Part shown: piece by piece, positions 1 to 64,000 of the stretch
Position numbering within the stretch: the stretch's first letter is position 1
Layout of the letters: every line of letters begins with the position of its first letter
Source: an uncultured bacterium
Lineage (GTDB): Bacteria > Babelota > Babeliae > Babelales > Babelaceae
Assembly: GCA_963713855.1 (NCBI GenBank)
Contig: OY970209.1
Location: 1-64,000, forward strand
Length of the DNA stretch: 64,000 nucleotides
Direction of reading: 5' to 3'
Notes under the pieces: model-generated
Seen by the model: the letters and a program-made list of their open reading frames with translations, nothing else
Databases searched by the model: none
What the model was told of the DNA's origin: nothing
Made by a program: the position numbers and the translations under genes

Positions 1-701
1 TGGTTGCGGAACATCTCTGTTATGATCTTCAAGTTTTTGTTTGAGCCTCTGCGTCTTTAAATAAAACATGAGCATATTCATGATAAAGCGTAAAAAGGCG
101 AATAGCCCAATCAGGCAAAGAAGGTAAAGCAATCGAATAACGCCCGTCATCATGTGCTGCTGAATAACCACCATCCGGGTCAGAATCAAGGACGGTAAAT
201 AGTTCCTCCTTCAAACCAAGATTCATTTGACTCTCTTCAAGCATTAAAACAGTACTGATGGTTGGCGGATAGAAAGCTCCGACTTCCAAAAGAGCATAAG
301 GATAAGCAGCAAGTTCTACTTCATTAACCCACGTTTTAGATTACCTCCCTCATGCTTTTTGCAAGTTCCTGTCCAAGCATTTCTCTTAAAAAATTATAAG
401 CATAAAGCATCTCAGTTTCATAGACACTTAAAAAGGTACGAGTATACTCTGGCGATTGCGATGAACAGCTTCCTGTTTCAAGGCTACCACCTTTTACTTT
501 CTCATATTCCTCGAGATTGATGTTAAAAAAGCCTGTAAAATAGATAATCTTTTTGGGAAAAGTTCTTATCTCTTCAAGTTCAAGATCAGCTATTTGATCA
601 TCTTTCCATGATGCATAAGGATCTTTGACGTTAGCAACCGTGCTGCAAAGACATGAAGAAAAAATAAGCACCGAAAGGAGTGTTACACTTGTGCATAGCA
701 T
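1..701 (-). pseudogene. Probably frameshifted secreted HExxH (zinc-metallopeptidase-like) protein; joins ORFs 336..701 and 29..289
   Basis: ORF 336..701 begins with a signal-like segment. The frame of 29..289 is open upstream (KHEGGNLKTWVNEVELAAYPYALLEVG) to an A5 run near 356-360, where one extra A would fuse the two ORFs. HEYAH motif in the downstream part. A second A-run near 34-38 could be a second shift. Confidence 0.45.
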
Positions 702-1253
702 TAGTACATCCTAAAAAATTTAAAATAGTCTCAATAACTCTTTAAATAGTATCTACCCCGACAGTTTAGTCAATTAGAGCTCAAGTTAAGCTACAACAGA
801 AATATTGTTAGATAGTATACTAGGTAAGCATTCTTGAAAGACGGTTCTACTTCGTAATTGGAACTAGCTTAGAATAAATTCTCTGTTTGCTAGGGAAGAT
901 AACAAAGAGCAAGGGAAAAGGGAAACATTTTCCAGATACCTAAACTGCTTGAAGAAAATTTCAAGCTTATTGATTTTTTCCGAAGAATTAAACTGCGTTT
1001 TTAACAAATTAATAAGGAAAAAGAGGTGCCTGACTCAAAAAACAAAAAAAGCTTTGAAGCTGCAAGACAGATCACTTAAACAGTCTATTTTAAAGTGGAA
1101 TGATGTTTTTACTTAGAATAGTAAGAAAAGTCGCAGTGAGGCAGTCTCCATTTGTTGCACTACCTCACCTTAAAAAATTGAGAATCACAATGCAGGCACT
1201 TCTTGTTGATCCCTTTGACAGCTCGGAATAGCTACAAAAAGAAAAGGAATTGC

Positions 1254-1685
1254 TCAGCAAAAGATTTCAAATGTGTTATCTAATCGGCTTAACTCTGTGA
1301 CGGGGGTTATATACCATGCCGGTTTATTTAAAAGGTAGCTCAACAAATTTTTATTATATAAATGGGGCACGTGTCCTTTAATATAGATAGGTTGAGTTTG
1401 GTTATACGCGTAGTCTAAAAGACTCATTTTATGCCAATAGCACTCAGGTTCTTCACCCCAGCCAATTCCCTCTGTACATGTAGCATAGCTGATCGTATCG
1501 CGTAATAACTGAGGTAGGATATTACTATTTTTTTCTACTAAATCCTTAAAATCACTAACCTGCACTTCTGAGTGCATATGACCAATGAGGTCGGCTAATA
1601 GTTGGGCTTTAGTATCTTCTTGTGCTCGAGCTTGAAATATTGATAGCGCAAATACCATAACACCGACAATGAGTGACGTTTTCAT
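1254..1685 (-). CDS. Hypothetical secreted protein
   Basis: Signal peptide ending ARA-Q; AGGAG RBS upstream; no recognisable domain. Confidence 0.7.
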   Translation of the reverse strand: MKTSLIVGVMVFALSIFQARAQEDTKAQLLADLIGHMHSEVQVSDFKDLVEKNSNILPQLLRDTISYATCTEGIGWGEEPECYWHKMSLLDYAYNQTQPIYIKGHVPHLYNKNLLSYLLNKPAWYITPVTELSRLDNTFEIFC

Positions 1686-2142
1686 CCGTTCTCCTATAAA
1701 AATAATTGTTAAAATCTTGTTTTTATTCTAAAAATAGCACAAATATGACTATTTTGCAATAGTAAAAAAATTTAATTTCTCTTAACGCAATAGGCTAAAC
1801 ACCGTAATCTTAAAATAAACCCCTGGCAAAACAGTTCATTTGATAACCAAATAGCTAGTGACCCTAAGGTAATTACTCCATAGCTACCCAGCAACGATTT
1901 ATAGTCGTTTTGGAGACATGATTTCTTCAAACACGGGGATACTATAATCGCACTGCTCTTCTTGATGCCAATCCAGAGGAAGTTCAATTATAAATCCAAT
2001 GGCATTAAAAGAACGTGTATTATTTACAAAAAGAAAAATAATGATAAGCTAAATCTATCCCTAAAAAAAGCTACCTTTAAGGAGCATTAATTACTCCTTT
2101 TTTGTATACTGAAGAAAAGCACTTAGAAAAAGGCGAGAGAGC

Positions 2143-4683
2143 GTGGAAACAAAGAAATGGATAACGGTTGTGGGAGCCCGTGAGCACAACCTGAAAAACA
2201 TAACAGTTCAGATTCCAAAGGAGTCATTGACGGTCATTACTGGCCCATCTGGCTCAGGAAAGAGTACTCTTGCTCTTGATGTACTGTATGCGGAGGGTCA
2301 GCGCCGTTATATTGAGTCACTTTCCTCATATGCGCGTCAGTTTTTAGGAATTCCTCCAAAACCTCATGTAGAGCGTATAGAGGGACTATGCCCAGCAATT
2401 GCTATCGACCAGAAGACGGTGGGTGCAAACCCACGTTCTACAGTAGGAACAATAACGGAAATCTATGATTATTTACGAGTTCTTTTTGCTCGCGTTGGTA
2501 TGCTCCATTGCCCCTCATGCCATAAGCCTGTGCATGCCGAATCTCCAGAAACCATCGCCCAAAAGCTCCAGGCCCTCTACACAGGGCATACTATTACAAT
2601 CGGAGCACCCGTCGCCAACGAAAAGAAGGGTGAATTTACCAATCAGCTTGAAAAATTTTTTTTAAACGGGTTTTACCGTTTTCTTATCGACGGAAAAATA
2701 TATAGCTTCAGGTCCTTAAACGCTCTTAAAGAGTTAAGCCTTAAAAAAACGCACAAGCACACTATTGACATCATTATCGATACACTTGAGGTATCGCCTT
2801 CAGAAGCTGCCCGCATGCATGAGGGCGTCGAGGTCGCATTTAACTTGACACAGGGACTTTGTAAAATTATCGCCGGCAATGACCAGCATACATACTCATC
2901 GAAAAGAATGTGCATTGATTGTACACGTTCATTACCTGAGATTGAGCCACGGCTTTTTTCTTTTAATTCACCCCTTGGTGCTTGCAAAAAGTGTCACGGG
3001 CTCGGCATTATATTACTAGCACCATCAATGCCGTGGTATGCAAAACTAGAAGAGCATCGAGAACAGTTTGAAACGCTATGCACCGAGTGTAAAGGACAGC
3101 GTCTAAATCCATTAGCATTGGCAGTAACGGTTGGTGGATTTAATATCCACGAGATAAGCGCATTTTCAATCAAAAAGGCGCTCGAATTTTTCAAAAACCT
3201 AACTCTTGACGCAACACAACAAGCCATTGCAGAAAGACTTCTTAACGAGATCATTAACCGCTACACATTCTTATCTGACGTAGGCCTAGGCTATTTAACA
3301 CTAACTCGAACGGCTAGAACTCTTTCGGGGGGCGAAAGCCAGCGCATAAGGCTTGCTACGCAAATAGGATCAGCCTTAAGCGGTGTACTCTACGTTCTTG
3401 ACGAACCGAGCATCGGTCTTCATCAAAGAGATAATGATCGGCTTATAGGAACGCTTAAAAAACTGCGCGATCAGGGAAATACTGTGCTCGTTGTTGAGCA
3501 CGATTTTGATACCATGACTAACGCAGACTACATTATTGACATGGGACCTGCTGCAGGTGTGCACGGAGGCACCATAGTTGCAACAGGAAATCCAGATGAT
3601 CTTTGCAAAAAAGAACACTCGCTGACAGGAGCATATCTTGCTGGCAGAAAAAATATTATACGAAAACAGCCCACTCGAAAACCTGAGCGTTTTTTGACCA
3701 TCCATGGAGCTAGCACCCATAATCTTAAAAATATCACTACAGCCTTCCCGCTTCAGGTATTTTGTTGTGTTTCGGGTGTTTCAGGATCAGGCAAAAGCAC
3801 CCTTGTTATGGAAGAGCTTGTACCTACTTTAGAATCAGCATTAAAACATAAGCTTCAGTCTAGCTCAAGTGGTCGTATACAGGGCTTTGAGTCCATAGAA
3901 ACGCAGGTAGTTATCGACCAGACACCTATCGGACGAACACCGCGATCTAATCCTGCGACATACCTAGGTATCTTTGATGATATACGTAAACTGTTTTCAG
4001 GACTTCCTGAAAGTAATGCACGGGGCTATAGCCCGGGAAGATTTAGCTTTAACGTTGCTGAAGGACGTTGTGCGCACTGTCAAGGAGAAGGGGTATTAAC
4101 AATATCAATGCATTTTCTACCAGATGTCACCGTCACGTGTAATCATTGCAAGGGCCTAAGGTACAATCCCCAAACACTCGAGATTTTTTACAAAGGCAAG
4201 CACATTGCCCATATACTCGACATGACTGCCGAAGAAGCAGCTATCTTTTTTGAGCACCACCCTTCGCTTTCAAAAAGGCTCAATCTTATGTGCAGCGTCG
4301 GACTCGACTATATCAAACTGGGACAGCCATCAACAACGCTTTCAGGCGGAGAAGCGCAGCGCATAAAACTCGTTAATGAATTAGCAAAGCGTGGAAGCAA
4401 TACACTTTACATTCTCGATGAGCCAACAACAGGCCTTCACGCACAAGACATCGAAAAACTGCTTATTGTGCTTAACAGGCTCGTTGATAAGGGAAACTCG
4501 GTACTTGTCATAGAGCATAACATCGATGTACTCAAAGTTGCCGATTACCTTATTGAGCTCGGGCCAGAAGGCGGGGACGAAGGCGGCCATATCATCGCAC
4601 AAGGCACACCGGAAGATGTTGCAAAGTCGCCCAAAAGCGTCACAGCTCCTTATTTACAAAAAGCACTTAGCGTCACTAAATAG
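2143..4683 (+). CDS. uvrA: Excinuclease ABC subunit A
   Basis: GAREHNLKN, two Walker A motifs (GPSGSGKS, GVSGSGKS), LSGGE signatures, zinc-finger CxxC pairs. Confidence 0.98.
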   Translation: METKKWITVVGAREHNLKNITVQIPKESLTVITGPSGSGKSTLALDVLYAEGQRRYIESLSSYARQFLGIPPKPHVERIEGLCPAIAIDQKTVGANPRSTVGTITEIYDYLRVLFARVGMLHCPSCHKPVHAESPETIAQKLQALYTGHTITIGAPVANEKKGEFTNQLEKFFLNGFYRFLIDGKIYSFRSLNALKELSLKKTHKHTIDIIIDTLEVSPSEAARMHEGVEVAFNLTQGLCKIIAGNDQHTYSSKRMCIDCTRSLPEIEPRLFSFNSPLGACKKCHGLGIILLAPSMPWYAKLEEHREQFETLCTECKGQRLNPLALAVTVGGFNIHEISAFSIKKALEFFKNLTLDATQQAIAERLLNEIINRYTFLSDVGLGYLTLTRTARTLSGGESQRIRLATQIGSALSGVLYVLDEPSIGLHQRDNDRLIGTLKKLRDQGNTVLVVEHDFDTMTNADYIIDMGPAAGVHGGTIVATGNPDDLCKKEHSLTGAYLAGRKNIIRKQPTRKPERFLTIHGASTHNLKNITTAFPLQVFCCVSGVSGSGKSTLVMEELVPTLESALKHKLQSSSSGRIQGFESIETQVVIDQTPIGRTPRSNPATYLGIFDDIRKLFSGLPESNARGYSPGRFSFNVAEGRCAHCQGEGVLTISMHFLPDVTVTCNHCKGLRYNPQTLEIFYKGKHIAHILDMTAEEAAIFFEHHPSLSKRLNLMCSVGLDYIKLGQPSTTLSGGEAQRIKLVNELAKRGSNTLYILDEPTTGLHAQDIEKLLIVLNRLVDKGNSVLVIEHNIDVLKVADYLIELGPEGGDEGGHIIAQGTPEDVAKSPKSVTAPYLQKALSVTK

Positions 4684-4981
4684 TAGGTCAAAAAGAAATA
4701 GGCGCCTACGCGGCGCGCGGCAGGACATTGTCCTGCACCTGTTGCTTGTTTTGCTTCTTACATACTTATAGTGTATGAGATAAACCGGGAAACCCGGTCT
4801 ATCTCATTAGGCACATTTACCAGAAAGGGAACTCCCTTTCTGGTAAAAACCATAAATAAAAGTTTAAGAAATGGGTCAAGGGTCATAAAGCCTGAGTCCA
4901 GGCTTATGAGCCCTTTCATAGAGTCAATACTATGACTCTTATGATGCCGCGTAGGCGTATTCTTCCCTGATTTTTATTTGG
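4676..4981 (+). repeat. Multi-hairpin non-coding repeat element with terminal inverted repeats (MITE/palindromic-element-like), copy 1
   Basis: Perfect 12-bp TIR core CGCCTACGCGGC 4703-4714 / GCCGCGTAGGCG 4946-4957; five internal hairpins; homologous to the reverse complement of ~22307-22651. Confidence 0.9.
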
Positions 4982-5082
4982 CGACAGAAACCTAGCGTGC
5001 GTAAATTAGTAATAATTGCCAATATCGTTATTTGTCGTTAGACTACCAAAAACATATCGCAGCCCTCTAACGTACGGTACTT

Positions 5083-7656
5083 ATGAATGACGAGTCCCAT
5101 TCCTTAACGCCGCTTATGCGGCAGTATCATGAAGTAAAAGGCCGTTTTCCCGATGCACTCGTATTGTTCCAGGTGGGAGATTTTTATGAGCTCTTCCACG
5201 AAGACGCTCATAAAGCCTCAGCATTTTTGGGAATTACGCTCACAAAAAGGAGCAATAGCGGCGATCAAGCAGTGCCTTTGTGCGGTGTTCCGGTGCATGC
5301 TGTAGATCACTATCTGGTAAAACTTGTACGCGGAGGTTTTCGCGTCGTTCTTTGTGACCAGCTTACAAAGCCGCAGCTTGGAAAACTTGTAGAACGCGGA
5401 GTAAAGCAGGTATTAACGCCCGGTACGTTAACCGATTTTAAAATGCTTGAAGAGAAATCTGCCTCCTATATAGCATCGATTTTTCCCATAAGCGATCGGT
5501 ACGGGGTACTCTTTGCAGAACTTTTAGCAGGCCAAATTTTTATAACCGTACTTGAATCGCACGACTCGCGCCTATTGGAGGCCGAGCTTGCACGCTTTTT
5601 GCCTCAAGAAATTCTTCTTCCTTCCACCAAACTAGGAACAGCGCTCAATGCTATCTTACAAAAACTTGGGCATGTTACCACCATGCTTAGTCAAACAGCT
5701 CAATATTCAGCCGACAACGAAGAGCTTACAAGCTGGCTTACGAGCAGTTTTTCAGAAGGAATTGTTACTTTTATAGAGCACTCCCAAGCAGCTAAAGGAG
5801 CTCTTGCCCTTATGCATGGGTACTTTAAAACTAACTGCCCACTCGCAATTGGCCAGTGTAAGCAGATGGTCATGTATAGCCCAGAAGATTTTCTTATACT
5901 CGATACGGCAACACAGCGAAACTTAGAACTTGTCAAAAACATCCACGATGAACAAAGCCAACAAACACTTTTTGGAGTCATGGATCGCGCTACAACGGCG
6001 ATGGGTTCGCGCCAAATAAAAAAATGGCTCCTTCGACCCTTGGTGAAACAAGAACTTATCGAACAACGCTTAGACGCAGTTGAAGCGCTCAATGGTGCTA
6101 TTACTACACGGCATTCTTTACAAGAAGAACTAAAAGGGATAGGTGACCTTGAACGCGTTGTAGGCCGGATAGCATTGTCACGTGCCCTACTGTATGATTA
6201 CTTAGGGCTCATGAGAGCGTTAGTACACCTACCTAAGCTTTCTCAGCTTTTAGAGCCGCTTTTGGGGGTACAAATAGTACAAGCAATTAAAGCTCGACTA
6301 GGTGATTTTACTCAAGTTTCCGAGCTACTTAATAAGTCACTCAATGACGATAGTAGCCTTCCCTGGCTTATAAAGTTGGGGTACAATGCGGAGCTTGACC
6401 GTCTTCGAACACTCCACGAAGAAGGGGCACAGGCTGTACTTGAGCTTGAAAAAAAGGAACAGGAGCGTACGGGAATAGCTTCGCTTAAAATTCGCTTTAG
6501 TAAGCCCCATGGTTATGGCATTGAAATTACAAAAACACACCTTCACTTAGTGCCTAATGACTATATACGTATACAAACACTCGCCCAGCGAGAACGCTTT
6601 ACCTATCAGGCTCTTAAAGACCTTGAATACGATATTCAGCGCGCAAAATCAAGCATTGATGAGGTCGAAGAAGAAGTTTTTAAAAGCATCTGTCAGAGTG
6701 TTTCTCAAGAGATACCAGCTCTTAAAAAAGCCACACAGGGGCTTTCTCATTTAGATGCTATTATAGGGCTTTCAGAGCTTTCTTATGAACGTGCTTATAC
6801 ACGACCTACATTCAATAAGCAGAGAAACATTCTTATACAAGATGGCAGACATCCAGTCGTTGATAGCCAGTTACATGAGGCTTTTATTCCTAATGATACT
6901 GTGTTGACGGACCAAGAGTGCTTATGGGTCATTACTGGGCCAAACATGGGCGGTAAATCGACATTCTTGCGCCAGAACGCCCTTCTTATTATTATGGCTC
7001 AAATGGGCTCCTTCGTTCCTGCAAAATCAGCCTGCTTACCGCTTGTCGATCGCATTTTTACCCGCATAGGAGCCGCCGATAATGTTGCAGCGGGTGAAAG
7101 TACCTTTTTTGTCGAGATGAAGGAAACTGCACTCATTTGTACAAAAGCAACGTCCCAGAGCCTCGTCATACTCGATGAAGTGGGAAGAGGCACAAGCACC
7201 TACGATGGTCTTGCACTTGCACAAGCAATCGTTGAATACCTTTACACACACGTACAAGCAAGGTGCTTGTTTGCAACACATTACCATGAGCTTACAAGCT
7301 TAGTCGAAACACATCCGGGCATAGCAACGTACTATGCAGCAAGCAAAGAAACAAAAGAGGGTGTCCTTCTTCTGCATAAAATATTAAAGGGTAAAGCAGA
7401 TGGCAGTTTTGGATTAGAGGTTGCAAAGCGAGCTGGTGTTCCTACGACGATTTTAGAAAGAGCACAGGAAATACTTGTACACCTAAAACAAGAAGCTAAT
7501 GAAAAAGAGCTAAATGTACAACCAGCAATCTCTTTATCACAGCCACAAGAAAAAATGAAAGAGGAGCTTTCTGCACTCAATATGGACACGCTTAGCCCTC
7601 GAGCAGCGTGGGACTTTCTCTGCCACCTAAAAAATGAGTATGACTTCAAGCAATAA
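5083..7656 (+). CDS. mutS: DNA mismatch repair protein MutS
   Basis: TPLMRQY, FQVGDFYELF, TGPNMGGKSTFLRQ, DEVGRGTST, FATHYHELT. Confidence 0.98.
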   Translation: MNDESHSLTPLMRQYHEVKGRFPDALVLFQVGDFYELFHEDAHKASAFLGITLTKRSNSGDQAVPLCGVPVHAVDHYLVKLVRGGFRVVLCDQLTKPQLGKLVERGVKQVLTPGTLTDFKMLEEKSASYIASIFPISDRYGVLFAELLAGQIFITVLESHDSRLLEAELARFLPQEILLPSTKLGTALNAILQKLGHVTTMLSQTAQYSADNEELTSWLTSSFSEGIVTFIEHSQAAKGALALMHGYFKTNCPLAIGQCKQMVMYSPEDFLILDTATQRNLELVKNIHDEQSQQTLFGVMDRATTAMGSRQIKKWLLRPLVKQELIEQRLDAVEALNGAITTRHSLQEELKGIGDLERVVGRIALSRALLYDYLGLMRALVHLPKLSQLLEPLLGVQIVQAIKARLGDFTQVSELLNKSLNDDSSLPWLIKLGYNAELDRLRTLHEEGAQAVLELEKKEQERTGIASLKIRFSKPHGYGIEITKTHLHLVPNDYIRIQTLAQRERFTYQALKDLEYDIQRAKSSIDEVEEEVFKSICQSVSQEIPALKKATQGLSHLDAIIGLSELSYERAYTRPTFNKQRNILIQDGRHPVVDSQLHEAFIPNDTVLTDQECLWVITGPNMGGKSTFLRQNALLIIMAQMGSFVPAKSACLPLVDRIFTRIGAADNVAAGESTFFVEMKETALICTKATSQSLVILDEVGRGTSTYDGLALAQAIVEYLYTHVQARCLFATHYHELTSLVETHPGIATYYAASKETKEGVLLLHKILKGKADGSFGLEVAKRAGVPTTILERAQEILVHLKQEANEKELNVQPAISLSQPQEKMKEELSALNMDTLSPRAAWDFLCHLKNEYDFKQ

Positions 7657-7723
7657 CCCCTGATTGACCAGCAAAAAGGGATGCTGTAGACTGCTCAAAT
7701 ACTCTAAAGTAAGTGGATCATCT

Positions 7724-8332
7724 ATGTTATATAACTATTTCGCGCTAACAGTCAGCTTTTGCAGTTTTTTATATTGTTCATTTACACGCTGCATGGAGGA
7801 TCTGTTTTTCTTAAGCCTATCTACCACTCAAGAAATACTTACTCGCCATAGTGACATTAATAGGACAACGGAAGACCTATCTTCAGTCTTTCAAGCTATT
7901 TTAGCTGAGCAAGAACAAGCGGAAGGGTTTTCAACTTTCGTTCGAATGATCAAAGTGTACTTTCAAACTGAAGACTGGAAAGACATAATACCGTTTCTCA
8001 AACTAGCATCTTCAAGAAACATGTCGTCGCCGAATATAGTCGGGCCTAGTATAGACTTAAACGACTTTTTAGCGGTTAATAAGCCATACTTTTATAGCTA
8101 TGACAATGAGGGTAACCCTTTTATAGCTTTCGCTCTGAATCAAAATGGCAAAGTCATCAAAAAAACGCTTTTTTTTAGCAAAACAGCTAAAAGTATTTCT
8201 CAAGTAGATGCAAATCAGTTTTTAGCGATCGCTTGCCTATTTTATCAAGGCTCATGTTTTATTCGCTATAACGGCAGCGTTGTTGAATGGACGTTAGCAA
8301 AAATAAACGATATTAACAGCTTTACAAACTAG
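7724..8332 (+). CDS. Hypothetical secreted protein
   Basis: ATG at 7724 gives a signal-like N-terminus followed by C-M-E-D; no known domain recognised. Confidence 0.6.
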   Translation: MLYNYFALTVSFCSFLYCSFTRCMEDLFFLSLSTTQEILTRHSDINRTTEDLSSVFQAILAEQEQAEGFSTFVRMIKVYFQTEDWKDIIPFLKLASSRNMSSPNIVGPSIDLNDFLAVNKPYFYSYDNEGNPFIAFALNQNGKVIKKTLFFSKTAKSISQVDANQFLAIACLFYQGSCFIRYNGSVVEWTLAKINDINSFTN

Positions 8333-8335
8333 CTC

Positions 8336-9775
8336 TCATAGTTGTGGATAGCGCTTATAAAAACCGGTTACTTGCTCATAAGCAAAACCTGTTTGATATA
8401 AAAGTCCCTCAGAAAGATCAGGCCCAAACAATTGAAGTCCAACAGGAAGACCCTCTTTTGTAAATCCGCAAGGTACTGAAAGCGCCGGAATACCGACTAA
8501 GTTTGCGGGAGCTGTAAAATAGTCTTGTAAATCAAGCTCCAAACCGGTTACCTGGCCAAACTTGAACGCAGGAGTCGGGCTTACTGGTGAAAACAGAAGA
8601 TCAACATCTTTAAAAGCTTCCAAAAATTGTGCTCGCAGCATCGATTGTACCTTTTTAGCGCTTTGGTAGTACTGTTCAGCATGACCAGCTGATAATACAT
8701 AGTTACCAATTAAGATACGCTCCTTGACAACTTTACCAAAACCTTGAGCACGAGTACGAGCATACATCTCTTGAAGATTCGAGACATTTTTTGCCCGCAC
8801 ACCATAACGTACACCATCAAAACGTGCAAGGTTTGAAGCAGCTTCTGCCCGACTAACCATAAAATAGATAGCTGCACCGTAATCCATTAAAGGAAGTTTC
8901 ACACGCTTAATTTTTGCACCCAAACGCTCGTATTCTAGTAGTGCGTTTTCAAGAAGCTGTTTAACCTCAGAATCAATGCCTTCTTTATTGTATGCGTTCT
9001 CTATAATGCCGATCGTTAAGCCCTGCTTTAAAGAACCAGTTAAGTTTTTTGTATAATCCTCGACCGCTTCTTTGCGGGTCGTACCATCTTTGGCATCAAA
9101 GCCTGCTATACAAGAAAGTACCAAAGCATTATCGTAAATGGTGCGCGTTAGCGTGCCGATTTGATCTATGGACGAGGCATAAGCAACTAAACCAAAGCGA
9201 GATACGCGACCATAAGTAGGCTTCATACCCACTATACCGCATAGAGCTGCAGGCTGCCGTACTGAGCCTCCCGTTTCAGAACCAAGCGCCCATGGTACAA
9301 GCCCAGCTGCAACGGCTGCTGCAGATCCGCTGCTTGAGCCACCAGGTACCCGTTTTATGTCCCAAGGATTTGCTGTTGGGCCATAGGCTGATGTTTCTCC
9401 CGAACTACCCATAGCAAATTCATCACAGTTTGCTCGACCGATGGAAAGAGCTCCAACTTTTTTTAATCTTTCGACAGCTGTTGCATCATATGAAGCACAA
9501 TAGTTTGCTAAAATCTTAGAAGCACAGGACGTGATGCGCCCACGTTGGCATATGGTATCTTTTATAAGCCCGGGTATACCTGAAAGCGCATGCTCTTTAT
9601 TATGGGCATCCTTTAAAATCGATGCCTGGTCAAAAATCTCGAGTGCAGCGTTTAACTCCGGGTCAATAGAAGAAAACCGCTCCTTGAAGTAAGAAAGAAG
9701 CTCTAAAACACTTATTTCTTTACGAATAATCTTCTTACGAAGCTCGCCGATTGTGGCAAATGCTAATTCATTCAT
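8336..9775 (-). CDS. gatA: Asp/Glu-tRNA amidotransferase subunit A
   Basis: Amidase signature GGSSSGSAAAVAAG, GSETGGSVRQPA, SNLARFDGVRYG; start set at MNELAF so it does not overlap gatC. Confidence 0.97.
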   Translation of the reverse strand: MNELAFATIGELRKKIIRKEISVLELLSYFKERFSSIDPELNAALEIFDQASILKDAHNKEHALSGIPGLIKDTICQRGRITSCASKILANYCASYDATAVERLKKVGALSIGRANCDEFAMGSSGETSAYGPTANPWDIKRVPGGSSSGSAAAVAAGLVPWALGSETGGSVRQPAALCGIVGMKPTYGRVSRFGLVAYASSIDQIGTLTRTIYDNALVLSCIAGFDAKDGTTRKEAVEDYTKNLTGSLKQGLTIGIIENAYNKEGIDSEVKQLLENALLEYERLGAKIKRVKLPLMDYGAAIYFMVSRAEAASNLARFDGVRYGVRAKNVSNLQEMYARTRAQGFGKVVKERILIGNYVLSAGHAEQYYQSAKKVQSMLRAQFLEAFKDVDLLFSPVSPTPAFKFGQVTGLELDLQDYFTAPANLVGIPALSVPCGFTKEGLPVGLQLFGPDLSEGLLYQTGFAYEQVTGFYKRYPQL

Positions 9776-9785
9776 ACTAATTTCT

Positions 9786-10082
9786 CTACGAGTCTTGGTG
9801 CTTAATAATAACGGGAACAACGAAGAAATTTCCCTCATGCTCAGGAGCACTTTTAAGTAAACATTCGGTATCAAAAGCTTCTGCTTCATCCTCACGCGTT
9901 CTGTTCACCGTGTGTAACAGGTCAACAGTTTCCCCATTATTTTGAGCAAGTTCTTTTAGCGATGAAGCGTATTGCAAAACATCTTGCAAGTGCTTAGTCA
10001 AGCTATCAAGCTCGTCTTCGCTAAACGAGATAGCAGAAATGCGCGCTAACTTGCGCACATCATCTTTTGTAATAAGTGTCAT
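9786..10082 (-). CDS. gatC: Asp/Glu-tRNA amidotransferase subunit C
   Basis: ITKDDVRKLARIS...REDE...APEHEGNFFVVP; directly upstream of gatA. Confidence 0.93.
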   Translation of the reverse strand: MTLITKDDVRKLARISAISFSEDELDSLTKHLQDVLQYASSLKELAQNNGETVDLLHTVNRTREDEAEAFDTECLLKSAPEHEGNFFVVPVIIKHQDS

Positions 10083-10096
10083 ACTATTCCTCGAGT

Positions 10097-11494
10097 TTAT
10101 GTCTGGACAGATGGCGATAAACGAAGCCTGTAATACCACTTTTTGCCCGCAAACCGTCCAACATAGATAAGGCTCATAAGGCCCGCATTTATATAAAAGG
10201 ACCCATATATAAGAATAAATTTAATAAGTTTATTATCAAGCGGGAGTATTGAAAAAGCCCAAGACATAGGCAAGAAGCAGACAACACCAGCCAGAAGGCG
10301 AACCCACATTACAGTCCATACATCGCCAGCCCCTCGTAAAGCCGCTGCTAAAATAAGCTGCAGAACATCGAGTATGGCCAAGGCGCTAATAAAAGGGAGC
10401 GCTCTGCTTGCAAAAGCGGTGAATGTACCAGCAGAATCAAAAATGTGCACCATAGGACTTGCAAACACTGAAAAAATGCTCAAAATACACACAACTGACA
10501 CTGATGCTAAAATGAGCACTTTTTTAAGGTCCTGCTTAACACCGGTCCAATTACCCGCTCCGACATCATTACTCACAAGAAACGTTATAACTTGACCAAA
10601 GGCTATAGCCGGTATAAAGGCTAATTGTTCAAGATCACGTATTGCAGAAAAGCTTGCCAAAGATTGCTCTCCAGCTGGCGCTAACATACGTACAAGCCAA
10701 ATTTTGGCCCAAGCAAGGGTCGCTTTATCAAGCATAACCGGCCAACTAAGCTCTAAAAGCCTAAATGCTGACTGGGGGCTATAAGACCCGATTATGTGCA
10801 TGCTGTAGCGGCGAAGATGCTTGTCTTGAAGCAGGTATATAAGTGCGCCAAAGCACATAACGATATGCTGAATTAAAAATGCAACTGCTGATCCTTGAAA
10901 GCCTAACGCTGGAAGCCCAAACTCGCCTTTAATAAGCCCCCAATCAAAAAAAAGGAAAACTGCACCACCCATCAAAAATAACACCATGGGCACACGCGTG
11001 TTTTTAATACCACGCAAAAAACCAATAAAGGAAAAATAAAGGAACATAAAGAAAATTCCCAAAGCCCGTATACGAAGGAAGGGTACACCGATGTCGGCCA
11101 TGTTTTTAGTAACACCGTACCAACTATAAATAAACGGTGCACCTATGTAGAGTATGCTTGCCATTAAAGCACCAATTAATGCCGTAGTCCACAAAGAGCT
11201 CACAGCGGCCACACCCACCTTTTCAGGAGCATCTTGGCCATTGTACTGACCGCATAAAACGACCGTGCCTACCGAAATACCCTCGGCTACCTTTGTAATA
11301 AAATGGGTAAGCGTGCTCGTTACACCAAGAGTTGCATAAAGCGACGTTGTCTTTAAATCAGCTATAAGCTTGGCGTCAAACAATGACAGCAATGAGTAGG
11401 TAACAAAAGCGGTTACGAGCTCAGGGTAAAAATAAGCTAAAATACGGCGATAGCTTTCGCCTGCCGAAGATTCATGTTGACCTACCACTTCCAT
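10097..11494 (-). CDS. MATE family efflux transporter
   Basis: About 12 hydrophobic segments, GQYNG, FLRGIKNTRVPM, LRGAGD motifs. Confidence 0.9.
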   Translation of the reverse strand: MEVVGQHESSAGESYRRILAYFYPELVTAFVTYSLLSLFDAKLIADLKTTSLYATLGVTSTLTHFITKVAEGISVGTVVLCGQYNGQDAPEKVGVAAVSSLWTTALIGALMASILYIGAPFIYSWYGVTKNMADIGVPFLRIRALGIFFMFLYFSFIGFLRGIKNTRVPMVLFLMGGAVFLFFDWGLIKGEFGLPALGFQGSAVAFLIQHIVMCFGALIYLLQDKHLRRYSMHIIGSYSPQSAFRLLELSWPVMLDKATLAWAKIWLVRMLAPAGEQSLASFSAIRDLEQLAFIPAIAFGQVITFLVSNDVGAGNWTGVKQDLKKVLILASVSVVCILSIFSVFASPMVHIFDSAGTFTAFASRALPFISALAILDVLQLILAAALRGAGDVWTVMWVRLLAGVVCFLPMSWAFSILPLDNKLIKFILIYGSFYINAGLMSLIYVGRFAGKKWYYRLRLSPSVQT

Positions 11495-11508
11495 ATAAGC
11501 CTTGCTTT

Positions 11509-12141
11509 TTAATGAGTGCCACTTTCTAGAACCACCAGTTTACGCTTTTTATGGCCCACTTGATAGGGACATTCTTTTTTAATAAAAGGAATAACGTACT
11601 CTTCAGGAACCCATTGGATTGAAGCCCAATAAGCAAGTTGAGCATCGCGATACTCACTGGCCGGCCTAAATATACGAAGAAGCTCCCTAAATTGCAATGA
11701 AGCCCGCGCGCAAAAAAGGTCTACAGGTATATGTGCATGACGCAAAAACATTCTCCAATCAAGCTGATAAACCTCGATATCTTGTAAACCGAGCTTAACT
11801 ATAAGATCTTCTAAAAATGCAACTTTTTTATGCGTCACTTCTATCAGTATAACTTTAAGGTCTGGGTATACAATTTTAAGTGGCACTCCGGGAAAACCCG
11901 CCCCAGTACCAATATCTGCAAGCACCCGAACATCACTCATCGGCACACAATAGGCTAGTGCTAAAGAATCTTCAAAATGATAATGGATAACTGATGAAAG
12001 CTGGGTTAAGGAAGTAAGGTTAAAAAGCTCATTAGCTTCTAAAAGAAGTGTGTAATAGCGCTCAAATTGCGAGAGCTGGCCAGAAGAAAGCTTTAAGCGC
12101 TCAGAAAACGCTTGCCATAGTTGGGCGTTCTTTGTATCCAT
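11509..12141 (-). CDS. rsmG: 16S rRNA m7G527 methyltransferase
   Basis: FNLTS, HFEDSL, DIGTGAGFPGVPLKI, KKVAFL. Confidence 0.93.
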   Translation of the reverse strand: MDTKNAQLWQAFSERLKLSSGQLSQFERYYTLLLEANELFNLTSLTQLSSVIHYHFEDSLALAYCVPMSDVRVLADIGTGAGFPGVPLKIVYPDLKVILIEVTHKKVAFLEDLIVKLGLQDIEVYQLDWRMFLRHAHIPVDLFCARASLQFRELLRIFRPASEYRDAQLAYWASIQWVPEEYVIPFIKKECPYQVGHKKRKLVVLESGTH

Positions 12142-12175
12142 AGTTCTGCTGTTATAAAGTTTTTTTTAGTATACC

Positions 12176-13060
12176 CTAAAACTTATAAGCGATATAGAAT
12201 GAGCTACGTGTTTGTAGTTTGGGCATCATCCGTTGCTTTGGCTGCAGCACTGGAAACTGAATCCCTGCCTGCATAACCCAATGCTCATTTGAACAAAAAA
12301 GAGAAGGCCCTAGAAATAAAATAGTACCCTCAAAAAAAGGAGCAAAGAGCTTTCCCGCAGCCCTAGCTGGACCTTGCCGGCCATTATTTTTAGCAGTATG
12401 AATGCCATCGATTTCAAGAAGACCAAGAATAATAGAATCAACAGTGTCTGCAAGATTCAACCCGAGTCCCCCTTCAAAATAAACTTGAGTGCTGACTTGG
12501 GATTTACGCTCATTAGTAGGAAATGACACACCGCACGAGGTAAAGCTATACCATTTTATAGTGGTATAGCTGCAAGTAGTTCCTATAAAAAAAACAGCAG
12601 TCCCCGCACCGACAGGTGGTACTGAATTTGGTGAACCTGTAGGAAACCATATTCCGCCAACTACTGTACCCTGCAAAAACCATGTAGGTCCTCCGCTTTG
12701 ATAAAAAGCGTACTCTGCATCTACGTAAAAGTCGGCTAGCCCTCTAGATCTCGTATCTTCTTCCTTATAAGAAAGTGCTATGGGCAAATTAAACAATATA
12801 GAAAACGTGTCGCTTATACCGTACAAAAAGCTTGGTGTGAGAGCCAGAAAATGTTGGTGTTTTCCCGTTATACAAGAAAGAGTGGTAAACGCAAATTTAT
12901 CGCCCTTATCAACAATATTTTGACCAAAGCTAAAAAGTGGACTTGGCTGTTGTGAAGTCGGCAAAGCAAAATTACCTATGGCAATTGGTTCTTCACTTTT
13001 ACCACAAAGACCATACGTTGCCAAAAAAATGAGCAATGTAAGCAGATTTTTTTTGAACAC
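12176..13060 (-). CDS. Putative outer-membrane beta-barrel protein
   Basis: Signal peptide, alternating hydrophobic beta-strand pattern, C-terminal YIAYKF. Confidence 0.6.
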   Translation of the reverse strand: MFKKNLLTLLIFLATYGLCGKSEEPIAIGNFALPTSQQPSPLFSFGQNIVDKGDKFAFTTLSCITGKHQHFLALTPSFLYGISDTFSILFNLPIALSYKEEDTRSRGLADFYVDAEYAFYQSGGPTWFLQGTVVGGIWFPTGSPNSVPPVGAGTAVFFIGTTCSYTTIKWYSFTSCGVSFPTNERKSQVSTQVYFEGGLGLNLADTVDSIILGLLEIDGIHTAKNNGRQGPARAAGKLFAPFFEGTILFLGPSLFCSNEHWVMQAGIQFPVLQPKQRMMPKLQTRSSFYIAYKF

Positions 13061-13166
13061 AATTCGACTTTCATTTAATAGTTATTTTTGAACTTAGAGT
13101 ATACTTTATATCATGCATTATGATTAAGAAAATAGAGTATTCGTTGCTCATTATAAGGTATGTCTC

Positions 13167-14009
13167 ATGAAAAAAATCAAAATGGTTCTCACTCTTTTTC
13201 TAGCTTGCAACCTAGCGCAAGGAATGAATCCACCAGAAGAAAATACTTTAGACAATAGTATTAGAATTAGCTTTCAACCAAGGCCAAAAGCAGTACTTCT
13301 GTGTTTGCTGGTAAAAAACCCTCAAAATTTATCTGCATATGCATCAAAGTCTGTTGTGCTCAGAAAAGTAGCGCTTTTGCAAGAGATATTGATCTACATT
13401 ACCAACTTTCAAGCCGGCTGGGACGAGCTTGATCCAGACTTTAAAAAAAGCACAATACTGTTGGAGGCTTCCCTTTTACTTCTTGATACAAACAGAAAGA
13501 CGTGTGAAGAATTGATGAAACCGTTCAATTTTTCGTCGCTACAAATCCCAGCTTTACGACATATAGTCGACACAATTATTAAAAATGATTGGAAGAAACT
13601 CAAAGCATTTTTAATGAAATTTACTACACATCATGATCGCGAAATTCCAACACCAAACTACCAAGATTCTAGCCTACATTTTCTTGATTTGATGATAGGG
13701 CCAACACCTCCTGCGTTTTTGACTTTTGAAAATATATCATTAAGGTTAGCTAGATTTTACAAAAAAATCCTTGAACGAATTCGAGACGGTATTTTGAGAG
13801 AGAATTCGCTGCTTTTTCTTTATAGTTCTCTAGTTAGCCCGTCTTCCTTTGTAGACCTGTTATCAATACTACGTTTTGGCAGAGAAACGGCGACGCTTTA
13901 TACTTTTGCTCAAGAAACAGGCAAGCTCTATGAAATCCAAGAACAAGCAAAGCTTATTCATAGTCAAGGATCGCCCACTTTTAACATAATTTGGTCTTGT
14001 GATTTCTGA
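13167..14009 (+). CDS. Hypothetical secreted protein
   Basis: Signal peptide ending LAQG-MN; helical Leu-rich body. Confidence 0.7.
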   Translation: MKKIKMVLTLFLACNLAQGMNPPEENTLDNSIRISFQPRPKAVLLCLLVKNPQNLSAYASKSVVLRKVALLQEILIYITNFQAGWDELDPDFKKSTILLEASLLLLDTNRKTCEELMKPFNFSSLQIPALRHIVDTIIKNDWKKLKAFLMKFTTHHDREIPTPNYQDSSLHFLDLMIGPTPPAFLTFENISLRLARFYKKILERIRDGILRENSLLFLYSSLVSPSSFVDLLSILRFGRETATLYTFAQETGKLYEIQEQAKLIHSQGSPTFNIIWSCDF

Positions 14010-14074
14010 CACACATTTACTATTTTAGACGCAAGAACTTTATCGTTACAAAAGAAACCTTTGAGGGTATTTAC

Positions 14075-14968
14075 ATGAACCTATGGATAGCTCAAAAAAG
14101 GAATTTTATATACGTTATCATAGTGCTTTTTGCTCAATGCGTGGAAAGCAAAGGGCCACCTATTACTATTATGATACATGGCACTTCGCGCACAACTAAT
14201 TTTTTTGAGATAGTACCCCCTGTTCATCGAATTCTTGCTGACTGGTTAAGAACGCCTAATGGATTGCATCACGCTTCAGCCTTAAGCAAAGATCATAATT
14301 TTGCCAGGATCGCTCAAACGCTACATGAGGCTGACCCTTCCATGTTTGACGTCAATCACTTCTATTTTTTTGGCTGGCGCGGCTATTTATGTCCTACTGA
14401 GCGTTTGGCTGCAGGCGGAGATATTTTTAAAGGCATCTATGACCTTCTCACGCAAGAATGCTATAAAGATTCCCCCTTGACAATAATCACCCACAGCCAC
14501 GGTGGCAACGTAGGGTTATCGATTGCGCATTACCTGATGACTAAAGATATGCATTTTACGGTCGAGCGCCTCATTTTACTTGCATGCCCTATCCAAGATA
14601 AAACCGAAGAGTACGCAGCATCTCCCATGTTTAAGCACGTACATAACCTTTTTAGTGGAGCCGATTGGCTACAGGTACTTGACCCACAAGGGCTCGAGCA
14701 GGGCTTTTTTAACTGCTTTTTTAACACGACACTCTTTTCAAGGCGAACTTTCAAAGAATCGTTGCCAGTTAACAACGTTAAAATAGTTAACCGCAAAAGG
14801 GGACTTTCACACGTAGGCTTTATTCACCCCAGTTTTTATGTAACGCTTCCCACACTTATTCGAGCTCTCGAATCCACCGACCAATGCGCTGAACTGCGCT
14901 ATGTGGCTCCAAGGCTCTATCAAGCTGATTTGGCAAAAATGCTAAAAAAAGAGCAAAAACTCCTATAA
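14075..14968 (+). CDS. Secreted alpha/beta-hydrolase fold protein
   Basis: IMIHGT, nucleophile elbow THSHGG, LILLACP, distal SHVGF. Confidence 0.75.
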   Translation: MNLWIAQKRNFIYVIIVLFAQCVESKGPPITIMIHGTSRTTNFFEIVPPVHRILADWLRTPNGLHHASALSKDHNFARIAQTLHEADPSMFDVNHFYFFGWRGYLCPTERLAAGGDIFKGIYDLLTQECYKDSPLTIITHSHGGNVGLSIAHYLMTKDMHFTVERLILLACPIQDKTEEYAASPMFKHVHNLFSGADWLQVLDPQGLEQGFFNCFFNTTLFSRRTFKESLPVNNVKIVNRKRGLSHVGFIHPSFYVTLPTLIRALESTDQCAELRYVAPRLYQADLAKMLKKEQKLL

Positions 14969-15087
14969 GTATCACATAAATATCAAAGCCGAATGAAATT
15001 ATTCCAGCTTACCAATAAAAAGTTATATACTGCTAAAATACAAAGTTGCGGAACTTTGACTAGCTCTTTGGCGCAGAAGGAGGAATA

Positions 15088-15822
15088 ATGGGGCAATCGA
15101 GCAGATTAACGGCTTTAAGTATACTGATACTGGCAACTCTTGCTCATGCGCAACAAAAAGGAGTAGTACAAGGAGTCAGTCGCGCTTTAATACCACACGT
15201 TGTTACCTTTTTCATTGAGCGCTGCGACCAAAGGGCTGTATGTATGCCAGAAAAGGTGCTACACTCTGTGAACAAAGCCGCCGCTTTAGACCGTACACTC
15301 ATTGAGCAAGCTATACGCCGAAGGTCTGTACAAGGTATATTTGCAACCTACATGGGTTCAGTCGACACATCAGACGCAAGTGGGCAAATTAGTTTTTTAA
15401 GGCGTCAGCTAGGCGATGAGGTCATTTTTGTTGTTACGCGTTCATTACAACCCATTTTATCTGGTCCAACCACCGTGCATCACTTTATTGTAAGCAAAGA
15501 TGCTCCAGTAGCTTATTATCGCATGGTGCGAGATACGGCGCTTTCAAAATGGGCTGTGCGCAAAATTAAGACCCCAGAGGATCGAGTTGTTCCATTAACT
15601 GCCATCGTACTCATTGCAGAACCGGACCAAGTTGTTTTACCGGATGAGTCATTTATAACCACCAAAAGCCCGAACTTACTTTTGCCGACAGTATATGCTT
15701 TAAAAACGCTTACACCGGGCATTAACGCGCTCCATTTTTTGGCTGTTAATAGGTTTTTTGCTCCTAACATCTATGCTCGGCGGTATGCTCAAACTCGTTA
15801 TGGTACAATCATTGTTCCATAG
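15088..15822 (+). CDS. Hypothetical secreted protein
   Basis: AAGGAGG RBS, signal peptide ending AHA. Confidence 0.75.
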   Translation: MGQSSRLTALSILILATLAHAQQKGVVQGVSRALIPHVVTFFIERCDQRAVCMPEKVLHSVNKAAALDRTLIEQAIRRRSVQGIFATYMGSVDTSDASGQISFLRRQLGDEVIFVVTRSLQPILSGPTTVHHFIVSKDAPVAYYRMVRDTALSKWAVRKIKTPEDRVVPLTAIVLIAEPDQVVLPDESFITTKSPNLLLPTVYALKTLTPGINALHFLAVNRFFAPNIYARRYAQTRYGTIIVP

Positions 15823-15890
15823 CTTTGCAGGACTGAAAATGATGATATACTCAAAATAAGCATACGTTTCTAAAATGTAAGGACTCTTTT

Positions 15891-16520
15891 ATGAAACTAC
15901 AAATAGCTTTCGATCTTCTAGACCTGAATAAGGCACTCGATAAAGCTGGAGAGGTGCAGGAGTATGCTGATATTTTAGAAGTCGGTTCCCTCTTAATTTT
16001 TAAGTATGGACAACAAGCTGTCCAAGCTTTTAAGGAACATTTTCCTCAAAAAACCATTTTAGCAGATGCTAAAATTGTAGATCGCGGCAAGGAAGCTGTA
16101 ACGCTTTTTGCTCAGGGAGGAGCAGATTGGGTAACAGTAATGGCAGGAACAAGCAGAAACGTTATCCATGCTGTTACGCAAACCGCACATGAAATGGGAA
16201 AACGGGTCATGCTTGATCTGCTTGACGCACCGTCGCTGGGCCAATCTGCACTTGAGTCTAAAAGTTTAGGCGCAGACGCGTTACTCTTCCACGTTCCAGC
16301 ATTAGCAGACGCACAAGTTACTTTGTCTGAGCGGTGGGATATGGTAAAAGGAAACACTCCGTTACCAATATTTATCGCAGCCACAGTCACGCGTGAAAAT
16401 GTAAACGAGTTTGTGGCTTTTAAGCCCGCCGGACTTGTTTTAAGCAACGTCATCACCCAAGCCGACAATGCTAAAGAAGAAGCGGCGTTCTTTCATTCGC
16501 TTATACATGAGCTTAAATAG
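15891..16520 (+). CDS. 3-hexulose-6-phosphate synthase / OMP-decarboxylase superfamily protein
   Basis: MKLQIAFD, ILEVGSLLI, LADAKIVD, GADWVTV. Confidence 0.85.
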   Translation: MKLQIAFDLLDLNKALDKAGEVQEYADILEVGSLLIFKYGQQAVQAFKEHFPQKTILADAKIVDRGKEAVTLFAQGGADWVTVMAGTSRNVIHAVTQTAHEMGKRVMLDLLDAPSLGQSALESKSLGADALLFHVPALADAQVTLSERWDMVKGNTPLPIFIAATVTRENVNEFVAFKPAGLVLSNVITQADNAKEEAAFFHSLIHELK

Positions 16521-16564
16521 TGACTCTTAAAGCGCACAACTAATTTAGCACCTCAGGGACAACC

Positions 16565-17557
16565 ATGCTTACACATTTTCTCTTAGGAGTTGTTATGCTC
16601 ATCTTTGGCACACTCGTGAGGGGAATGGAACAAAGCTCAGAGCACGATAGCTCCAAAAAAGACTGGGATTCGTTATATAAAAAAGTCCGCAATGAAAAAA
16701 TCATAAAAGATACGCGAGTCTTTAAAAGCTTGAAACTTCTTGTACTAAAAAAGCTTATTCTAAGTACCTCTCAAATAGATAACCTGCCTGAAGAATTGAA
16801 AAAGAGTATAGAATGCGCTCGGCAGGCTCTCATACTTCTTAATGAGCCAGATGATGCACCAAAAGAACTGCTCATAGAATTTATACATGTACCATATGTA
16901 CTGGAAATTATTGGTGAACTACAGCATGAAAAGCTCCTTTTAGACCTTGCAAAACTACCTGAAGAAACCTTCGGATTAACATCTTTGCCACCCGAGCTTT
17001 TAGAAGAAGTAAAGCAGGTTCGTTTATTAAGCGCATCTACGGTTGAAACATGGCAAGAACGACTCAAGGAGGGAGACATTTATTTTGTGGAAAAGATTGA
17101 AAACTCAACTCAATATCCTGCCATTGTCAGCTTACTTGTTACAAACAGCGCGCTATCTTCTTACCAAAGAGCTTTTTTAGTAGAAGATCTTGTTAACTTA
17201 AGCGCCATGAGAGGCCACAGCGCAACCGTACATTTTTTACAAACTATACGTGCCCCCGAACTAAATGTTCTTGGCTGCCGCCCACTCTATTGGTCGGTTT
17301 TACATGGCCATTTAAATCTTGTAAGCTCACTCTTACAAGACCCACTAGCAAGATTTGAGCTCGATCGATCAAGAAATACTCTCCTCAATGTGGCTCAGGA
17401 AAGGGGACATACTGCAATCGCAGACCTACTACGTCAATCTGAAGATTCTCTGCACGAAGAGAGAAGCGTTAGTGCGTCACAAAACAACGATAAATACTTA
17501 GGTCTTCCTACGCATAATTGGCAAGATTTATTTTCAAGTTTTAGCAGTATCATGTAA
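16565..17557 (+). CDS. Secreted ankyrin-repeat protein
   Basis: Signal peptide; C-terminal ankyrin-like repeats (PLYWSVLHGHLNLVSSLL, TLLNVAQERGHTAIADLL). Confidence 0.75.
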   Translation: MLTHFLLGVVMLIFGTLVRGMEQSSEHDSSKKDWDSLYKKVRNEKIIKDTRVFKSLKLLVLKKLILSTSQIDNLPEELKKSIECARQALILLNEPDDAPKELLIEFIHVPYVLEIIGELQHEKLLLDLAKLPEETFGLTSLPPELLEEVKQVRLLSASTVETWQERLKEGDIYFVEKIENSTQYPAIVSLLVTNSALSSYQRAFLVEDLVNLSAMRGHSATVHFLQTIRAPELNVLGCRPLYWSVLHGHLNLVSSLLQDPLARFELDRSRNTLLNVAQERGHTAIADLLRQSEDSLHEERSVSASQNNDKYLGLPTHNWQDLFSSFSSIM

Positions 17558-17615
17558 TAATTCACAAAAATGCCGTTTTTACTATACTTCCTATAAGATT
17601 ACTTAGAGCACCAAA

Positions 17616-19172
17616 ATGCAAAAACGCAGCACACTACTTTCCCACGTTATCCAGTTAGGTAGCGGTGGTCTCATGAGCCGATTTCTTGGACTTGTAAGAC
17701 GCATTCTTCTTGCGCGATTTTTAGGAGTTAGCGCCGCGGCTGATGCATTTCATCTTGCTTTTACGATACCAAACACACTCCGCAGACTCTTTGCAGAAGG
17801 CTCATTTAACGCGGCTTTAACGCCTACCCTTGTAACACTTTTAAAAAAAGAGGGATCTAATCAGGCCGATGCTCTTATTACCCTCACATTCTTAATAACA
17901 CAATCGCTTTTGTGCATACTGTGCATACTATTAAGCTTTAAAGCTTCTATGGTCGTAAAGCTCAGCGTACCAGGATTTGCACACGAAAGCTTAGATATGG
18001 CTGCTCATTTGACTTCAATAATGGTCTTTTTTGCTCTGTTTGTTTCTGCAAATGCGCTTTTTACAAGCGCGTTGCAAGCGGTGCATAAGTTTTTTATTGC
18101 AGCTCATAGCCAATCAATCATGAATATGCTCTTTATTGGACAACTTGCTCTAGGCATAAGATACAACTTATCGCCGATACTTCTTGCGTATGCAACATTG
18201 GCAAATGGTTTTATTATAGCGCTCATACATATAGCGGCTTACAACCATGCTGGTCTATCATTTGTACTTCCTAATCGACACACCTTTCACCTACTTCGGG
18301 AAGTCGGAAAGAAATTTTTTCCCTGCTTATTAACCCTTGGAAGCACCGAAATCACCTTATTTATTGACCGCATCATGGTATCGTATCTACCGGTCGGTTC
18401 GCTTTCACTCCTTGATTACGCATGGTCTTTAACTGCAGTGCCATTGGGGCTTTTAATGAGCAACTTTGCTACAGTCCTTCTTCCCCATCTTAGTAGTATA
18501 AGCACTTACGCCCCCAAAAGACTCGCTTTTTACCTGCTTGAAGCAAGCAAGCTAATACTCTGGGTTACGCTTCCACTGTCAGCGCTTATGATCGGATTTG
18601 CTGATCCCATTTTTCAGACTCTTTTTAGCACAACAGACCTAGGCTTACAATGGGCTAGTCAAGCAGCAGCTATTTTTATACCTTTTGCCTCGGCTCTTTT
18701 TTTCTTTTCGATCAATAAGCTCTTAGTCAGTATTTGCCACGCTCTGCACGATACTGCTCGTCCTACCGCTATCTCTTTTGCCTGCGCCTGCATCACAACG
18801 ATACTCAACGTTATCTTCATGCGCACATACGCAATTGTAGGTATAGCTATGGCTAATGCGCTGGCCGAAGTTATTAAGACGATTTTGCTGCTCGTCATCA
18901 TTGTGCACGCCCATGGAATAAAGCTATACGTAGCTCAGTTTTTAAAAACAGCTCTTTTTTGTTGCATCCAATTAGCACTCCTTTCCGTACCTTTTGTTAT
19001 CATTCATAAAGCGCTCTTTGACGCTTTCAAAATGCACATCCCTACACATGCTCTATTCTTTTTACATGGCTGGGGATTTTGGATTTGGACGGGGCCATTA
19101 TGCGGTATGCTTCTTTTAGCTCTCTATTGTACTTACCGAAGGTTTGGCATAAAACTCTACTTACTTACATGA
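17616..19172 (+). CDS. murJ: Lipid II flippase MurJ (MviN)
   Basis: SRFLGLVR, ADAFHLAFTIPNTLRRLFAEGSF, multiple TM segments. Confidence 0.95.
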   Translation: MQKRSTLLSHVIQLGSGGLMSRFLGLVRRILLARFLGVSAAADAFHLAFTIPNTLRRLFAEGSFNAALTPTLVTLLKKEGSNQADALITLTFLITQSLLCILCILLSFKASMVVKLSVPGFAHESLDMAAHLTSIMVFFALFVSANALFTSALQAVHKFFIAAHSQSIMNMLFIGQLALGIRYNLSPILLAYATLANGFIIALIHIAAYNHAGLSFVLPNRHTFHLLREVGKKFFPCLLTLGSTEITLFIDRIMVSYLPVGSLSLLDYAWSLTAVPLGLLMSNFATVLLPHLSSISTYAPKRLAFYLLEASKLILWVTLPLSALMIGFADPIFQTLFSTTDLGLQWASQAAAIFIPFASALFFFSINKLLVSICHALHDTARPTAISFACACITTILNVIFMRTYAIVGIAMANALAEVIKTILLLVIIVHAHGIKLYVAQFLKTALFCCIQLALLSVPFVIIHKALFDAFKMHIPTHALFFLHGWGFWIWTGPLCGMLLLALYCTYRRFGIKLYLLT

Positions 19173-19266
19173 ATACCGGCTTCTTTCTAAAATTAGACAA
19201 TCCTTTATACTTAAAGAAAAGCACATTTGAATAAAGATTGCCGTATTTTAATAGCAAGGAACATGT

Positions 19267-20379
19267 ATGAGCATAGCAGCAGGTTTAGTAGGATTGCCCA
19301 ATGTCGGAAAGTCCACGCTATTTAACGCCTTGACCAATTCTTCAATTCCGGCAGAAAACTATCCATTCTGCACTATTGATCCGCATCTTGCTATTACTTA
19401 TGTTCCAGATGAGCGAGTCAGCCGTTTACAAACACTTTATAAATCGGAAAAAACAATACCAGCAACAGTCCAATTTGTCGATATAGCTGGCCTTGTAAGA
19501 GGAGCTGCATCCGGAGAAGGCCTTGGAAACCAATTTTTAAGCCATATTCGCGAGGTGGACCTTATTCTACATATATTACGCTGCTTTGAAGACCCACTCA
19601 TTACACACACAAGCCAAGAGCTCGATCCATTATCTGACTTTGAAGTAATCGTTACCGAACTCATGCTTAAAGATCTTGATTCCGTACAAAAACGGCTTAC
19701 AAAGTTAACTCAGCTTATAAAGCAAGCAAAAGGTACTCCAACAGTGCTTAAAGAGCACGAGGCCGAAGAGAACTTCTTAAAAACGGTAGAAAAAGCGCTG
19801 AATGCAAGTAACTTCCCTGAAGTACAAGCGCTTATGGCGCAATCTACAGTGCCGACCCTACCCCTTCTTTCTGGTAAAAAATTTCTTGTCATAGCAAACG
19901 TAAGCGAGGGAGAAATCGCTGACGATGCTTACTTAAATAACCCCTTATTCAAGAAGGTATTAGCATCCTTTGGGCATGAGAGGGTTATTCCCGTTTCAGC
20001 TCGCCTTGAGTATGAGCTTTCCCAACTGAATGAAAGCGAAGCTCAAGAAATGGCTTCGATGATGGGAGTACGTAAAAAAGCTACAGAGGCCATTATAGCT
20101 CAATCCTACAAGCATCTTGGTCTTATAACCTTCTTTACCTGTGGACCCAAAGAGATCCACGCTTGGCCCATTGCCTCTGGGCTTACAGTAAGACAAGCAG
20201 CTGGCAAGATTCATTCGGACCTTGAACGTGGTTTTATTTGTGCAGAGGTATTTAATTATGCCGACCTTATCGCGGCCACCTCTGAACTAAAGCTCAAGGA
20301 GGCGGGAAAAGTAAGGATAGAAGGCCAAGACTATCGAGTACGGGATGGGGATATTATCCACGTCCGGTTTAACGTTTGA
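19267..20379 (+). CDS. ychF: Ribosome-binding ATPase YchF
   Basis: GLPNVGKSTLFNALT, NYPFCTIDP, FVDIAGLV, GEGLGNQFL, AAGKIHSD. Confidence 0.97.
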   Translation: MSIAAGLVGLPNVGKSTLFNALTNSSIPAENYPFCTIDPHLAITYVPDERVSRLQTLYKSEKTIPATVQFVDIAGLVRGAASGEGLGNQFLSHIREVDLILHILRCFEDPLITHTSQELDPLSDFEVIVTELMLKDLDSVQKRLTKLTQLIKQAKGTPTVLKEHEAEENFLKTVEKALNASNFPEVQALMAQSTVPTLPLLSGKKFLVIANVSEGEIADDAYLNNPLFKKVLASFGHERVIPVSARLEYELSQLNESEAQEMASMMGVRKKATEAIIAQSYKHLGLITFFTCGPKEIHAWPIASGLTVRQAAGKIHSDLERGFICAEVFNYADLIAATSELKLKEAGKVRIEGQDYRVRDGDIIHVRFNV

Positions 20380-20442
20380 TAAAGACATTCTTAGACTTTT
20401 ACGCTATACTACAGAGTAAAAAGCTTACTAAAGATTAGAAAA

Positions 20443-20958
20443 ATGACGAGAAAAAAAGGCAAGGGTTACTTTTCTATCTCTGCTGTTGCTAAGATGTTTT
20501 CAGTCCATCAACAAACAGTACGTATGTATGAAAAGGAAGGATTGATTTCACCAAAGCGATCAGAGGGCAATACGCGTCTTTTTTCAGAAGAAGACATCGA
20601 TCGCCTAGAAGAAATCATTTATCTGACACATACGCTTGGTATTAATCTGGCGGGCGTAGAAATGATACTCAAGCTTAAAAAGCACATTAGAAAGCTTCAG
20701 CGAGAAATGAATGATCTTTTCAAGCAAGCAAACCAAGAGCTTAATAAGGAAACCGAGCTATCAAAAACTCTCATTGAGCAAAGTTCGCAAAAGCTGTTTT
20801 ACCTAAAGCAACGTACTGGAAGGGCTTTAACACCTCAAGAATCAGCACCGGCATTGAGCGATTCTTCAGACACTAAAGCACTTACAGGGGATGCACTAAA
20901 TAGGTTAGAAATTTTTAAAAAGCCTTCTCAGAATAAACCTAGGGGGAAAGATGTTTAA
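20443..20958 (+). CDS. MerR-family regulator, HspR-like heat-shock repressor
   Basis: FSISAVAKMFSVHQQTVRMYEKEGLISPKRSEGNTRLFS, LGINLAGVEMIL; overlaps htpX start. Confidence 0.85.
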   Translation: MTRKKGKGYFSISAVAKMFSVHQQTVRMYEKEGLISPKRSEGNTRLFSEEDIDRLEEIIYLTHTLGINLAGVEMILKLKKHIRKLQREMNDLFKQANQELNKETELSKTLIEQSSQKLFYLKQRTGRALTPQESAPALSDSSDTKALTGDALNRLEIFKKPSQNKPRGKDV

Positions 20959-21823
20959 AAATAGATTCAAAACAGTTCTTCTTTTAGCCATGCTCAGTGG
21001 TCTTTTAATGCTTCTAGGAGGCATGGCCGGGGGTACTAAAGGTATTACTTTTGCTTTTGTACTTTCGCTTGTCATCAATGGGATTGCCTATTTTTACTCA
21101 GATAAGATGGTTCTATCTTTGTACAAAGCAAAGCCACTTTCAGAATCAGAAAGTCCAGAAATTTATAGGATTGTGCGAGAACTTGCAAGCCGAATGGATA
21201 TTCCTATGCCTAAGATATGGGTCGTTGACACAGAGATGGCAAACGCTTTTGCAACAGGGAGAAACCCGTCACATGCTTCAGTAGCTGTTACCTCCGGGAT
21301 TCTCGATATACTTTCACCTTCTGAGCTTCGCGGTGTTCTTGCGCATGAGCTAAGCCATGTGAAAAACCGCGACATTCTCGTAAGCACGGTCGCAGCTACA
21401 TTTGCAACAGCCATCGGCTATTTAGCCAATATAGTGCAATGGGGAGCTATTTCTGGCGGTAGGGATGATGACAAACGGCGGACAAACCCGCTCATACTTC
21501 TTCTAATAGCTTTTTTGATGCCGGTTGCTGCAAGCCTCATTCAGCTTGCCGTATCTCGTTCACGAGAATATATGGCTGATGAGCACGGGGCAGACGTGTC
21601 CGAAGACCCACTTGCTTTAGCATCCGCGCTCGAAAAATTAGAAAAAAATATTCCGCGAGCTCATTTAAACCAACAGAATGCAACGTACGTAAGTACTGCG
21701 CACATGTTTATTGTGCACCCGTTTATACCTCAAGGATTGATGGCGCTTTTTTCAACGCATCCACCAACGAAGGACAGAGTAAAAAGATTACGCACCATGT
21801 ATGAAAAAATGACGGAACGCTAG
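20951..21823 (+). CDS. htpX: Zinc metalloprotease HtpX (M48)
   Basis: NAFATGRNP, AHELSHVKNRD, SRSREYMAD, FSTHPP. Confidence 0.95.
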   Translation: MFKNRFKTVLLLAMLSGLLMLLGGMAGGTKGITFAFVLSLVINGIAYFYSDKMVLSLYKAKPLSESESPEIYRIVRELASRMDIPMPKIWVVDTEMANAFATGRNPSHASVAVTSGILDILSPSELRGVLAHELSHVKNRDILVSTVAATFATAIGYLANIVQWGAISGGRDDDKRRTNPLILLLIAFLMPVAASLIQLAVSRSREYMADEHGADVSEDPLALASALEKLEKNIPRAHLNQQNATYVSTAHMFIVHPFIPQGLMALFSTHPPTKDRVKRLRTMYEKMTER

Positions 21824-21850
21824 CCGGCTTTACCCGTATAAGGAGCTCAT

Positions 21851-22306
21851 ATGACAAACGAAGGGCCTTTTGATTATTATCAATTTGTTGTTTCATCCGA
21901 GCTTCTCAGGCTTTTAGAATGGCTTATCGACCACGAATATGAAGGGCTCAAAAAGCTCATCAAACGCGCTGTCGATCAGGGTTTAATAAAAAAACCAAAC
22001 ATGCCAAAGCAACAAGCACATGAACCCGAAGAAATACAACAGAATATTGTGGAGTTTTTTACGCTCCTCGATATCTTATTACAAGAAACTATTCAAGAAC
22101 AGACAACCAAGGAATTCTTAGAACGTTCACTTATTCCCGCAATAAACTGCTTTGACAGAACTATGTATGACTCAACAACTATGGCTACAAGTATTGCAAA
22201 AGCTGCAGCAGTAGTAGAAAAATCTAAAGGAGAGACGCCAAAAGAAGTTCTGTGTAAAGAACTTCTAAAGCGATGGAAGCCCCATAAAAAAATGCAAGCA
22301 CATTAG
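21851..22306 (+). CDS. Hypothetical protein
   Basis: AAGGAG RBS, 151-aa ORF downstream of htpX. Confidence 0.8.
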   Translation: MTNEGPFDYYQFVVSSELLRLLEWLIDHEYEGLKKLIKRAVDQGLIKKPNMPKQQAHEPEEIQQNIVEFFTLLDILLQETIQEQTTKEFLERSLIPAINCFDRTMYDSTTMATSIAKAAAVVEKSKGETPKEVLCKELLKRWKPHKKMQAH

Positions 22307-22651
22307 AGTAACGCCTAAGCGGCATCATAAGAGTCATAGTATTGACTCTATGAAAGGGCTCATAAGCCTGAACTCAGGTTTTATGACCCTTGACCCATTG
22401 CTTTATGCAGTTTAATTTTACCAGAAGGGATACCCCTTCTGGTAAATATGCCTAATGAGATAGACCGGTAAAACCCCGTCTATCTCATTTATACAATGAG
22501 CATATAAGGTACGCAACGCTGCAACAGGTGCACGGAACCATACCATGCCAAGTAAGGCATGATTGGTCCGCAACAGCCCTCGCAGAGGGCGATTGGTGGA
22601 GGGTCCTGCCGCGCCGCGTAGGCGCTTATTTCTCTTTGATTTACTATTTAG
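22307..22651 (-). repeat. Multi-hairpin non-coding repeat element, copy 2 (inverted relative to copy 1, with an extra hairpin module)
   Basis: TIR core CGCCTAAGCGGC 22312-22323 / GCCGCGTAGGCG 22613-22624; the reverse complement aligns with 4676-4960. Confidence 0.9.
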
Positions 22652-22716
22652 ACACACTATCTAGAAATAATTTGCATGATTGCATCTTTTAGGGAGAGTT
22701 TTAAACTCTCCTCTTT

Positions 22717-23358
22717 TTACTCACCAAAAAAAGTCTTAAAAAATCCGATTTCTTCGAGCGCTTCTCTTAGCTCAAAAACGGGAAGGCCCCGTACTGCCGA
22801 ATATGAACCAGACACTTCTTTTACAAACAATGAGCCAAGCCCTTCAATAGCCAAAGCGCCTGATGCACCTAGAGCGCCGGATAGGTCTAGGTAGGTATCA
22901 ATCCATTCCTCTGGCACATGGCTAATAGTTTGACCACTTACCGTTCTTTGAATGCGCTTTATAGTCTTCCAGTAGTCGCCATCAGCAACCTTTTTATCCA
23001 AACAAAAGCTTGTTGTAGTAAAGGAAGGCCTTTCGTGTTTTATCAGTAATATCTTGCGCGCTTCGTCACGATTGTAAGGTTTACCATAAATGACTCCATC
23101 AGGAGCGCGCGTCAAAGTGTCTGCAGATAGGACGTAAATAACGCTTCTCGCACTGAAAGGAACCGGTAATTGTGCATGTTCCATTTTTAGTTTTGAAACC
23201 GCACTGACTCTTTCTTCAAGTGACTCGATCACATCACAGGAGCTTTCATCGGCGGTATGCCCGACGGCTATAAAAGGTATTCCTATCTCGCTTAATATTT
23301 TCTGACGCGACAACGATGCGGAAGCAAGATACAAGGGGGGAGTTGCAAGTATTTCCAT
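22717..23358 (-). CDS. maf: Maf-family nucleotide pyrophosphatase
   Basis: LYLASASLSRQKIL, SADT, GKP, GSYSAVRGLP. Confidence 0.9.
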   Translation of the reverse strand: MEILATPPLYLASASLSRQKILSEIGIPFIAVGHTADESSCDVIESLEERVSAVSKLKMEHAQLPVPFSARSVIYVLSADTLTRAPDGVIYGKPYNRDEARKILLIKHERPSFTTTSFCLDKKVADGDYWKTIKRIQRTVSGQTISHVPEEWIDTYLDLSGALGASGALAIEGLGSLFVKEVSGSYSAVRGLPVFELREALEEIGFFKTFFGE

Positions 23359-23385
23359 AGTGCCTACAGGTATTTAAGTTCACTA

Positions 23386-24186
23386 TCAAAGCTCTTCATT
23401 GCAAGCCAGTGTACAGTCTTCTCCTTTTTCTGCAAGCTCGTTTATCGGACCTTCAGCGTCCTTAAAAGGTAGGCCCGACCAGATTGACCATGCATCTTTC
23501 AAACTCTCTTCAATAATTGCATGCTCTTTTATAAGCATCTCGGAATCAATAAAAAATAAGGAAAAAATTTCGTCAGGCAATAGCTGCTCGCAATCCTCCA
23601 TCATCTGATTTGTGATTTTTTCAAGTGAGCTATCATCTCTATCGTAGAGTATATGTAAAGGCATATGCCCACTGTTATTTCTTTGCGTAAGCAATGAACA
23701 GTCATTCTCTCTAACAAACTGAAAAACATAGAGCAATATCTGTTTAGTGCCCGTTCGTGCAGCCCAATGTAACACAGTTTCCCCCTCAGGTCTGTTAACG
23801 GCATAAATGAGCGATGGCCGAAATGATAAGACACAGATCAGTAATTCGAGTTCATTCCCGATGATAGCATTAAACGCTAGCACCCTTAACTCTTCTGGAG
23901 TCGCATCCGCGCAATCCCGCTCAAAGTCACTATACTTGCGTCTAACTCTTTCTTCAAAGGTTTCAATCATGCTTTCTTCACCCTCGCCATTTGCGCCGTT
24001 TACTTCTAGTGCTTGATATGGCCTTCGTCGATGTTCTTCTGGAGTTAAGTATATTGAATCATTGGTGCTTGCGGGCTGGCGTTCATCAAGGCTCAAATCT
24101 GGCATGATCCACTGCAAATAAGTCTCGTCCATCCCGTAAGCAAAACTCGAAGTTACAAAAAAAACAGCTATAAATAGAGCTTTCAT
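23386..24186 (-). CDS. Secreted ankyrin-repeat protein
   Basis: Signal peptide ending AYG-MD; GETVLHWAARTG and NNSGHMPLH ankyrin motifs. Confidence 0.8.
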   Translation of the reverse strand: MKALFIAVFFVTSSFAYGMDETYLQWIMPDLSLDERQPASTNDSIYLTPEEHRRRPYQALEVNGANGEGEESMIETFEERVRRKYSDFERDCADATPEELRVLAFNAIIGNELELLICVLSFRPSLIYAVNRPEGETVLHWAARTGTKQILLYVFQFVRENDCSLLTQRNNSGHMPLHILYDRDDSSLEKITNQMMEDCEQLLPDEIFSLFFIDSEMLIKEHAIIEESLKDAWSIWSGLPFKDAEGPINELAEKGEDCTLACNEEL

Positions 24187-24377
24187 TACTTTCCTTTTTT
24201 TAACGTTGCTTCATTACGTAAAAATGCAAATAAGTGTTGAGAATACCTTTATTTTGAAAGTAGCGCAACTTTTCATTCTATGTATCAAAAAAAAATTTGA
24301 AAAATAATACTTTGATAATGAGCTTTTTTAAAGTAAAAAAAACAAGTAAGTATTTAACAAAAAATGCGCTGAAGAAC

Positions 24378-24426
24378 AAAAAAAAGCAGTGCGTCGTAAA
24401 ACTAATTGCCTTACGACACACTGCTT
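24378..24426 (-). terminator. Intrinsic terminator of the M48 peptidase gene
   Basis: AAGCAGTG-C-GTCGTAA...TTACGAC-A-CACTGCTT stem with a T-tract on the minus strand, about 20 nt after the stop codon. Confidence 0.75.
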
Positions 24427-24445
24427 ATAGATTGCTAAAAGAAAT

Positions 24446-25267
24446 TCAGCTATGATGCTCGGCTGCTACATGCTTACTGTCAACTACAAATGGACTCATA
24501 CGCACTGCTTCAAGATTATCGAATTGAGCTATTCTTTTAGATAAATGCGGATGGCTCGAAAAAATCTCTGCAAACCAGGTCGCAAATCCTTTTTCCTGTC
24601 GCGCGGTTGTTAGTAATTCGCTCACATTTACTTTTTTATAAAGTGTAGCACCAGCAGCGAGTATTAAAAGACCTTTTGCAGCACCTTCTGGGCATAAAGC
24701 ATAGCCTATATTATCGCAAGTATATTCACGTGCACGCGAATAAGCAGCTCCTAAAAAAGGAATGAACGAAGCTGGCATTAAGAAAAATGATTTGAGCCAT
24801 GTCACGTGGTTTCTCTTAATATGGCCAAGCTCATGACCGACCACAAATTCTACAGCTGGTCGTCCTTCGTTATATGCCGCTGCTAAAACGTCTGAGTACA
24901 GGATGACGTAATTACGTCCAGCAAAACGGGTTGCAAAGGCATTTAACATGCCACCTGCCTGCACTAAGTACATGGTAGGAATGTTTTTTAAGCCAAGACT
25001 TGCTGACTGTTGAGCTAAAATTTCAAAAACTTCGGGAAACTGTTTCTGGTTAACCTTGATAGCGTTTCCTCTTAGATGTCCTATCATTAAAACTTGTGCA
25101 AGCATATTTATAAGCATTATCAATGCTATGTACGCCACATAAATGAGCACCTTAGGCTCAAAAAAAGCTCCAATAATAAGCCCAGCATACATCAAGCAAC
25201 TTACCATGCTCATAATAACGAAATAACGTCTTTCCTTAGCGTGTATCTTAAATTCCACCGCAACCAC
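24446..25267 (-). CDS. M48 family zinc metallopeptidase
   Basis: Two N-terminal TM segments, LNAFA, GHELGHIKR, SRAREYTCD, SSHP. Confidence 0.9.
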   Translation of the reverse strand: MVAVEFKIHAKERRYFVIMSMVSCLMYAGLIIGAFFEPKVLIYVAYIALIMLINMLAQVLMIGHLRGNAIKVNQKQFPEVFEILAQQSASLGLKNIPTMYLVQAGGMLNAFATRFAGRNYVILYSDVLAAAYNEGRPAVEFVVGHELGHIKRNHVTWLKSFFLMPASFIPFLGAAYSRAREYTCDNIGYALCPEGAAKGLLILAAGATLYKKVNVSELLTTARQEKGFATWFAEIFSSHPHLSKRIAQFDNLEAVRMSPFVVDSKHVAAEHHS

Positions 25268-25510
25268 CTACCGCCTATATAATTGTTGGAAAAATAGAGC
25301 ACTTAAAGAGTAGCTTATTTGAAAATACTTGGCAAATTTGTATCAGCTATATACTTTAACAACTTAGTGCTTAAAAAATAGGATTAAAATTGCACCAAAA
25401 ATACCTTAACTGAAATCAGTTAATAGCATAAATTAGCCGATAATGCCTGATTGTCAAAATGATTGACGAAGTGCTCAAAATTACCAAAGTTACAGCAAGG
25501 AGGCGGTCGT

Positions 25511-25942
25511 ATGAAAAATGACGTATACATTAAAAACGGTATTACCATACCGAGCGATGAGCTTGAGATAACTACAAGCAGGGCTTCAGGACCTGGTGGG
25601 CAACACGTCAATAAAACTGATACACGTGTGACTGTGCGCTGGAACGTTAAAAATACCACATCGCTTGACGAAGTACAAAAGGAAAGGGTCTTACAAGCTT
25701 TTAAAACGCGACTGACAGCTCATGGAGACTTTATCGTACATAGTAGTGAGTCGGGTAGTCAGTACAAAAATAGAGAACTCGCGCTCGAGCGTATGGCAAA
25801 AGAGGTCCGACATGCGCTGCATGTTCCCAAAAAAAGGATGGCTACAAAGGTATCTGCATCTTCAAAGGAAGCTCGATTAGCCTCAAAAACGCGTCGGGCA
25901 ACAGTCAAAAAAATGCGGAGTAAGAAAATCGAGCTTGACTAA
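25511..25942 (+). CDS. arfB: Alternative ribosome rescue factor B (peptidyl-tRNA hydrolase)
   Basis: SRASGPGGQHVNKT, SQYKNRE, basic C-terminal tail; GGAGG RBS before ATG 25511. Confidence 0.93.
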   Translation: MKNDVYIKNGITIPSDELEITTSRASGPGGQHVNKTDTRVTVRWNVKNTTSLDEVQKERVLQAFKTRLTAHGDFIVHSSESGSQYKNRELALERMAKEVRHALHVPKKRMATKVSASSKEARLASKTRRATVKKMRSKKIELD

Positions 25943-25946
25943 ACTA

Positions 25947-28088
25947 CTATTCTAAAGCTGTGGCTAATCGATACACAATTAAGTCAGCCTCAAAAATGTT
26001 TGCAGGCCACGAGGCGCTTACGTCGACTATTTGACCGTCCTCATCAAAAACAGGTTTAAGTAAAGGGTAGAGCTCCACTTGAGCTTTTATAGGTCCTACG
26101 ATAGATTTCAAGTTCTTCTTTAATATCCTTAAGTGATTGATGTTCCGAATTGGCTTACCTAAAGTCTCAATAAGCTTTTTGGCCTCACTGCCGTCGCCAG
26201 TCGATGTGATATGCTGCACTGTTTGCATAAGCTCTGTAATGGCTTTTAAGGTAACTTCAACATCAGTTATTTCAAGCGCTACACGCTCATAGACGCCATC
26301 ATCGACGAACACATTATCGGTGATGATGGCTGCACCTCCGGCATCAACGACCCAATGCATAAGTATGCTATTTGCCTGTGCATGGCTTCCCTCAATACTC
26401 GTCGCAGTCTCTGCTTGACCTAGCATACGTGAAAGCCCGTGAGATACCATCTCTTCTAAAATACATTTTTTAAGCTGACTTTCACCAATCTCTTGGTACC
26501 ATTTTTGCAAAAACCCGACTTTGACAAGGTCTTTTAAGTGATTAACTGCAACCCAGACAGCAATAATTTCAGCACGAAGCTCTTCAAGTGTATTGCCGTA
26601 CCCAAGTAACAATTCATCGATATTTGAAGGTGTAACTGAAATAGTGTCTCCAACCTTATACGTCAGGCCCTTAATTTTAAGCACATCACCGTCTTTAAAC
26701 GTGTGTCTGCCAAGCCGTCCACTGGCATGCCCTATGGTTTCATGCAAAATAGTAAGTATGTTGCTTATGTCCTTAGAAAGCGAGTAATCAGGATCATAGC
26801 GGTTAAGCCAATCTACGGTATCCTTTGTTGCAAATAACGTTCTCATAAGACAGGGGTTGAGCATTTTGCCGACCGTTGGCCACTCTTCATATATAATCTG
26901 TCTTGAGCCTTCCTTTGAGCGTATATCGGCGTAGTTGGGTAAGCAATATGCAAGCGTGGACTTTAAAGGACCATAACCCCCAGCACCAAAAAGCTGTACG
27001 TTGATAGATGCATTTGGTAGCACGTCAGTATTTTCCCGCTTATATTCAGAGGCCAAAGGCATCGCACGTTCAATAGCAGGTAATATTCGACTGAGGTCAT
27101 CAAGAGCTATTTTTGTTATAGTGACCTCGCCTGCCATTGAGCCGGTTCGCTCCATAGGATCGTCATACGCCTCTATAAACCCAAAGGTATACGTTATTTT
27201 GCTTTTCGTTTTTAGCCATGATCGTGAATGCTCTTTAAAATCATCCTCGTTTCCTGATGCTAAATACCTCAGTAAGTGCTCTAAGCTTTTTGCAAAATGT
27301 ATGTCAAAGTATTCCGGATATTTGTACGCGTGTTCAAGAGCTTTTTTAAACCAAAAAGCTGATACTTCAAGCTCTTTGCTATATCGACCACCAATTTTAT
27401 ACTGCTCAACTTTAGGAAAACCATCCATAACAACGTAATAATCGTTAACGCCGCCTTTTTGAGCAAGTTGAGCGTAATGTTCTTGCGTAAAACCTTCATC
27501 GTAGATATTAATACCGCACGCATCTATATTGCCATTTACCGTACAGATGGTATCCAATGAGTAATCGCTCAAAAATTCCCATACAAAAGCAACGGCTTTT
27601 TCTGCTTCTTTTAACCCCGCTACTTTTAATGCTTTAACAAGATTTTCGCTTGTAAGAGCACTGAGCCCCAACGATAAAGGCGTACGCTTGTGTGACGGGT
27701 GCTCACGTTTAAAGTAAGGCCCATTATTAGCTATCAAATACACTAAATAAGTGCGTGCCTGCTTTATAAACTCATCACTTAAGGCATAGGTAATATCATG
27801 CTCATTTTGGCAAATCGACCTAAATATATTTAACAGACTCGATGAATAGCGATGCAGCTGATCAGAGTATATACTTTCAGCAGGCAAGCTCGCTCGAAAG
27901 AGATAGTAAGCCATAACACGCTCTGCGGGCGTCAAGCCATTATAGAGCTCAGTAATTCCGGGTACGTAATGTACTAGAATCTCATTAAATTGCTCTCTCG
28001 CCTTATAATTTGGCTCAACAAGTAGGCCGTGTCCAGGATGTGACATTATCATTAAACCTAGTAACATTATCAATTGAATAAACTTCAT
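25947..28088 (-). CDS. Secreted dipeptidyl peptidase III family (M49) metallopeptidase
   Basis: Hexapeptide HETIGH, EELRAE, GFIEAYDDP, HAQA; signal peptide. Confidence 0.85.
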   Translation of the reverse strand: MKFIQLIMLLGLMIMSHPGHGLLVEPNYKAREQFNEILVHYVPGITELYNGLTPAERVMAYYLFRASLPAESIYSDQLHRYSSSLLNIFRSICQNEHDITYALSDEFIKQARTYLVYLIANNGPYFKREHPSHKRTPLSLGLSALTSENLVKALKVAGLKEAEKAVAFVWEFLSDYSLDTICTVNGNIDACGINIYDEGFTQEHYAQLAQKGGVNDYYVVMDGFPKVEQYKIGGRYSKELEVSAFWFKKALEHAYKYPEYFDIHFAKSLEHLLRYLASGNEDDFKEHSRSWLKTKSKITYTFGFIEAYDDPMERTGSMAGEVTITKIALDDLSRILPAIERAMPLASEYKRENTDVLPNASINVQLFGAGGYGPLKSTLAYCLPNYADIRSKEGSRQIIYEEWPTVGKMLNPCLMRTLFATKDTVDWLNRYDPDYSLSKDISNILTILHETIGHASGRLGRHTFKDGDVLKIKGLTYKVGDTISVTPSNIDELLLGYGNTLEELRAEIIAVWVAVNHLKDLVKVGFLQKWYQEIGESQLKKCILEEMVSHGLSRMLGQAETATSIEGSHAQANSILMHWVVDAGGAAIITDNVFVDDGVYERVALEITDVEVTLKAITELMQTVQHITSTGDGSEAKKLIETLGKPIRNINHLRILKKNLKSIVGPIKAQVELYPLLKPVFDEDGQIVDVSASWPANIFEADLIVYRLATALE

Positions 28089-28279
28089 AATTACTGCAAA
28101 CTCACGTTTTAATTATACCACAATAAACCGTTTATACCGATTCCCTACTATGCCAGATAGGCAAAGCCGCTAACAAGATTTTTAAAGCGATATCATAACT
28201 ATTCTAAAATAGGATCATTGCTTTGCGCTTATTCTTGAATGTATTCTTTTACTGCTTAACTTCAAAAGAAAGCATACCT

Positions 28280-28936
28280 ATGATTCTGAAAAAAGCAGAA
28301 GTCCGAATTCCGGTTGATGATTCACTTATTTATGGAAATTTAAGCTTGTCACCCAAAGCAAAAGGCCTTATTATTTTTGCACACGGCAGTGGCAGTAGTA
28401 GATTTAGCAGCAGGAATCAATTTGTAGCTGACACCTTGCACGCTGCACATTTTTCGACATTTCTCTTTGACCTACTAACCAAAGAAGAAGAGAGTGTAGA
28501 TGTCTACACTCGTGAGTTTAGATTCAATATTCCTCTATTAGCAGAGCGACTTATTTCGGTCACACACTGGATTCGTTCGCAAAAAAATCTGCTTGACGTA
28601 CCATTAGGATATTTTGGCGCAAGCACGGGGGCTGCTGCCACTTTGATTGCAGCCGCACAATTACCTGAAGAAATTAACGCAGTCGTTTCACGCGGCGGAC
28701 GGCCGGACCTAGCTGGATCATACTTACCAAAGGTTAAAGCTCCAACGCTCTTAATTGTTGGACAACTTGATGCGGAGGTTATCGTCCTAAATGAACAAGC
28801 TTTTAACCAACTCACTACTCAAAAGAAGCTAGAAATTGTACCGGGAGCAACTCATTTATTTGAAGAAAAGGGCACCTTGGAATATGCCGCGCGCCTAACC
28901 AAAGAGTGGTTTGAAAAATACCTCTCTGACACCTAA
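28280..28936 (+). CDS. Dienelactone-hydrolase-like alpha/beta hydrolase
   Basis: FAHGSGSSRFSSRN, GYFGASTGAAA, SRGGRPDLA, VPGATHLFEE. Confidence 0.9.
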   Translation: MILKKAEVRIPVDDSLIYGNLSLSPKAKGLIIFAHGSGSSRFSSRNQFVADTLHAAHFSTFLFDLLTKEEESVDVYTREFRFNIPLLAERLISVTHWIRSQKNLLDVPLGYFGASTGAAATLIAAAQLPEEINAVVSRGGRPDLAGSYLPKVKAPTLLIVGQLDAEVIVLNEQAFNQLTTQKKLEIVPGATHLFEEKGTLEYAARLTKEWFEKYLSDT

Positions 28937-28988
28937 CTTATTTGAACGTTTAATCAATAGCAATTAATTTTTAGGATAAAAAAGGTTT

Positions 28989-29537
28989 TTAAGTATCCAG
29001 TACCAACCATTTATTAAATTTACGATGAACAGCATCATCATGTTCAGGTAGCTCTTCATAATTTTTGCTAAACCATCTAAGCTCTTTTGACTCGCTATTG
29101 GCAACCGGCTGTTCATCGCTAACAACGTGCAATAAAAAACCTATATCGTAATGGTAGTGTTCTTTTTGGTTAGCTGTGGCTGGAATGATATGAACATCAA
29201 CATCAAAAATAGCCCTGCTTAAAGGAACAATAGCTTGTATACCTGATTCTTCTTGCGCTTCTCGAATAGCAACGCTTAAAACATCCGCATTACCATCACA
29301 GTGGCCACCTAGCTGCAGCCACTTATCAAGACGCGCATGATGCATTAAAAGTGCCTTTGATTTGTCCTTACTCAAAAGCCACGCCGATGCAGTAACATGC
29401 CCAATAGTTAGTGTCCGCTCAAAACAGTCCTTATGAGACTCAATAAAGGAAAGTATCTTATCCTTTGAGGACATTTCCTGGTCCGAAATAGGCATATATT
29501 GTTGAAGCTGTTTGATGAGGGTAAATCTGCTAGCCAT
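28989..29537 (-). CDS. NUDIX hydrolase
   Basis: GHVTASAW, Nudix box GGHCDGNADVLSVAIREAQEESGI. Confidence 0.92.
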   Translation of the reverse strand: MASRFTLIKQLQQYMPISDQEMSSKDKILSFIESHKDCFERTLTIGHVTASAWLLSKDKSKALLMHHARLDKWLQLGGHCDGNADVLSVAIREAQEESGIQAIVPLSRAIFDVDVHIIPATANQKEHYHYDIGFLLHVVSDEQPVANSESKELRWFSKNYEELPEHDDAVHRKFNKWLVLDT

Positions 29538-29551
29538 TACGTAAAAATCAC

Positions 29552-30436
29552 CTAAAAAAAGTTTTTAAGAAACTGAAGGTTTTTTTGATACAAAAAAGCT
29601 TTGGTGTTTTTCCATGTTCCCCGTTTTACCGTAAAGCCAATTGTAGCAATTGCCTTTTGCAAACGCAAAAGGGGTATAAGGTTTTGAAAATCGGGGACTG
29701 ATCGAACAGCGGCATATCCCGCTAAAAATGCCCGTTTATTTTCCGGAGTCATCGCCCAATTATGCTCAATAGAACACGGGTCCTCTTGAGCAAAGCTTCC
29801 CGCGCTTGAAGCCCAATCAATTATTGCCTGCAACTTTCCTTCTAAAACTAATAGGTTGCCAGGGCGAAAATCGCGGTGTACGATGCAGGGCCCATCGGCT
29901 AAAAGTAAAAGGTCAATGTGCCTATCAACGTAGTGACGGCATTTATCTATAAGAAGATCAGAAAGGTTCCCGGTACACTCATCTATAGCTTCTTCAAACT
30001 TCTGAGAAAAATGGAATCGAGCATCCATGGTCAAACTTTCCGGTCGCGCAAGATCACCATACCCTTCGACACGGTTACTGTGTATGCGTGCAAGAAGGCC
30101 ACCAATATCGTAAGCCATTTCGCGACTAAGTTTTGCAGCATCAAGTAACGCGCCTGGCACGCATTCCATTAAAATAGCCCCGCAAATATCAGCTTTTGGA
30201 GATACTAGCCCTTTTTTTCGAGGCACAGGTAAAAAAGATTTTGCAAAATGCTCTAAAAAATACCGCTCACGAAAGTAATCTTTTGAGCGCGTGCTTATTT
30301 TCAATATAAGCTGCTCACCAGAAGGACATGTAATCTTGTAGACGATTGCCACCATAGCATCTTGGTGCTCAATGCGTTCAAATGAAGAGCCGTAAAGGTT
30401 AAGTTTTTGCTGATATACTCTAAGTAGGTCATCCAT
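29552..30436 (-). CDS. Aminoglycoside phosphotransferase/choline-kinase-like protein
   Basis: LILKI, VHRDFRPGNLL, IIDW. Confidence 0.88.
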   Translation of the reverse strand: MDDLLRVYQQKLNLYGSSFERIEHQDAMVAIVYKITCPSGEQLILKISTRSKDYFRERYFLEHFAKSFLPVPRKKGLVSPKADICGAILMECVPGALLDAAKLSREMAYDIGGLLARIHSNRVEGYGDLARPESLTMDARFHFSQKFEEAIDECTGNLSDLLIDKCRHYVDRHIDLLLLADGPCIVHRDFRPGNLLVLEGKLQAIIDWASSAGSFAQEDPCSIEHNWAMTPENKRAFLAGYAAVRSVPDFQNLIPLLRLQKAIATIGFTVKRGTWKNTKAFLYQKNLQFLKNFF

Positions 30437-30582
30437 AAGGCATCTTGCCAGGTACTGCTAACAACTAGTTTAAAGCAATTTCTAGCATATTCAATGTACT
30501 AACCGAAGAATTTTTCAGATCCCTTGTTTATCGCCAACCTCTATTGGTACTCTTTTAGTAAGAACCTTTTAGAAAGTTTTTT

Positions 30583-30681
30583 ATGAAGATCAAAATAGCA
30601 TCTGCGTTTTTACTCAAAATTTTGCTTTTATGTTTGGCGCTTGCCATCAGCACCATACTGGTTACCTGGCTTAGGCGTTAG
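30583..30681 (+). CDS. Candidate 32-aa single-pass membrane peptide (not in ORF track)
   Basis: Reads MKIKIASAFLLKILLLCLALAISTILVTWLRR*; AGAAAG upstream; stop overlaps the stop of the convergent ankyrin gene. Confidence 0.3.
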   Translation: MKIKIASAFLLKILLLCLALAISTILVTWLRR

Positions 30682-31922
30682 AACAAGTGGCAGCCCACAT
30701 TGCCCGTAGTTTGGGTACCTAATGCCACCGGTAATGTTGAACTCTGATTAGAGGGCACTGTCTGCCCCAAACCTCCCATGGACCTCATTGCACTCTCTGT
30801 TGCAAGCAATTCATGTATTTCGCGATAGACAGGATTAATTCCCGGATTAATCCTGTGATCTCGTCTTACTATCAATGCCATGCGATTAAAGGCTGTCCGT
30901 AGATCAATCCGCCTACGAGACTGGTCCCAACTCAACATATAACGTACGACGCCTGTGTGCCTTCTTCTTGCCGCTATGTCCATCGCTGCGGCAAGACTTC
31001 CGGACGATAGCTCATCGCCATTTCTTTCAATGATCCTATCAACATAGGTAAGATTTCCCCTTCGGGCTGCAGCTATAAGAGCGTCATCGAGCGATACATA
31101 GTCGCTAAAATGTTCAAGAATATAATCAGAAATTCTGGTTTCACCTTGAACTATGCTGATTAAAAAAATTTCGTTCAACCTACTCTGCAAGGCCTCATTT
31201 TCTAAAACCGATGGATTAGTAAGTTCAATGAGTAACCTTTGAGCAGTATCTCTATCGTGAAAAACTATCGACTGTATGATGGGATCATTGTTAAAGGCGT
31301 CTAAAACAAGCGATTCTGTGCCCACGCGTCTTGTGAAATTTAGATCAGCGCCGTACTCAACTAAAAGCCTAATTATTTTTCTTCTTGTGGCTTCGTCCAC
31401 GAATACAACAACATCTTCAGGAAACTCACTACCAAAAACTTCATTGTGGATCATCGCATCAGGACTACCACCAGCTTCCAGAAAGAGCTGTATCGTTTGG
31501 GCATTCGCTGTACGCAAAGGAAAACCATGGGAAGGGTCAGCACCTGCTTCAAGAACTAGTTTGACAAGCTCGGAACTCTCATTATTCAATACCGTGACGA
31601 GCAAAAATTGATTTCCTATACGGCGATTAAGAAGAACTCCGGCGTCAATAAGCATTTTTACGATCGCAATTTTCTTAGTTAGATTTACTGATTTAGGTGA
31701 GTCAACCAAAATATATTGAAGCAGTCTATCATAATGTACGTTCCCATCATCTATCGCTTCTCTTATCCCTCGAAGATCCATAACTATCAATTGTTCCGGT
31801 TCTAAAGAAAATTCTTGCTCCATGCCCTTTAAGTGCGTAAAATTCGCAAGAAATAGCAAAACCAATGCAATCATTTTTAAGCTGCCATACGTAATCATAA
31901 TCTTCCCCAGCCTTAACATCAA
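30678..31922 (-). CDS. Secreted ankyrin-repeat protein
   Basis: Signal segment ending LKG-ME; repeats VKLVLEAGADP, IRLLVEYGADLN, LIAAARRGNL, AARRRHTGVVRYML; true start may be a downstream Met. Confidence 0.82.
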   Translation of the reverse strand: MMLRLGKIMITYGSLKMIALVLLFLANFTHLKGMEQEFSLEPEQLIVMDLRGIREAIDDGNVHYDRLLQYILVDSPKSVNLTKKIAIVKMLIDAGVLLNRRIGNQFLLVTVLNNESSELVKLVLEAGADPSHGFPLRTANAQTIQLFLEAGGSPDAMIHNEVFGSEFPEDVVVFVDEATRRKIIRLLVEYGADLNFTRRVGTESLVLDAFNNDPIIQSIVFHDRDTAQRLLIELTNPSVLENEALQSRLNEIFLISIVQGETRISDYILEHFSDYVSLDDALIAAARRGNLTYVDRIIERNGDELSSGSLAAAMDIAARRRHTGVVRYMLSWDQSRRRIDLRTAFNRMALIVRRDHRINPGINPVYREIHELLATESAMRSMGGLGQTVPSNQSSTLPVALGTQTTGNVGCHLF

Positions 31923-32049
31923 TCACTGTGCATGTATGAGTAACTTAAGCGCAAATATCTTAAACGTCAAATATATGGAAAAGCGAGATTCATTGATAAG
32001 CAAATATCGAGAAAGGAAAAGAGCAAATTTTTTTTGCTTAAGCCTTATT

Positions 32050-32081
32050 GCATGTCTGTAAACTGGACATTACAGACATGC
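32050..32081. terminator. Perfect 12-bp stem-loop downstream of the glycosyltransferase gene
   Basis: GCATGTCTGTAA-ACTGGACA-TTACAGACATGC. Confidence 0.55.
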
Positions 32082-32163
32082 TCTCTGTTTTTAGATATGC
32101 GATCAGCCAACTTCTCATGAGCATCTTGAGTTCAAAAAGGTATTATCTTTGCCAATCCCTACC

Positions 32164-34302
32164 TTAGTCAAATAGCTTCTCTAATGGCTTATATGAACGT
32201 TTTTGCCTGACACTGAGGCCCAAAGCAAATTGCAAATCGCGATTAATATCATGATCATTGATAGGATTAGATAAGTTATATTCATAAAGAACTCTCGAAA
32301 TAAAGCGACTATGCTTTCCTGCCATTTCAAGCACGGGAAACATGATAGCAAAATCCCAACCCATCGAATAATAAGCACCATTATATAAAATGTCTTCACG
32401 GTCAATCTTCTGAAAGAGCCCTGCATAGAAAGTTCGCAAAGCGGTTGCAGTAAAATTCTCTCGCCTAAAAGAATTTTCTTCAATAACGGTATCTTCTATT
32501 TCTGCACCCCATCCGTGATCTCCGCTCGGCCAATATCTAAATTGTCCATAAGTCATCCAAACTTCAGGATCTTGATAGGCAAAATTGACATAAGAAAGCA
32601 CCCCATCATCTGAAAGCCAATCATCTCCATCAAGATTAACAACAATTGAACGAGGATCACAAAAATGCACCGCTTTATAGATATTAGCAAGTGCCCCCTG
32701 CCTTTCTAGGTTTTTAATAACAATACAGCGGTCTGACCAGCCTTTCTGCTTAATATAATCTTCAACCAATGATCCTGTGCCATCAGGTGAAGCGTCATCA
32801 ATGTACATTATTTTGATCTTGTTGGCCGGGTATTTTTGATTAAAGACAGAATCAAGATTTTTTTGATACCAGATTTTATTATTATATGAGGGTATTACAA
32901 CGACTATTGGCTTATAATCTACTTTTTCCTGTGCTTCAAGGCTGCTTATATGCCTATCTAAATTACCATATAAATGATTCATGTACGGATAGGTTTTTAT
33001 AAGACGTTGTACAACCTGTGCGGCTAAAGCGCAGTCGTTACTGCGGTAACATGCGCTTGCGCCAAGTAAATTATAACGCGTGTAATCGTACGCATATTTT
33101 TCAACAAAAAGCGTATCCTGCGTATCAGCAATCTCACACGCTTTTTTTGCAAAGACGTATCCGAGTTGCCACAGGTTATTATCGATGTAATATTCGGAAA
33201 TACGCACCAAAGGTTCAGCACGCTCAGGCCGCATATCATACGCTTCCAAATAATGACTTAATGCCATATCCCAAGTATAAGCATTATTTGTTTGAGCAAG
33301 CTTTGCCGTCAATTTCCCGAGACTATACTTTGCGTAAAAGTCTTCCTGATCATAACCTTTAAGCTTTGACCGCAGTTTAAAATAATAAATAGCTTCTTCA
33401 AAGCGTTCAAGAGCCTCATACGTACGAGCCAAATAAAATAAGTTGCGTGCACTCAAAGGATCTTGGCGATAATTTTCAAGAAAGTACTCAAGATCAGTTT
33501 CCCAACGTTTTTTAGTCTTTTCTTGGCCTTGTTGGTCCGGCCGGTATTCAAAATAAACCGAATCAGGAACTTTTTGATCTACGACAGGAACAAGCGCCTC
33601 ATGACGCCCCCCCAAATAACGAGACCCTGCCTTACATCGAATTAAGCGTGATTGAAAATTTGATTTATAAGAATCGCCAATGTTTATTTGATACGAAGAG
33701 CATCCTGCGGGTTTGCCGTCGCACATTTGATCATTTGCATGAGCCTTACAAAATTCCACTAACTTATCCGCATCATGCAAGTACCATTCCGCATCAAGCA
33801 TAAGCATAAAAGCCGCATTCGGAAAATAGTGCTCCACTAACTCAATAGCTCGATTACGTCCAACGTCGAAAGGAAACCACTTAAATGGCTTTTGCGAAAA
33901 TGGCCCCACTCTGTCAGCAAATGGCTCATGTTTGATACTATAATAAGGTACTTTTTCTTCCTTCAAATATGCCGACGCCACTTGGCCTGTTTGATCAGTT
34001 TTTGGTCCTGTTACATAAACCAAAAAAGCCTCTATTCCGCCTTTAACCAAGGGAGATAGTGTTTTTTGAATAGTCTGTTCCTCATTAGCCACCATAATGA
34101 CAGCTACAACGGGTAAGTGATGAGTAATAATCGCAGGAGCAGATGTATCATTTTTTTTTAAAAAAGCAGAAAAGCTATCGTTTTCATAAGAAAAAAATTC
34201 GTCATTTGGATAACAAATCTTCTCTTCAGAAAGCGTCAAATGAATGAACAAAAAGAGAGCTAAACTAATCTTCGTAAACAAATAGCTATTCATAAAAAAC
34301 AC
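32164..34302 (-). CDS. Multidomain glycosyltransferase: signal peptide - GT2/GT-A - TPR - GT2
   Basis: Domain 1 IMVANEEQTI...LMLDAEW...HE; TPR helices (RNLFYLARTYEAL, RPERAEPLVRI); domain 2 VVIPSYNN...YIDDASPDGT...LDGDDW. Confidence 0.88.
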   Translation of the reverse strand: MFFMNSYLFTKISLALFLFIHLTLSEEKICYPNDEFFSYENDSFSAFLKKNDTSAPAIITHHLPVVAVIMVANEEQTIQKTLSPLVKGGIEAFLVYVTGPKTDQTGQVASAYLKEEKVPYYSIKHEPFADRVGPFSQKPFKWFPFDVGRNRAIELVEHYFPNAAFMLMLDAEWYLHDADKLVEFCKAHANDQMCDGKPAGCSSYQINIGDSYKSNFQSRLIRCKAGSRYLGGRHEALVPVVDQKVPDSVYFEYRPDQQGQEKTKKRWETDLEYFLENYRQDPLSARNLFYLARTYEALERFEEAIYYFKLRSKLKGYDQEDFYAKYSLGKLTAKLAQTNNAYTWDMALSHYLEAYDMRPERAEPLVRISEYYIDNNLWQLGYVFAKKACEIADTQDTLFVEKYAYDYTRYNLLGASACYRSNDCALAAQVVQRLIKTYPYMNHLYGNLDRHISSLEAQEKVDYKPIVVVIPSYNNKIWYQKNLDSVFNQKYPANKIKIMYIDDASPDGTGSLVEDYIKQKGWSDRCIVIKNLERQGALANIYKAVHFCDPRSIVVNLDGDDWLSDDGVLSYVNFAYQDPEVWMTYGQFRYWPSGDHGWGAEIEDTVIEENSFRRENFTATALRTFYAGLFQKIDREDILYNGAYYSMGWDFAIMFPVLEMAGKHSRFISRVLYEYNLSNPINDHDINRDLQFALGLSVRQKRSYKPLEKLFD

Positions 34303-34380
34303 CCCTTAAACGGCTTCTCCATTATAGCTGCTGGCAAAAAAGAGTATATATTTTTTAGGGAATCTAGTGATTATTATGAT

Positions 34381-34420
34381 AAGAAAGAAAATGCCCTGGA
34401 CATTACTGTCCAGGGCATTT
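34381..34420 (-). terminator. Intrinsic terminator after the collagen-like gene
   Basis: 14-bp perfect stem AAATGCCCTGGACA-TTAC-TGTCCAGGGCATTT followed by a T-rich tail on the minus strand. Confidence 0.8.
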
Positions 34421-34446
34421 CAAAAGCGATCGAGCTTAAACTCATT

Positions 34447-36438
<1,992 letters not shown>

Positions 36439-36625
36439 TTAAAGAATTATATTCATAGTTACAAAGCTTCTAGTTCTTGATGTATTGAATTCAGCGTTAG
36501 GTCCCATTTAATACAGAAATAAATTCAGCTAAAATTCTATTTTTGACCTCAATAATCTAAGATTAGAGCAACACCTGATAGCTGCTCTTACGATTTTTTA
36601 GAAAGCGTCTGAGATAATGAACGTC

Positions 36626-37495
36626 TTATTCTTGACCTTCTAAGGCAAATTCATGGAGCCAAGGCTCTTTATTGAAATGAGAAACATCTTCAGCAAAGCT
36701 TATTCGACCATACATCTCTCGCGTGTCAAGATATTGAGCAATTCCCTGCTTTCGTGCAACATCACTAAAAATAACGTACTCATAGCGATAGCTGTCATCA
36801 TCATAAGAAACCTTGTTAAGAACCTCATGTCTTACAAGATACGTACAATGCACTACAGGTACTTCGACTAATCCTTTGATTTCTTGTGACAAAAGCGGGA
36901 TATAAAACGGTGAATTTTCATAATACCCATTACGATCGATCGCAGCATGATAGTTTGAATAGAGAGAATTGCCGCCCATCCTAAGCAATGGCGCTACTAT
37001 CGGTAAATTGGATTCAACAAGCGCTGTAATAGTGTTAGGCTGAATAAAATTGTCGCAATCAGACACAAAATAATGGGACCCATGTTCAAATGCCCAAGTC
37101 ACCGACTTTTGTCGAATGCGACCTAAAACTTTAAAACGTTCACTATTCCACTCGTGTTGGCCGTATCGTTGAACTGGTGTTTCGACATCCGTATCATCAA
37201 AAAAAACTTCTGCATAATCTTCAGCCACCTTAGCAATCCACTCGCGAAGAACTTGAGCGGTGGTATCATTATTATTGTTAGTCCGTATATAAAGGTAGGT
37301 CTGTTTTTTAGGCCAGGCCTGATTTTGAATACACGAAAGATATAGTGGCAATGTATGAGCCTTATCTTTAGCAAGGATAGCAATCGTAACAAAATCATTT
37401 TTGAATAACTGCTCTGGAAAAACGTCTGCGTTACAGTAACTAATGGCCACAAATACTGTGAACATAAAAATAGAAAAACATCCTTTAAACATCAC
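36626..37495 (-). CDS. Secreted GT-A glycosyltransferase resembling the N-terminal domain of collagen galactosyltransferase COLGALT1
   Basis: IAILAKDKAHTLPLYL, YIRTNNNNDTTAQVLREWI, DCD (DxD), IVAPLL, YSNY, GYY, VPVVHCTYLV match the recalled COLGALT1/CERCAM N-domain pattern. Confidence 0.8.
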   Translation of the reverse strand: MMFKGCFSIFMFTVFVAISYCNADVFPEQLFKNDFVTIAILAKDKAHTLPLYLSCIQNQAWPKKQTYLYIRTNNNNDTTAQVLREWIAKVAEDYAEVFFDDTDVETPVQRYGQHEWNSERFKVLGRIRQKSVTWAFEHGSHYFVSDCDNFIQPNTITALVESNLPIVAPLLRMGGNSLYSNYHAAIDRNGYYENSPFYIPLLSQEIKGLVEVPVVHCTYLVRHEVLNKVSYDDDSYRYEYVIFSDVARKQGIAQYLDTREMYGRISFAEDVSHFNKEPWLHEFALEGQE

Positions 37496-37741
37496 TAACC
37501 CAAATCATCTAAATAGAGTAACTCAACCTATTACTCTACTTTCTATAGCAAAAATATAAGCCTTTATCTATACGCTACATTTAAACAACTCAAGGTCCAG
37601 TAAGTGTAATACTGTAAAGGCGGATCGTCTGTTTGACGCAAAACTATCAATCAATTGACATTACTTAACAAACGCTATGTACTTAACCTTAAAGAAATGC
37701 AATAATTTTTCAAGAATACTATTTACACAAAAGGAGTATTT

Positions 37742-38245
37742 GTGAAGATTTCCTTACCACTGCTTCATACATTTGCTTTATTAATGAGCGTCAACTCAAT
37801 TGCAAACGGCGCAGATATCAATAATCATGAGTTGGATGATATATCGCTATCCTCTGATTCACCATCCAATTGTAAGCCTGGAGTGGAGCTTATTATGGCT
37901 TCACCAAATCCGATCTGCTTTGGCACAAGAACCTCTGTGGAGCTTAAAGCGTTCTTAACTGGCACACCTCCATTTAGAGTAAAGTGGTCGAATGGATTTA
38001 CGGAAGAAGTTGAATCTGTTTCGACTCAAACAGTTAAAGTTTGTGGAACAAAGATTTTTACTGTGTCGGTCGAGGATGCATCAGGATGTCAATCTGCAGC
38101 AGAAATTACCGTCTTTGAAGCAAAAGATAGTGGGCGAGAGAGCGAGAACATTGAAGCCATGCGAGAAAAATATTGCACAAGATGCCACTGTCAAATACAC
38201 AGCTCAGACACTGACAGCGACACTTCAGATACCTTTGATAGCTAA
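37742..38245 (+). CDS. Secreted Cys-rich protein with one Ig/PKD-like repeat
   Basis: AAGGAG RBS, signal peptide, ASPNPICFG...GTPPFRVKWSNG...FTVSVEDASGC. Confidence 0.7.
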   Translation: MKISLPLLHTFALLMSVNSIANGADINNHELDDISLSSDSPSNCKPGVELIMASPNPICFGTRTSVELKAFLTGTPPFRVKWSNGFTEEVESVSTQTVKVCGTKIFTVSVEDASGCQSAAEITVFEAKDSGRESENIEAMREKYCTRCHCQIHSSDTDSDTSDTFDS

Positions 38246-38263
38246 GAGTCTTTAAAAAGATTG

Positions 38264-39718
38264 CTAAAATGCTAAACCGCATTTGCCCCAAACTGACCAC
38301 TGATTGAGAAGATTTCTGCTACCAAATTCGTAAGAAGAACCAAAGCCCAATAATAGTGAGTAACATTCTTGATCAAAAGTATAGCCTACTGCACCATATA
38401 TACGATTAGCCAGTACATTGGGTTGTTCTGCAGAATGTCTATTTAAAGCATTTCTATCAATTTTTGTAAACTTCTCATCATCCTTTGTGGCGCGTGAACC
38501 GGTAACTCCCTGATTAATTTTCGCACTACTTGAGCTTGTAACAGGTAATGCGCAAAGATTTAATGACTGTATACCAAGTCTCTCATTTTCAAATGCTATA
38601 TTTTCAATTCTTTCAGCTTGTCGCCACCAAAGATCGTAACCGAGCTCGAAATTGAAATTGCAGCGGCGATAATGAGCTGCTAACCAAAAATCAATTCGAC
38701 TCTGAGGCTTTACCCTCGCAGGTACGGTAAAGAAGTTGATACCAGGTTTTGAATTTACCCTTTCACAAGTATCAACAACTAAAAGATATCGTGACCAGTC
38801 ACCATTCTTAGTTAAGTCGAAAGGTCGAATTTCCGTTCCGGGAAATACATAGAGATATTTAAAATCGGCCATAATATTAAACTCTTTATTATCACAAGCG
38901 TATAAAGACTGGTCACCATTAAAACCAAATCCAACGCTGCCGTGTCTTGAACCAACCAATGGCTCGAATAAAGCACGACCCGTTCTACGAGACCCAGTTG
39001 GCGCGGTTCCTACCAAATAAGCGGTTGCGTGCTGGCAAGGTGTCTTATAAAAGTCATAACCTAGTTTAAACTGCACATCATCGACACCAGTTCTTTTTTG
39101 CTCATGGCAAGGTAATCTACCAGCCTCCCATCTAGGATTATTAAAAGCGTCACAGGCATTTTCAAATCCTGGTAATATGCCCCGAGTGTTTCTATCGTTT
39201 TCCTTAACATGCAGGTTGTGCTTAACACGCACAATAGCTGTGTTAACTCCAAGCCACCAACGATAAGACATATTAAAATACCAAGTAAGAACACCACCTG
39301 TAACTGTTCGCTCTGGGCGAAGGCACACTTTTGATTGGTAAAGTTCACCCTTTTTTGCAATAAGATTAAACCATAAAGGATCGATATCGCCGCCTCCATT
39401 TTCTCGCAATGTCATACAGTGTTTGTTGTGTGGGAGAAAATAACGGGCTAATTTCTCTCCATGTGCTGAGTGTATAAAAAGAGGCGTAAACGAAAAATAA
39501 GCATGCATATCCGGGATGCTATGATACCGATGATAATTAGTTAATGCTAATTCATACATCGAATCGGTACTTAGTAACCGGGGAACAAAAAAGGTTCGAC
39601 TGTGGTTAGCAAAGCTTGTACCACAGCAGAACTGAATGAACAGACATATTAGTAGTTTTTGTATAGCTTTCATTGAATCTCTTGCCATTTTTAAACCTGG
39701 GGGGAATCGTAGCAACAA
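38264..39718 (-). CDS. Cys-rich outer-membrane beta-barrel-like protein (paralog family member 1)
   Basis: Signal peptide (start probably 39688 or 39673), LGYDF, APTG...LFEPLVG, SRYLL, C-terminal WSVWGKCGLAF. Confidence 0.75.
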   Translation of the reverse strand: MLLRFPPGLKMARDSMKAIQKLLICLFIQFCCGTSFANHSRTFFVPRLLSTDSMYELALTNYHRYHSIPDMHAYFSFTPLFIHSAHGEKLARYFLPHNKHCMTLRENGGGDIDPLWFNLIAKKGELYQSKVCLRPERTVTGGVLTWYFNMSYRWWLGVNTAIVRVKHNLHVKENDRNTRGILPGFENACDAFNNPRWEAGRLPCHEQKRTGVDDVQFKLGYDFYKTPCQHATAYLVGTAPTGSRRTGRALFEPLVGSRHGSVGFGFNGDQSLYACDNKEFNIMADFKYLYVFPGTEIRPFDLTKNGDWSRYLLVVDTCERVNSKPGINFFTVPARVKPQSRIDFWLAAHYRRCNFNFELGYDLWWRQAERIENIAFENERLGIQSLNLCALPVTSSSSAKINQGVTGSRATKDDEKFTKIDRNALNRHSAEQPNVLANRIYGAVGYTFDQECYSLLLGFGSSYEFGSRNLLNQWSVWGKCGLAF

Positions 39719-39879
39719 AAGTGTCTTGAGTTCAAGAATCTTACAGAATTTTTATCTTGCTCAGATAATAGATACGTCATTATCGATCTTTCTTGAAGTT
39801 TTATTTAAATCAAAGGTGTTAAATAGTTCATATTTTGAAACTCCATCGTTACTAGACCTTCTGTGCAATTACTACTAAA

Positions 39880-40521
39880 ATGGTTTTAAGGGAGGTTTTA
39901 ACTCTTTCAAAGCGAAAACTGATGACGATTGCTTACTTTAATGTTTTTCGAATCATACTATGTCTAACATTTGCAAGCTCTATTTATGGTCAAGAATCAG
40001 CATTGAGTCAAATTATGACTGCTATTAAAGGACAAGACTTTCAAGATTTAAAAGCTTTTCTAATTCAGCATCAGGATCAGCTCAGCATCGAAGATCAAAA
40101 GATAATTGCAAAATATGCAACTAATTTTAGAGATATATCAGATAAAAATGCTTGGTTTTCATCTGATACAAAGAAAGAGATCTCAGCCATCTTATGCCTC
40201 TTGGCTTTTTGCGTCGGTGGAGCACTTGCTGGTAAGCTCGTTGTGCAAGCACTATTTATTATGTTTTTTTATGACGTCTCGCCCAATAACCATCGATCTG
40301 CTCCCTTCATTGCAGATGTCCACGAATTTCGACGCTTTGTTAAAGATCCATTTACTTATCTAATTACTTTAAGCGCTTTTTCTCTCCTCATTGCAGGTTT
40401 GGCTGTTGGATATGATAATCTCACAGGTTATTATAGTGAAAAAGAACGTTTTATTCAGAACTTTATATATAATAACTTACCGTACTTTAAGAAGCAGTTA
40501 TCAGCTAATACCTACGTGTAA
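39880..40521 (+). CDS. Hypothetical membrane protein
   Basis: Signal-like N-terminus and two further hydrophobic segments. Confidence 0.65.
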   Translation: MVLREVLTLSKRKLMTIAYFNVFRIILCLTFASSIYGQESALSQIMTAIKGQDFQDLKAFLIQHQDQLSIEDQKIIAKYATNFRDISDKNAWFSSDTKKEISAILCLLAFCVGGALAGKLVVQALFIMFFYDVSPNNHRSAPFIADVHEFRRFVKDPFTYLITLSAFSLLIAGLAVGYDNLTGYYSEKERFIQNFIYNNLPYFKKQLSANTYV

Positions 40522-40758
40522 AAAGGACGCGATAGCTGCACTAATACTGATGAACTCTATTCGTTCTTTTCGAGTATTGCAAAATTATTAAACCAACTAA
40601 TTTTTGCAGATAGCGTCTGCAGTTTTTCTTTGGGCGTATAGGAAATATAATCGTAATCGGGTTAAGAAGGAAGATCCCACTAAAAAATAGTAAATGCTTT
40701 TTGGCTTATGATATGCTTCTGGGCAACAGCCGCAGAACTTCACTAAAGAAAGAAATGT

Positions 40759-42048
40759 ATGAAAGCAATCCTTAATCCTCAAGATTTTGTCTTTTGGTCT
40801 ATGAAAGATAGTCTACAACCTCCTTTAAGAAAGACCTTGACGGTTGATGTGGTTGTGGTAGGAGGAGGAATGGCTGGATTGAGTGCTGCTCAAGCATTTA
40901 CTGAGCAAGGAGCTTCTGTCGCCCTTGTAGAAAAAAACTATTGTGGAGCAGGTGCCACAGGTAAAAGCTCAGCTTTTATTATCCCTAATCCCGAATTTAC
41001 GCTTGCTGACCTCATTCGGCTTTATGGTCCTAAAGACGCTGATACGTTATGGAAACTTGTAGCACGGGGTATCGAACATATACGATCGACGATTGAAACG
41101 TACAGTCTTTCTTGTGATTATATTCAACAAGACGCATTCTTAGTTGCGCTTAGTCAACATGCAGTAAACACTATATTGAAGCCTAACCAAGCAGCCTACG
41201 ACAAGCTATCTTATAAGAGTACCTTGTATACGCCTTCCGAGCTTTCTGAATATATCCGGTCTCCTTTGTATTACGGAGGCATACATTACCCAAACACTTT
41301 TTCAATTAATGGCTATCTTTACTGCCAAGAGCTCAAAAAAGCCCTCATTAAAAAAGGTGTGCTCATTTTCGAGGAAACTCCAGCAATAGAGCTTACTTCT
41401 GACGGCATTAAAACACCCGAAGGGCAGATCAAAGCACAGCATACTATCGTCTGCGTTGACCGTTTTATAACTAATTTAGGCAAACTCAAGCACGATGTAT
41501 ACCATATACAAACTTTTTTAACACTTTCTGAACCATTATCAGATAAGCAAGTCTATGCACTATTTCCTAAAGGTCCTTGCATGGTATGGGATACTAATAC
41601 CATCTACTATTACTATCGCCTAGCTGCAGGAAATCGATTACTTGTGGGCGGAGCTGATCTTTTAGCTTCGTACGCCCATCAAGAAAAGCATAATAATTAT
41701 CGACAAGGTGCGCGCCTTAGTTCCTATATAAAGCGTGCATTTCCACAGCTTTCAGTAGATTTCTCTTACCTCTGGCCTGGACTTTTAGGTATTAGTAAAG
41801 ATGTTATGCCGATTGCTTATAAAGACGAGACGATGCCAAACGTGTATTATATAAGCGCTGCAACGGGGGTAGCTTGGGCAGCGGCATTAGGCACTTATAG
41901 TGCACAGCGCATTCTCAATTCGGATGCGGATATAGATAGACTTTTCTCGGCCGCACGCTTTTCCATGTTAAGTAGAGTAGCATCGAAACTTTTAGGTGAT
42001 CCTTTAACGTTTGCGATCAATAATTTTCGTCGAGTTAGCACTTTGTAA
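40759..42048 (+). CDS. FAD-dependent oxidoreductase (DAO/PuuB-like)
   Basis: DVVVVGGGMAGLSAA Rossmann motif, GAGATGKSS, IFEETP, YYYRL...RLLVGG. Confidence 0.9.
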   Translation: MKAILNPQDFVFWSMKDSLQPPLRKTLTVDVVVVGGGMAGLSAAQAFTEQGASVALVEKNYCGAGATGKSSAFIIPNPEFTLADLIRLYGPKDADTLWKLVARGIEHIRSTIETYSLSCDYIQQDAFLVALSQHAVNTILKPNQAAYDKLSYKSTLYTPSELSEYIRSPLYYGGIHYPNTFSINGYLYCQELKKALIKKGVLIFEETPAIELTSDGIKTPEGQIKAQHTIVCVDRFITNLGKLKHDVYHIQTFLTLSEPLSDKQVYALFPKGPCMVWDTNTIYYYYRLAAGNRLLVGGADLLASYAHQEKHNNYRQGARLSSYIKRAFPQLSVDFSYLWPGLLGISKDVMPIAYKDETMPNVYYISAATGVAWAAALGTYSAQRILNSDADIDRLFSAARFSMLSRVASKLLGDPLTFAINNFRRVSTL

Positions 42049-42427
42049 TTCACCTAAATCGATCACTCTTTCATTTGGTTAGCACATTAGTTTTTTGTTT
42101 TAATGATTCCCGCGTTTGGTTTGAGCGCGCCCAGGATATATGACATTTAGCTTCTAATGTAATTGCTGCAATGAGTTAACTTTACTTACAACCCTTTTTA
42201 CCTGGAAGACAGCTTTTTTTTATTTACTCAACCAATGTTAATTCTGCGCTTCACTCAGTTTTACTAATTTAAATGAGCCATTTTGCTCAGTTATTTCAAA
42301 ATCGTCATCATAATTTACATCAACAGGACTGTTGGCAGTCTTTTAACATATTGTTGATCTAGTAGTGATCAACGCCATCACGCTTTCTACTTCGCTCGTA
42401 GAACTTAGCGGAACGAGTTGGCGAAGT

Positions 42428-42502
42428 TGGCTGGGGCGGAAGGATTCGAACCTCCGAATGCCAGGACCAAAACCTGGTGCCTTACCGCTTGGCTACGCCC
42501 CA
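42428..42502 (-). tRNA. tRNA-Gln (anticodon TTG)
   Basis: TGGGGCGTAGCCAAGCGGTAAGGCA-CCAGG-TTTTGGT-CCTGG-CATTCGGAGGTTCGAATCCTTCCGCCCCAGCCA; cloverleaf with encoded CCA. Confidence 0.97.
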
Positions 42503-42507
42503 AAAAT

Positions 42508-42771
42508 TTATAAACTTGATGCCGTTATTCCAAATTCATGAAGCACAGATTCTTCAATAGACTTGCGCATATCAGAATTGAGTGGATGGGCAACATCACG
42601 AAAACTACCATCCTTACGTCGCCGCGAAGGCATTGACACAAACAAGCCTTTATGCCCTTGGATAACCTTCAGATCGCGTATGATAAAGCTATCATCAAAA
42701 ATAATCGTCGCATAAGCCTTGAGCTTACCGGCTTCTTTTGATGGATAAACCTTTACTTCGGTAATTTTCAT
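42508..42771 (-). CDS. spoVG: SpoVG nucleic-acid-binding protein
   Basis: MKITEVKV, LKAYATIIFDDSFIIRDLKVI, GLFVSMPSR, FRDVAHP; alternative start at 42792. Confidence 0.95.
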   Translation of the reverse strand: MKITEVKVYPSKEAGKLKAYATIIFDDSFIIRDLKVIQGHKGLFVSMPSRRRKDGSFRDVAHPLNSDMRKSIEESVLHEFGITASSL

Positions 42772-43011
42772 CCCAGTCGCCTTATTCTTCATTCAACTGA
42801 TACCTTTTTGACGTTCGGCCTCTCTTCATCGCGCACACCATCGCTTGGTCTACGCAAAAGGCTAACCGTTTAAAACATATCAAATTAAAAGAACAAAGCA
42901 AGTAGCTTTTCTCGTACTGGTACGGGCTCACCAAACGGATGTAACCCAAAATACCCCTTTAACTAAAAGCTTATTCTACAAAATTCTAAAAAAAAAGTAT
43001 CTTTTTGTCAA

Positions 43012-43911
43012 TCAATTTTTGCCCGTAAAAAGGGCGGCCCGTAGGCATGCTGAACGGGAAGAAGGGTTTGAAAGTCTCTCGGCGGCACTCGCTTTAATAA
43101 CCTTAGGAGTAAGCGTATCAAAAACATCTAGATGGGTACGAAAAAATTGTTTTACCATGCGGTCCTCTAAAGAATGAAAACTGATGCATACCAGTCTACC
43201 GCAAGGCCCTAAAACGCCCATACTTTGATTTAAAAGAGCATTAATATTGTTAAGTTCCCGATTAACGGCTATCCGGAGCGCTTGAAAAGCCTTGGTCGCA
43301 GGGTGAATCTTACTACCAGGCCTTTTTTTAATAACATCTAGAATAATGGAAACAAGCTGGCCTGTGGTTTTTATACGTTCGGTGCGGCGCGCTTCGGCAA
43401 CTTTTCGAGCTAAAGAACGAGCAAAGCGCTCCTGGCCGTATTCACTAAAAATATGATAGAGTTCGGCTTCAGTAGCCTTATTGACAATGTCGTAGGCAGT
43501 ATTGATTTGGTGGGCCGGAGACATGCGCATATCAAGCGGCGTATCATGGGAAAAAGAAAATCCCGCAGCTTCTTTAATTTGATAGGATGAAGTGCCAAAG
43601 TCCGCAAGGATGCCGTCAACCGAGGTAACACCCTTACGCTTTAAAAGAAGCTGCAATTGCGCAAAGTTACCCCAGAGTGGGGTAAATCTCTCTGGAAACT
43701 CAGCTTCCACTGCCGGTGCATTAAGCTCTAAAGCCGTAGTATCCCAGTCTATGCCAATAACAGTACATTGTGGCTGGCACTCAAGAATCGCCCTCGTATG
43801 GCCACCTCCGCCAAACGTCGCATCTACATAGAGGCCACCGGGCTTTGGGGCCAAATGCGTAAGCACTTCATTAACAAGAACGGGAACATGATACTCTTTT
43901 AGAAGCACCAC
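43012..43911 (-). CDS. rsmH: 16S rRNA m4C1402 methyltransferase
   Basis: HVPVL, DATFGGGGHT, PLDMRM, HPATKAFQALRIAVN, ISFHSLEDR. Confidence 0.97.
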   Translation of the reverse strand: MVLLKEYHVPVLVNEVLTHLAPKPGGLYVDATFGGGGHTRAILECQPQCTVIGIDWDTTALELNAPAVEAEFPERFTPLWGNFAQLQLLLKRKGVTSVDGILADFGTSSYQIKEAAGFSFSHDTPLDMRMSPAHQINTAYDIVNKATEAELYHIFSEYGQERFARSLARKVAEARRTERIKTTGQLVSIILDVIKKRPGSKIHPATKAFQALRIAVNRELNNINALLNQSMGVLGPCGRLVCISFHSLEDRMVKQFFRTHLDVFDTLTPKVIKASAAERLSNPSSRSACLRAALFTGKN

Positions 43912-43912
43912 A

Positions 43913-45301
43913 TCACTCCGTTATTTCATAGACAAGGTTTTCAAGCTCCATTGCTCGAGAACCTTTGACTAAAATAACGCATTCACGCTCTAATTTATCC
44001 TTCAAACAAGATAGCGCTTGTTTCCAGTTAGGTACTACTTGACAGGTTACATATGAAGGCATCGTTTTTTGAGCCCATTTTACATTTTCACCGACGAGCA
44101 CTACGTGCTGCAGCGAAGGAACCTTACGTAAAAAGCGTCCCAGTTGACGGTGCCAAAACGGCGCATTAACACCAAGTTCAAGCATGTCGCCCAAAACAGC
44201 AATTTTTTGACCCTTTTCCTCGATTTTTTCAAAAGCGAGTAAAGCGGCTTTCATACTTTCAGGACTTGCGTTATAAGAATCGTCAATCAAAACGCCTTTA
44301 CGTGCTTTAATTGGACGTCGCTCAAACCTACGTGCTACAGTGTCTATTGTTTTTAGCCCTTCCACAATTGACGAAGGTGAAACACCAACTACATAAGCGG
44401 CTGAGCATGCGGCAAGACCGTTAAGGATAGGTCCCATATGATTTGTTGGCATTGAAACTCTAAAACGCTCTCTGTAAAGCTTGAGTATAAAATGGGTTTG
44501 GGCACCCTGAACCTGAATCTTGCGTGCTTGGATTTGGTTGGTCATTTTACAGCCAAATTTGATAATAGGATGCGTGTAGGAGATCATCGTTAAAAGTGGC
44601 TGATCTCCGTTAACGATACCAATGCTGTCTTCCTTAAAGAATTTAAATATATCGCGCTTTTCACTTGCTATATCGTTAATAGATCCCAAGCCCTCCATGT
44701 GACTGTGGCCTATTGCTGTAATAATAGCAGTTGTAGGTCTTACAAGTTGAGCAAGTTCAGCCATTTCGCCCCTCTTACTAATACCCATTTCAAAGATTGC
44801 AATAGTGTGTTGATCGTTCATTTTAAGAATGTTGAGCGATACTCCAAGCAATGTATTTTGATTTCCGGAGGAAGCTAAACAATTTTTGCCACTTTTACGA
44901 AGAATGTGAGCAAGCATTTCTTTGGTTGTCGTTTTGCCAACAGATCCGGTAATCCCAATAACAGGATAGGTAAATTTTGCGCGCCACGCCGTCGCTAAAG
45001 TTACGATATCTTTAGCTACATTAGGTAAGCAAACAATCGTTAATGTATCTTTCGTTTTTGCTTGAATTTTACGTAAGCAGTCCTTTTGATCAAGTGATAT
45101 AATAAGGCCAACTGCACCCTTGCTAATCGCTTCTTCAATAAAATCGTGCCCATCTACACGACCGCCTTTAAGCGCCACAAAAAGCTCCCCCGGACGTAAA
45201 TCGCGCGAATCTACAACCAAAGAAGCATCGGGTGGAAAATCCACACCGTAAAATAATGCTTCGGGAACAATAGTCTTTATAAATTCTCTATTAAAGTGCA
45301 T
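43913..45301 (-). CDS. murF: UDP-MurNAc-tripeptide:D-Ala-D-Ala ligase
   Basis: DSR, DGHDF, GITGSVGKTTTKE, DDSYNASPESM, LGDMLELG, LVKGSR. Confidence 0.95.
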   Translation of the reverse strand: MHFNREFIKTIVPEALFYGVDFPPDASLVVDSRDLRPGELFVALKGGRVDGHDFIEEAISKGAVGLIISLDQKDCLRKIQAKTKDTLTIVCLPNVAKDIVTLATAWRAKFTYPVIGITGSVGKTTTKEMLAHILRKSGKNCLASSGNQNTLLGVSLNILKMNDQHTIAIFEMGISKRGEMAELAQLVRPTTAIITAIGHSHMEGLGSINDIASEKRDIFKFFKEDSIGIVNGDQPLLTMISYTHPIIKFGCKMTNQIQARKIQVQGAQTHFILKLYRERFRVSMPTNHMGPILNGLAACSAAYVVGVSPSSIVEGLKTIDTVARRFERRPIKARKGVLIDDSYNASPESMKAALLAFEKIEEKGQKIAVLGDMLELGVNAPFWHRQLGRFLRKVPSLQHVVLVGENVKWAQKTMPSYVTCQVVPNWKQALSCLKDKLERECVILVKGSRAMELENLVYEITE

Positions 45302-45466
45302 GGATGTTCTCCACTGAAGTTTTACATGCTCACACTAGTACGACGTACAACAATGATCTCATTTTGAACATTTGTCAAGAAACAACTTAAAAAGGTCTAA
45401 ATTACTCAACAATTGCTCTTAAGTTTCTTTTTTAGAATGTTGGTTAATGCTCGCTAATCCAGACCT

Positions 45467-46099
45467 TTATTCGTTTTTTTGCATAGTTACCTCATAGAGT
45501 AATTCTTCAATCGTTTTTTGCTGATGGAGTGATACTCGCTTCTTTTTTTTAGGGCTTATGGTTCCTTTTAATTTATAAAAATGTTCTATAGCTTCACGTG
45601 CTTTTGTGTGCAGACGAACATACCTAAATGGAAAAATCAGTGAGAGAGAAATCATCCATAAGAATGAAATAACGATATGCTCGACAGTCGGATCGCCTAG
45701 AAAATGTATAAGCTGCTTTATCCATTGACCAAAAACACCCCCCGGCGCTATGCAAGGTACGTAATCGCAATTACTAAACGCGGCATACGTTAAAACCGTA
45801 AAAAGAATAACGAAATACTGCACGCACAGAGAAAAAAGGGCGCGAGACGAGTATCCTTTATATGCATAAAAGCCCATAGTGAGCCACATACAAAGAAAGA
45901 TCCAAGCAGCAGCACCTCCCATATAATATACTAAAAAACTCGAAGACCATGCACCGCATGCCCCAAGTTTGTTACAGTATACCCCTTGAAAAAGCGTATC
46001 TTCGTACGCCCATCCCTTATCTTTGGGGACAAAAAAAGCGAGCGATGCTATGAGATACACTATCACGCTTGAAAAAAATCCTAAAAAAATCTGCCTCAT
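45467..46099 (-). CDS. Membrane protein resembling the N-terminal 4TM domain of FtsK, without a motor domain
   Basis: TM1-P-x-D-x-x-W...N-x-x-G-x-x-GAW...GG-x-x-G pattern typical of FtsK_4TM; ends after 210 aa. Confidence 0.6.
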   Translation of the reverse strand: MRQIFLGFFSSVIVYLIASLAFFVPKDKGWAYEDTLFQGVYCNKLGACGAWSSSFLVYYMGGAAAWIFLCMWLTMGFYAYKGYSSRALFSLCVQYFVILFTVLTYAAFSNCDYVPCIAPGGVFGQWIKQLIHFLGDPTVEHIVISFLWMISLSLIFPFRYVRLHTKAREAIEHFYKLKGTISPKKKKRVSLHQQKTIEELLYEVTMQKNE

Positions 46100-46909
46100 G
46101 AGTTCATTCCCTAATCGCGTTGCCTGAAAATACTACAAGCTTTACAAAAAGTGCAAGATAGACTGCTTAATACAAGCTTAAAAACGTGGGTAAAAAAAGC
46201 GCGAGGAGTGCAAATAACGAAAGATCCAGAAATCCTCGCACCATAAAAAAGCACTTATTATAAGCACTTATACTCCAAAAACTACGAGCTCCGACGATAA
46301 CTACGATGCCCATTTAATGACATGCAATAAACCATGGTTGAAAAATATCCGCATATTATACATAAAACTAATTTTAATAAAACGACTTGCCGCGGATTGC
46401 ATTTTTAAAAAGAAAACGTGGCCATTTGAGCCGGAAAATAAGCACAATTATAGAGTAAGTCAATGTAAAAGGTGCTTATAGACCTTCGGCAAAGTTAAAA
46501 GTGACTTATTAAAGAAGTGCGATACCTTTTCTAATAGCCGCAGGTGACCTGAGCTACTCGCTGGTAATGATACTGTAACGATTTGAACAAAGGTAAAAAG
46601 AAAAAAATCAAACGTAGACATCAGCCGTATCCTTATGTATCTTGAGCAAAAGCTTGATCTCGTAAGAGAATAATTATATATAAATACATGAATGATCTTG
46701 AGAATATTCTAAGATTAACTGTTGCAATCTCAAAATCTTTTGACTAAATTAAAGACCGACGCAAATTATGTTCAATAAGCAAAGGGTTAGCTTATAAAGA
46801 GGAAGGGGGTATAAAAGATTAAGGTACAGCAAACGAAAATTAACTTTAGCATATCGGTTGTTCTCGATTCAGGAGTAATCGAGTTAAGTCATACATAGGG
46901 AGTAATTTA

Positions 46910-48820
46910 ATGAAACAATTGATCAAACAGTCCTTATCCTTGTTACTGTTGCTCTCCGCTTCAGTAGCTTTGGGTAATACTGACAGTAGTTTTGATGAAG
47001 ATGAAGGCAGCGATGAGTCTTCAGAAACGGCAAGTTCGGGTACCTCAACCGGCACCGACACCGAAGATAATGAGGGTGGCCGCCATCATAATAAATGCAG
47101 AAATGGTCATCACGGCTGCCGCACAAGCCTTTTCCTTCCACGTCCTCAATTTCTAAACTCTGCTCGCTTCTTTAATCCATTCTGGTATGGACGCGATGCT
47201 GAGTACCCATGCTTCAACATCGATTTAGGCTTTAGGTTTAGGCAATCCAGACACGAAGAGCGCATCGCTGAGTGTCTTTTTGGCAGAAATCGTATAGTCT
47301 TTACGGGAAGCGCAGTTCCAAACCAGAAGCGTGATAGCTTCGAGTTTGAAGGCGATCAACTTGGCTTATCACCATCCTACCGTGGTAGCGTACTCTTCCG
47401 TCCAAAAATTCGTGACTACATGTTCGATTTCGACTTACGTTGGGATGTGGGTAGCATGTTCGACTGGTGTGAAGGCGCTTACTTCGGCTTGAGAGGTACC
47501 GCTGTTCAATCACGTTGGCGTCTTAACCCTTGCATTGAGACAACAGAATCAAGCTCAATCGTTACCTTCAGTGACTTTAACAATTGTGTAATGTCCAAAG
47601 ACAAAGCACATGCGACAACAAGCATTGAAACAGCGTTGAGTGGTGACTTCTTGTTTGGAAACATGCAAGAACGCTGGGAATGGGGCCGCTTCAATTTCCG
47701 TGATCGTGATAAACAACGCGATACCAAGCTTGCAAACATAGACATCATACTTGGTTATGATTTCTTACTTTGTGAAGACTACCACTTTGGTGCATTCTTC
47801 AGAGCTTCTGCTCCAACAGGTACCAAGCCAGATGCACGTGAAGTATTCCAAAATATAATTGGTAACGGACACCACTGGGAAGTTGGTGGCGGTATCGATG
47901 CTCACTATGACGTCTGGGATTGCGATGACCAAACACTTGGAGTTTACCTTAATGGTGTGATATCTCACTTATTTAAGGATACACAGTGGCGTTCATTCGA
48001 CATTAAACGCCCTCAGCATGGTCGTGGCATCTCTTGCTTAAGCCGTTACACACTCCTTAAAGAGTTTGACGCTGCTAATAGATTCACCGGTAACCTCATA
48101 AACGCTATCAACTTTGCAACTCGCAAAGTACGTTCATCGTTTAGCGTTCAAGGTGATGCGGCATTACGTCTTCTCTATAAGAGCTGTGGATGGGCTCTTG
48201 GCGTAGGTTATAACGTATACGGACGTACCAATGAAAAATTGGCAGACGTATGCAGAAATAACGACTGCTTCAATAGAAACAGAGGACGCTTCTTTGCTAT
48301 TAAGGGAGATCAACCTTACTGCTCATCGTCTTCTAGTAGTTCAACAGATACGTGTACCTTGGATAACACAACAGCAAGCAATTTCCGTCCTATAAACGGT
48401 CAAGGAACAGCTGCTGATGCGCAAACAAGACTTATACACTGTAGAGACTTGAACTTCGACGGAGCAAATGCTGAAAGGGCACGTAGAGATAATGATGACA
48501 CAACTTCAACATCGTCATCATCATCACAAACAAGCTCTAACACATCAAGCTCCAATACAAGCTCGGCAACTGGAACATCCACCGGCACAACTGAAACACG
48601 TGATGACAGAGATCACGCTGTTGAAGTTCACAGACGTGGCATTCCTAGCCAGCTTACTCACAAGATCTTTGCTACAATCGACTACGAAATGCAAGATTGC
48701 GGTGAGTGCCGACCATACATCGGTGTTGGCGGAGGCTATGAGTTTTCTCAAAAAGGTGACTGCCGTGTATGCACCCCAAGCTTCTGGGAAGTATGGGTAC
48801 GCACAGGCGTTAACTACTAA
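46910..48820 (+). CDS. Cys-rich outer-membrane beta-barrel-like protein (paralog family member 2) with Ser/Thr-rich inserts
   Basis: GGAG RBS, signal peptide, DTKLANIDIILGYDFL, APTGTKP, GNGHHWEVGGG, C-terminal WEVWVRTGVNY. Confidence 0.8.
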   Translation: MKQLIKQSLSLLLLLSASVALGNTDSSFDEDEGSDESSETASSGTSTGTDTEDNEGGRHHNKCRNGHHGCRTSLFLPRPQFLNSARFFNPFWYGRDAEYPCFNIDLGFRFRQSRHEERIAECLFGRNRIVFTGSAVPNQKRDSFEFEGDQLGLSPSYRGSVLFRPKIRDYMFDFDLRWDVGSMFDWCEGAYFGLRGTAVQSRWRLNPCIETTESSSIVTFSDFNNCVMSKDKAHATTSIETALSGDFLFGNMQERWEWGRFNFRDRDKQRDTKLANIDIILGYDFLLCEDYHFGAFFRASAPTGTKPDAREVFQNIIGNGHHWEVGGGIDAHYDVWDCDDQTLGVYLNGVISHLFKDTQWRSFDIKRPQHGRGISCLSRYTLLKEFDAANRFTGNLINAINFATRKVRSSFSVQGDAALRLLYKSCGWALGVGYNVYGRTNEKLADVCRNNDCFNRNRGRFFAIKGDQPYCSSSSSSSTDTCTLDNTTASNFRPINGQGTAADAQTRLIHCRDLNFDGANAERARRDNDDTTSTSSSSSQTSSNTSSSNTSSATGTSTGTTETRDDRDHAVEVHRRGIPSQLTHKIFATIDYEMQDCGECRPYIGVGGGYEFSQKGDCRVCTPSFWEVWVRTGVNY

Positions 48821-48838
48821 AGTCTGCTAAAGACTTAT

Positions 48839-48884
48839 AAAAAAAGAAGCTGCTTGTACTTCCCACAAGCAGCTTCTTTTTTTT
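48839..48884 (+). terminator. Strong, potentially bidirectional intrinsic terminator
   Basis: AAAAAAAGAAGCTGCTTGT-ACTTCCC-ACAAGCAGCTTCTTTTTTTT about 18 nt after the stop codon. Confidence 0.9.
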
Positions 48885-48970
48885 GTCATCATCTTGCTCG
48901 TCTTTTTCTGAAAGTTTTGAGACAATACTATCGTACAGTTTAAGCCTCGCTATAAAAAAGGAGCATCGAC

Positions 48971-50812
48971 ATGAATTGGCGTCTTTCAAAAAGCGTCTTA
49001 GCGCTGTCCTGTTTGACTAGTGTCCTCTTACAGCATCATCGCGCAGAGTCCGCATCCAAACAGCATTGCGCAAGCACACCAAGTAAAAGCCATTCATTTA
49101 TGTGCAGCGGTAGCGATTGCGAAGAAAGTATGTTTGACAACAACCAGGAAGTCCCCTGCAGGAATGCGTGTGAAAAAGCAGTAGGCAGTCTCTTCTTGCC
49201 GCGACCACAGGGACTTAACTCTGCAGTTTTTTTCGATCCCTTCTTATACGGTTGTCAAGAAGACTTACCTTGCTGGGCAGTGAACATAGGATATCGGTAT
49301 AGCCAAACATTTAGGAACGAACAGATTGCCTGTTGCCTTTTTGGCTCCGACCGCCTTAAGTTTGCGGGTAGCCAGACAACATCTAGGTCGAATGCGCTAA
49401 AGCTTTTAGCTGACAACTTTGGTCTGGCTCCAGATTTTAAAGGGCATGTACGCTTTAAGCCATCCATTAGAAACAACATCGTAGACTTTAGCTTTCGGCA
49501 TGAACTGAGAGATATAGCAGAGTGCTTATACGGGGCTTACGTTACTGTTAATGCATCCTTGGTCAATAGCGTTTGGAAATTGGGCGCTTGTGAAGCTGTC
49601 GAAACTACGACACCGCTCACTTTTTCATCGTTTCCTCCCTGTTACATGTCAACCATCAACACGAAGAATTCAATTGAAGCCGCCGGGGACCTCAATACCG
49701 CATTAAGTGGTGATTTTCTCTTTGGGGACATGCAATCGCAGTGGCGCTTTGGGCGGTTTGACCTTAATCACAATAGGCGAGACACTAAACTAGCAAATAT
49801 AGATTTCATTTTAGGCTACGACTTTTTAAGGTGCCCCTCATACCATTTTGGCGGCTTTTTAAAACTTGTGGCGCCAACAGGAACAAAACCTCGCGCCCAT
49901 AGAATTTTTGAAGCCATTGCCGGCAATGGTCACCACTGGGAATTGGGTGGCGGTATAGATGCTCACTATGAACTATGGGGTTGTGATGATCATTGCTTTA
50001 CTGCACACCTAAACGGTGGTCTTACTCACCTTTTTAAAAATACGCAATGGCGCACCTTCGACTTTAAAAGAAGCTCCAAGTTTCCTGGTACGTTAAGTAG
50101 ATATATACTTCTTGAAGAATTTACCGATACGCAAAACTATGCAAATAGGCTCATTAACGCTGTAAATTTCACCACCCAACGCATTAAATCCTCTTTTAAT
50201 ATTCAAGGGGATGCTGCCTTAAGAATCGTATATCGTTATTGCGGATTGGCTATAGGAGTCGGTTATAACGTATACGGACGCAGCAAAGAAAAGCTTAGCG
50301 AGCTTTCATTCAAATGCAATGAATTTAATAGGCGCCACTTTGGCATCAAAGGAGTTAATGGTGTTTGCGCTCTTGAATTCAAAGAAGGTGAAGGATTAAC
50401 GGACAATACAGTACCGCTTACGGCAACATCCAGCAAAGTCCGAGCGTTTCAAAACGCTAACTTGGTAAATCTCGTAGATAATCCAGTAAAACTCGAAGAA
50501 CCAATTTTCTTAAGCTGGCAAAGCCCAACTGATGCGGATACCCCTGCGGAGAACCTTATCATTGCTACGGATTCACAAGTGGATGGCCAGCCGGCTCCTG
50601 TATTTGTTACCAAAGAAGATATACGCTTTAGAGGCATTCCAGGCCAGCTTACACATAAAGTCTTTGCACATGTAGACTACGCTTGGGAATGTGAACTGGT
50701 AGCTCCTTATTTTGGTGTGGGCGGAGGCGTAGAATTTCCACATAACGGCGAATGCGCTTCATGTACAGCACATCAATGGGAAATATGGCTGCGTGGGGGC
50801 ATTTACTTCTAA
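48971..50812 (+). CDS. Cys-rich outer-membrane beta-barrel-like protein (paralog family member 3)
   Basis: AAGGAG RBS; shares SLFLPRPQ, ALSGDFLFG, DTKLANID, GNGHHWELGGG and GDAALR with 46910..48820; ends WEIWLRGGIYF. Confidence 0.8.
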   Translation: MNWRLSKSVLALSCLTSVLLQHHRAESASKQHCASTPSKSHSFMCSGSDCEESMFDNNQEVPCRNACEKAVGSLFLPRPQGLNSAVFFDPFLYGCQEDLPCWAVNIGYRYSQTFRNEQIACCLFGSDRLKFAGSQTTSRSNALKLLADNFGLAPDFKGHVRFKPSIRNNIVDFSFRHELRDIAECLYGAYVTVNASLVNSVWKLGACEAVETTTPLTFSSFPPCYMSTINTKNSIEAAGDLNTALSGDFLFGDMQSQWRFGRFDLNHNRRDTKLANIDFILGYDFLRCPSYHFGGFLKLVAPTGTKPRAHRIFEAIAGNGHHWELGGGIDAHYELWGCDDHCFTAHLNGGLTHLFKNTQWRTFDFKRSSKFPGTLSRYILLEEFTDTQNYANRLINAVNFTTQRIKSSFNIQGDAALRIVYRYCGLAIGVGYNVYGRSKEKLSELSFKCNEFNRRHFGIKGVNGVCALEFKEGEGLTDNTVPLTATSSKVRAFQNANLVNLVDNPVKLEEPIFLSWQSPTDADTPAENLIIATDSQVDGQPAPVFVTKEDIRFRGIPGQLTHKVFAHVDYAWECELVAPYFGVGGGVEFPHNGECASCTAHQWEIWLRGGIYF

Positions 50813-50839
50813 GACGTCGCTAAAAAACCAGGGAGGAGC

Positions 50840-51352
50840 TTATAGCTCCTCCTCTTGATAGATATTCTCAAACCCCTTGACCTTGCGAAGCCTTTCTAGA
50901 AGTTCTTTTACGCGTCGATCATATTCATCGCGGCGGGCCTGCATGCGTCGATTATTTTCGTTCCTAAACTCTTCTTGAAGTTCTTTCATCGCTCGCTCAC
51001 TTTCTTTCTTGGCCTCTTCTAGCTCTTTCATGCGTCGATCATATTCTTTAAAAGCACTGAAAGGCTCTTTATAAGGCTTTCCAGGCTTAAATTGCCCCTC
51101 AGTAGTGTCCCCCTCCCTATCAGTCAGCACAGCTTCAAATATGGCTTGGCCTTGGACAAATTCAGCATGTGCTTTTTTCGCGTCAACATCGCGTCTTTTG
51201 TCAGGGTGGCATGCTAAAACAAACCGCTTATATTCCTTATCAATCGTTTTAACAGAATCCGTTATAGATATCTTCGGATTCGCACAGTCCATCTGCAACG
51301 CATTCATCACGCTGGAAATCGCTAGAAACAAAAAAAACATAAGAGAATACAT
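50840..51352 (-). CDS. Signal-peptide J-domain (DnaJ-like) protein with coiled-coil tail
   Basis: IDKEYKRFVLACHPDKR...AHAEF; N-terminal hydrophobic segment. Confidence 0.75.
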   Translation of the reverse strand: MYSLMFFLFLAISSVMNALQMDCANPKISITDSVKTIDKEYKRFVLACHPDKRRDVDAKKAHAEFVQGQAIFEAVLTDREGDTTEGQFKPGKPYKEPFSAFKEYDRRMKELEEAKKESERAMKELQEEFRNENNRRMQARRDEYDRRVKELLERLRKVKGFENIYQEEEL

Positions 51353-51566
51353 ACTAAAAACTCCAAATTCCAGTTAATCATATTAATCTAACAAGCACAA
51401 ACAAAAATTGTCAATTATTTATTTCTAAATACTCAGAGATTAGAGATCATTCAGTTCTTTGATAAATAATGTCTATAAGTGCAACTTTGGAATGGATGGA
51501 GAGAGAACAGAAATGCTTTTAAGCAAAACTATGGTCGCGCTCCCTTTAAACGTTCTTACGAGAGTT

Positions 51567-51821
51567 TTAATTCACTATTCGCTTTTTATTAACAAGGTAC
51601 TCTATTACCTGATCTACCGTGTGGAGCTTTTCAGCATCTTCATCGCTCATTTCTACGCCGTACTGCTCTTCGAGCTTCATAACGAGTTCAACACGGTCTA
51701 GCGAATCGAGTCCTAAATCTTCAAATGTGCTTTTCGTATTAATAGCGCTGACAGGCTTATTAAGCTGCTCAGCCAGGACCGCTATAACTTCTTTGGCGAT
51801 GGTGTCGCGATTAGTTTCCAT
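51567..51821 (-). CDS. acpP: Acyl carrier protein
   Basis: DLGLDSLDRVELVMKLEE phosphopantetheine motif. Confidence 0.95.
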   Translation of the reverse strand: METNRDTIAKEVIAVLAEQLNKPVSAINTKSTFEDLGLDSLDRVELVMKLEEQYGVEMSDEDAEKLHTVDQVIEYLVNKKRIVN

Positions 51822-53224
51822 TACAACTCCTTAACGATAATTCGCAACCGCTTTAATACTTCATCTTTACCTAAAAGAGCCATGAGGCTATAGACGCTTG
51901 GGCTTTGTGTGCTACCAGTCAACAGAATACGTAAGGGCTGAGCAATTTCGGCAATTTTGAGATTATATCGCTCGCTTATTTTCTTAATAGCTTCTTGAGC
52001 AGCATCTATCGTTAAAGTATCAAGCGTTTCCAGTTTCTTGTAAAGCATTGTAAGGTACTCGAGAGCTTTAGGAGAAATATCATCAAGAAGCTGCGCACTA
52101 ACATTCGGTTTAGAAGAAAGAGCGATAACATACGCCGCGAGCTCACTCAATGTTTTACAGCGCTCTTGGTAAAGGGCTAAAGCATCCAGAACCTGTTCTC
52201 GGCCAAATTTGGAAACTCGTTTTAAAAAATCACCATCAACATCACGCACAATAAGCTCCAAAAGAGCTCTAGGCGTTCTTTGTTTGATGTAAAAAGCGTT
52301 TAACCATTCAAGCTTTTGAATGTCAAAGATGGCGCCTTTTTTACCAACACCGTCAAGCGTAAAGAGCTTAATTAACTCATCGGATGCAAAAACCTCTTGA
52401 TCACCATGTGACCACCCAAGACGAACTAAATAATTACGTAAAGCATCAGCAAGAAAACCAAGCCTACGATATTCTGAAACTCCGGTTACTGCATCCCTTT
52501 TACTTAACCGGTTCCCCGAAGGGCCTAGAATAAGCGAAAGATGCGCAAAGACCGGCACTTGAAATCCGCACGCCCTGTAAAGCATAAGCTGCTTAGGTGT
52601 GTTTGGAATGTGATCTTCACCTCGTATAACGTGAGTAATCCCCATATCAGCATCATCGACCACCACCACAAAATTATACATGGGCGTTCCATCCGAACGG
52701 GCAATAATAAAATCGTCAAACTGCTCTCTTTTGAAAGTAACGGCACCGCGAATAGCATCTTCAAATGTAATTTCTTGTAACTCATCAGGAATTTTAAAAC
52801 GTATGACATAGGGCTCGGATGCAATAGTGGGTTTTAAGCTACGGCACATGTTGTCGTACTGTACATAGCCCTCACCCTGAGCTGCATTTACGCCAAGGCG
52901 TTTTTCAAGCTCCTCAGCTGTGCAATAACACTTATACGCTTTGCCATTGTCAACAAGCTTTTGGGCAACCTCCTTGTGCCGCTCAATCTGTAAAGACTGA
53001 ATCACAAGAGGCTCGTCACTTTCTATGCCCATCCAACCTAGGGTATCAATGATAGCCTGAGTATATTCTGGCAAGGAACGTTCTAAATCGGTATCTTCTA
53101 TGCGTACAAGAAAGGTACCACCATTGTGGCGTGCAAAAAGCCAATTAAAAAGGGCCGTACGCAAATTTCCGATGTGCATATGCCCCGTAGGCGACGGTGC
53201 AAATCGGACACGAATAGGTACCAT
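51821..53224 (-). CDS. gltX: Glutamate--tRNA ligase
   Basis: RFAPSPTGHMHIGN, RIEDTD, IRGEDH, RLSKR. Confidence 0.97.
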   Translation of the reverse strand: MVPIRVRFAPSPTGHMHIGNLRTALFNWLFARHNGGTFLVRIEDTDLERSLPEYTQAIIDTLGWMGIESDEPLVIQSLQIERHKEVAQKLVDNGKAYKCYCTAEELEKRLGVNAAQGEGYVQYDNMCRSLKPTIASEPYVIRFKIPDELQEITFEDAIRGAVTFKREQFDDFIIARSDGTPMYNFVVVVDDADMGITHVIRGEDHIPNTPKQLMLYRACGFQVPVFAHLSLILGPSGNRLSKRDAVTGVSEYRRLGFLADALRNYLVRLGWSHGDQEVFASDELIKLFTLDGVGKKGAIFDIQKLEWLNAFYIKQRTPRALLELIVRDVDGDFLKRVSKFGREQVLDALALYQERCKTLSELAAYVIALSSKPNVSAQLLDDISPKALEYLTMLYKKLETLDTLTIDAAQEAIKKISERYNLKIAEIAQPLRILLTGSTQSPSVYSLMALLGKDEVLKRLRIIVKEL

Positions 53225-53233
53225 AAGCTTTCC

Positions 53234-53917
53234 TTATGCTGCTTGTGCACGCTTTAAAAGAGCTGCCATTTGCTGTTGAGCAGCCTCTACCCATGGTGAT
53301 TTTTTTTGAGCAAATCGAGCAATAAGGTGCGACCAAATCTGCTGCGCTTTTTCATCGTCCCCCGATTTTAACGCTGTGTACCCAGCGTAGTAAAGTGCTT
53401 GATCACGTATCGGATTTTGCTGATCGTTACTAAGACCGTCTAAAGCTCGTTGGCCAGCAATCTGTGCTTGTGGGTCTTGAGAGTCGCGCTGCATGAGAGC
53501 ATACTCAATAGCATATAAGTAGTAAGCCGGCGAAGGCTTTTTTATACCTTCAAGCACGTGCTCTGCGGTCTTGCGGGCAGCATCAAAATCTTGTCCAAGT
53601 AAAAGGGCTTGACCCTTGTAAGAAAGAAAATATGGCGCCCAAGACGTGTTTTTGTAAAGTTCATATCCTTTTTCAAACATGTCAGCAACTTCTCTCCAAT
53701 TCCGTTCCGAAACGCCCAGCTGCTTCGTTTTTTCAAATTCCTTATGTGCTTGAGAAAAAGCCTTTTGGGCCTGCCCCGCTTTGCGGATAGTCATGGAGTG
53801 ATACATTGCCCAGCCTGTTATACTAAGAAGTGTTAGTAGCACAAGCAGCAAAAGGAAATGCAGCTGTTTTTTTTCTTTAAGCATAAAGAAAAAGTCTTGT
53901 ATTACATACGAATCCAT
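53234..53917 (-). CDS. Membrane-anchored TPR-like protein (YfgM-like)
   Basis: Single N-terminal TM followed by helical TPR-like repeats. Confidence 0.65.
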   Translation of the reverse strand: MDSYVIQDFFFMLKEKKQLHFLLLLVLLTLLSITGWAMYHSMTIRKAGQAQKAFSQAHKEFEKTKQLGVSERNWREVADMFEKGYELYKNTSWAPYFLSYKGQALLLGQDFDAARKTAEHVLEGIKKPSPAYYLYAIEYALMQRDSQDPQAQIAGQRALDGLSNDQQNPIRDQALYYAGYTALKSGDDEKAQQIWSHLIARFAQKKSPWVEAAQQQMAALLKRAQAA

Positions 53918-53941
53918 ACGAGCCCTCCTTGCAAAAATGTA

Positions 53942-54211
53942 TTATGCTTGCTCGTTTGCAGGTGATTCAGCGGATGTAGTACCAGTCGATTGAGCTTTAT
54001 TTTGACGGGCTTGACCTCTTTTTGCCGCACGATCAAGCTTTGTAGTCAATATTTTCTTACCTTTATAATAACCACATATTTCGCACACAATATGGGGTAA
54101 CAAAGGAGACTTGCATTGAGAACAAGCTGCAAATTTCTGTGGCCTTAAAAACTTACACGCTGAACGTTGGTCTCTACGAGATTTACTCGTTTTACGTTTA
54201 GGTACTGGCAT
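53942..54211 (-). CDS. rpmF: 50S ribosomal protein L32
   Basis: MPVPKRKTSKSRRDQR, CSQC...PHIVCEICGYYKG. Confidence 0.96.
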   Translation of the reverse strand: MPVPKRKTSKSRRDQRSACKFLRPQKFAACSQCKSPLLPHIVCEICGYYKGKKILTTKLDRAAKRGQARQNKAQSTGTTSAESPANEQA

Positions 54212-54295
54212 AATAAACTCCGCTTATAGTCTTAAAAATCAGCTTTATCTTTTTAAGTGTATAAGAAAATACAAAATCTAGCAAAAATGAACTTT

Positions 54296-55381
54296 TTAAC
54301 CGCATATCGCACTGGCCCAGAGTCCCATAAAATTTTGTTTAAGCTTTCCTTCAACCTGTAATGAAAAAAGCTCCCCATGGAGTGCCGAGCTTGAAAGTCC
54401 CGTTACCTGAAGAAGTTCATCAAAAGACAGCGGTGTCCTACAAGCCGCCACAATACGATGAGCTATAGTATCTGGCTTTATAGTTTCATTCGCTATCTGA
54501 GCTTTCTCACCAAGGACATTTAAAAGGTCTTTAGCACTTGCTATGCTGTAAGCCCCTTCGCTTAAAAGCTTGTGACAGCCATCGCTTAAAGGATTATCGA
54601 TAAGCCCTGGTACAGCACCTACATCCCTTCCTTCTTGTAGCGCATAAGAAGCAGTTATCAAAGCACCGCTTTTTTCACATGCTTGTAAAACAATACACGC
54701 TTTACTAAGACCAGCAATAATACGATTTCGAGCGGGAAAATGGCCTGGATGCGGATCTGCGGTCAAAGGAAACGAACTCAAAAGTGTACCTTCGTTCTTT
54801 ACTATTGTCTTAAAAAGCTCTTTATGCTCAGGTGGATATGGCTTTAAAAGACCAGAACCAAGAACAGCAATAGTGCCTGCTTTCGATTCGAGAGCGGCCT
54901 TATGTGCATAAGAATCTGCACCTCGAGCACCACCGCTCACAATACACCATCCATGCTCACTTACGCCGCTTACAAGCATTCGGGCAACTCGTTCAGCATA
55001 GGCATCCGCCTTGCGCGCCCCAACAAAAGCCACGGTTTTTTTATATGAAGAAGGATTCTTGCCCAGAAAGTAGAGTACTATAGGCGGAAGATAAATCTCT
55101 TTAAGAAGAGTTGGATAGTCGCTATCAAAAAGCGTTGTCCATCCAATAGCATACGTATCAATACGCTTGAGTTCTTCGTCAAGAAGCTTTCCATCAGCAA
55201 GCCCAGAGGTTATGCGCGCAGCTTGTGCATGGGACATTGAAAAACGAGCAATCAGGTCTCCCGCTTTTAGGTCATACAAAGCATCGATAAAACCTTTACC
55301 ACCGACGCGCACAAGCTTTTCAACCACTGAAGGTCCAACACCAGGTATAAGAGCTAAATGTAAAAGAGCTATACTGGACAT
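54296..55381 (-). CDS. dprA: DNA-processing protein DprA
   Basis: VGAR, IVSGGARGAD, FPARNRIIAGLS, SGALITA. Confidence 0.95.
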   Translation of the reverse strand: MSSIALLHLALIPGVGPSVVEKLVRVGGKGFIDALYDLKAGDLIARFSMSHAQAARITSGLADGKLLDEELKRIDTYAIGWTTLFDSDYPTLLKEIYLPPIVLYFLGKNPSSYKKTVAFVGARKADAYAERVARMLVSGVSEHGWCIVSGGARGADSYAHKAALESKAGTIAVLGSGLLKPYPPEHKELFKTIVKNEGTLLSSFPLTADPHPGHFPARNRIIAGLSKACIVLQACEKSGALITASYALQEGRDVGAVPGLIDNPLSDGCHKLLSEGAYSIASAKDLLNVLGEKAQIANETIKPDTIAHRIVAACRTPLSFDELLQVTGLSSSALHGELFSLQVEGKLKQNFMGLWASAICG

Positions 55382-57843
55382 TCCTCAGGCTCTTCTTTAT
55401 CAGTCTGCCCGCTGCAAACAATAATAGCTGTAAGCGTTTGCTCAGGGTTCAGGCGAATAAGTCTGACTCCTTGAGCCTGTCTTCCCATTGTACGTACCTC
55501 TTTAGGTAATAGACGAATAATTTTACCAGAGGCATCAATCAGAAGGATACTTGAACTATCATCAACAACTTTAAGCCCAATTACCTGGCCATTTCGCTCG
55601 TTAGTTGGTATAGTTCGCACACCGTATCCACCCCGATGAGCAACGCGAAAATCACTTACACGTACACGTTTTCCGTATCCACGAGCTGTAGCAAACAGAA
55701 TATCTTTATCGTCCGAAACAACAGCCATTCCAACAACGAAATCATTATCACGTAAACGTATACCAGTTACACCGGCAGCATTTCTGCCCATTGAGCGAAC
55801 TTCCGTCTCTTTAAAGCGTATGCCCTGACCGTGCGCGGACGCGATAACAATCGAATCTTGGCCAGAGCTTAGTGAGCAGAAAACTAATTGATCACCCTCA
55901 TTGATAGTCAGTGCTCGTATACCTGTTGATCGAATTTTTGCAAAAAGCTGAGCATCGGTTCTTTTAATAACCCCTTTACGCGTTAGCATGACAAGATGGC
56001 GATCAGCAAGTTCACGGGCACACAAAAGCTTGACCACATGCTCATCGGGCTGAAGCGGCAAGAGATTGACGACAGCTCTTCCCTTTGCAGTACGCGAAGC
56101 TTCAGGAACTTGAAATACTGAGAGACTATAGACTCTTCCCTGATTGGTAAAAAAGAGAAGTTCATCATGAGTACGGGCAGAAAAGATATCCTGGACAACA
56201 TCATCAGACTCTTCTAAATCAGACATTCCCATCTTACCTTTACCACCGCGACGCTGCACGTTATAAGTAGCAAGCGGTACTCGCTTTACATAACCTTTCC
56301 CGGTTAACGTCACAACAACATCTTCATCAGGTACAAGATCAGCCTCACTTAAAATATCTACAGCGGCTTCAAAGCGTGTACGACGCTCATCAGCGTATTC
56401 TTCTTTAAGGGCTGCAAGCTCGCGCTCAATTTCAGTCATAAGCTTTGTGCGATCTTCAGTAATATCCTTTAAAGACCGTATAGCCACTTGAATATCAACC
56501 ATTTCTTGATGAATTTTTTCGCGCTCAAGTCCCGTAAGCCTTTGTAAACGCATATCAAGTATCGCTTTACCCTGCTCAGAACTTAAGCCGAATGCCGTAT
56601 AAAGCTTTTCAACAGCGCCTTCCGGAGACGAGGAATCCTTAATGGTCTTTATCACAGCATCAATAGATCCTAAAGCGATAACAAAGCCTTTAAGAAGATG
56701 TTCACGCGCTTGCGCTTTTTTAAGGTCAAAAAGCGTCCGTTTATAAATAACTTCTTCACGATGGACAATAAATTGGCGTATGAGTTCTCGTAATGAGAAA
56801 ATAAGCGGTCGATTATCAAGCAAAGCTAGCATTAAGACATGGAACGTAGACTGAAGGGATGTGTGCTTATAAAGCTGATTCAGAACAAGCTGAGCAGATT
56901 CACCGCGTTTGATGTCAAGAACAAGGCGCATACCACGCTTATCTGATTCGTCACGAATATTGGTAATACCCTCTATAATCTTATTGCGTACCAGATCAGC
57001 AATCTTAACAACGAGATCAGCCTTGATGACCTGATAAGGAAGCTCGGTAACAATTAACGTGGTACCTTTTGACGTTTCTTCTACAGATGTTACTCCGCGA
57101 ACAGTAATGCTTCCGCGCCCCGTCCTATAAGCCTGCACTATACCAGCGCGTCCACAAATAACCCCCCCTGTCGGAAAATCAGGACCGGGCACAAGTTCAA
57201 AAAGTTCGTCTTCAGTAATGTGGGGATTTTTAACGTAGGCCAGACAAGCCCCAAGCACCTCACCCAAGTTGTGGGGCGGTACAGTTGTTGCCATTCCCAC
57301 TGCTATGCCAGCAGTACCATTAATGAGAAGGTTTGGTAACCGGCTTGGCAAAACGACTGGCTCCACTGTAGACTCGTCAAAGTTAGGTACAAATTGAACG
57401 GTTTCTTTATCTAAATCTGCTAAAATCTCTTGAGCAATCTTTTGCATACGCACTTCGGTATAACGCATGGCAGCCGCGTTATCACCATCGACTGAACCCC
57501 AGTTACCCTGTCCGTCTAAAAGAGGATAGCGTCGCGCAAAGTCTTGCACCATACCAACCATGGTATTATACACCGCCTGATCACCGTGCGGATGGTACTT
57601 TCCGAGTACATCACCCACAATACGAACAGATTTGTGGTATGGTTTATTGTAATAAAAACCATGCTGCTGCATGGCGTATAAAACACGCCTATGAACAGGC
57701 TTTAAACCATCGCGAACGTCGGGTATTGCCCTGCTGACAACAACGGACATTGCATACTCCAAGAACGAGTCTTTCAGCTCATCCTCAATCAGAACAGGCT
57801 CCACATGATCGAGCTTATTAATCTTATCCTGTGATGCTTCCAT
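55369..57843 (-). CDS. gyrA: DNA gyrase subunit A
   Basis: YAMSVVVSRAIPDVRDGLKPVHRR, AAMRYTE, GyrA-box QRRGGKG, C-terminal pinwheel repeats. Confidence 0.98.
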   Translation of the reverse strand: MEASQDKINKLDHVEPVLIEDELKDSFLEYAMSVVVSRAIPDVRDGLKPVHRRVLYAMQQHGFYYNKPYHKSVRIVGDVLGKYHPHGDQAVYNTMVGMVQDFARRYPLLDGQGNWGSVDGDNAAAMRYTEVRMQKIAQEILADLDKETVQFVPNFDESTVEPVVLPSRLPNLLINGTAGIAVGMATTVPPHNLGEVLGACLAYVKNPHITEDELFELVPGPDFPTGGVICGRAGIVQAYRTGRGSITVRGVTSVEETSKGTTLIVTELPYQVIKADLVVKIADLVRNKIIEGITNIRDESDKRGMRLVLDIKRGESAQLVLNQLYKHTSLQSTFHVLMLALLDNRPLIFSLRELIRQFIVHREEVIYKRTLFDLKKAQAREHLLKGFVIALGSIDAVIKTIKDSSSPEGAVEKLYTAFGLSSEQGKAILDMRLQRLTGLEREKIHQEMVDIQVAIRSLKDITEDRTKLMTEIERELAALKEEYADERRTRFEAAVDILSEADLVPDEDVVVTLTGKGYVKRVPLATYNVQRRGGKGKMGMSDLEESDDVVQDIFSARTHDELLFFTNQGRVYSLSVFQVPEASRTAKGRAVVNLLPLQPDEHVVKLLCARELADRHLVMLTRKGVIKRTDAQLFAKIRSTGIRALTINEGDQLVFCSLSSGQDSIVIASAHGQGIRFKETEVRSMGRNAAGVTGIRLRDNDFVVGMAVVSDDKDILFATARGYGKRVRVSDFRVAHRGGYGVRTIPTNERNGQVIGLKVVDDSSSILLIDASGKIIRLLPKEVRTMGRQAQGVRLIRLNPEQTLTAIIVCSGQTDKEEPEECPV

Positions 57844-58151
57844 ACGCTTTAAGCCTCGCTAATAAAATAAATTTGTAACATTTCTTAATTATAGCTTAAA
57901 ATCGTCATTTTGACAATGTAAAACAGTGAAGTCCACAAGATTAAAAATATCACTTACTGCTCAGCCGATACTTCGTCACCTAAGCTGGCACTCTGTTAGA
58001 AACAGTATCCAGGGAAAAAGTGCTTCAGACTGGCTTTCTCGTTAAAAATGAAGAAAAAATGATCGCTTGTACGCGTTAGGCAAAATGGGAGACTCATGTT
58101 ATACTTAATCGTTAATAACGAGGCATTTTTAAAGAGTTTTACGTATAACGC

Positions 58152-59972
58152 ATGGAACAAAAAACATTAGACCTTTCACGCTTTACACCAGATAAGGTCC
58201 GCAATTTTGCGGTGATTGCTCATATTGATCACGGCAAATCGACGCTCTGTGATCGCTTGCTTGAGTGTACGGGAACTTTATCCTCCCGCAACAAGGTTGA
58301 CCAATTTTTAGACAAGCTCCAGGTTGAGCGAGAAAGGGGTATTACAGTCAAAGCCCAAAGTGCCTCCATGTTTTATGAGTACAAGGGACAGGCCTACCTT
58401 TTAAACCTCATTGATACACCGGGCCATGTGGACTTTAGCTATGAGGTATCGCGCTCTTTATACGCAAGTCAGGGAGTACTCCTTCTGGTTGACGCTACCC
58501 AAGGGGTCCAGGCTCAAACTATGGCCAATTTTTATCTGGCTTTCGACCAAAACCTAACTATCATCCCCGTTATCAATAAGATTGATCTTCCAAACGCTGA
58601 TCCAACACGAATAGAAAAAGAGCTTAAGCAACTTTTTGAGTTTAGGCCTTCTGATATTGTAAGAGCCTCAGCAAAGACAGGAGAGGGCATTACAAGTATT
58701 CTGGATGCGATTGTTGAGCGTATACCAGCTCCTACAAGCGATCTTGAAAAACCTTTAAAAGCGCTTCTTTTTGATTCCTGGTACGATGATTATAAAGGCG
58801 TTGTCTGCCTTATCGCGGTTAAAGATGGCGCAATCAAAAAAGGTGATCAGATTACGCTAGCACAGGCGGATTGTTCTTATGAGGTTCTAGAGATAGGCAT
58901 CTTGCACCCTTCAGAAACACCACTACCCGCGCTCTACGCTGGCCAGGTAGGCTACCTCATTACAGGTATGAAAACGGTGCGCGAAGCTCGTGTAGGGGAT
59001 ACTATTTTCCATACCAAAAAGAAAGTCACCCCTTTTGGAGGTTTTAAGCCCGCAAAACCTATGGTATTTGCCGGTATCTATCCGGTAGAAAGCCAAGAAT
59101 TTGACCTTCTTAGCGATGCTATAGAAAAGCTTACGCTCAATGATGCGAGCGTAAAAGTTGAAAAAAAGTCTTCAGTAGCTCTAGGCTTGGGCTTTAGGTG
59201 CGGATTTTTAGGTCTTTTGCATATGGACGTTTTTAAGCAACGCTTAGAACAAGAGTACAACCTGTCCGTTATTGCTACTGCACCGAGCGTGCTCTATAAA
59301 ATTAAGCTTAAAAACGGTACGACGATGGATATAGAAAATCCTTCAGATTTTCCGGACGTTGCCAAGATCGAAATGATCTTGGAGCCCACCATCAACGCAA
59401 CCATTATTCTGCCAAAGGATTATTTAGGTGCGGTGATGCAGCTCTGTCAGGCAAAGCGTGGCGAGCAACAGCAACTCAATTACCTGAGTGAAGACCGGGT
59501 TATTCTTTCATACGGGCTTCCATTAAACGAGATAGCTACAGATTTTTATGATGAGCTCAAATCGCTAAGCTCCGGATACGCAAGCCTCGATTACGATGAA
59601 GGACCGTATGAGGAGGCGGACTTGGTCAAGATGGATATTCTGCTTAATGGAAAGCCAGTTGACGCTTTTTCCGTAATTATCCACACCGATAACGCTTACT
59701 ACTTAGGAAGGCAGCTTACTTCAAAGCTTCGGAGCGCTATACCACGCCAGCTATTTGAGGTAAGTATACAGGCTGCTATTGGCTCTAAAATTATTGCTCG
59801 CGAATCTATATCGCCACTGAGAAAAGATGTTACTGCTAAATGTTACGGTGGTGATATCACGCGTAAGAGAAAACTTTGGGAAAAACAAAAGGAAGGTAAG
59901 AAAAAGCTTAAGAGAGTGGGGTCTGTAGAAGTTCCCCAAGAAGCTTTCTTAGCTATTCTTAAAAAAGGCTAG
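58152..59972 (+). CDS. lepA: Elongation factor 4 (LepA/GUF1)
   Basis: AHIDHGKSTL, ERERGITVKAQ, DTPGHVDF, GFRCGFLGLLH, KCYGGDITRK. Confidence 0.98.
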   Translation: MEQKTLDLSRFTPDKVRNFAVIAHIDHGKSTLCDRLLECTGTLSSRNKVDQFLDKLQVERERGITVKAQSASMFYEYKGQAYLLNLIDTPGHVDFSYEVSRSLYASQGVLLLVDATQGVQAQTMANFYLAFDQNLTIIPVINKIDLPNADPTRIEKELKQLFEFRPSDIVRASAKTGEGITSILDAIVERIPAPTSDLEKPLKALLFDSWYDDYKGVVCLIAVKDGAIKKGDQITLAQADCSYEVLEIGILHPSETPLPALYAGQVGYLITGMKTVREARVGDTIFHTKKKVTPFGGFKPAKPMVFAGIYPVESQEFDLLSDAIEKLTLNDASVKVEKKSSVALGLGFRCGFLGLLHMDVFKQRLEQEYNLSVIATAPSVLYKIKLKNGTTMDIENPSDFPDVAKIEMILEPTINATIILPKDYLGAVMQLCQAKRGEQQQLNYLSEDRVILSYGLPLNEIATDFYDELKSLSSGYASLDYDEGPYEEADLVKMDILLNGKPVDAFSVIIHTDNAYYLGRQLTSKLRSAIPRQLFEVSIQAAIGSKIIARESISPLRKDVTAKCYGGDITRKRKLWEKQKEGKKKLKRVGSVEVPQEAFLAILKKG

Positions 59973-59980
59973 AGGAGCGT

Positions 59981-61060
59981 ATGATAGACATTGAACGCGA
60001 AGGATCAAGTCGTATTTTTACCGGTAACGTCTTCATTTTTCATAGTTTTGACGTGGGAGATGATATCTCCTTAGAGCGTGTAAAGGCATCACAAGCGCTC
60101 ATCCGGCGCCCCTTAACACTACCCAAATACTTTAAGAACTACCATACACCGCTTGCCGTTGAGCTGCCGCACCCCCACAGTAGCCCAAGACTTGTTAGCG
60201 CTAAACTTCACAGCTTTGGCGTTATAACGCTGCGTTACCAGATGCCGTTTGAATCAACACTTGAAGAATTACGCTCAGGCATTAACGAAATGGACGAGCT
60301 TTATAATGAGCAGAGCGTGAGTGATGCTAGCTTACTGTTTCAAAAAATAAAGCCTTTCATAAAACAGGCTCGCTTTTTCCACCTGCGTTCCTCATATCTT
60401 CTTGTACAGGTAGATCCAAGCCCTGAAAATATAGATGTTGTCCAATTCAAACAAGAGTACGGCAATATCATTGCCTCCCTTCTTCGGTTTGAAACGGAAA
60501 CGCTTTCTGAGTATCAAAAAAATGAAATGCTCGCGTCTGCCATAGGGTATTACCGGGGCGACCTTGTTATTATCGATACTGAAGCAGGCTTTGCTTATGA
60601 TGACGAGTATGAAGAGCAACTCGATATCTTCGAATTTGCCAATATCCAGCAGCTTGAGCTGCAATATTTTGATAGGGCTTTAGATAAAAGGCTCAATGTT
60701 TTTTATGAAAGAAAAGTTGAAGCTCTGTCATGGAGCGCTTACTTACCTTTTGTTGGCACTTCATTAACACAACCAATCGGTGAGCTTGAAGAGCTTCAGG
60801 TAGACATATCTGTCATAACTGAACGCCTAGAAAACAGCGTCAAACTCGCCGGTGATCCTTATTACTCAGAGCTTTACTCGCTCCTTGTGGAAAAACTTGA
60901 CCTTAAAAGCTGGCGTGAGTCCATAAACAACAAATTGTCGATAGTAAGCAATATTCGAGCTGTTCACCAAAACCGAATCGACAGTAGTCGCGGTGATTTT
61001 TTATCGGTTATTGTTATCCTGCTCATTTTTATAGAAATTGTAATAGCTCTTTTTAAATGA
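59981..61060 (+). CDS. Hypothetical protein with C-terminal TM (RMD1/DUF155- or CorA-like architecture)
   Basis: GAGGAG RBS; soluble alpha/beta domain, long helices, C-terminal TM (VIVILLIFIEIV). Confidence 0.6.
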   Translation: MIDIEREGSSRIFTGNVFIFHSFDVGDDISLERVKASQALIRRPLTLPKYFKNYHTPLAVELPHPHSSPRLVSAKLHSFGVITLRYQMPFESTLEELRSGINEMDELYNEQSVSDASLLFQKIKPFIKQARFFHLRSSYLLVQVDPSPENIDVVQFKQEYGNIIASLLRFETETLSEYQKNEMLASAIGYYRGDLVIIDTEAGFAYDDEYEEQLDIFEFANIQQLELQYFDRALDKRLNVFYERKVEALSWSAYLPFVGTSLTQPIGELEELQVDISVITERLENSVKLAGDPYYSELYSLLVEKLDLKSWRESINNKLSIVSNIRAVHQNRIDSSRGDFLSVIVILLIFIEIVIALFK

Positions 61061-62159
61061 GAGGCAAAGAAATACCAAGATTTTTTAAGAAGGTCATCTC
61101 TTTAGGAAGTATAAAACGGTACACACTAACGCCAAGCGAAGATGCTAAGACAGTTGTAATAAACTTCTGCTCATCTAAAAGCACCGTTTTTTTAAGATGC
61201 TCATGATCATAAGACTCGGCTACGGTATGCAGCGAATTAAAGAGCAATCTACCAAGAAAAACGACAAGCGAGAGCTCGGCGTATCGATCAACTGTTTTAT
61301 GTAAAGCTGATGCGCCTGTTCCTAAAAGGTTGGCTACTAGCACGCGAGATGCAAGAGCACCAATCTTGGTACCTAGCACGCTTATGAGCGCACCAAAGGT
61401 GAGAACACCCCCTTGGCTTAAAAGATCAATCATCGCTGCCGTGAATGCGTCATCGCATGAAACTTTTTGTCCAGTCGCACTCTCGATCTCGCCTTGTAAT
61501 AAAAGCACGTCCTCAAGCTGATCAGTAAGAATCTTCTTAATATCCTTATCTTCTCGATCAGTGATGGGCTGAACACCTTGATTTACTAAGCCGGCTTTTT
61601 CAAGAAGAGCATCAACGCCCGTCATCAAGGCTTCATCAAAGCTCTTTCCCACGTTTTTGCTCGCCAATGTGATTTTCTCTAAGGTTTTGTAAAAAAGCTG
61701 AAAAGACGAGCCAGCAGTAAAAGCGCTTATCAAGATACTTACATGCGATTGAGGCAAACCTTTACTTAAAAGAGCGCTTACTATATAGGTTTTTACAGCT
61801 TCGGTAAGACCGGTAGCTACCCCTTTTACCAGATTGCTCGCACCTTCTTTCCCCGTAAAAATGGGCGGCACCAAGTCTTTTTCTTGACCGGAGTCAAGAG
61901 CAAAGAGCTCTTCATCGATCGATACGCCAGCAATATAGTTGCTGAACATTTTTACGCCCAAGCCAAGAAAGAAAAAAGACACCTGTAAGCACTTTGCGCT
62001 ATTGCCATTGGTAGATAAAGCTATAGCCGCTTGTGGCGTATTTGCCGCCATTAGATGCCCCGCACAAAATAAACTTCCAATGATAAGAATAAAAATTCTT
62101 TTCCTGAAAGTTCCTCTAAGAAAGTTGTCTTTCATGGCAAACCTCAAGAAATTAAACAC
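61053..62159 (-). CDS. Hypothetical multi-pass membrane protein (paralog A)
   Basis: Signal-like N-terminus and several hydrophobic segments; shares motifs with 62280..63446; start may be 62135. Confidence 0.7.
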   Translation of the reverse strand: MFNFLRFAMKDNFLRGTFRKRIFILIIGSLFCAGHLMAANTPQAAIALSTNGNSAKCLQVSFFFLGLGVKMFSNYIAGVSIDEELFALDSGQEKDLVPPIFTGKEGASNLVKGVATGLTEAVKTYIVSALLSKGLPQSHVSILISAFTAGSSFQLFYKTLEKITLASKNVGKSFDEALMTGVDALLEKAGLVNQGVQPITDREDKDIKKILTDQLEDVLLLQGEIESATGQKVSCDDAFTAAMIDLLSQGGVLTFGALISVLGTKIGALASRVLVANLLGTGASALHKTVDRYAELSLVVFLGRLLFNSLHTVAESYDHEHLKKTVLLDEQKFITTVLASSLGVSVYRFILPKEMTFLKNLGISLPLI

Positions 62160-62279
62160 AACGCTTTTAACTTAAGTATAGCTAAAAATTGACAAATTAA
62201 CAATAAATTGATCGAAAAAGCAGCGATATCAGATCTAACTTGAACTCGGGCGCAGGGCCAATGTTATGAAAAGTAAGGG

Positions 62280-63446
62280 TTACGATCTATCTGACAAAAC
62301 GTGCCTAACATCTCGAATGCTTCGAATATAGGTCATAAGTCCCAAATTCCTTACAAACTCACTATGTTTGGGTAAAACCCCCTTATAGTAGTTGATACCA
62401 AGACGTGCTGCGGCTATCGTTCCTTCTAAATCTTTTTTTGGTAAAGAAATGGTCATATTACTAGAAGACATACGCGCACTCTCGATGGATTCTAAGATTG
62501 GATCGATATTTTGACACCATTCTTTATGAACTTCAAAAGAACCATTAGAACCGGGAGCTGGATAGACTTTTTGTGGATGATCTTGGCAAGGAAGTCTATT
62601 TTTAACAGGCAAAACTTGAACTGCTTCTTGGCTATCCGGATAGAGCCTTGTTAAGAAAATAAAAAGGCCTTCCACAAAAGCAGCAACTAACATAAGTTCT
62701 ACAAAGCGTTCAATAGCTTTTTTAATTGCCTCTTGCTTTCCGGCAACCTTTGAAACAACAGTCGCAAAGTTATAGGATCCGACACCAAGAGCGGCTCCGA
62801 ATGCAACCATAGTCCCAGTTACGATCAATCTATAAAAGAACATCGAAGATTCATCATTGAAAATAGAAGTCACGAGAGTATTCAAGACTTGCAGAGAAAG
62901 ATCCCCTACAGTTTTTAAGAGGGTTATAGCAGCACCGGCGGTATAAGCATTGAGTGCCGGAGATATTTCCTGTGCAGTCAATCCCTGTCTTGAAAGGTGA
63001 GCCGAAAGAAATTGCTTAAATGCTTCTACAAATCCAACAGAAAGAGCACGAACAGCACTCGTTTGAACTGCCTCATTAAATGCAGCGTAGGGCGATAGTG
63101 CATCGGCTTTGGAATCCTCCAGAGCAATTTTCGAATCTGGATAAAAAAGCTCTCTAACAGCGGTAATCTGATCTGTAGGATCAATAGCAACCATCTGTTC
63201 CGCAATATAATCAAAAAGAAGCTTAGCGCTCAATCCGATAGTAAAAAATAGAGTCAAAACGTGTGGAGTAGGAATATTTCTAAAATCTATAAGAGCCGCC
63301 GCATTCACCTGCGGCATATGAGCTACGCAACGGGACTGGCCACCTAAGAAAAGTGCTAAGGCACCTACTACTAATGCTTTTTTAATATGTAAACTTTGAA
63401 GATACCTTTTCATAGTATTCTCCCAACACGCCGATCCTCTTATCAA
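62280..63446 (-). CDS. Hypothetical multi-pass membrane protein (paralog B)
   Basis: Same architecture as paralog A; start probably 63413 (GGAG RBS). Confidence 0.7.
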   Translation of the reverse strand: MIRGSACWENTMKRYLQSLHIKKALVVGALALFLGGQSRCVAHMPQVNAAALIDFRNIPTPHVLTLFFTIGLSAKLLFDYIAEQMVAIDPTDQITAVRELFYPDSKIALEDSKADALSPYAAFNEAVQTSAVRALSVGFVEAFKQFLSAHLSRQGLTAQEISPALNAYTAGAAITLLKTVGDLSLQVLNTLVTSIFNDESSMFFYRLIVTGTMVAFGAALGVGSYNFATVVSKVAGKQEAIKKAIERFVELMLVAAFVEGLFIFLTRLYPDSQEAVQVLPVKNRLPCQDHPQKVYPAPGSNGSFEVHKEWCQNIDPILESIESARMSSSNMTISLPKKDLEGTIAAARLGINYYKGVLPKHSEFVRNLGLMTYIRSIRDVRHVLSDRS

Positions 63447-63529
63447 TTACGATTATACACCAAATCCCTTTTTTATTAAAGCATTTTTTGCATAGCCTAA
63501 AACCTTGGCTATTACGCGGTTATAAGCCA

Positions 63530-64000
63530 TTAGTTAGCGCTTTGAACGGCTACTCTGGAGGGACGCAAAACAATATCTTTGTAAAGATAACCCTTTTGCA
63601 AGACCTTGACAATAGCATTTTCTGAATAACCTTCCTCATGTACATGCATGACTGCCTCATGGAGTTCGGGATTAAAAACACCTAACTCCTCAATCTCTCG
63701 AACATGGTGAAGAGCCAAGATTTTTTGAAATGCCTTATACATAAGCTCAAAACCTGAAAAATAGGTGGCAAGCTCTGGATGTTGAGAAATCTGGGAAAAT
63801 GCTCGATCAAAATCATCAAGTATCGGAATAAGGTCTTTGAGTACCGCTACCTCACCTGCTTCAAACAACTGGTGACGTTCTTTTTCAGAACGCCTTCTAA
63901 AAGTATCAAAATCAGATGATACGTAGCGTATACGTTCTTGAAGCTGCTCAATTTCATTCTTCAAAGAAGCTATGAGCGCATCTTTTTCCTGAAGTGCGCT
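63530..64000 (-). CDS. grpE: Nucleotide exchange factor GrpE (5' end probably outside the window)
   Basis: DFDTFRRR, LIPILDDFDRA, FNPELHEAV, QKGY...VLRPSRVAV. Confidence 0.95.
   Translation of the reverse strand, partial: SALQEKDALIASLKNEIEQLQERIRYVSSDFDTFRRRSEKERHQLFEAGEVAVLKDLIPILDDFDRAFSQISQHPELATYFSGFELMYKAFQKILALHHVREIEELGVFNPELHEAVMHVHEEGYSENAIVKVLQKGYLYKDIVLRPSRVAVQSAN

What the first reader, a model, noticed from the sequence alone, without database searches (positions are those of the whole stretch)
4676..4981. Apparently novel modular multi-hairpin element with TIRs (copy 1), overlapping the uvrA stop codon
Seen: a 12-bp perfect TIR core extends into an imperfect ~35-40 bp TIR (CTAAATAGTAGGTCAAAAAGAAATA... 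vs ...TATTCTTCCCTGATTTTTATTTGG). It encloses five hairpins: 4720-4736, 4775-4807, 4816-4847 (perfect 15-bp arms), 4878-4915 and 4916-4944. A second copy lies inverted at ~22307-22651. Shared sequence begins at CTAAATAGTA, which contains the last codon and TAG of uvrA. No transposase and no clear target-site duplication in the window. Inference: a non-autonomous mobile palindromic element (MITE/REPIN/Rickettsia-palindromic-element-like) or a multicopy structured RNA closed by the TIR stem.
Basis: partly seen in the sequence, partly recalled or inferred. Interest (0 to 1): 0.8.

Follow-up and report, generated by a model that had tools for sequence, protein, structure and literature searches.

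The report
Flipping hairpin cassette in miniature transposon
This stretch is one of 21 copies of a gene-less miniature jumping element whose outer ends match an IS5-type transposon and whose hairpin-packed middle points along the direction of chromosome replication in 19 of 21 copies, likely because the middle flips after insertion until it faces that way.

Summary
It is a composite. The outer 34-37 bp arms are decayed left and right ends of an IS5-family transposon: one matches the left end of an IS5 in the congeneric genome G001, the other its right end with the last transposase codons; many copies end in TA within CTAG. No such transposase was found in this genome (18, 89, 117). Between the 12-bp inverted cores lies a mosaic, REPIN-like hairpin cassette whose end unit also occurs without IS5 ends in relatives and in Candidatus Binatus (26, 52, 109). 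The cassette is reversed relative to the IS ends in 8 of 21 copies, not once (115), and follows the replication fork in 19 of 21, while the IS ends do not (13 of 21). This copy is one of the two exceptions. The scan noted the end unit before (e1-9897035) and fork-polarised repeats in other genomes; the IS5 origin and the flipping were not in those notes.

The parts
4666..4992 (.). Whole composite element, copy 1 (327 bp): IS5-derived ends around a hairpin cassette
   Evidence: one of 21 copies
4666..4702 (-). 'L' arm = decayed right end of an IS5-family element, including the last ~8 transposase codons; read on + it supplies the last five codons and the TAG of uvrA
   Evidence: L consensus vs right end of the G001 IS5: 23 of 36 anchored matches, 0 of 100000 shuffles; family C-terminus pattern
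4703..4714 (+). 12-bp core, left copy: boundary of the invertible cassette
4717..4741 (+). 'A' end unit: hairpin 4720-4736 plus tail; with the core it forms the unit shared with other lineages
4775..4807 (.). Internal hairpin C
4816..4847 (.). Internal hairpin D (perfect 15-bp arms)
4874..4944 (-). 'B' end in its F+G variant (two hairpins, 4878-4915 and 4916-4944); other copies carry a simpler B hairpin
4946..4957 (-). 12-bp core, right copy
4958..4992 (-). 'R' arm = decayed left end of an IS5-family element
   Evidence: R consensus vs left end of the G001 IS5: score 49, 0 of 1000 shuffles; this copy 18 of 24
4993..4994 (+). TA, probable target duplication (left partner at 4664-4665 altered)
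2143..4683 (+). uvrA; its last residues are encoded by the element
5083..7656 (+). mutS, downstream neighbour
22277..22661 (-). Copy 2: L arm 22625-22661 with TA at 22662-22663; cores 22613-22624 and 22312-22323; R arm decayed under the 3' end of the 151-aa ORF 21851-22306 (left limit approximate)
22527..22612 (-). A unit of copy 2 with extra hairpins inserted in its loop (shared by 4 of 20 full copies; limits approximate)

Best explanation
The element is a 21-copy miniature transposon with IS5-like outer ends and a hairpin cassette inside that lies along the replication direction in 19 of 21 copies; it likely spread by a now-lost IS5 transposase, and its cassette likely flipped afterwards between its 12-bp inverted cores in a fork-directed way. 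Steps: (1) shown: ends match an IS5 (NF033580) of the congener G001; (2) inferred: a pre-existing hairpin doublet replaced the transposase gene between those ends in this lineage; (3) inferred: an IS5 transposase in trans inserted the composite at TA in CTAG-like sites, often at gene 3' ends, without regard to the fork; (4) shown: the cassette sits either way round between the arms, reversed in 7 of 8 copies whose arms face against the fork and in 1 of 13 whose arms face with it; (5) inferred: the cassette strand folds when exposed as the lagging-strand template, and template switching or nicking at the paired cores inverts one orientation more often than the other, so copies ratchet into the state where the core-hairpin-A strand is the lagging-strand template. 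Confidence by layer: composite IS5 MITE about 0.9; fork polarity real about 0.85; directional flipping as its cause about 0.55.
For: 21 dispersed copies, 82-88% identical over their main blocks. Exact match of the arm consensus at the end of an 809-bp IS5 in G001; L arm 14 of 20 beyond the TIR vs the IS right end (23 of 100000 shuffles) but 6 of 20 vs the left end. Related IS5 copies in relatives end in the same TAGG-type boundary. TAG at both boundaries in 10 of 20 full copies. Orthologous junctions in G001 lack the element at the 2 sites where gene order and orientation are kept. oriC (DnaA-box array) at 395.6-395.9 kb coincides with the skew minimum; 16S and 30 of 38 tRNAs co-oriented. Cassette with the fork 19 of 21, p=2e-4; 15 of 16 at convergent or divergent sites where transcription is symmetric, p=5e-4; arms 13 of 21, p=0.38; arm direction vs flip state Fisher p=5e-4. 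Reversed copies are not one clade: p-AU 1.5e-6 on the cassette, 0.047 on the arms. Same polarity elsewhere: G001 30 of 44, p=0.023; metagenome end units 38 of 48 de-duplicated sites, p=6e-5, unchanged by gene direction. Unpaired cassette spacer 1 is closer to consensus (0.91) than gene-free arms (0.83, 0.78), so the cassette changed or homogenised after the arms decayed.
Against: No flip was observed directly and no close strain gave an empty or oppositely oriented site. This very copy and the copy at 160 kb are against the fork. In G001 the bias is weak and not significant where local skew is strong (16 of 25, p=0.23). One metagenome sub-type showed no bias (3 of 7). If the two switch points were chosen freely, 19 of 21 arises in 2.5% of random sets; the argument rests on oriC being fixed independently. 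The copy at 1197 kb is within 0.5 kb of the skew maximum (18 of 20 without it). dnaA lies at 1294 kb, far from the inferred oriC. Mosaic modules make the cassette tree unreliable, and the arm tree is nearly unresolved. No enzyme for the cassette was found. 5 of 20 R arms and 6 of 21 L arms lack a clear boundary or are largely overwritten.
Confidence: 0.6

Rival explanations
1. Same composite, but flips and insertions are random and selection removes or disfavours copies whose cassette opposes the fork, because the cassette has a polar effect (an internal transcript colliding head-on, a fork barrier, or a restart/priming site useful only on the lagging-strand template).
For: Gives the same 19 of 21 pattern. 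The cassette is more conserved than the arms and stems carry 10 two-sided changes vs 13 one-sided in C and D. Selection against strand-switching inversions is a general theme (PMC11040001, passages).
Against: No sigma-70-like promoter inside the element. Protein genes here show almost no strand bias (52%), so such selection is weak in this genome. Unit polarity in single, non-invertible Binatus copies fits an insertion- or fork-level process as well.
Confidence: 0.22
2. Empty IS5 MITEs spread first; the cassette then entered each one separately by its own single-strand, fork-polarised mechanism (IS200/IS605- or RAYT-like), so no flipping is needed.
For: The unit lives without IS5 ends in G001 and other lineages and is polarised there. 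IS200/IS605 elements are biased along the fork because they use the lagging-strand template (PMC3971601, PMC6006769, passages). Cassette and arm trees are not congruent.
Against: No empty arm pair and no cassette without arms in G000 (only 3 weak stray hits, E>=0.41). No Y1 or Y2 transposase in G000; Y1 genes of relatives have their own ends and no flanking units in the 11 loci viewed.
Confidence: 0.1
3. A multicopy structured non-coding RNA closed by the core stem.
For: Very stable fold; the top strand folds better as RNA in 16 of 20 copies; 6 of 82 pairs with a two-sided change.
Against: Covariation term unfavourable (+1.21); stems are near-perfect palindromes that fold on both strands; 0 G-U and 3 A-C mismatches in C and D on the top strand; internal modules differ between copies and completely between genomes; no Rfam family at cut-off; orientation ignores flanking transcription.
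Confidence: 0.05
4. An ordinary decayed MITE; the fork bias is chance or inherited through local transposition of related copies.
For: Ten copies cluster at 406-578 kb; best-split probability 0.025; weak signal in G001.
Against: Arms at the same loci show no bias, and neighbours differ in flip state; the same sign recurs in G001 and in metagenome sites.
Confidence: 0.05

Closest known systems
Bacterial MITEs derived from insertion sequences; here IS5 family (NCBIfam NF033580; two-ORF organisation as described for the IS427 group in PMC9241763, passage)
   Same: Short, gene-less, IS-matching terminal repeats, TA/CTAG boundaries, dispersed copies near gene ends (MITE definition in PMC3184786, passage).
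   Different: The interior is not a deleted remnant of the IS but a foreign hairpin doublet that is reversible between its own cores and oriented by the fork, whereas the IS ends are not.
REPINs / BIMEs with RAYT (TnpA-REP) (PMC6006769 section 12; PMC3733652 passages and section 7)
   Same: Two hairpin units in inverted orientation, mosaic modules, preference for convergent junctions; REP dimers sitting inside a longer palindrome have a precedent in Anabaena variabilis (PMC3733652 section 7).
   Different: No GTAG/GTGG foot 5' of the hairpin; no RAYT found; the outer palindrome is identified here as IS5 ends; fork polarity and flipping were not found described for REPINs in my searches.
IS200/IS605 elements and their non-autonomous derivatives
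   Same: Orientation along the fork, with hairpins on the lagging-strand template (PMC3971601, PMC6006769, passages).
   Different: Ends are inverted, not subterminal direct-type LE/RE; no TnpA in the genome; polarity is decoupled from the transposon ends.
Invertible DNA switches (phase-variation invertons; recalled)
   Same: A segment bounded by short inverted repeats found in both orientations.
   Different: Twenty-one dispersed copies, no adjacent invertase, no promoter or gene inside, and the state tracks the replichore rather than varying freely.

Membership tests
IS5-derived MITE | Terminal repeats matching the ends of a known IS family | tested here: met
IS5-derived MITE | Short, no transposase inside, several dispersed copies | tested here: met
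   about 290-390 bp, 21 copies
IS5-derived MITE | Target-site duplication | tested here: inconclusive
   TAG at both boundaries in 10 of 20 copies, TA on both sides of the G001 IS; no alignable empty site
IS5-derived MITE | Cognate transposase available in trans | tested here: not met
   none in G000 (91% complete); the matching IS in G001 has an interrupted frame. Lowers present-day mobility, not origin
IS5-derived MITE | Mobilisation by that transposase | not testable with these tools
   needs a transposition assay
REP/REPIN-RAYT system | Two hairpin units in inverted orientation, extragenic, multicopy | tested here: met
REP/REPIN-RAYT system | GT[AG]G tetranucleotide at the 5' foot of the hairpin | tested here: not met
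   GTAG occurs only 3' of the hairpin within the core and is not kept in most G001 cores; definition from PMC6006769 section 12
REP/REPIN-RAYT system | A Y1 HUH gene flanked by the same repeats | tested here: not met
   0 Y1 hits in G000; 12 of 41 family genomes have hits; no flanking units in the 11 Y1 loci viewed
IS200/IS605-type single-strand elements | Orientation bias along the replication fork | tested here: met
IS200/IS605-type single-strand elements | TnpA with matching subterminal hairpin ends | tested here: not met
Rfam RNA family | Score at or above the family's gathering cut-off | tested here: not met
   window: only a tRNA; 6 loci at E<=1: two sub-threshold hits
Recombinase-driven invertible switch | Dedicated invertase beside or acting on the repeats | tested here: inconclusive
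   one tyrosine recombinase in G000, at 409 kb; serine recombinases not searched by me
Rickettsia palindromic elements (recalled) | In-frame insertion inside protein-coding genes | tested here: not met
   0 of 21 copies spanned by an ORF; only terminal codons overlap

The most novel reading that the evidence does not exclude
A dispersed DNA cassette that reads the direction of the replication fork and re-orients itself in place: after a transposon drops it either way round, fork-linked inversion between 12-bp cores turns it so that a widespread core-plus-hairpin unit always lies on the lagging-strand template. The unit would be the signal of an unrecognised, fork-coupled class of bacterial repeats spanning distant phyla, and this genome a natural experiment that separates insertion direction from final direction.
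Probability: 0.45. Interest if true: 0.78.

Novelty: new variant of a known kind. Interest (0 to 1): 0.58.

Why it matters
Orientation bias of mobile DNA is usually read as a property of insertion. Here insertion direction (recorded by the IS5 arms) and final direction (the cassette) are separable, and only the cassette follows the fork. That points to a post-insertion, strand-specific process acting on hairpin repeats and makes it directly testable with a 330-bp construct. It also shows how one repeat family can capture another's ends to spread, and how such elements rewrite the last codons of housekeeping genes such as uvrA.

Tried and rejected
Sequencing runs: none was listed, so no reads were laid. 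Exact cassette pattern in metagenomes: 0. Pattern scans of genome contigs (15 hits) and viral contigs (12 hits) gave only core-like chance matches without the hairpin; further viral scans 0, 0 and 0 confirmed. Plasmid and phage BLAST: only short weak hits. Mobiliser for the cassette: no Y1, Y2 (74) or IS5/DDE_Tnp_1 (18, 117) hit in G000; one GIY-YIG hit in a 434-aa frame and one tyrosine recombinase; no recurrent neighbour gene among 292 ORFs around 120 metagenome sites; HUH motif scan gave no candidate in G000. I did not scan the whole proteome against Pfam. Elements as rearrangement hot spots: 3 of 13 direct junctions conserved in G001, not clearly below other long junctions (80 of 183), rejected. 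Clustering near oriC: 14 of 21, p=0.19, rejected. G032 as an independent polarity test: its 11 hits mostly lack the core and belong to another repeat; 6 of 11 positive, not counted. The end-unit pattern was found in 0 of 25 genomes of the family of one Binatus-labelled genome, so it is not general there. The anchored L-versus-IS test was off by one base (14 of 36) and was redone. Spacer 2 was mis-cut in several copies, so only spacer 1 is used and the paired test printed there is not relied on. No dif site could be picked out. An atlas search of the 151-aa neighbour gave nothing usable. The host's phylum (Dependentiae) is taken from earlier scan notes and was not established by my own calls.

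Full report
Observation. The described anatomy is in the sequence: a perfect 12-bp inverted core (4703-4714 / 4946-4957), five hairpins at the stated places, a fold about ten standard deviations below shuffles, an inverted second copy, and the uvrA stop inside the element. The window is the first 64 kb of a single 1.52-Mb contig, 41% GC, 91% complete. Earlier scan notes call the host Dependentiae; I did not establish that myself.

Copy number and context. BLAST and a profile search give 21 loci, one of them partial (578 kb), and no further ones. None is spanned by an ORF; 11 of 21 lie between convergent genes against 258 of 1377 junctions genome-wide. Of 27 gene 3' ends facing a copy, 18 stop within 40 bp of the core; uvrA and the gene at 319 kb both end in the same element-encoded residues, unlike their G001 orthologues. 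At the 2 sites where G001 keeps both neighbours in the same arrangement, it has no element, and only 1 of 34 orthologous flanking genes has an element at the same end in both genomes.

Outer layer. Beyond each core lies one of two arms, L (37 bp) or R (34 bp), ending in TAG in 15 of 21 and 13 of 20 cases. A pattern for their shared tip, run over 239 genomes of the order, hit 4 genomes; the one exact hit outside G000 is the left end of an 809-bp element in G001 with TA on both sides, encoding an IS5-family transposase (DUF4096 plus DDE; NF033580 149 bits, cut-off 110). R matches its left end (0 of 1000 shuffles). L matches its right end at 23 of 36 anchored positions (0 of 100000), including 14 of 20 beyond the TIR against 6 of 20 for the left end; read on the transposase strand, intact L arms give a short peptide with the family's C-terminal W-L pattern, which 108 of 120 homologues carry. 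Ten other IS5 copies from relatives show the same kind of TAGG boundary. G000 itself gave no transposase hit. So the outer layer is a decayed IS5 MITE.

Inner layer. Between the cores sit an A unit, spacer, hairpins C and D, spacer and a B unit. Modules vary independently: 4 of 20 full copies have extra hairpins in the A loop, 2 carry hairpin G at the A side, and the B end comes in three forms. Stems are near-perfect palindromes with 10 two-sided and 13 one-sided changes in C and D and no G-U on the top strand. The core-plus-hairpin unit is older than the capture: a 16-nt core pattern hits 19 of 261 genomes of the order, 45 times in G001, with controls near zero; there it bounds 300-600-bp doublets with different interiors, and none of G001's carries IS5 ends. 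A metagenome scan stopped at 120 loci; most are single units in 54-71% GC contigs, and the two flanking proteins looked up cluster with Candidatus Binatus proteins.

Orientation. The skew minimum (395.6 kb) coincides with an array of DnaA boxes and an AT-rich tract; the 16S gene and 30 of 38 tRNAs run with the inferred forks; dnaA is elsewhere. Read A to B, the cassette runs with the fork in 19 of 21 copies (p=2e-4), and in 15 of 16 at convergent or divergent sites; at the 5 tandem sites it follows transcription in only 2. The arms run with the fork in 13 of 21 (p=0.38). The cassette is reversed between the arms in 7 of 20 full copies plus the partial one: 7 of 8 where the arms oppose the fork, 1 of 13 where they do not (Fisher p=5e-4). 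Reversed copies need 6 changes on the cassette tree and are rejected as one clade (p-AU 1.5e-6; arms 0.047), with the caveat that mosaic modules distort that tree. The flagged copy is the one unreversed copy facing against the fork. Outside support: G001 30 of 44 (p=0.023; 16 of 25 where local skew is strong, p=0.23); metagenome units 38 of 48 sites, after dropping loci with under 1.5 kb of flank, the one doublet and 13 duplicates from 120 (intercept 0.042 +/- 0.009 with gene direction fitted; one sub-type 3 of 7).

Mechanism. Shown: IS5-matching ends, copy spread, two cassette states, fork polarity of the cassette only. Inferred: capture of the doublet between IS5 ends; spread by a lost transposase; later inversion at the cores. 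The strand reading core-hairpin-A is the G-rich strand, which is the lagging-strand template and transiently single-stranded (general knowledge). I favour directional inversion at the fork (template switching or nicking of the folded strand), because a double-strand transposase acting on the arms cannot easily read the interior, protein genes here show little strand bias (52%), and neither empty arms nor arm-less cassettes exist. Selection on a polar function and separate polar insertion remain open.

Known systems. Papers seen: PMC6006769 (passages, section 12), PMC3733652 (passages, section 7), PMC3971601, PMC9241763, PMC3184786 and PMC11040001 (passages); no supplements were read, and those of the first two may list related repeats. 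PMC3971601 reports fork bias for IS200-type families and little for most IS5 subgroups. PMC3733652 notes REP dimers inside longer palindromes. The element passes as an IS5-derived MITE in origin, fails the GTAG-foot and RAYT tests for REPINs, and matches no Rfam family. Searches (listings only) showed no description of this family or of a fork-oriented invertible MITE interior; the library is incomplete and ISfinder was not searched.

Verdict. A new variant of a known kind: ordinary in its outer layer, unusual in the decoupling of cassette and transposon direction. Interest 0.58.

Noticed in passing
genome G000 C1:395570-395900 (outside the window): Probable oriC: tandem DnaA-box arrays on both sides of a central tract plus an AT-rich region upstream of nusA, about 900 kb from dnaA (1294 kb); the skew minimum of G001 falls at the orthologous locus.
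   Followed up: partly
L393:1504-2312 (G001:C2:1252025-1252833): IS5-family element with TA flanks and an interrupted transposase frame; closest relative found of the element's arms.
   Followed up: yes
L164:12546-12682 and L169:4098-4171 (G064): Tandem arrays of the core at 25-bp and 31-bp spacing at element ends; G001 has 17-bp tandem cores.
   Followed up: no
L026:1501-2000 (G001:C2:439084): A G001 cassette is cut off after its first hairpins by what looks like an IS3-type transposase sequence (recognised by eye).
   Followed up: no
L353:9790-10000, L354, L356-L362 (G032): A different mosaic hairpin repeat family, about nine copies, that embeds an A-like hairpin without the core.
   Followed up: partly
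L308, L312, L309, L313, L310, L314, L316: A compact IS200-type element with similar hairpin ends shared by G001, G008 and G224.
   Followed up: partly
genome G000, mainly 0.78-1.43 Mb: Large family of coding repeats with about 144-bp period (abundant 16-mers), probably repeat-protein paralogues.
   Followed up: no
   Followed up: no
window 22693-22711: Separate 9-bp perfect hairpin just after the maf-like gene's stop and outside copy 2.
   Followed up: no
L051:660-1430 (G001:C1): Two small adjacent ORFs beside mutS that look like a toxin-antitoxin pair (by eye).
   Followed up: no
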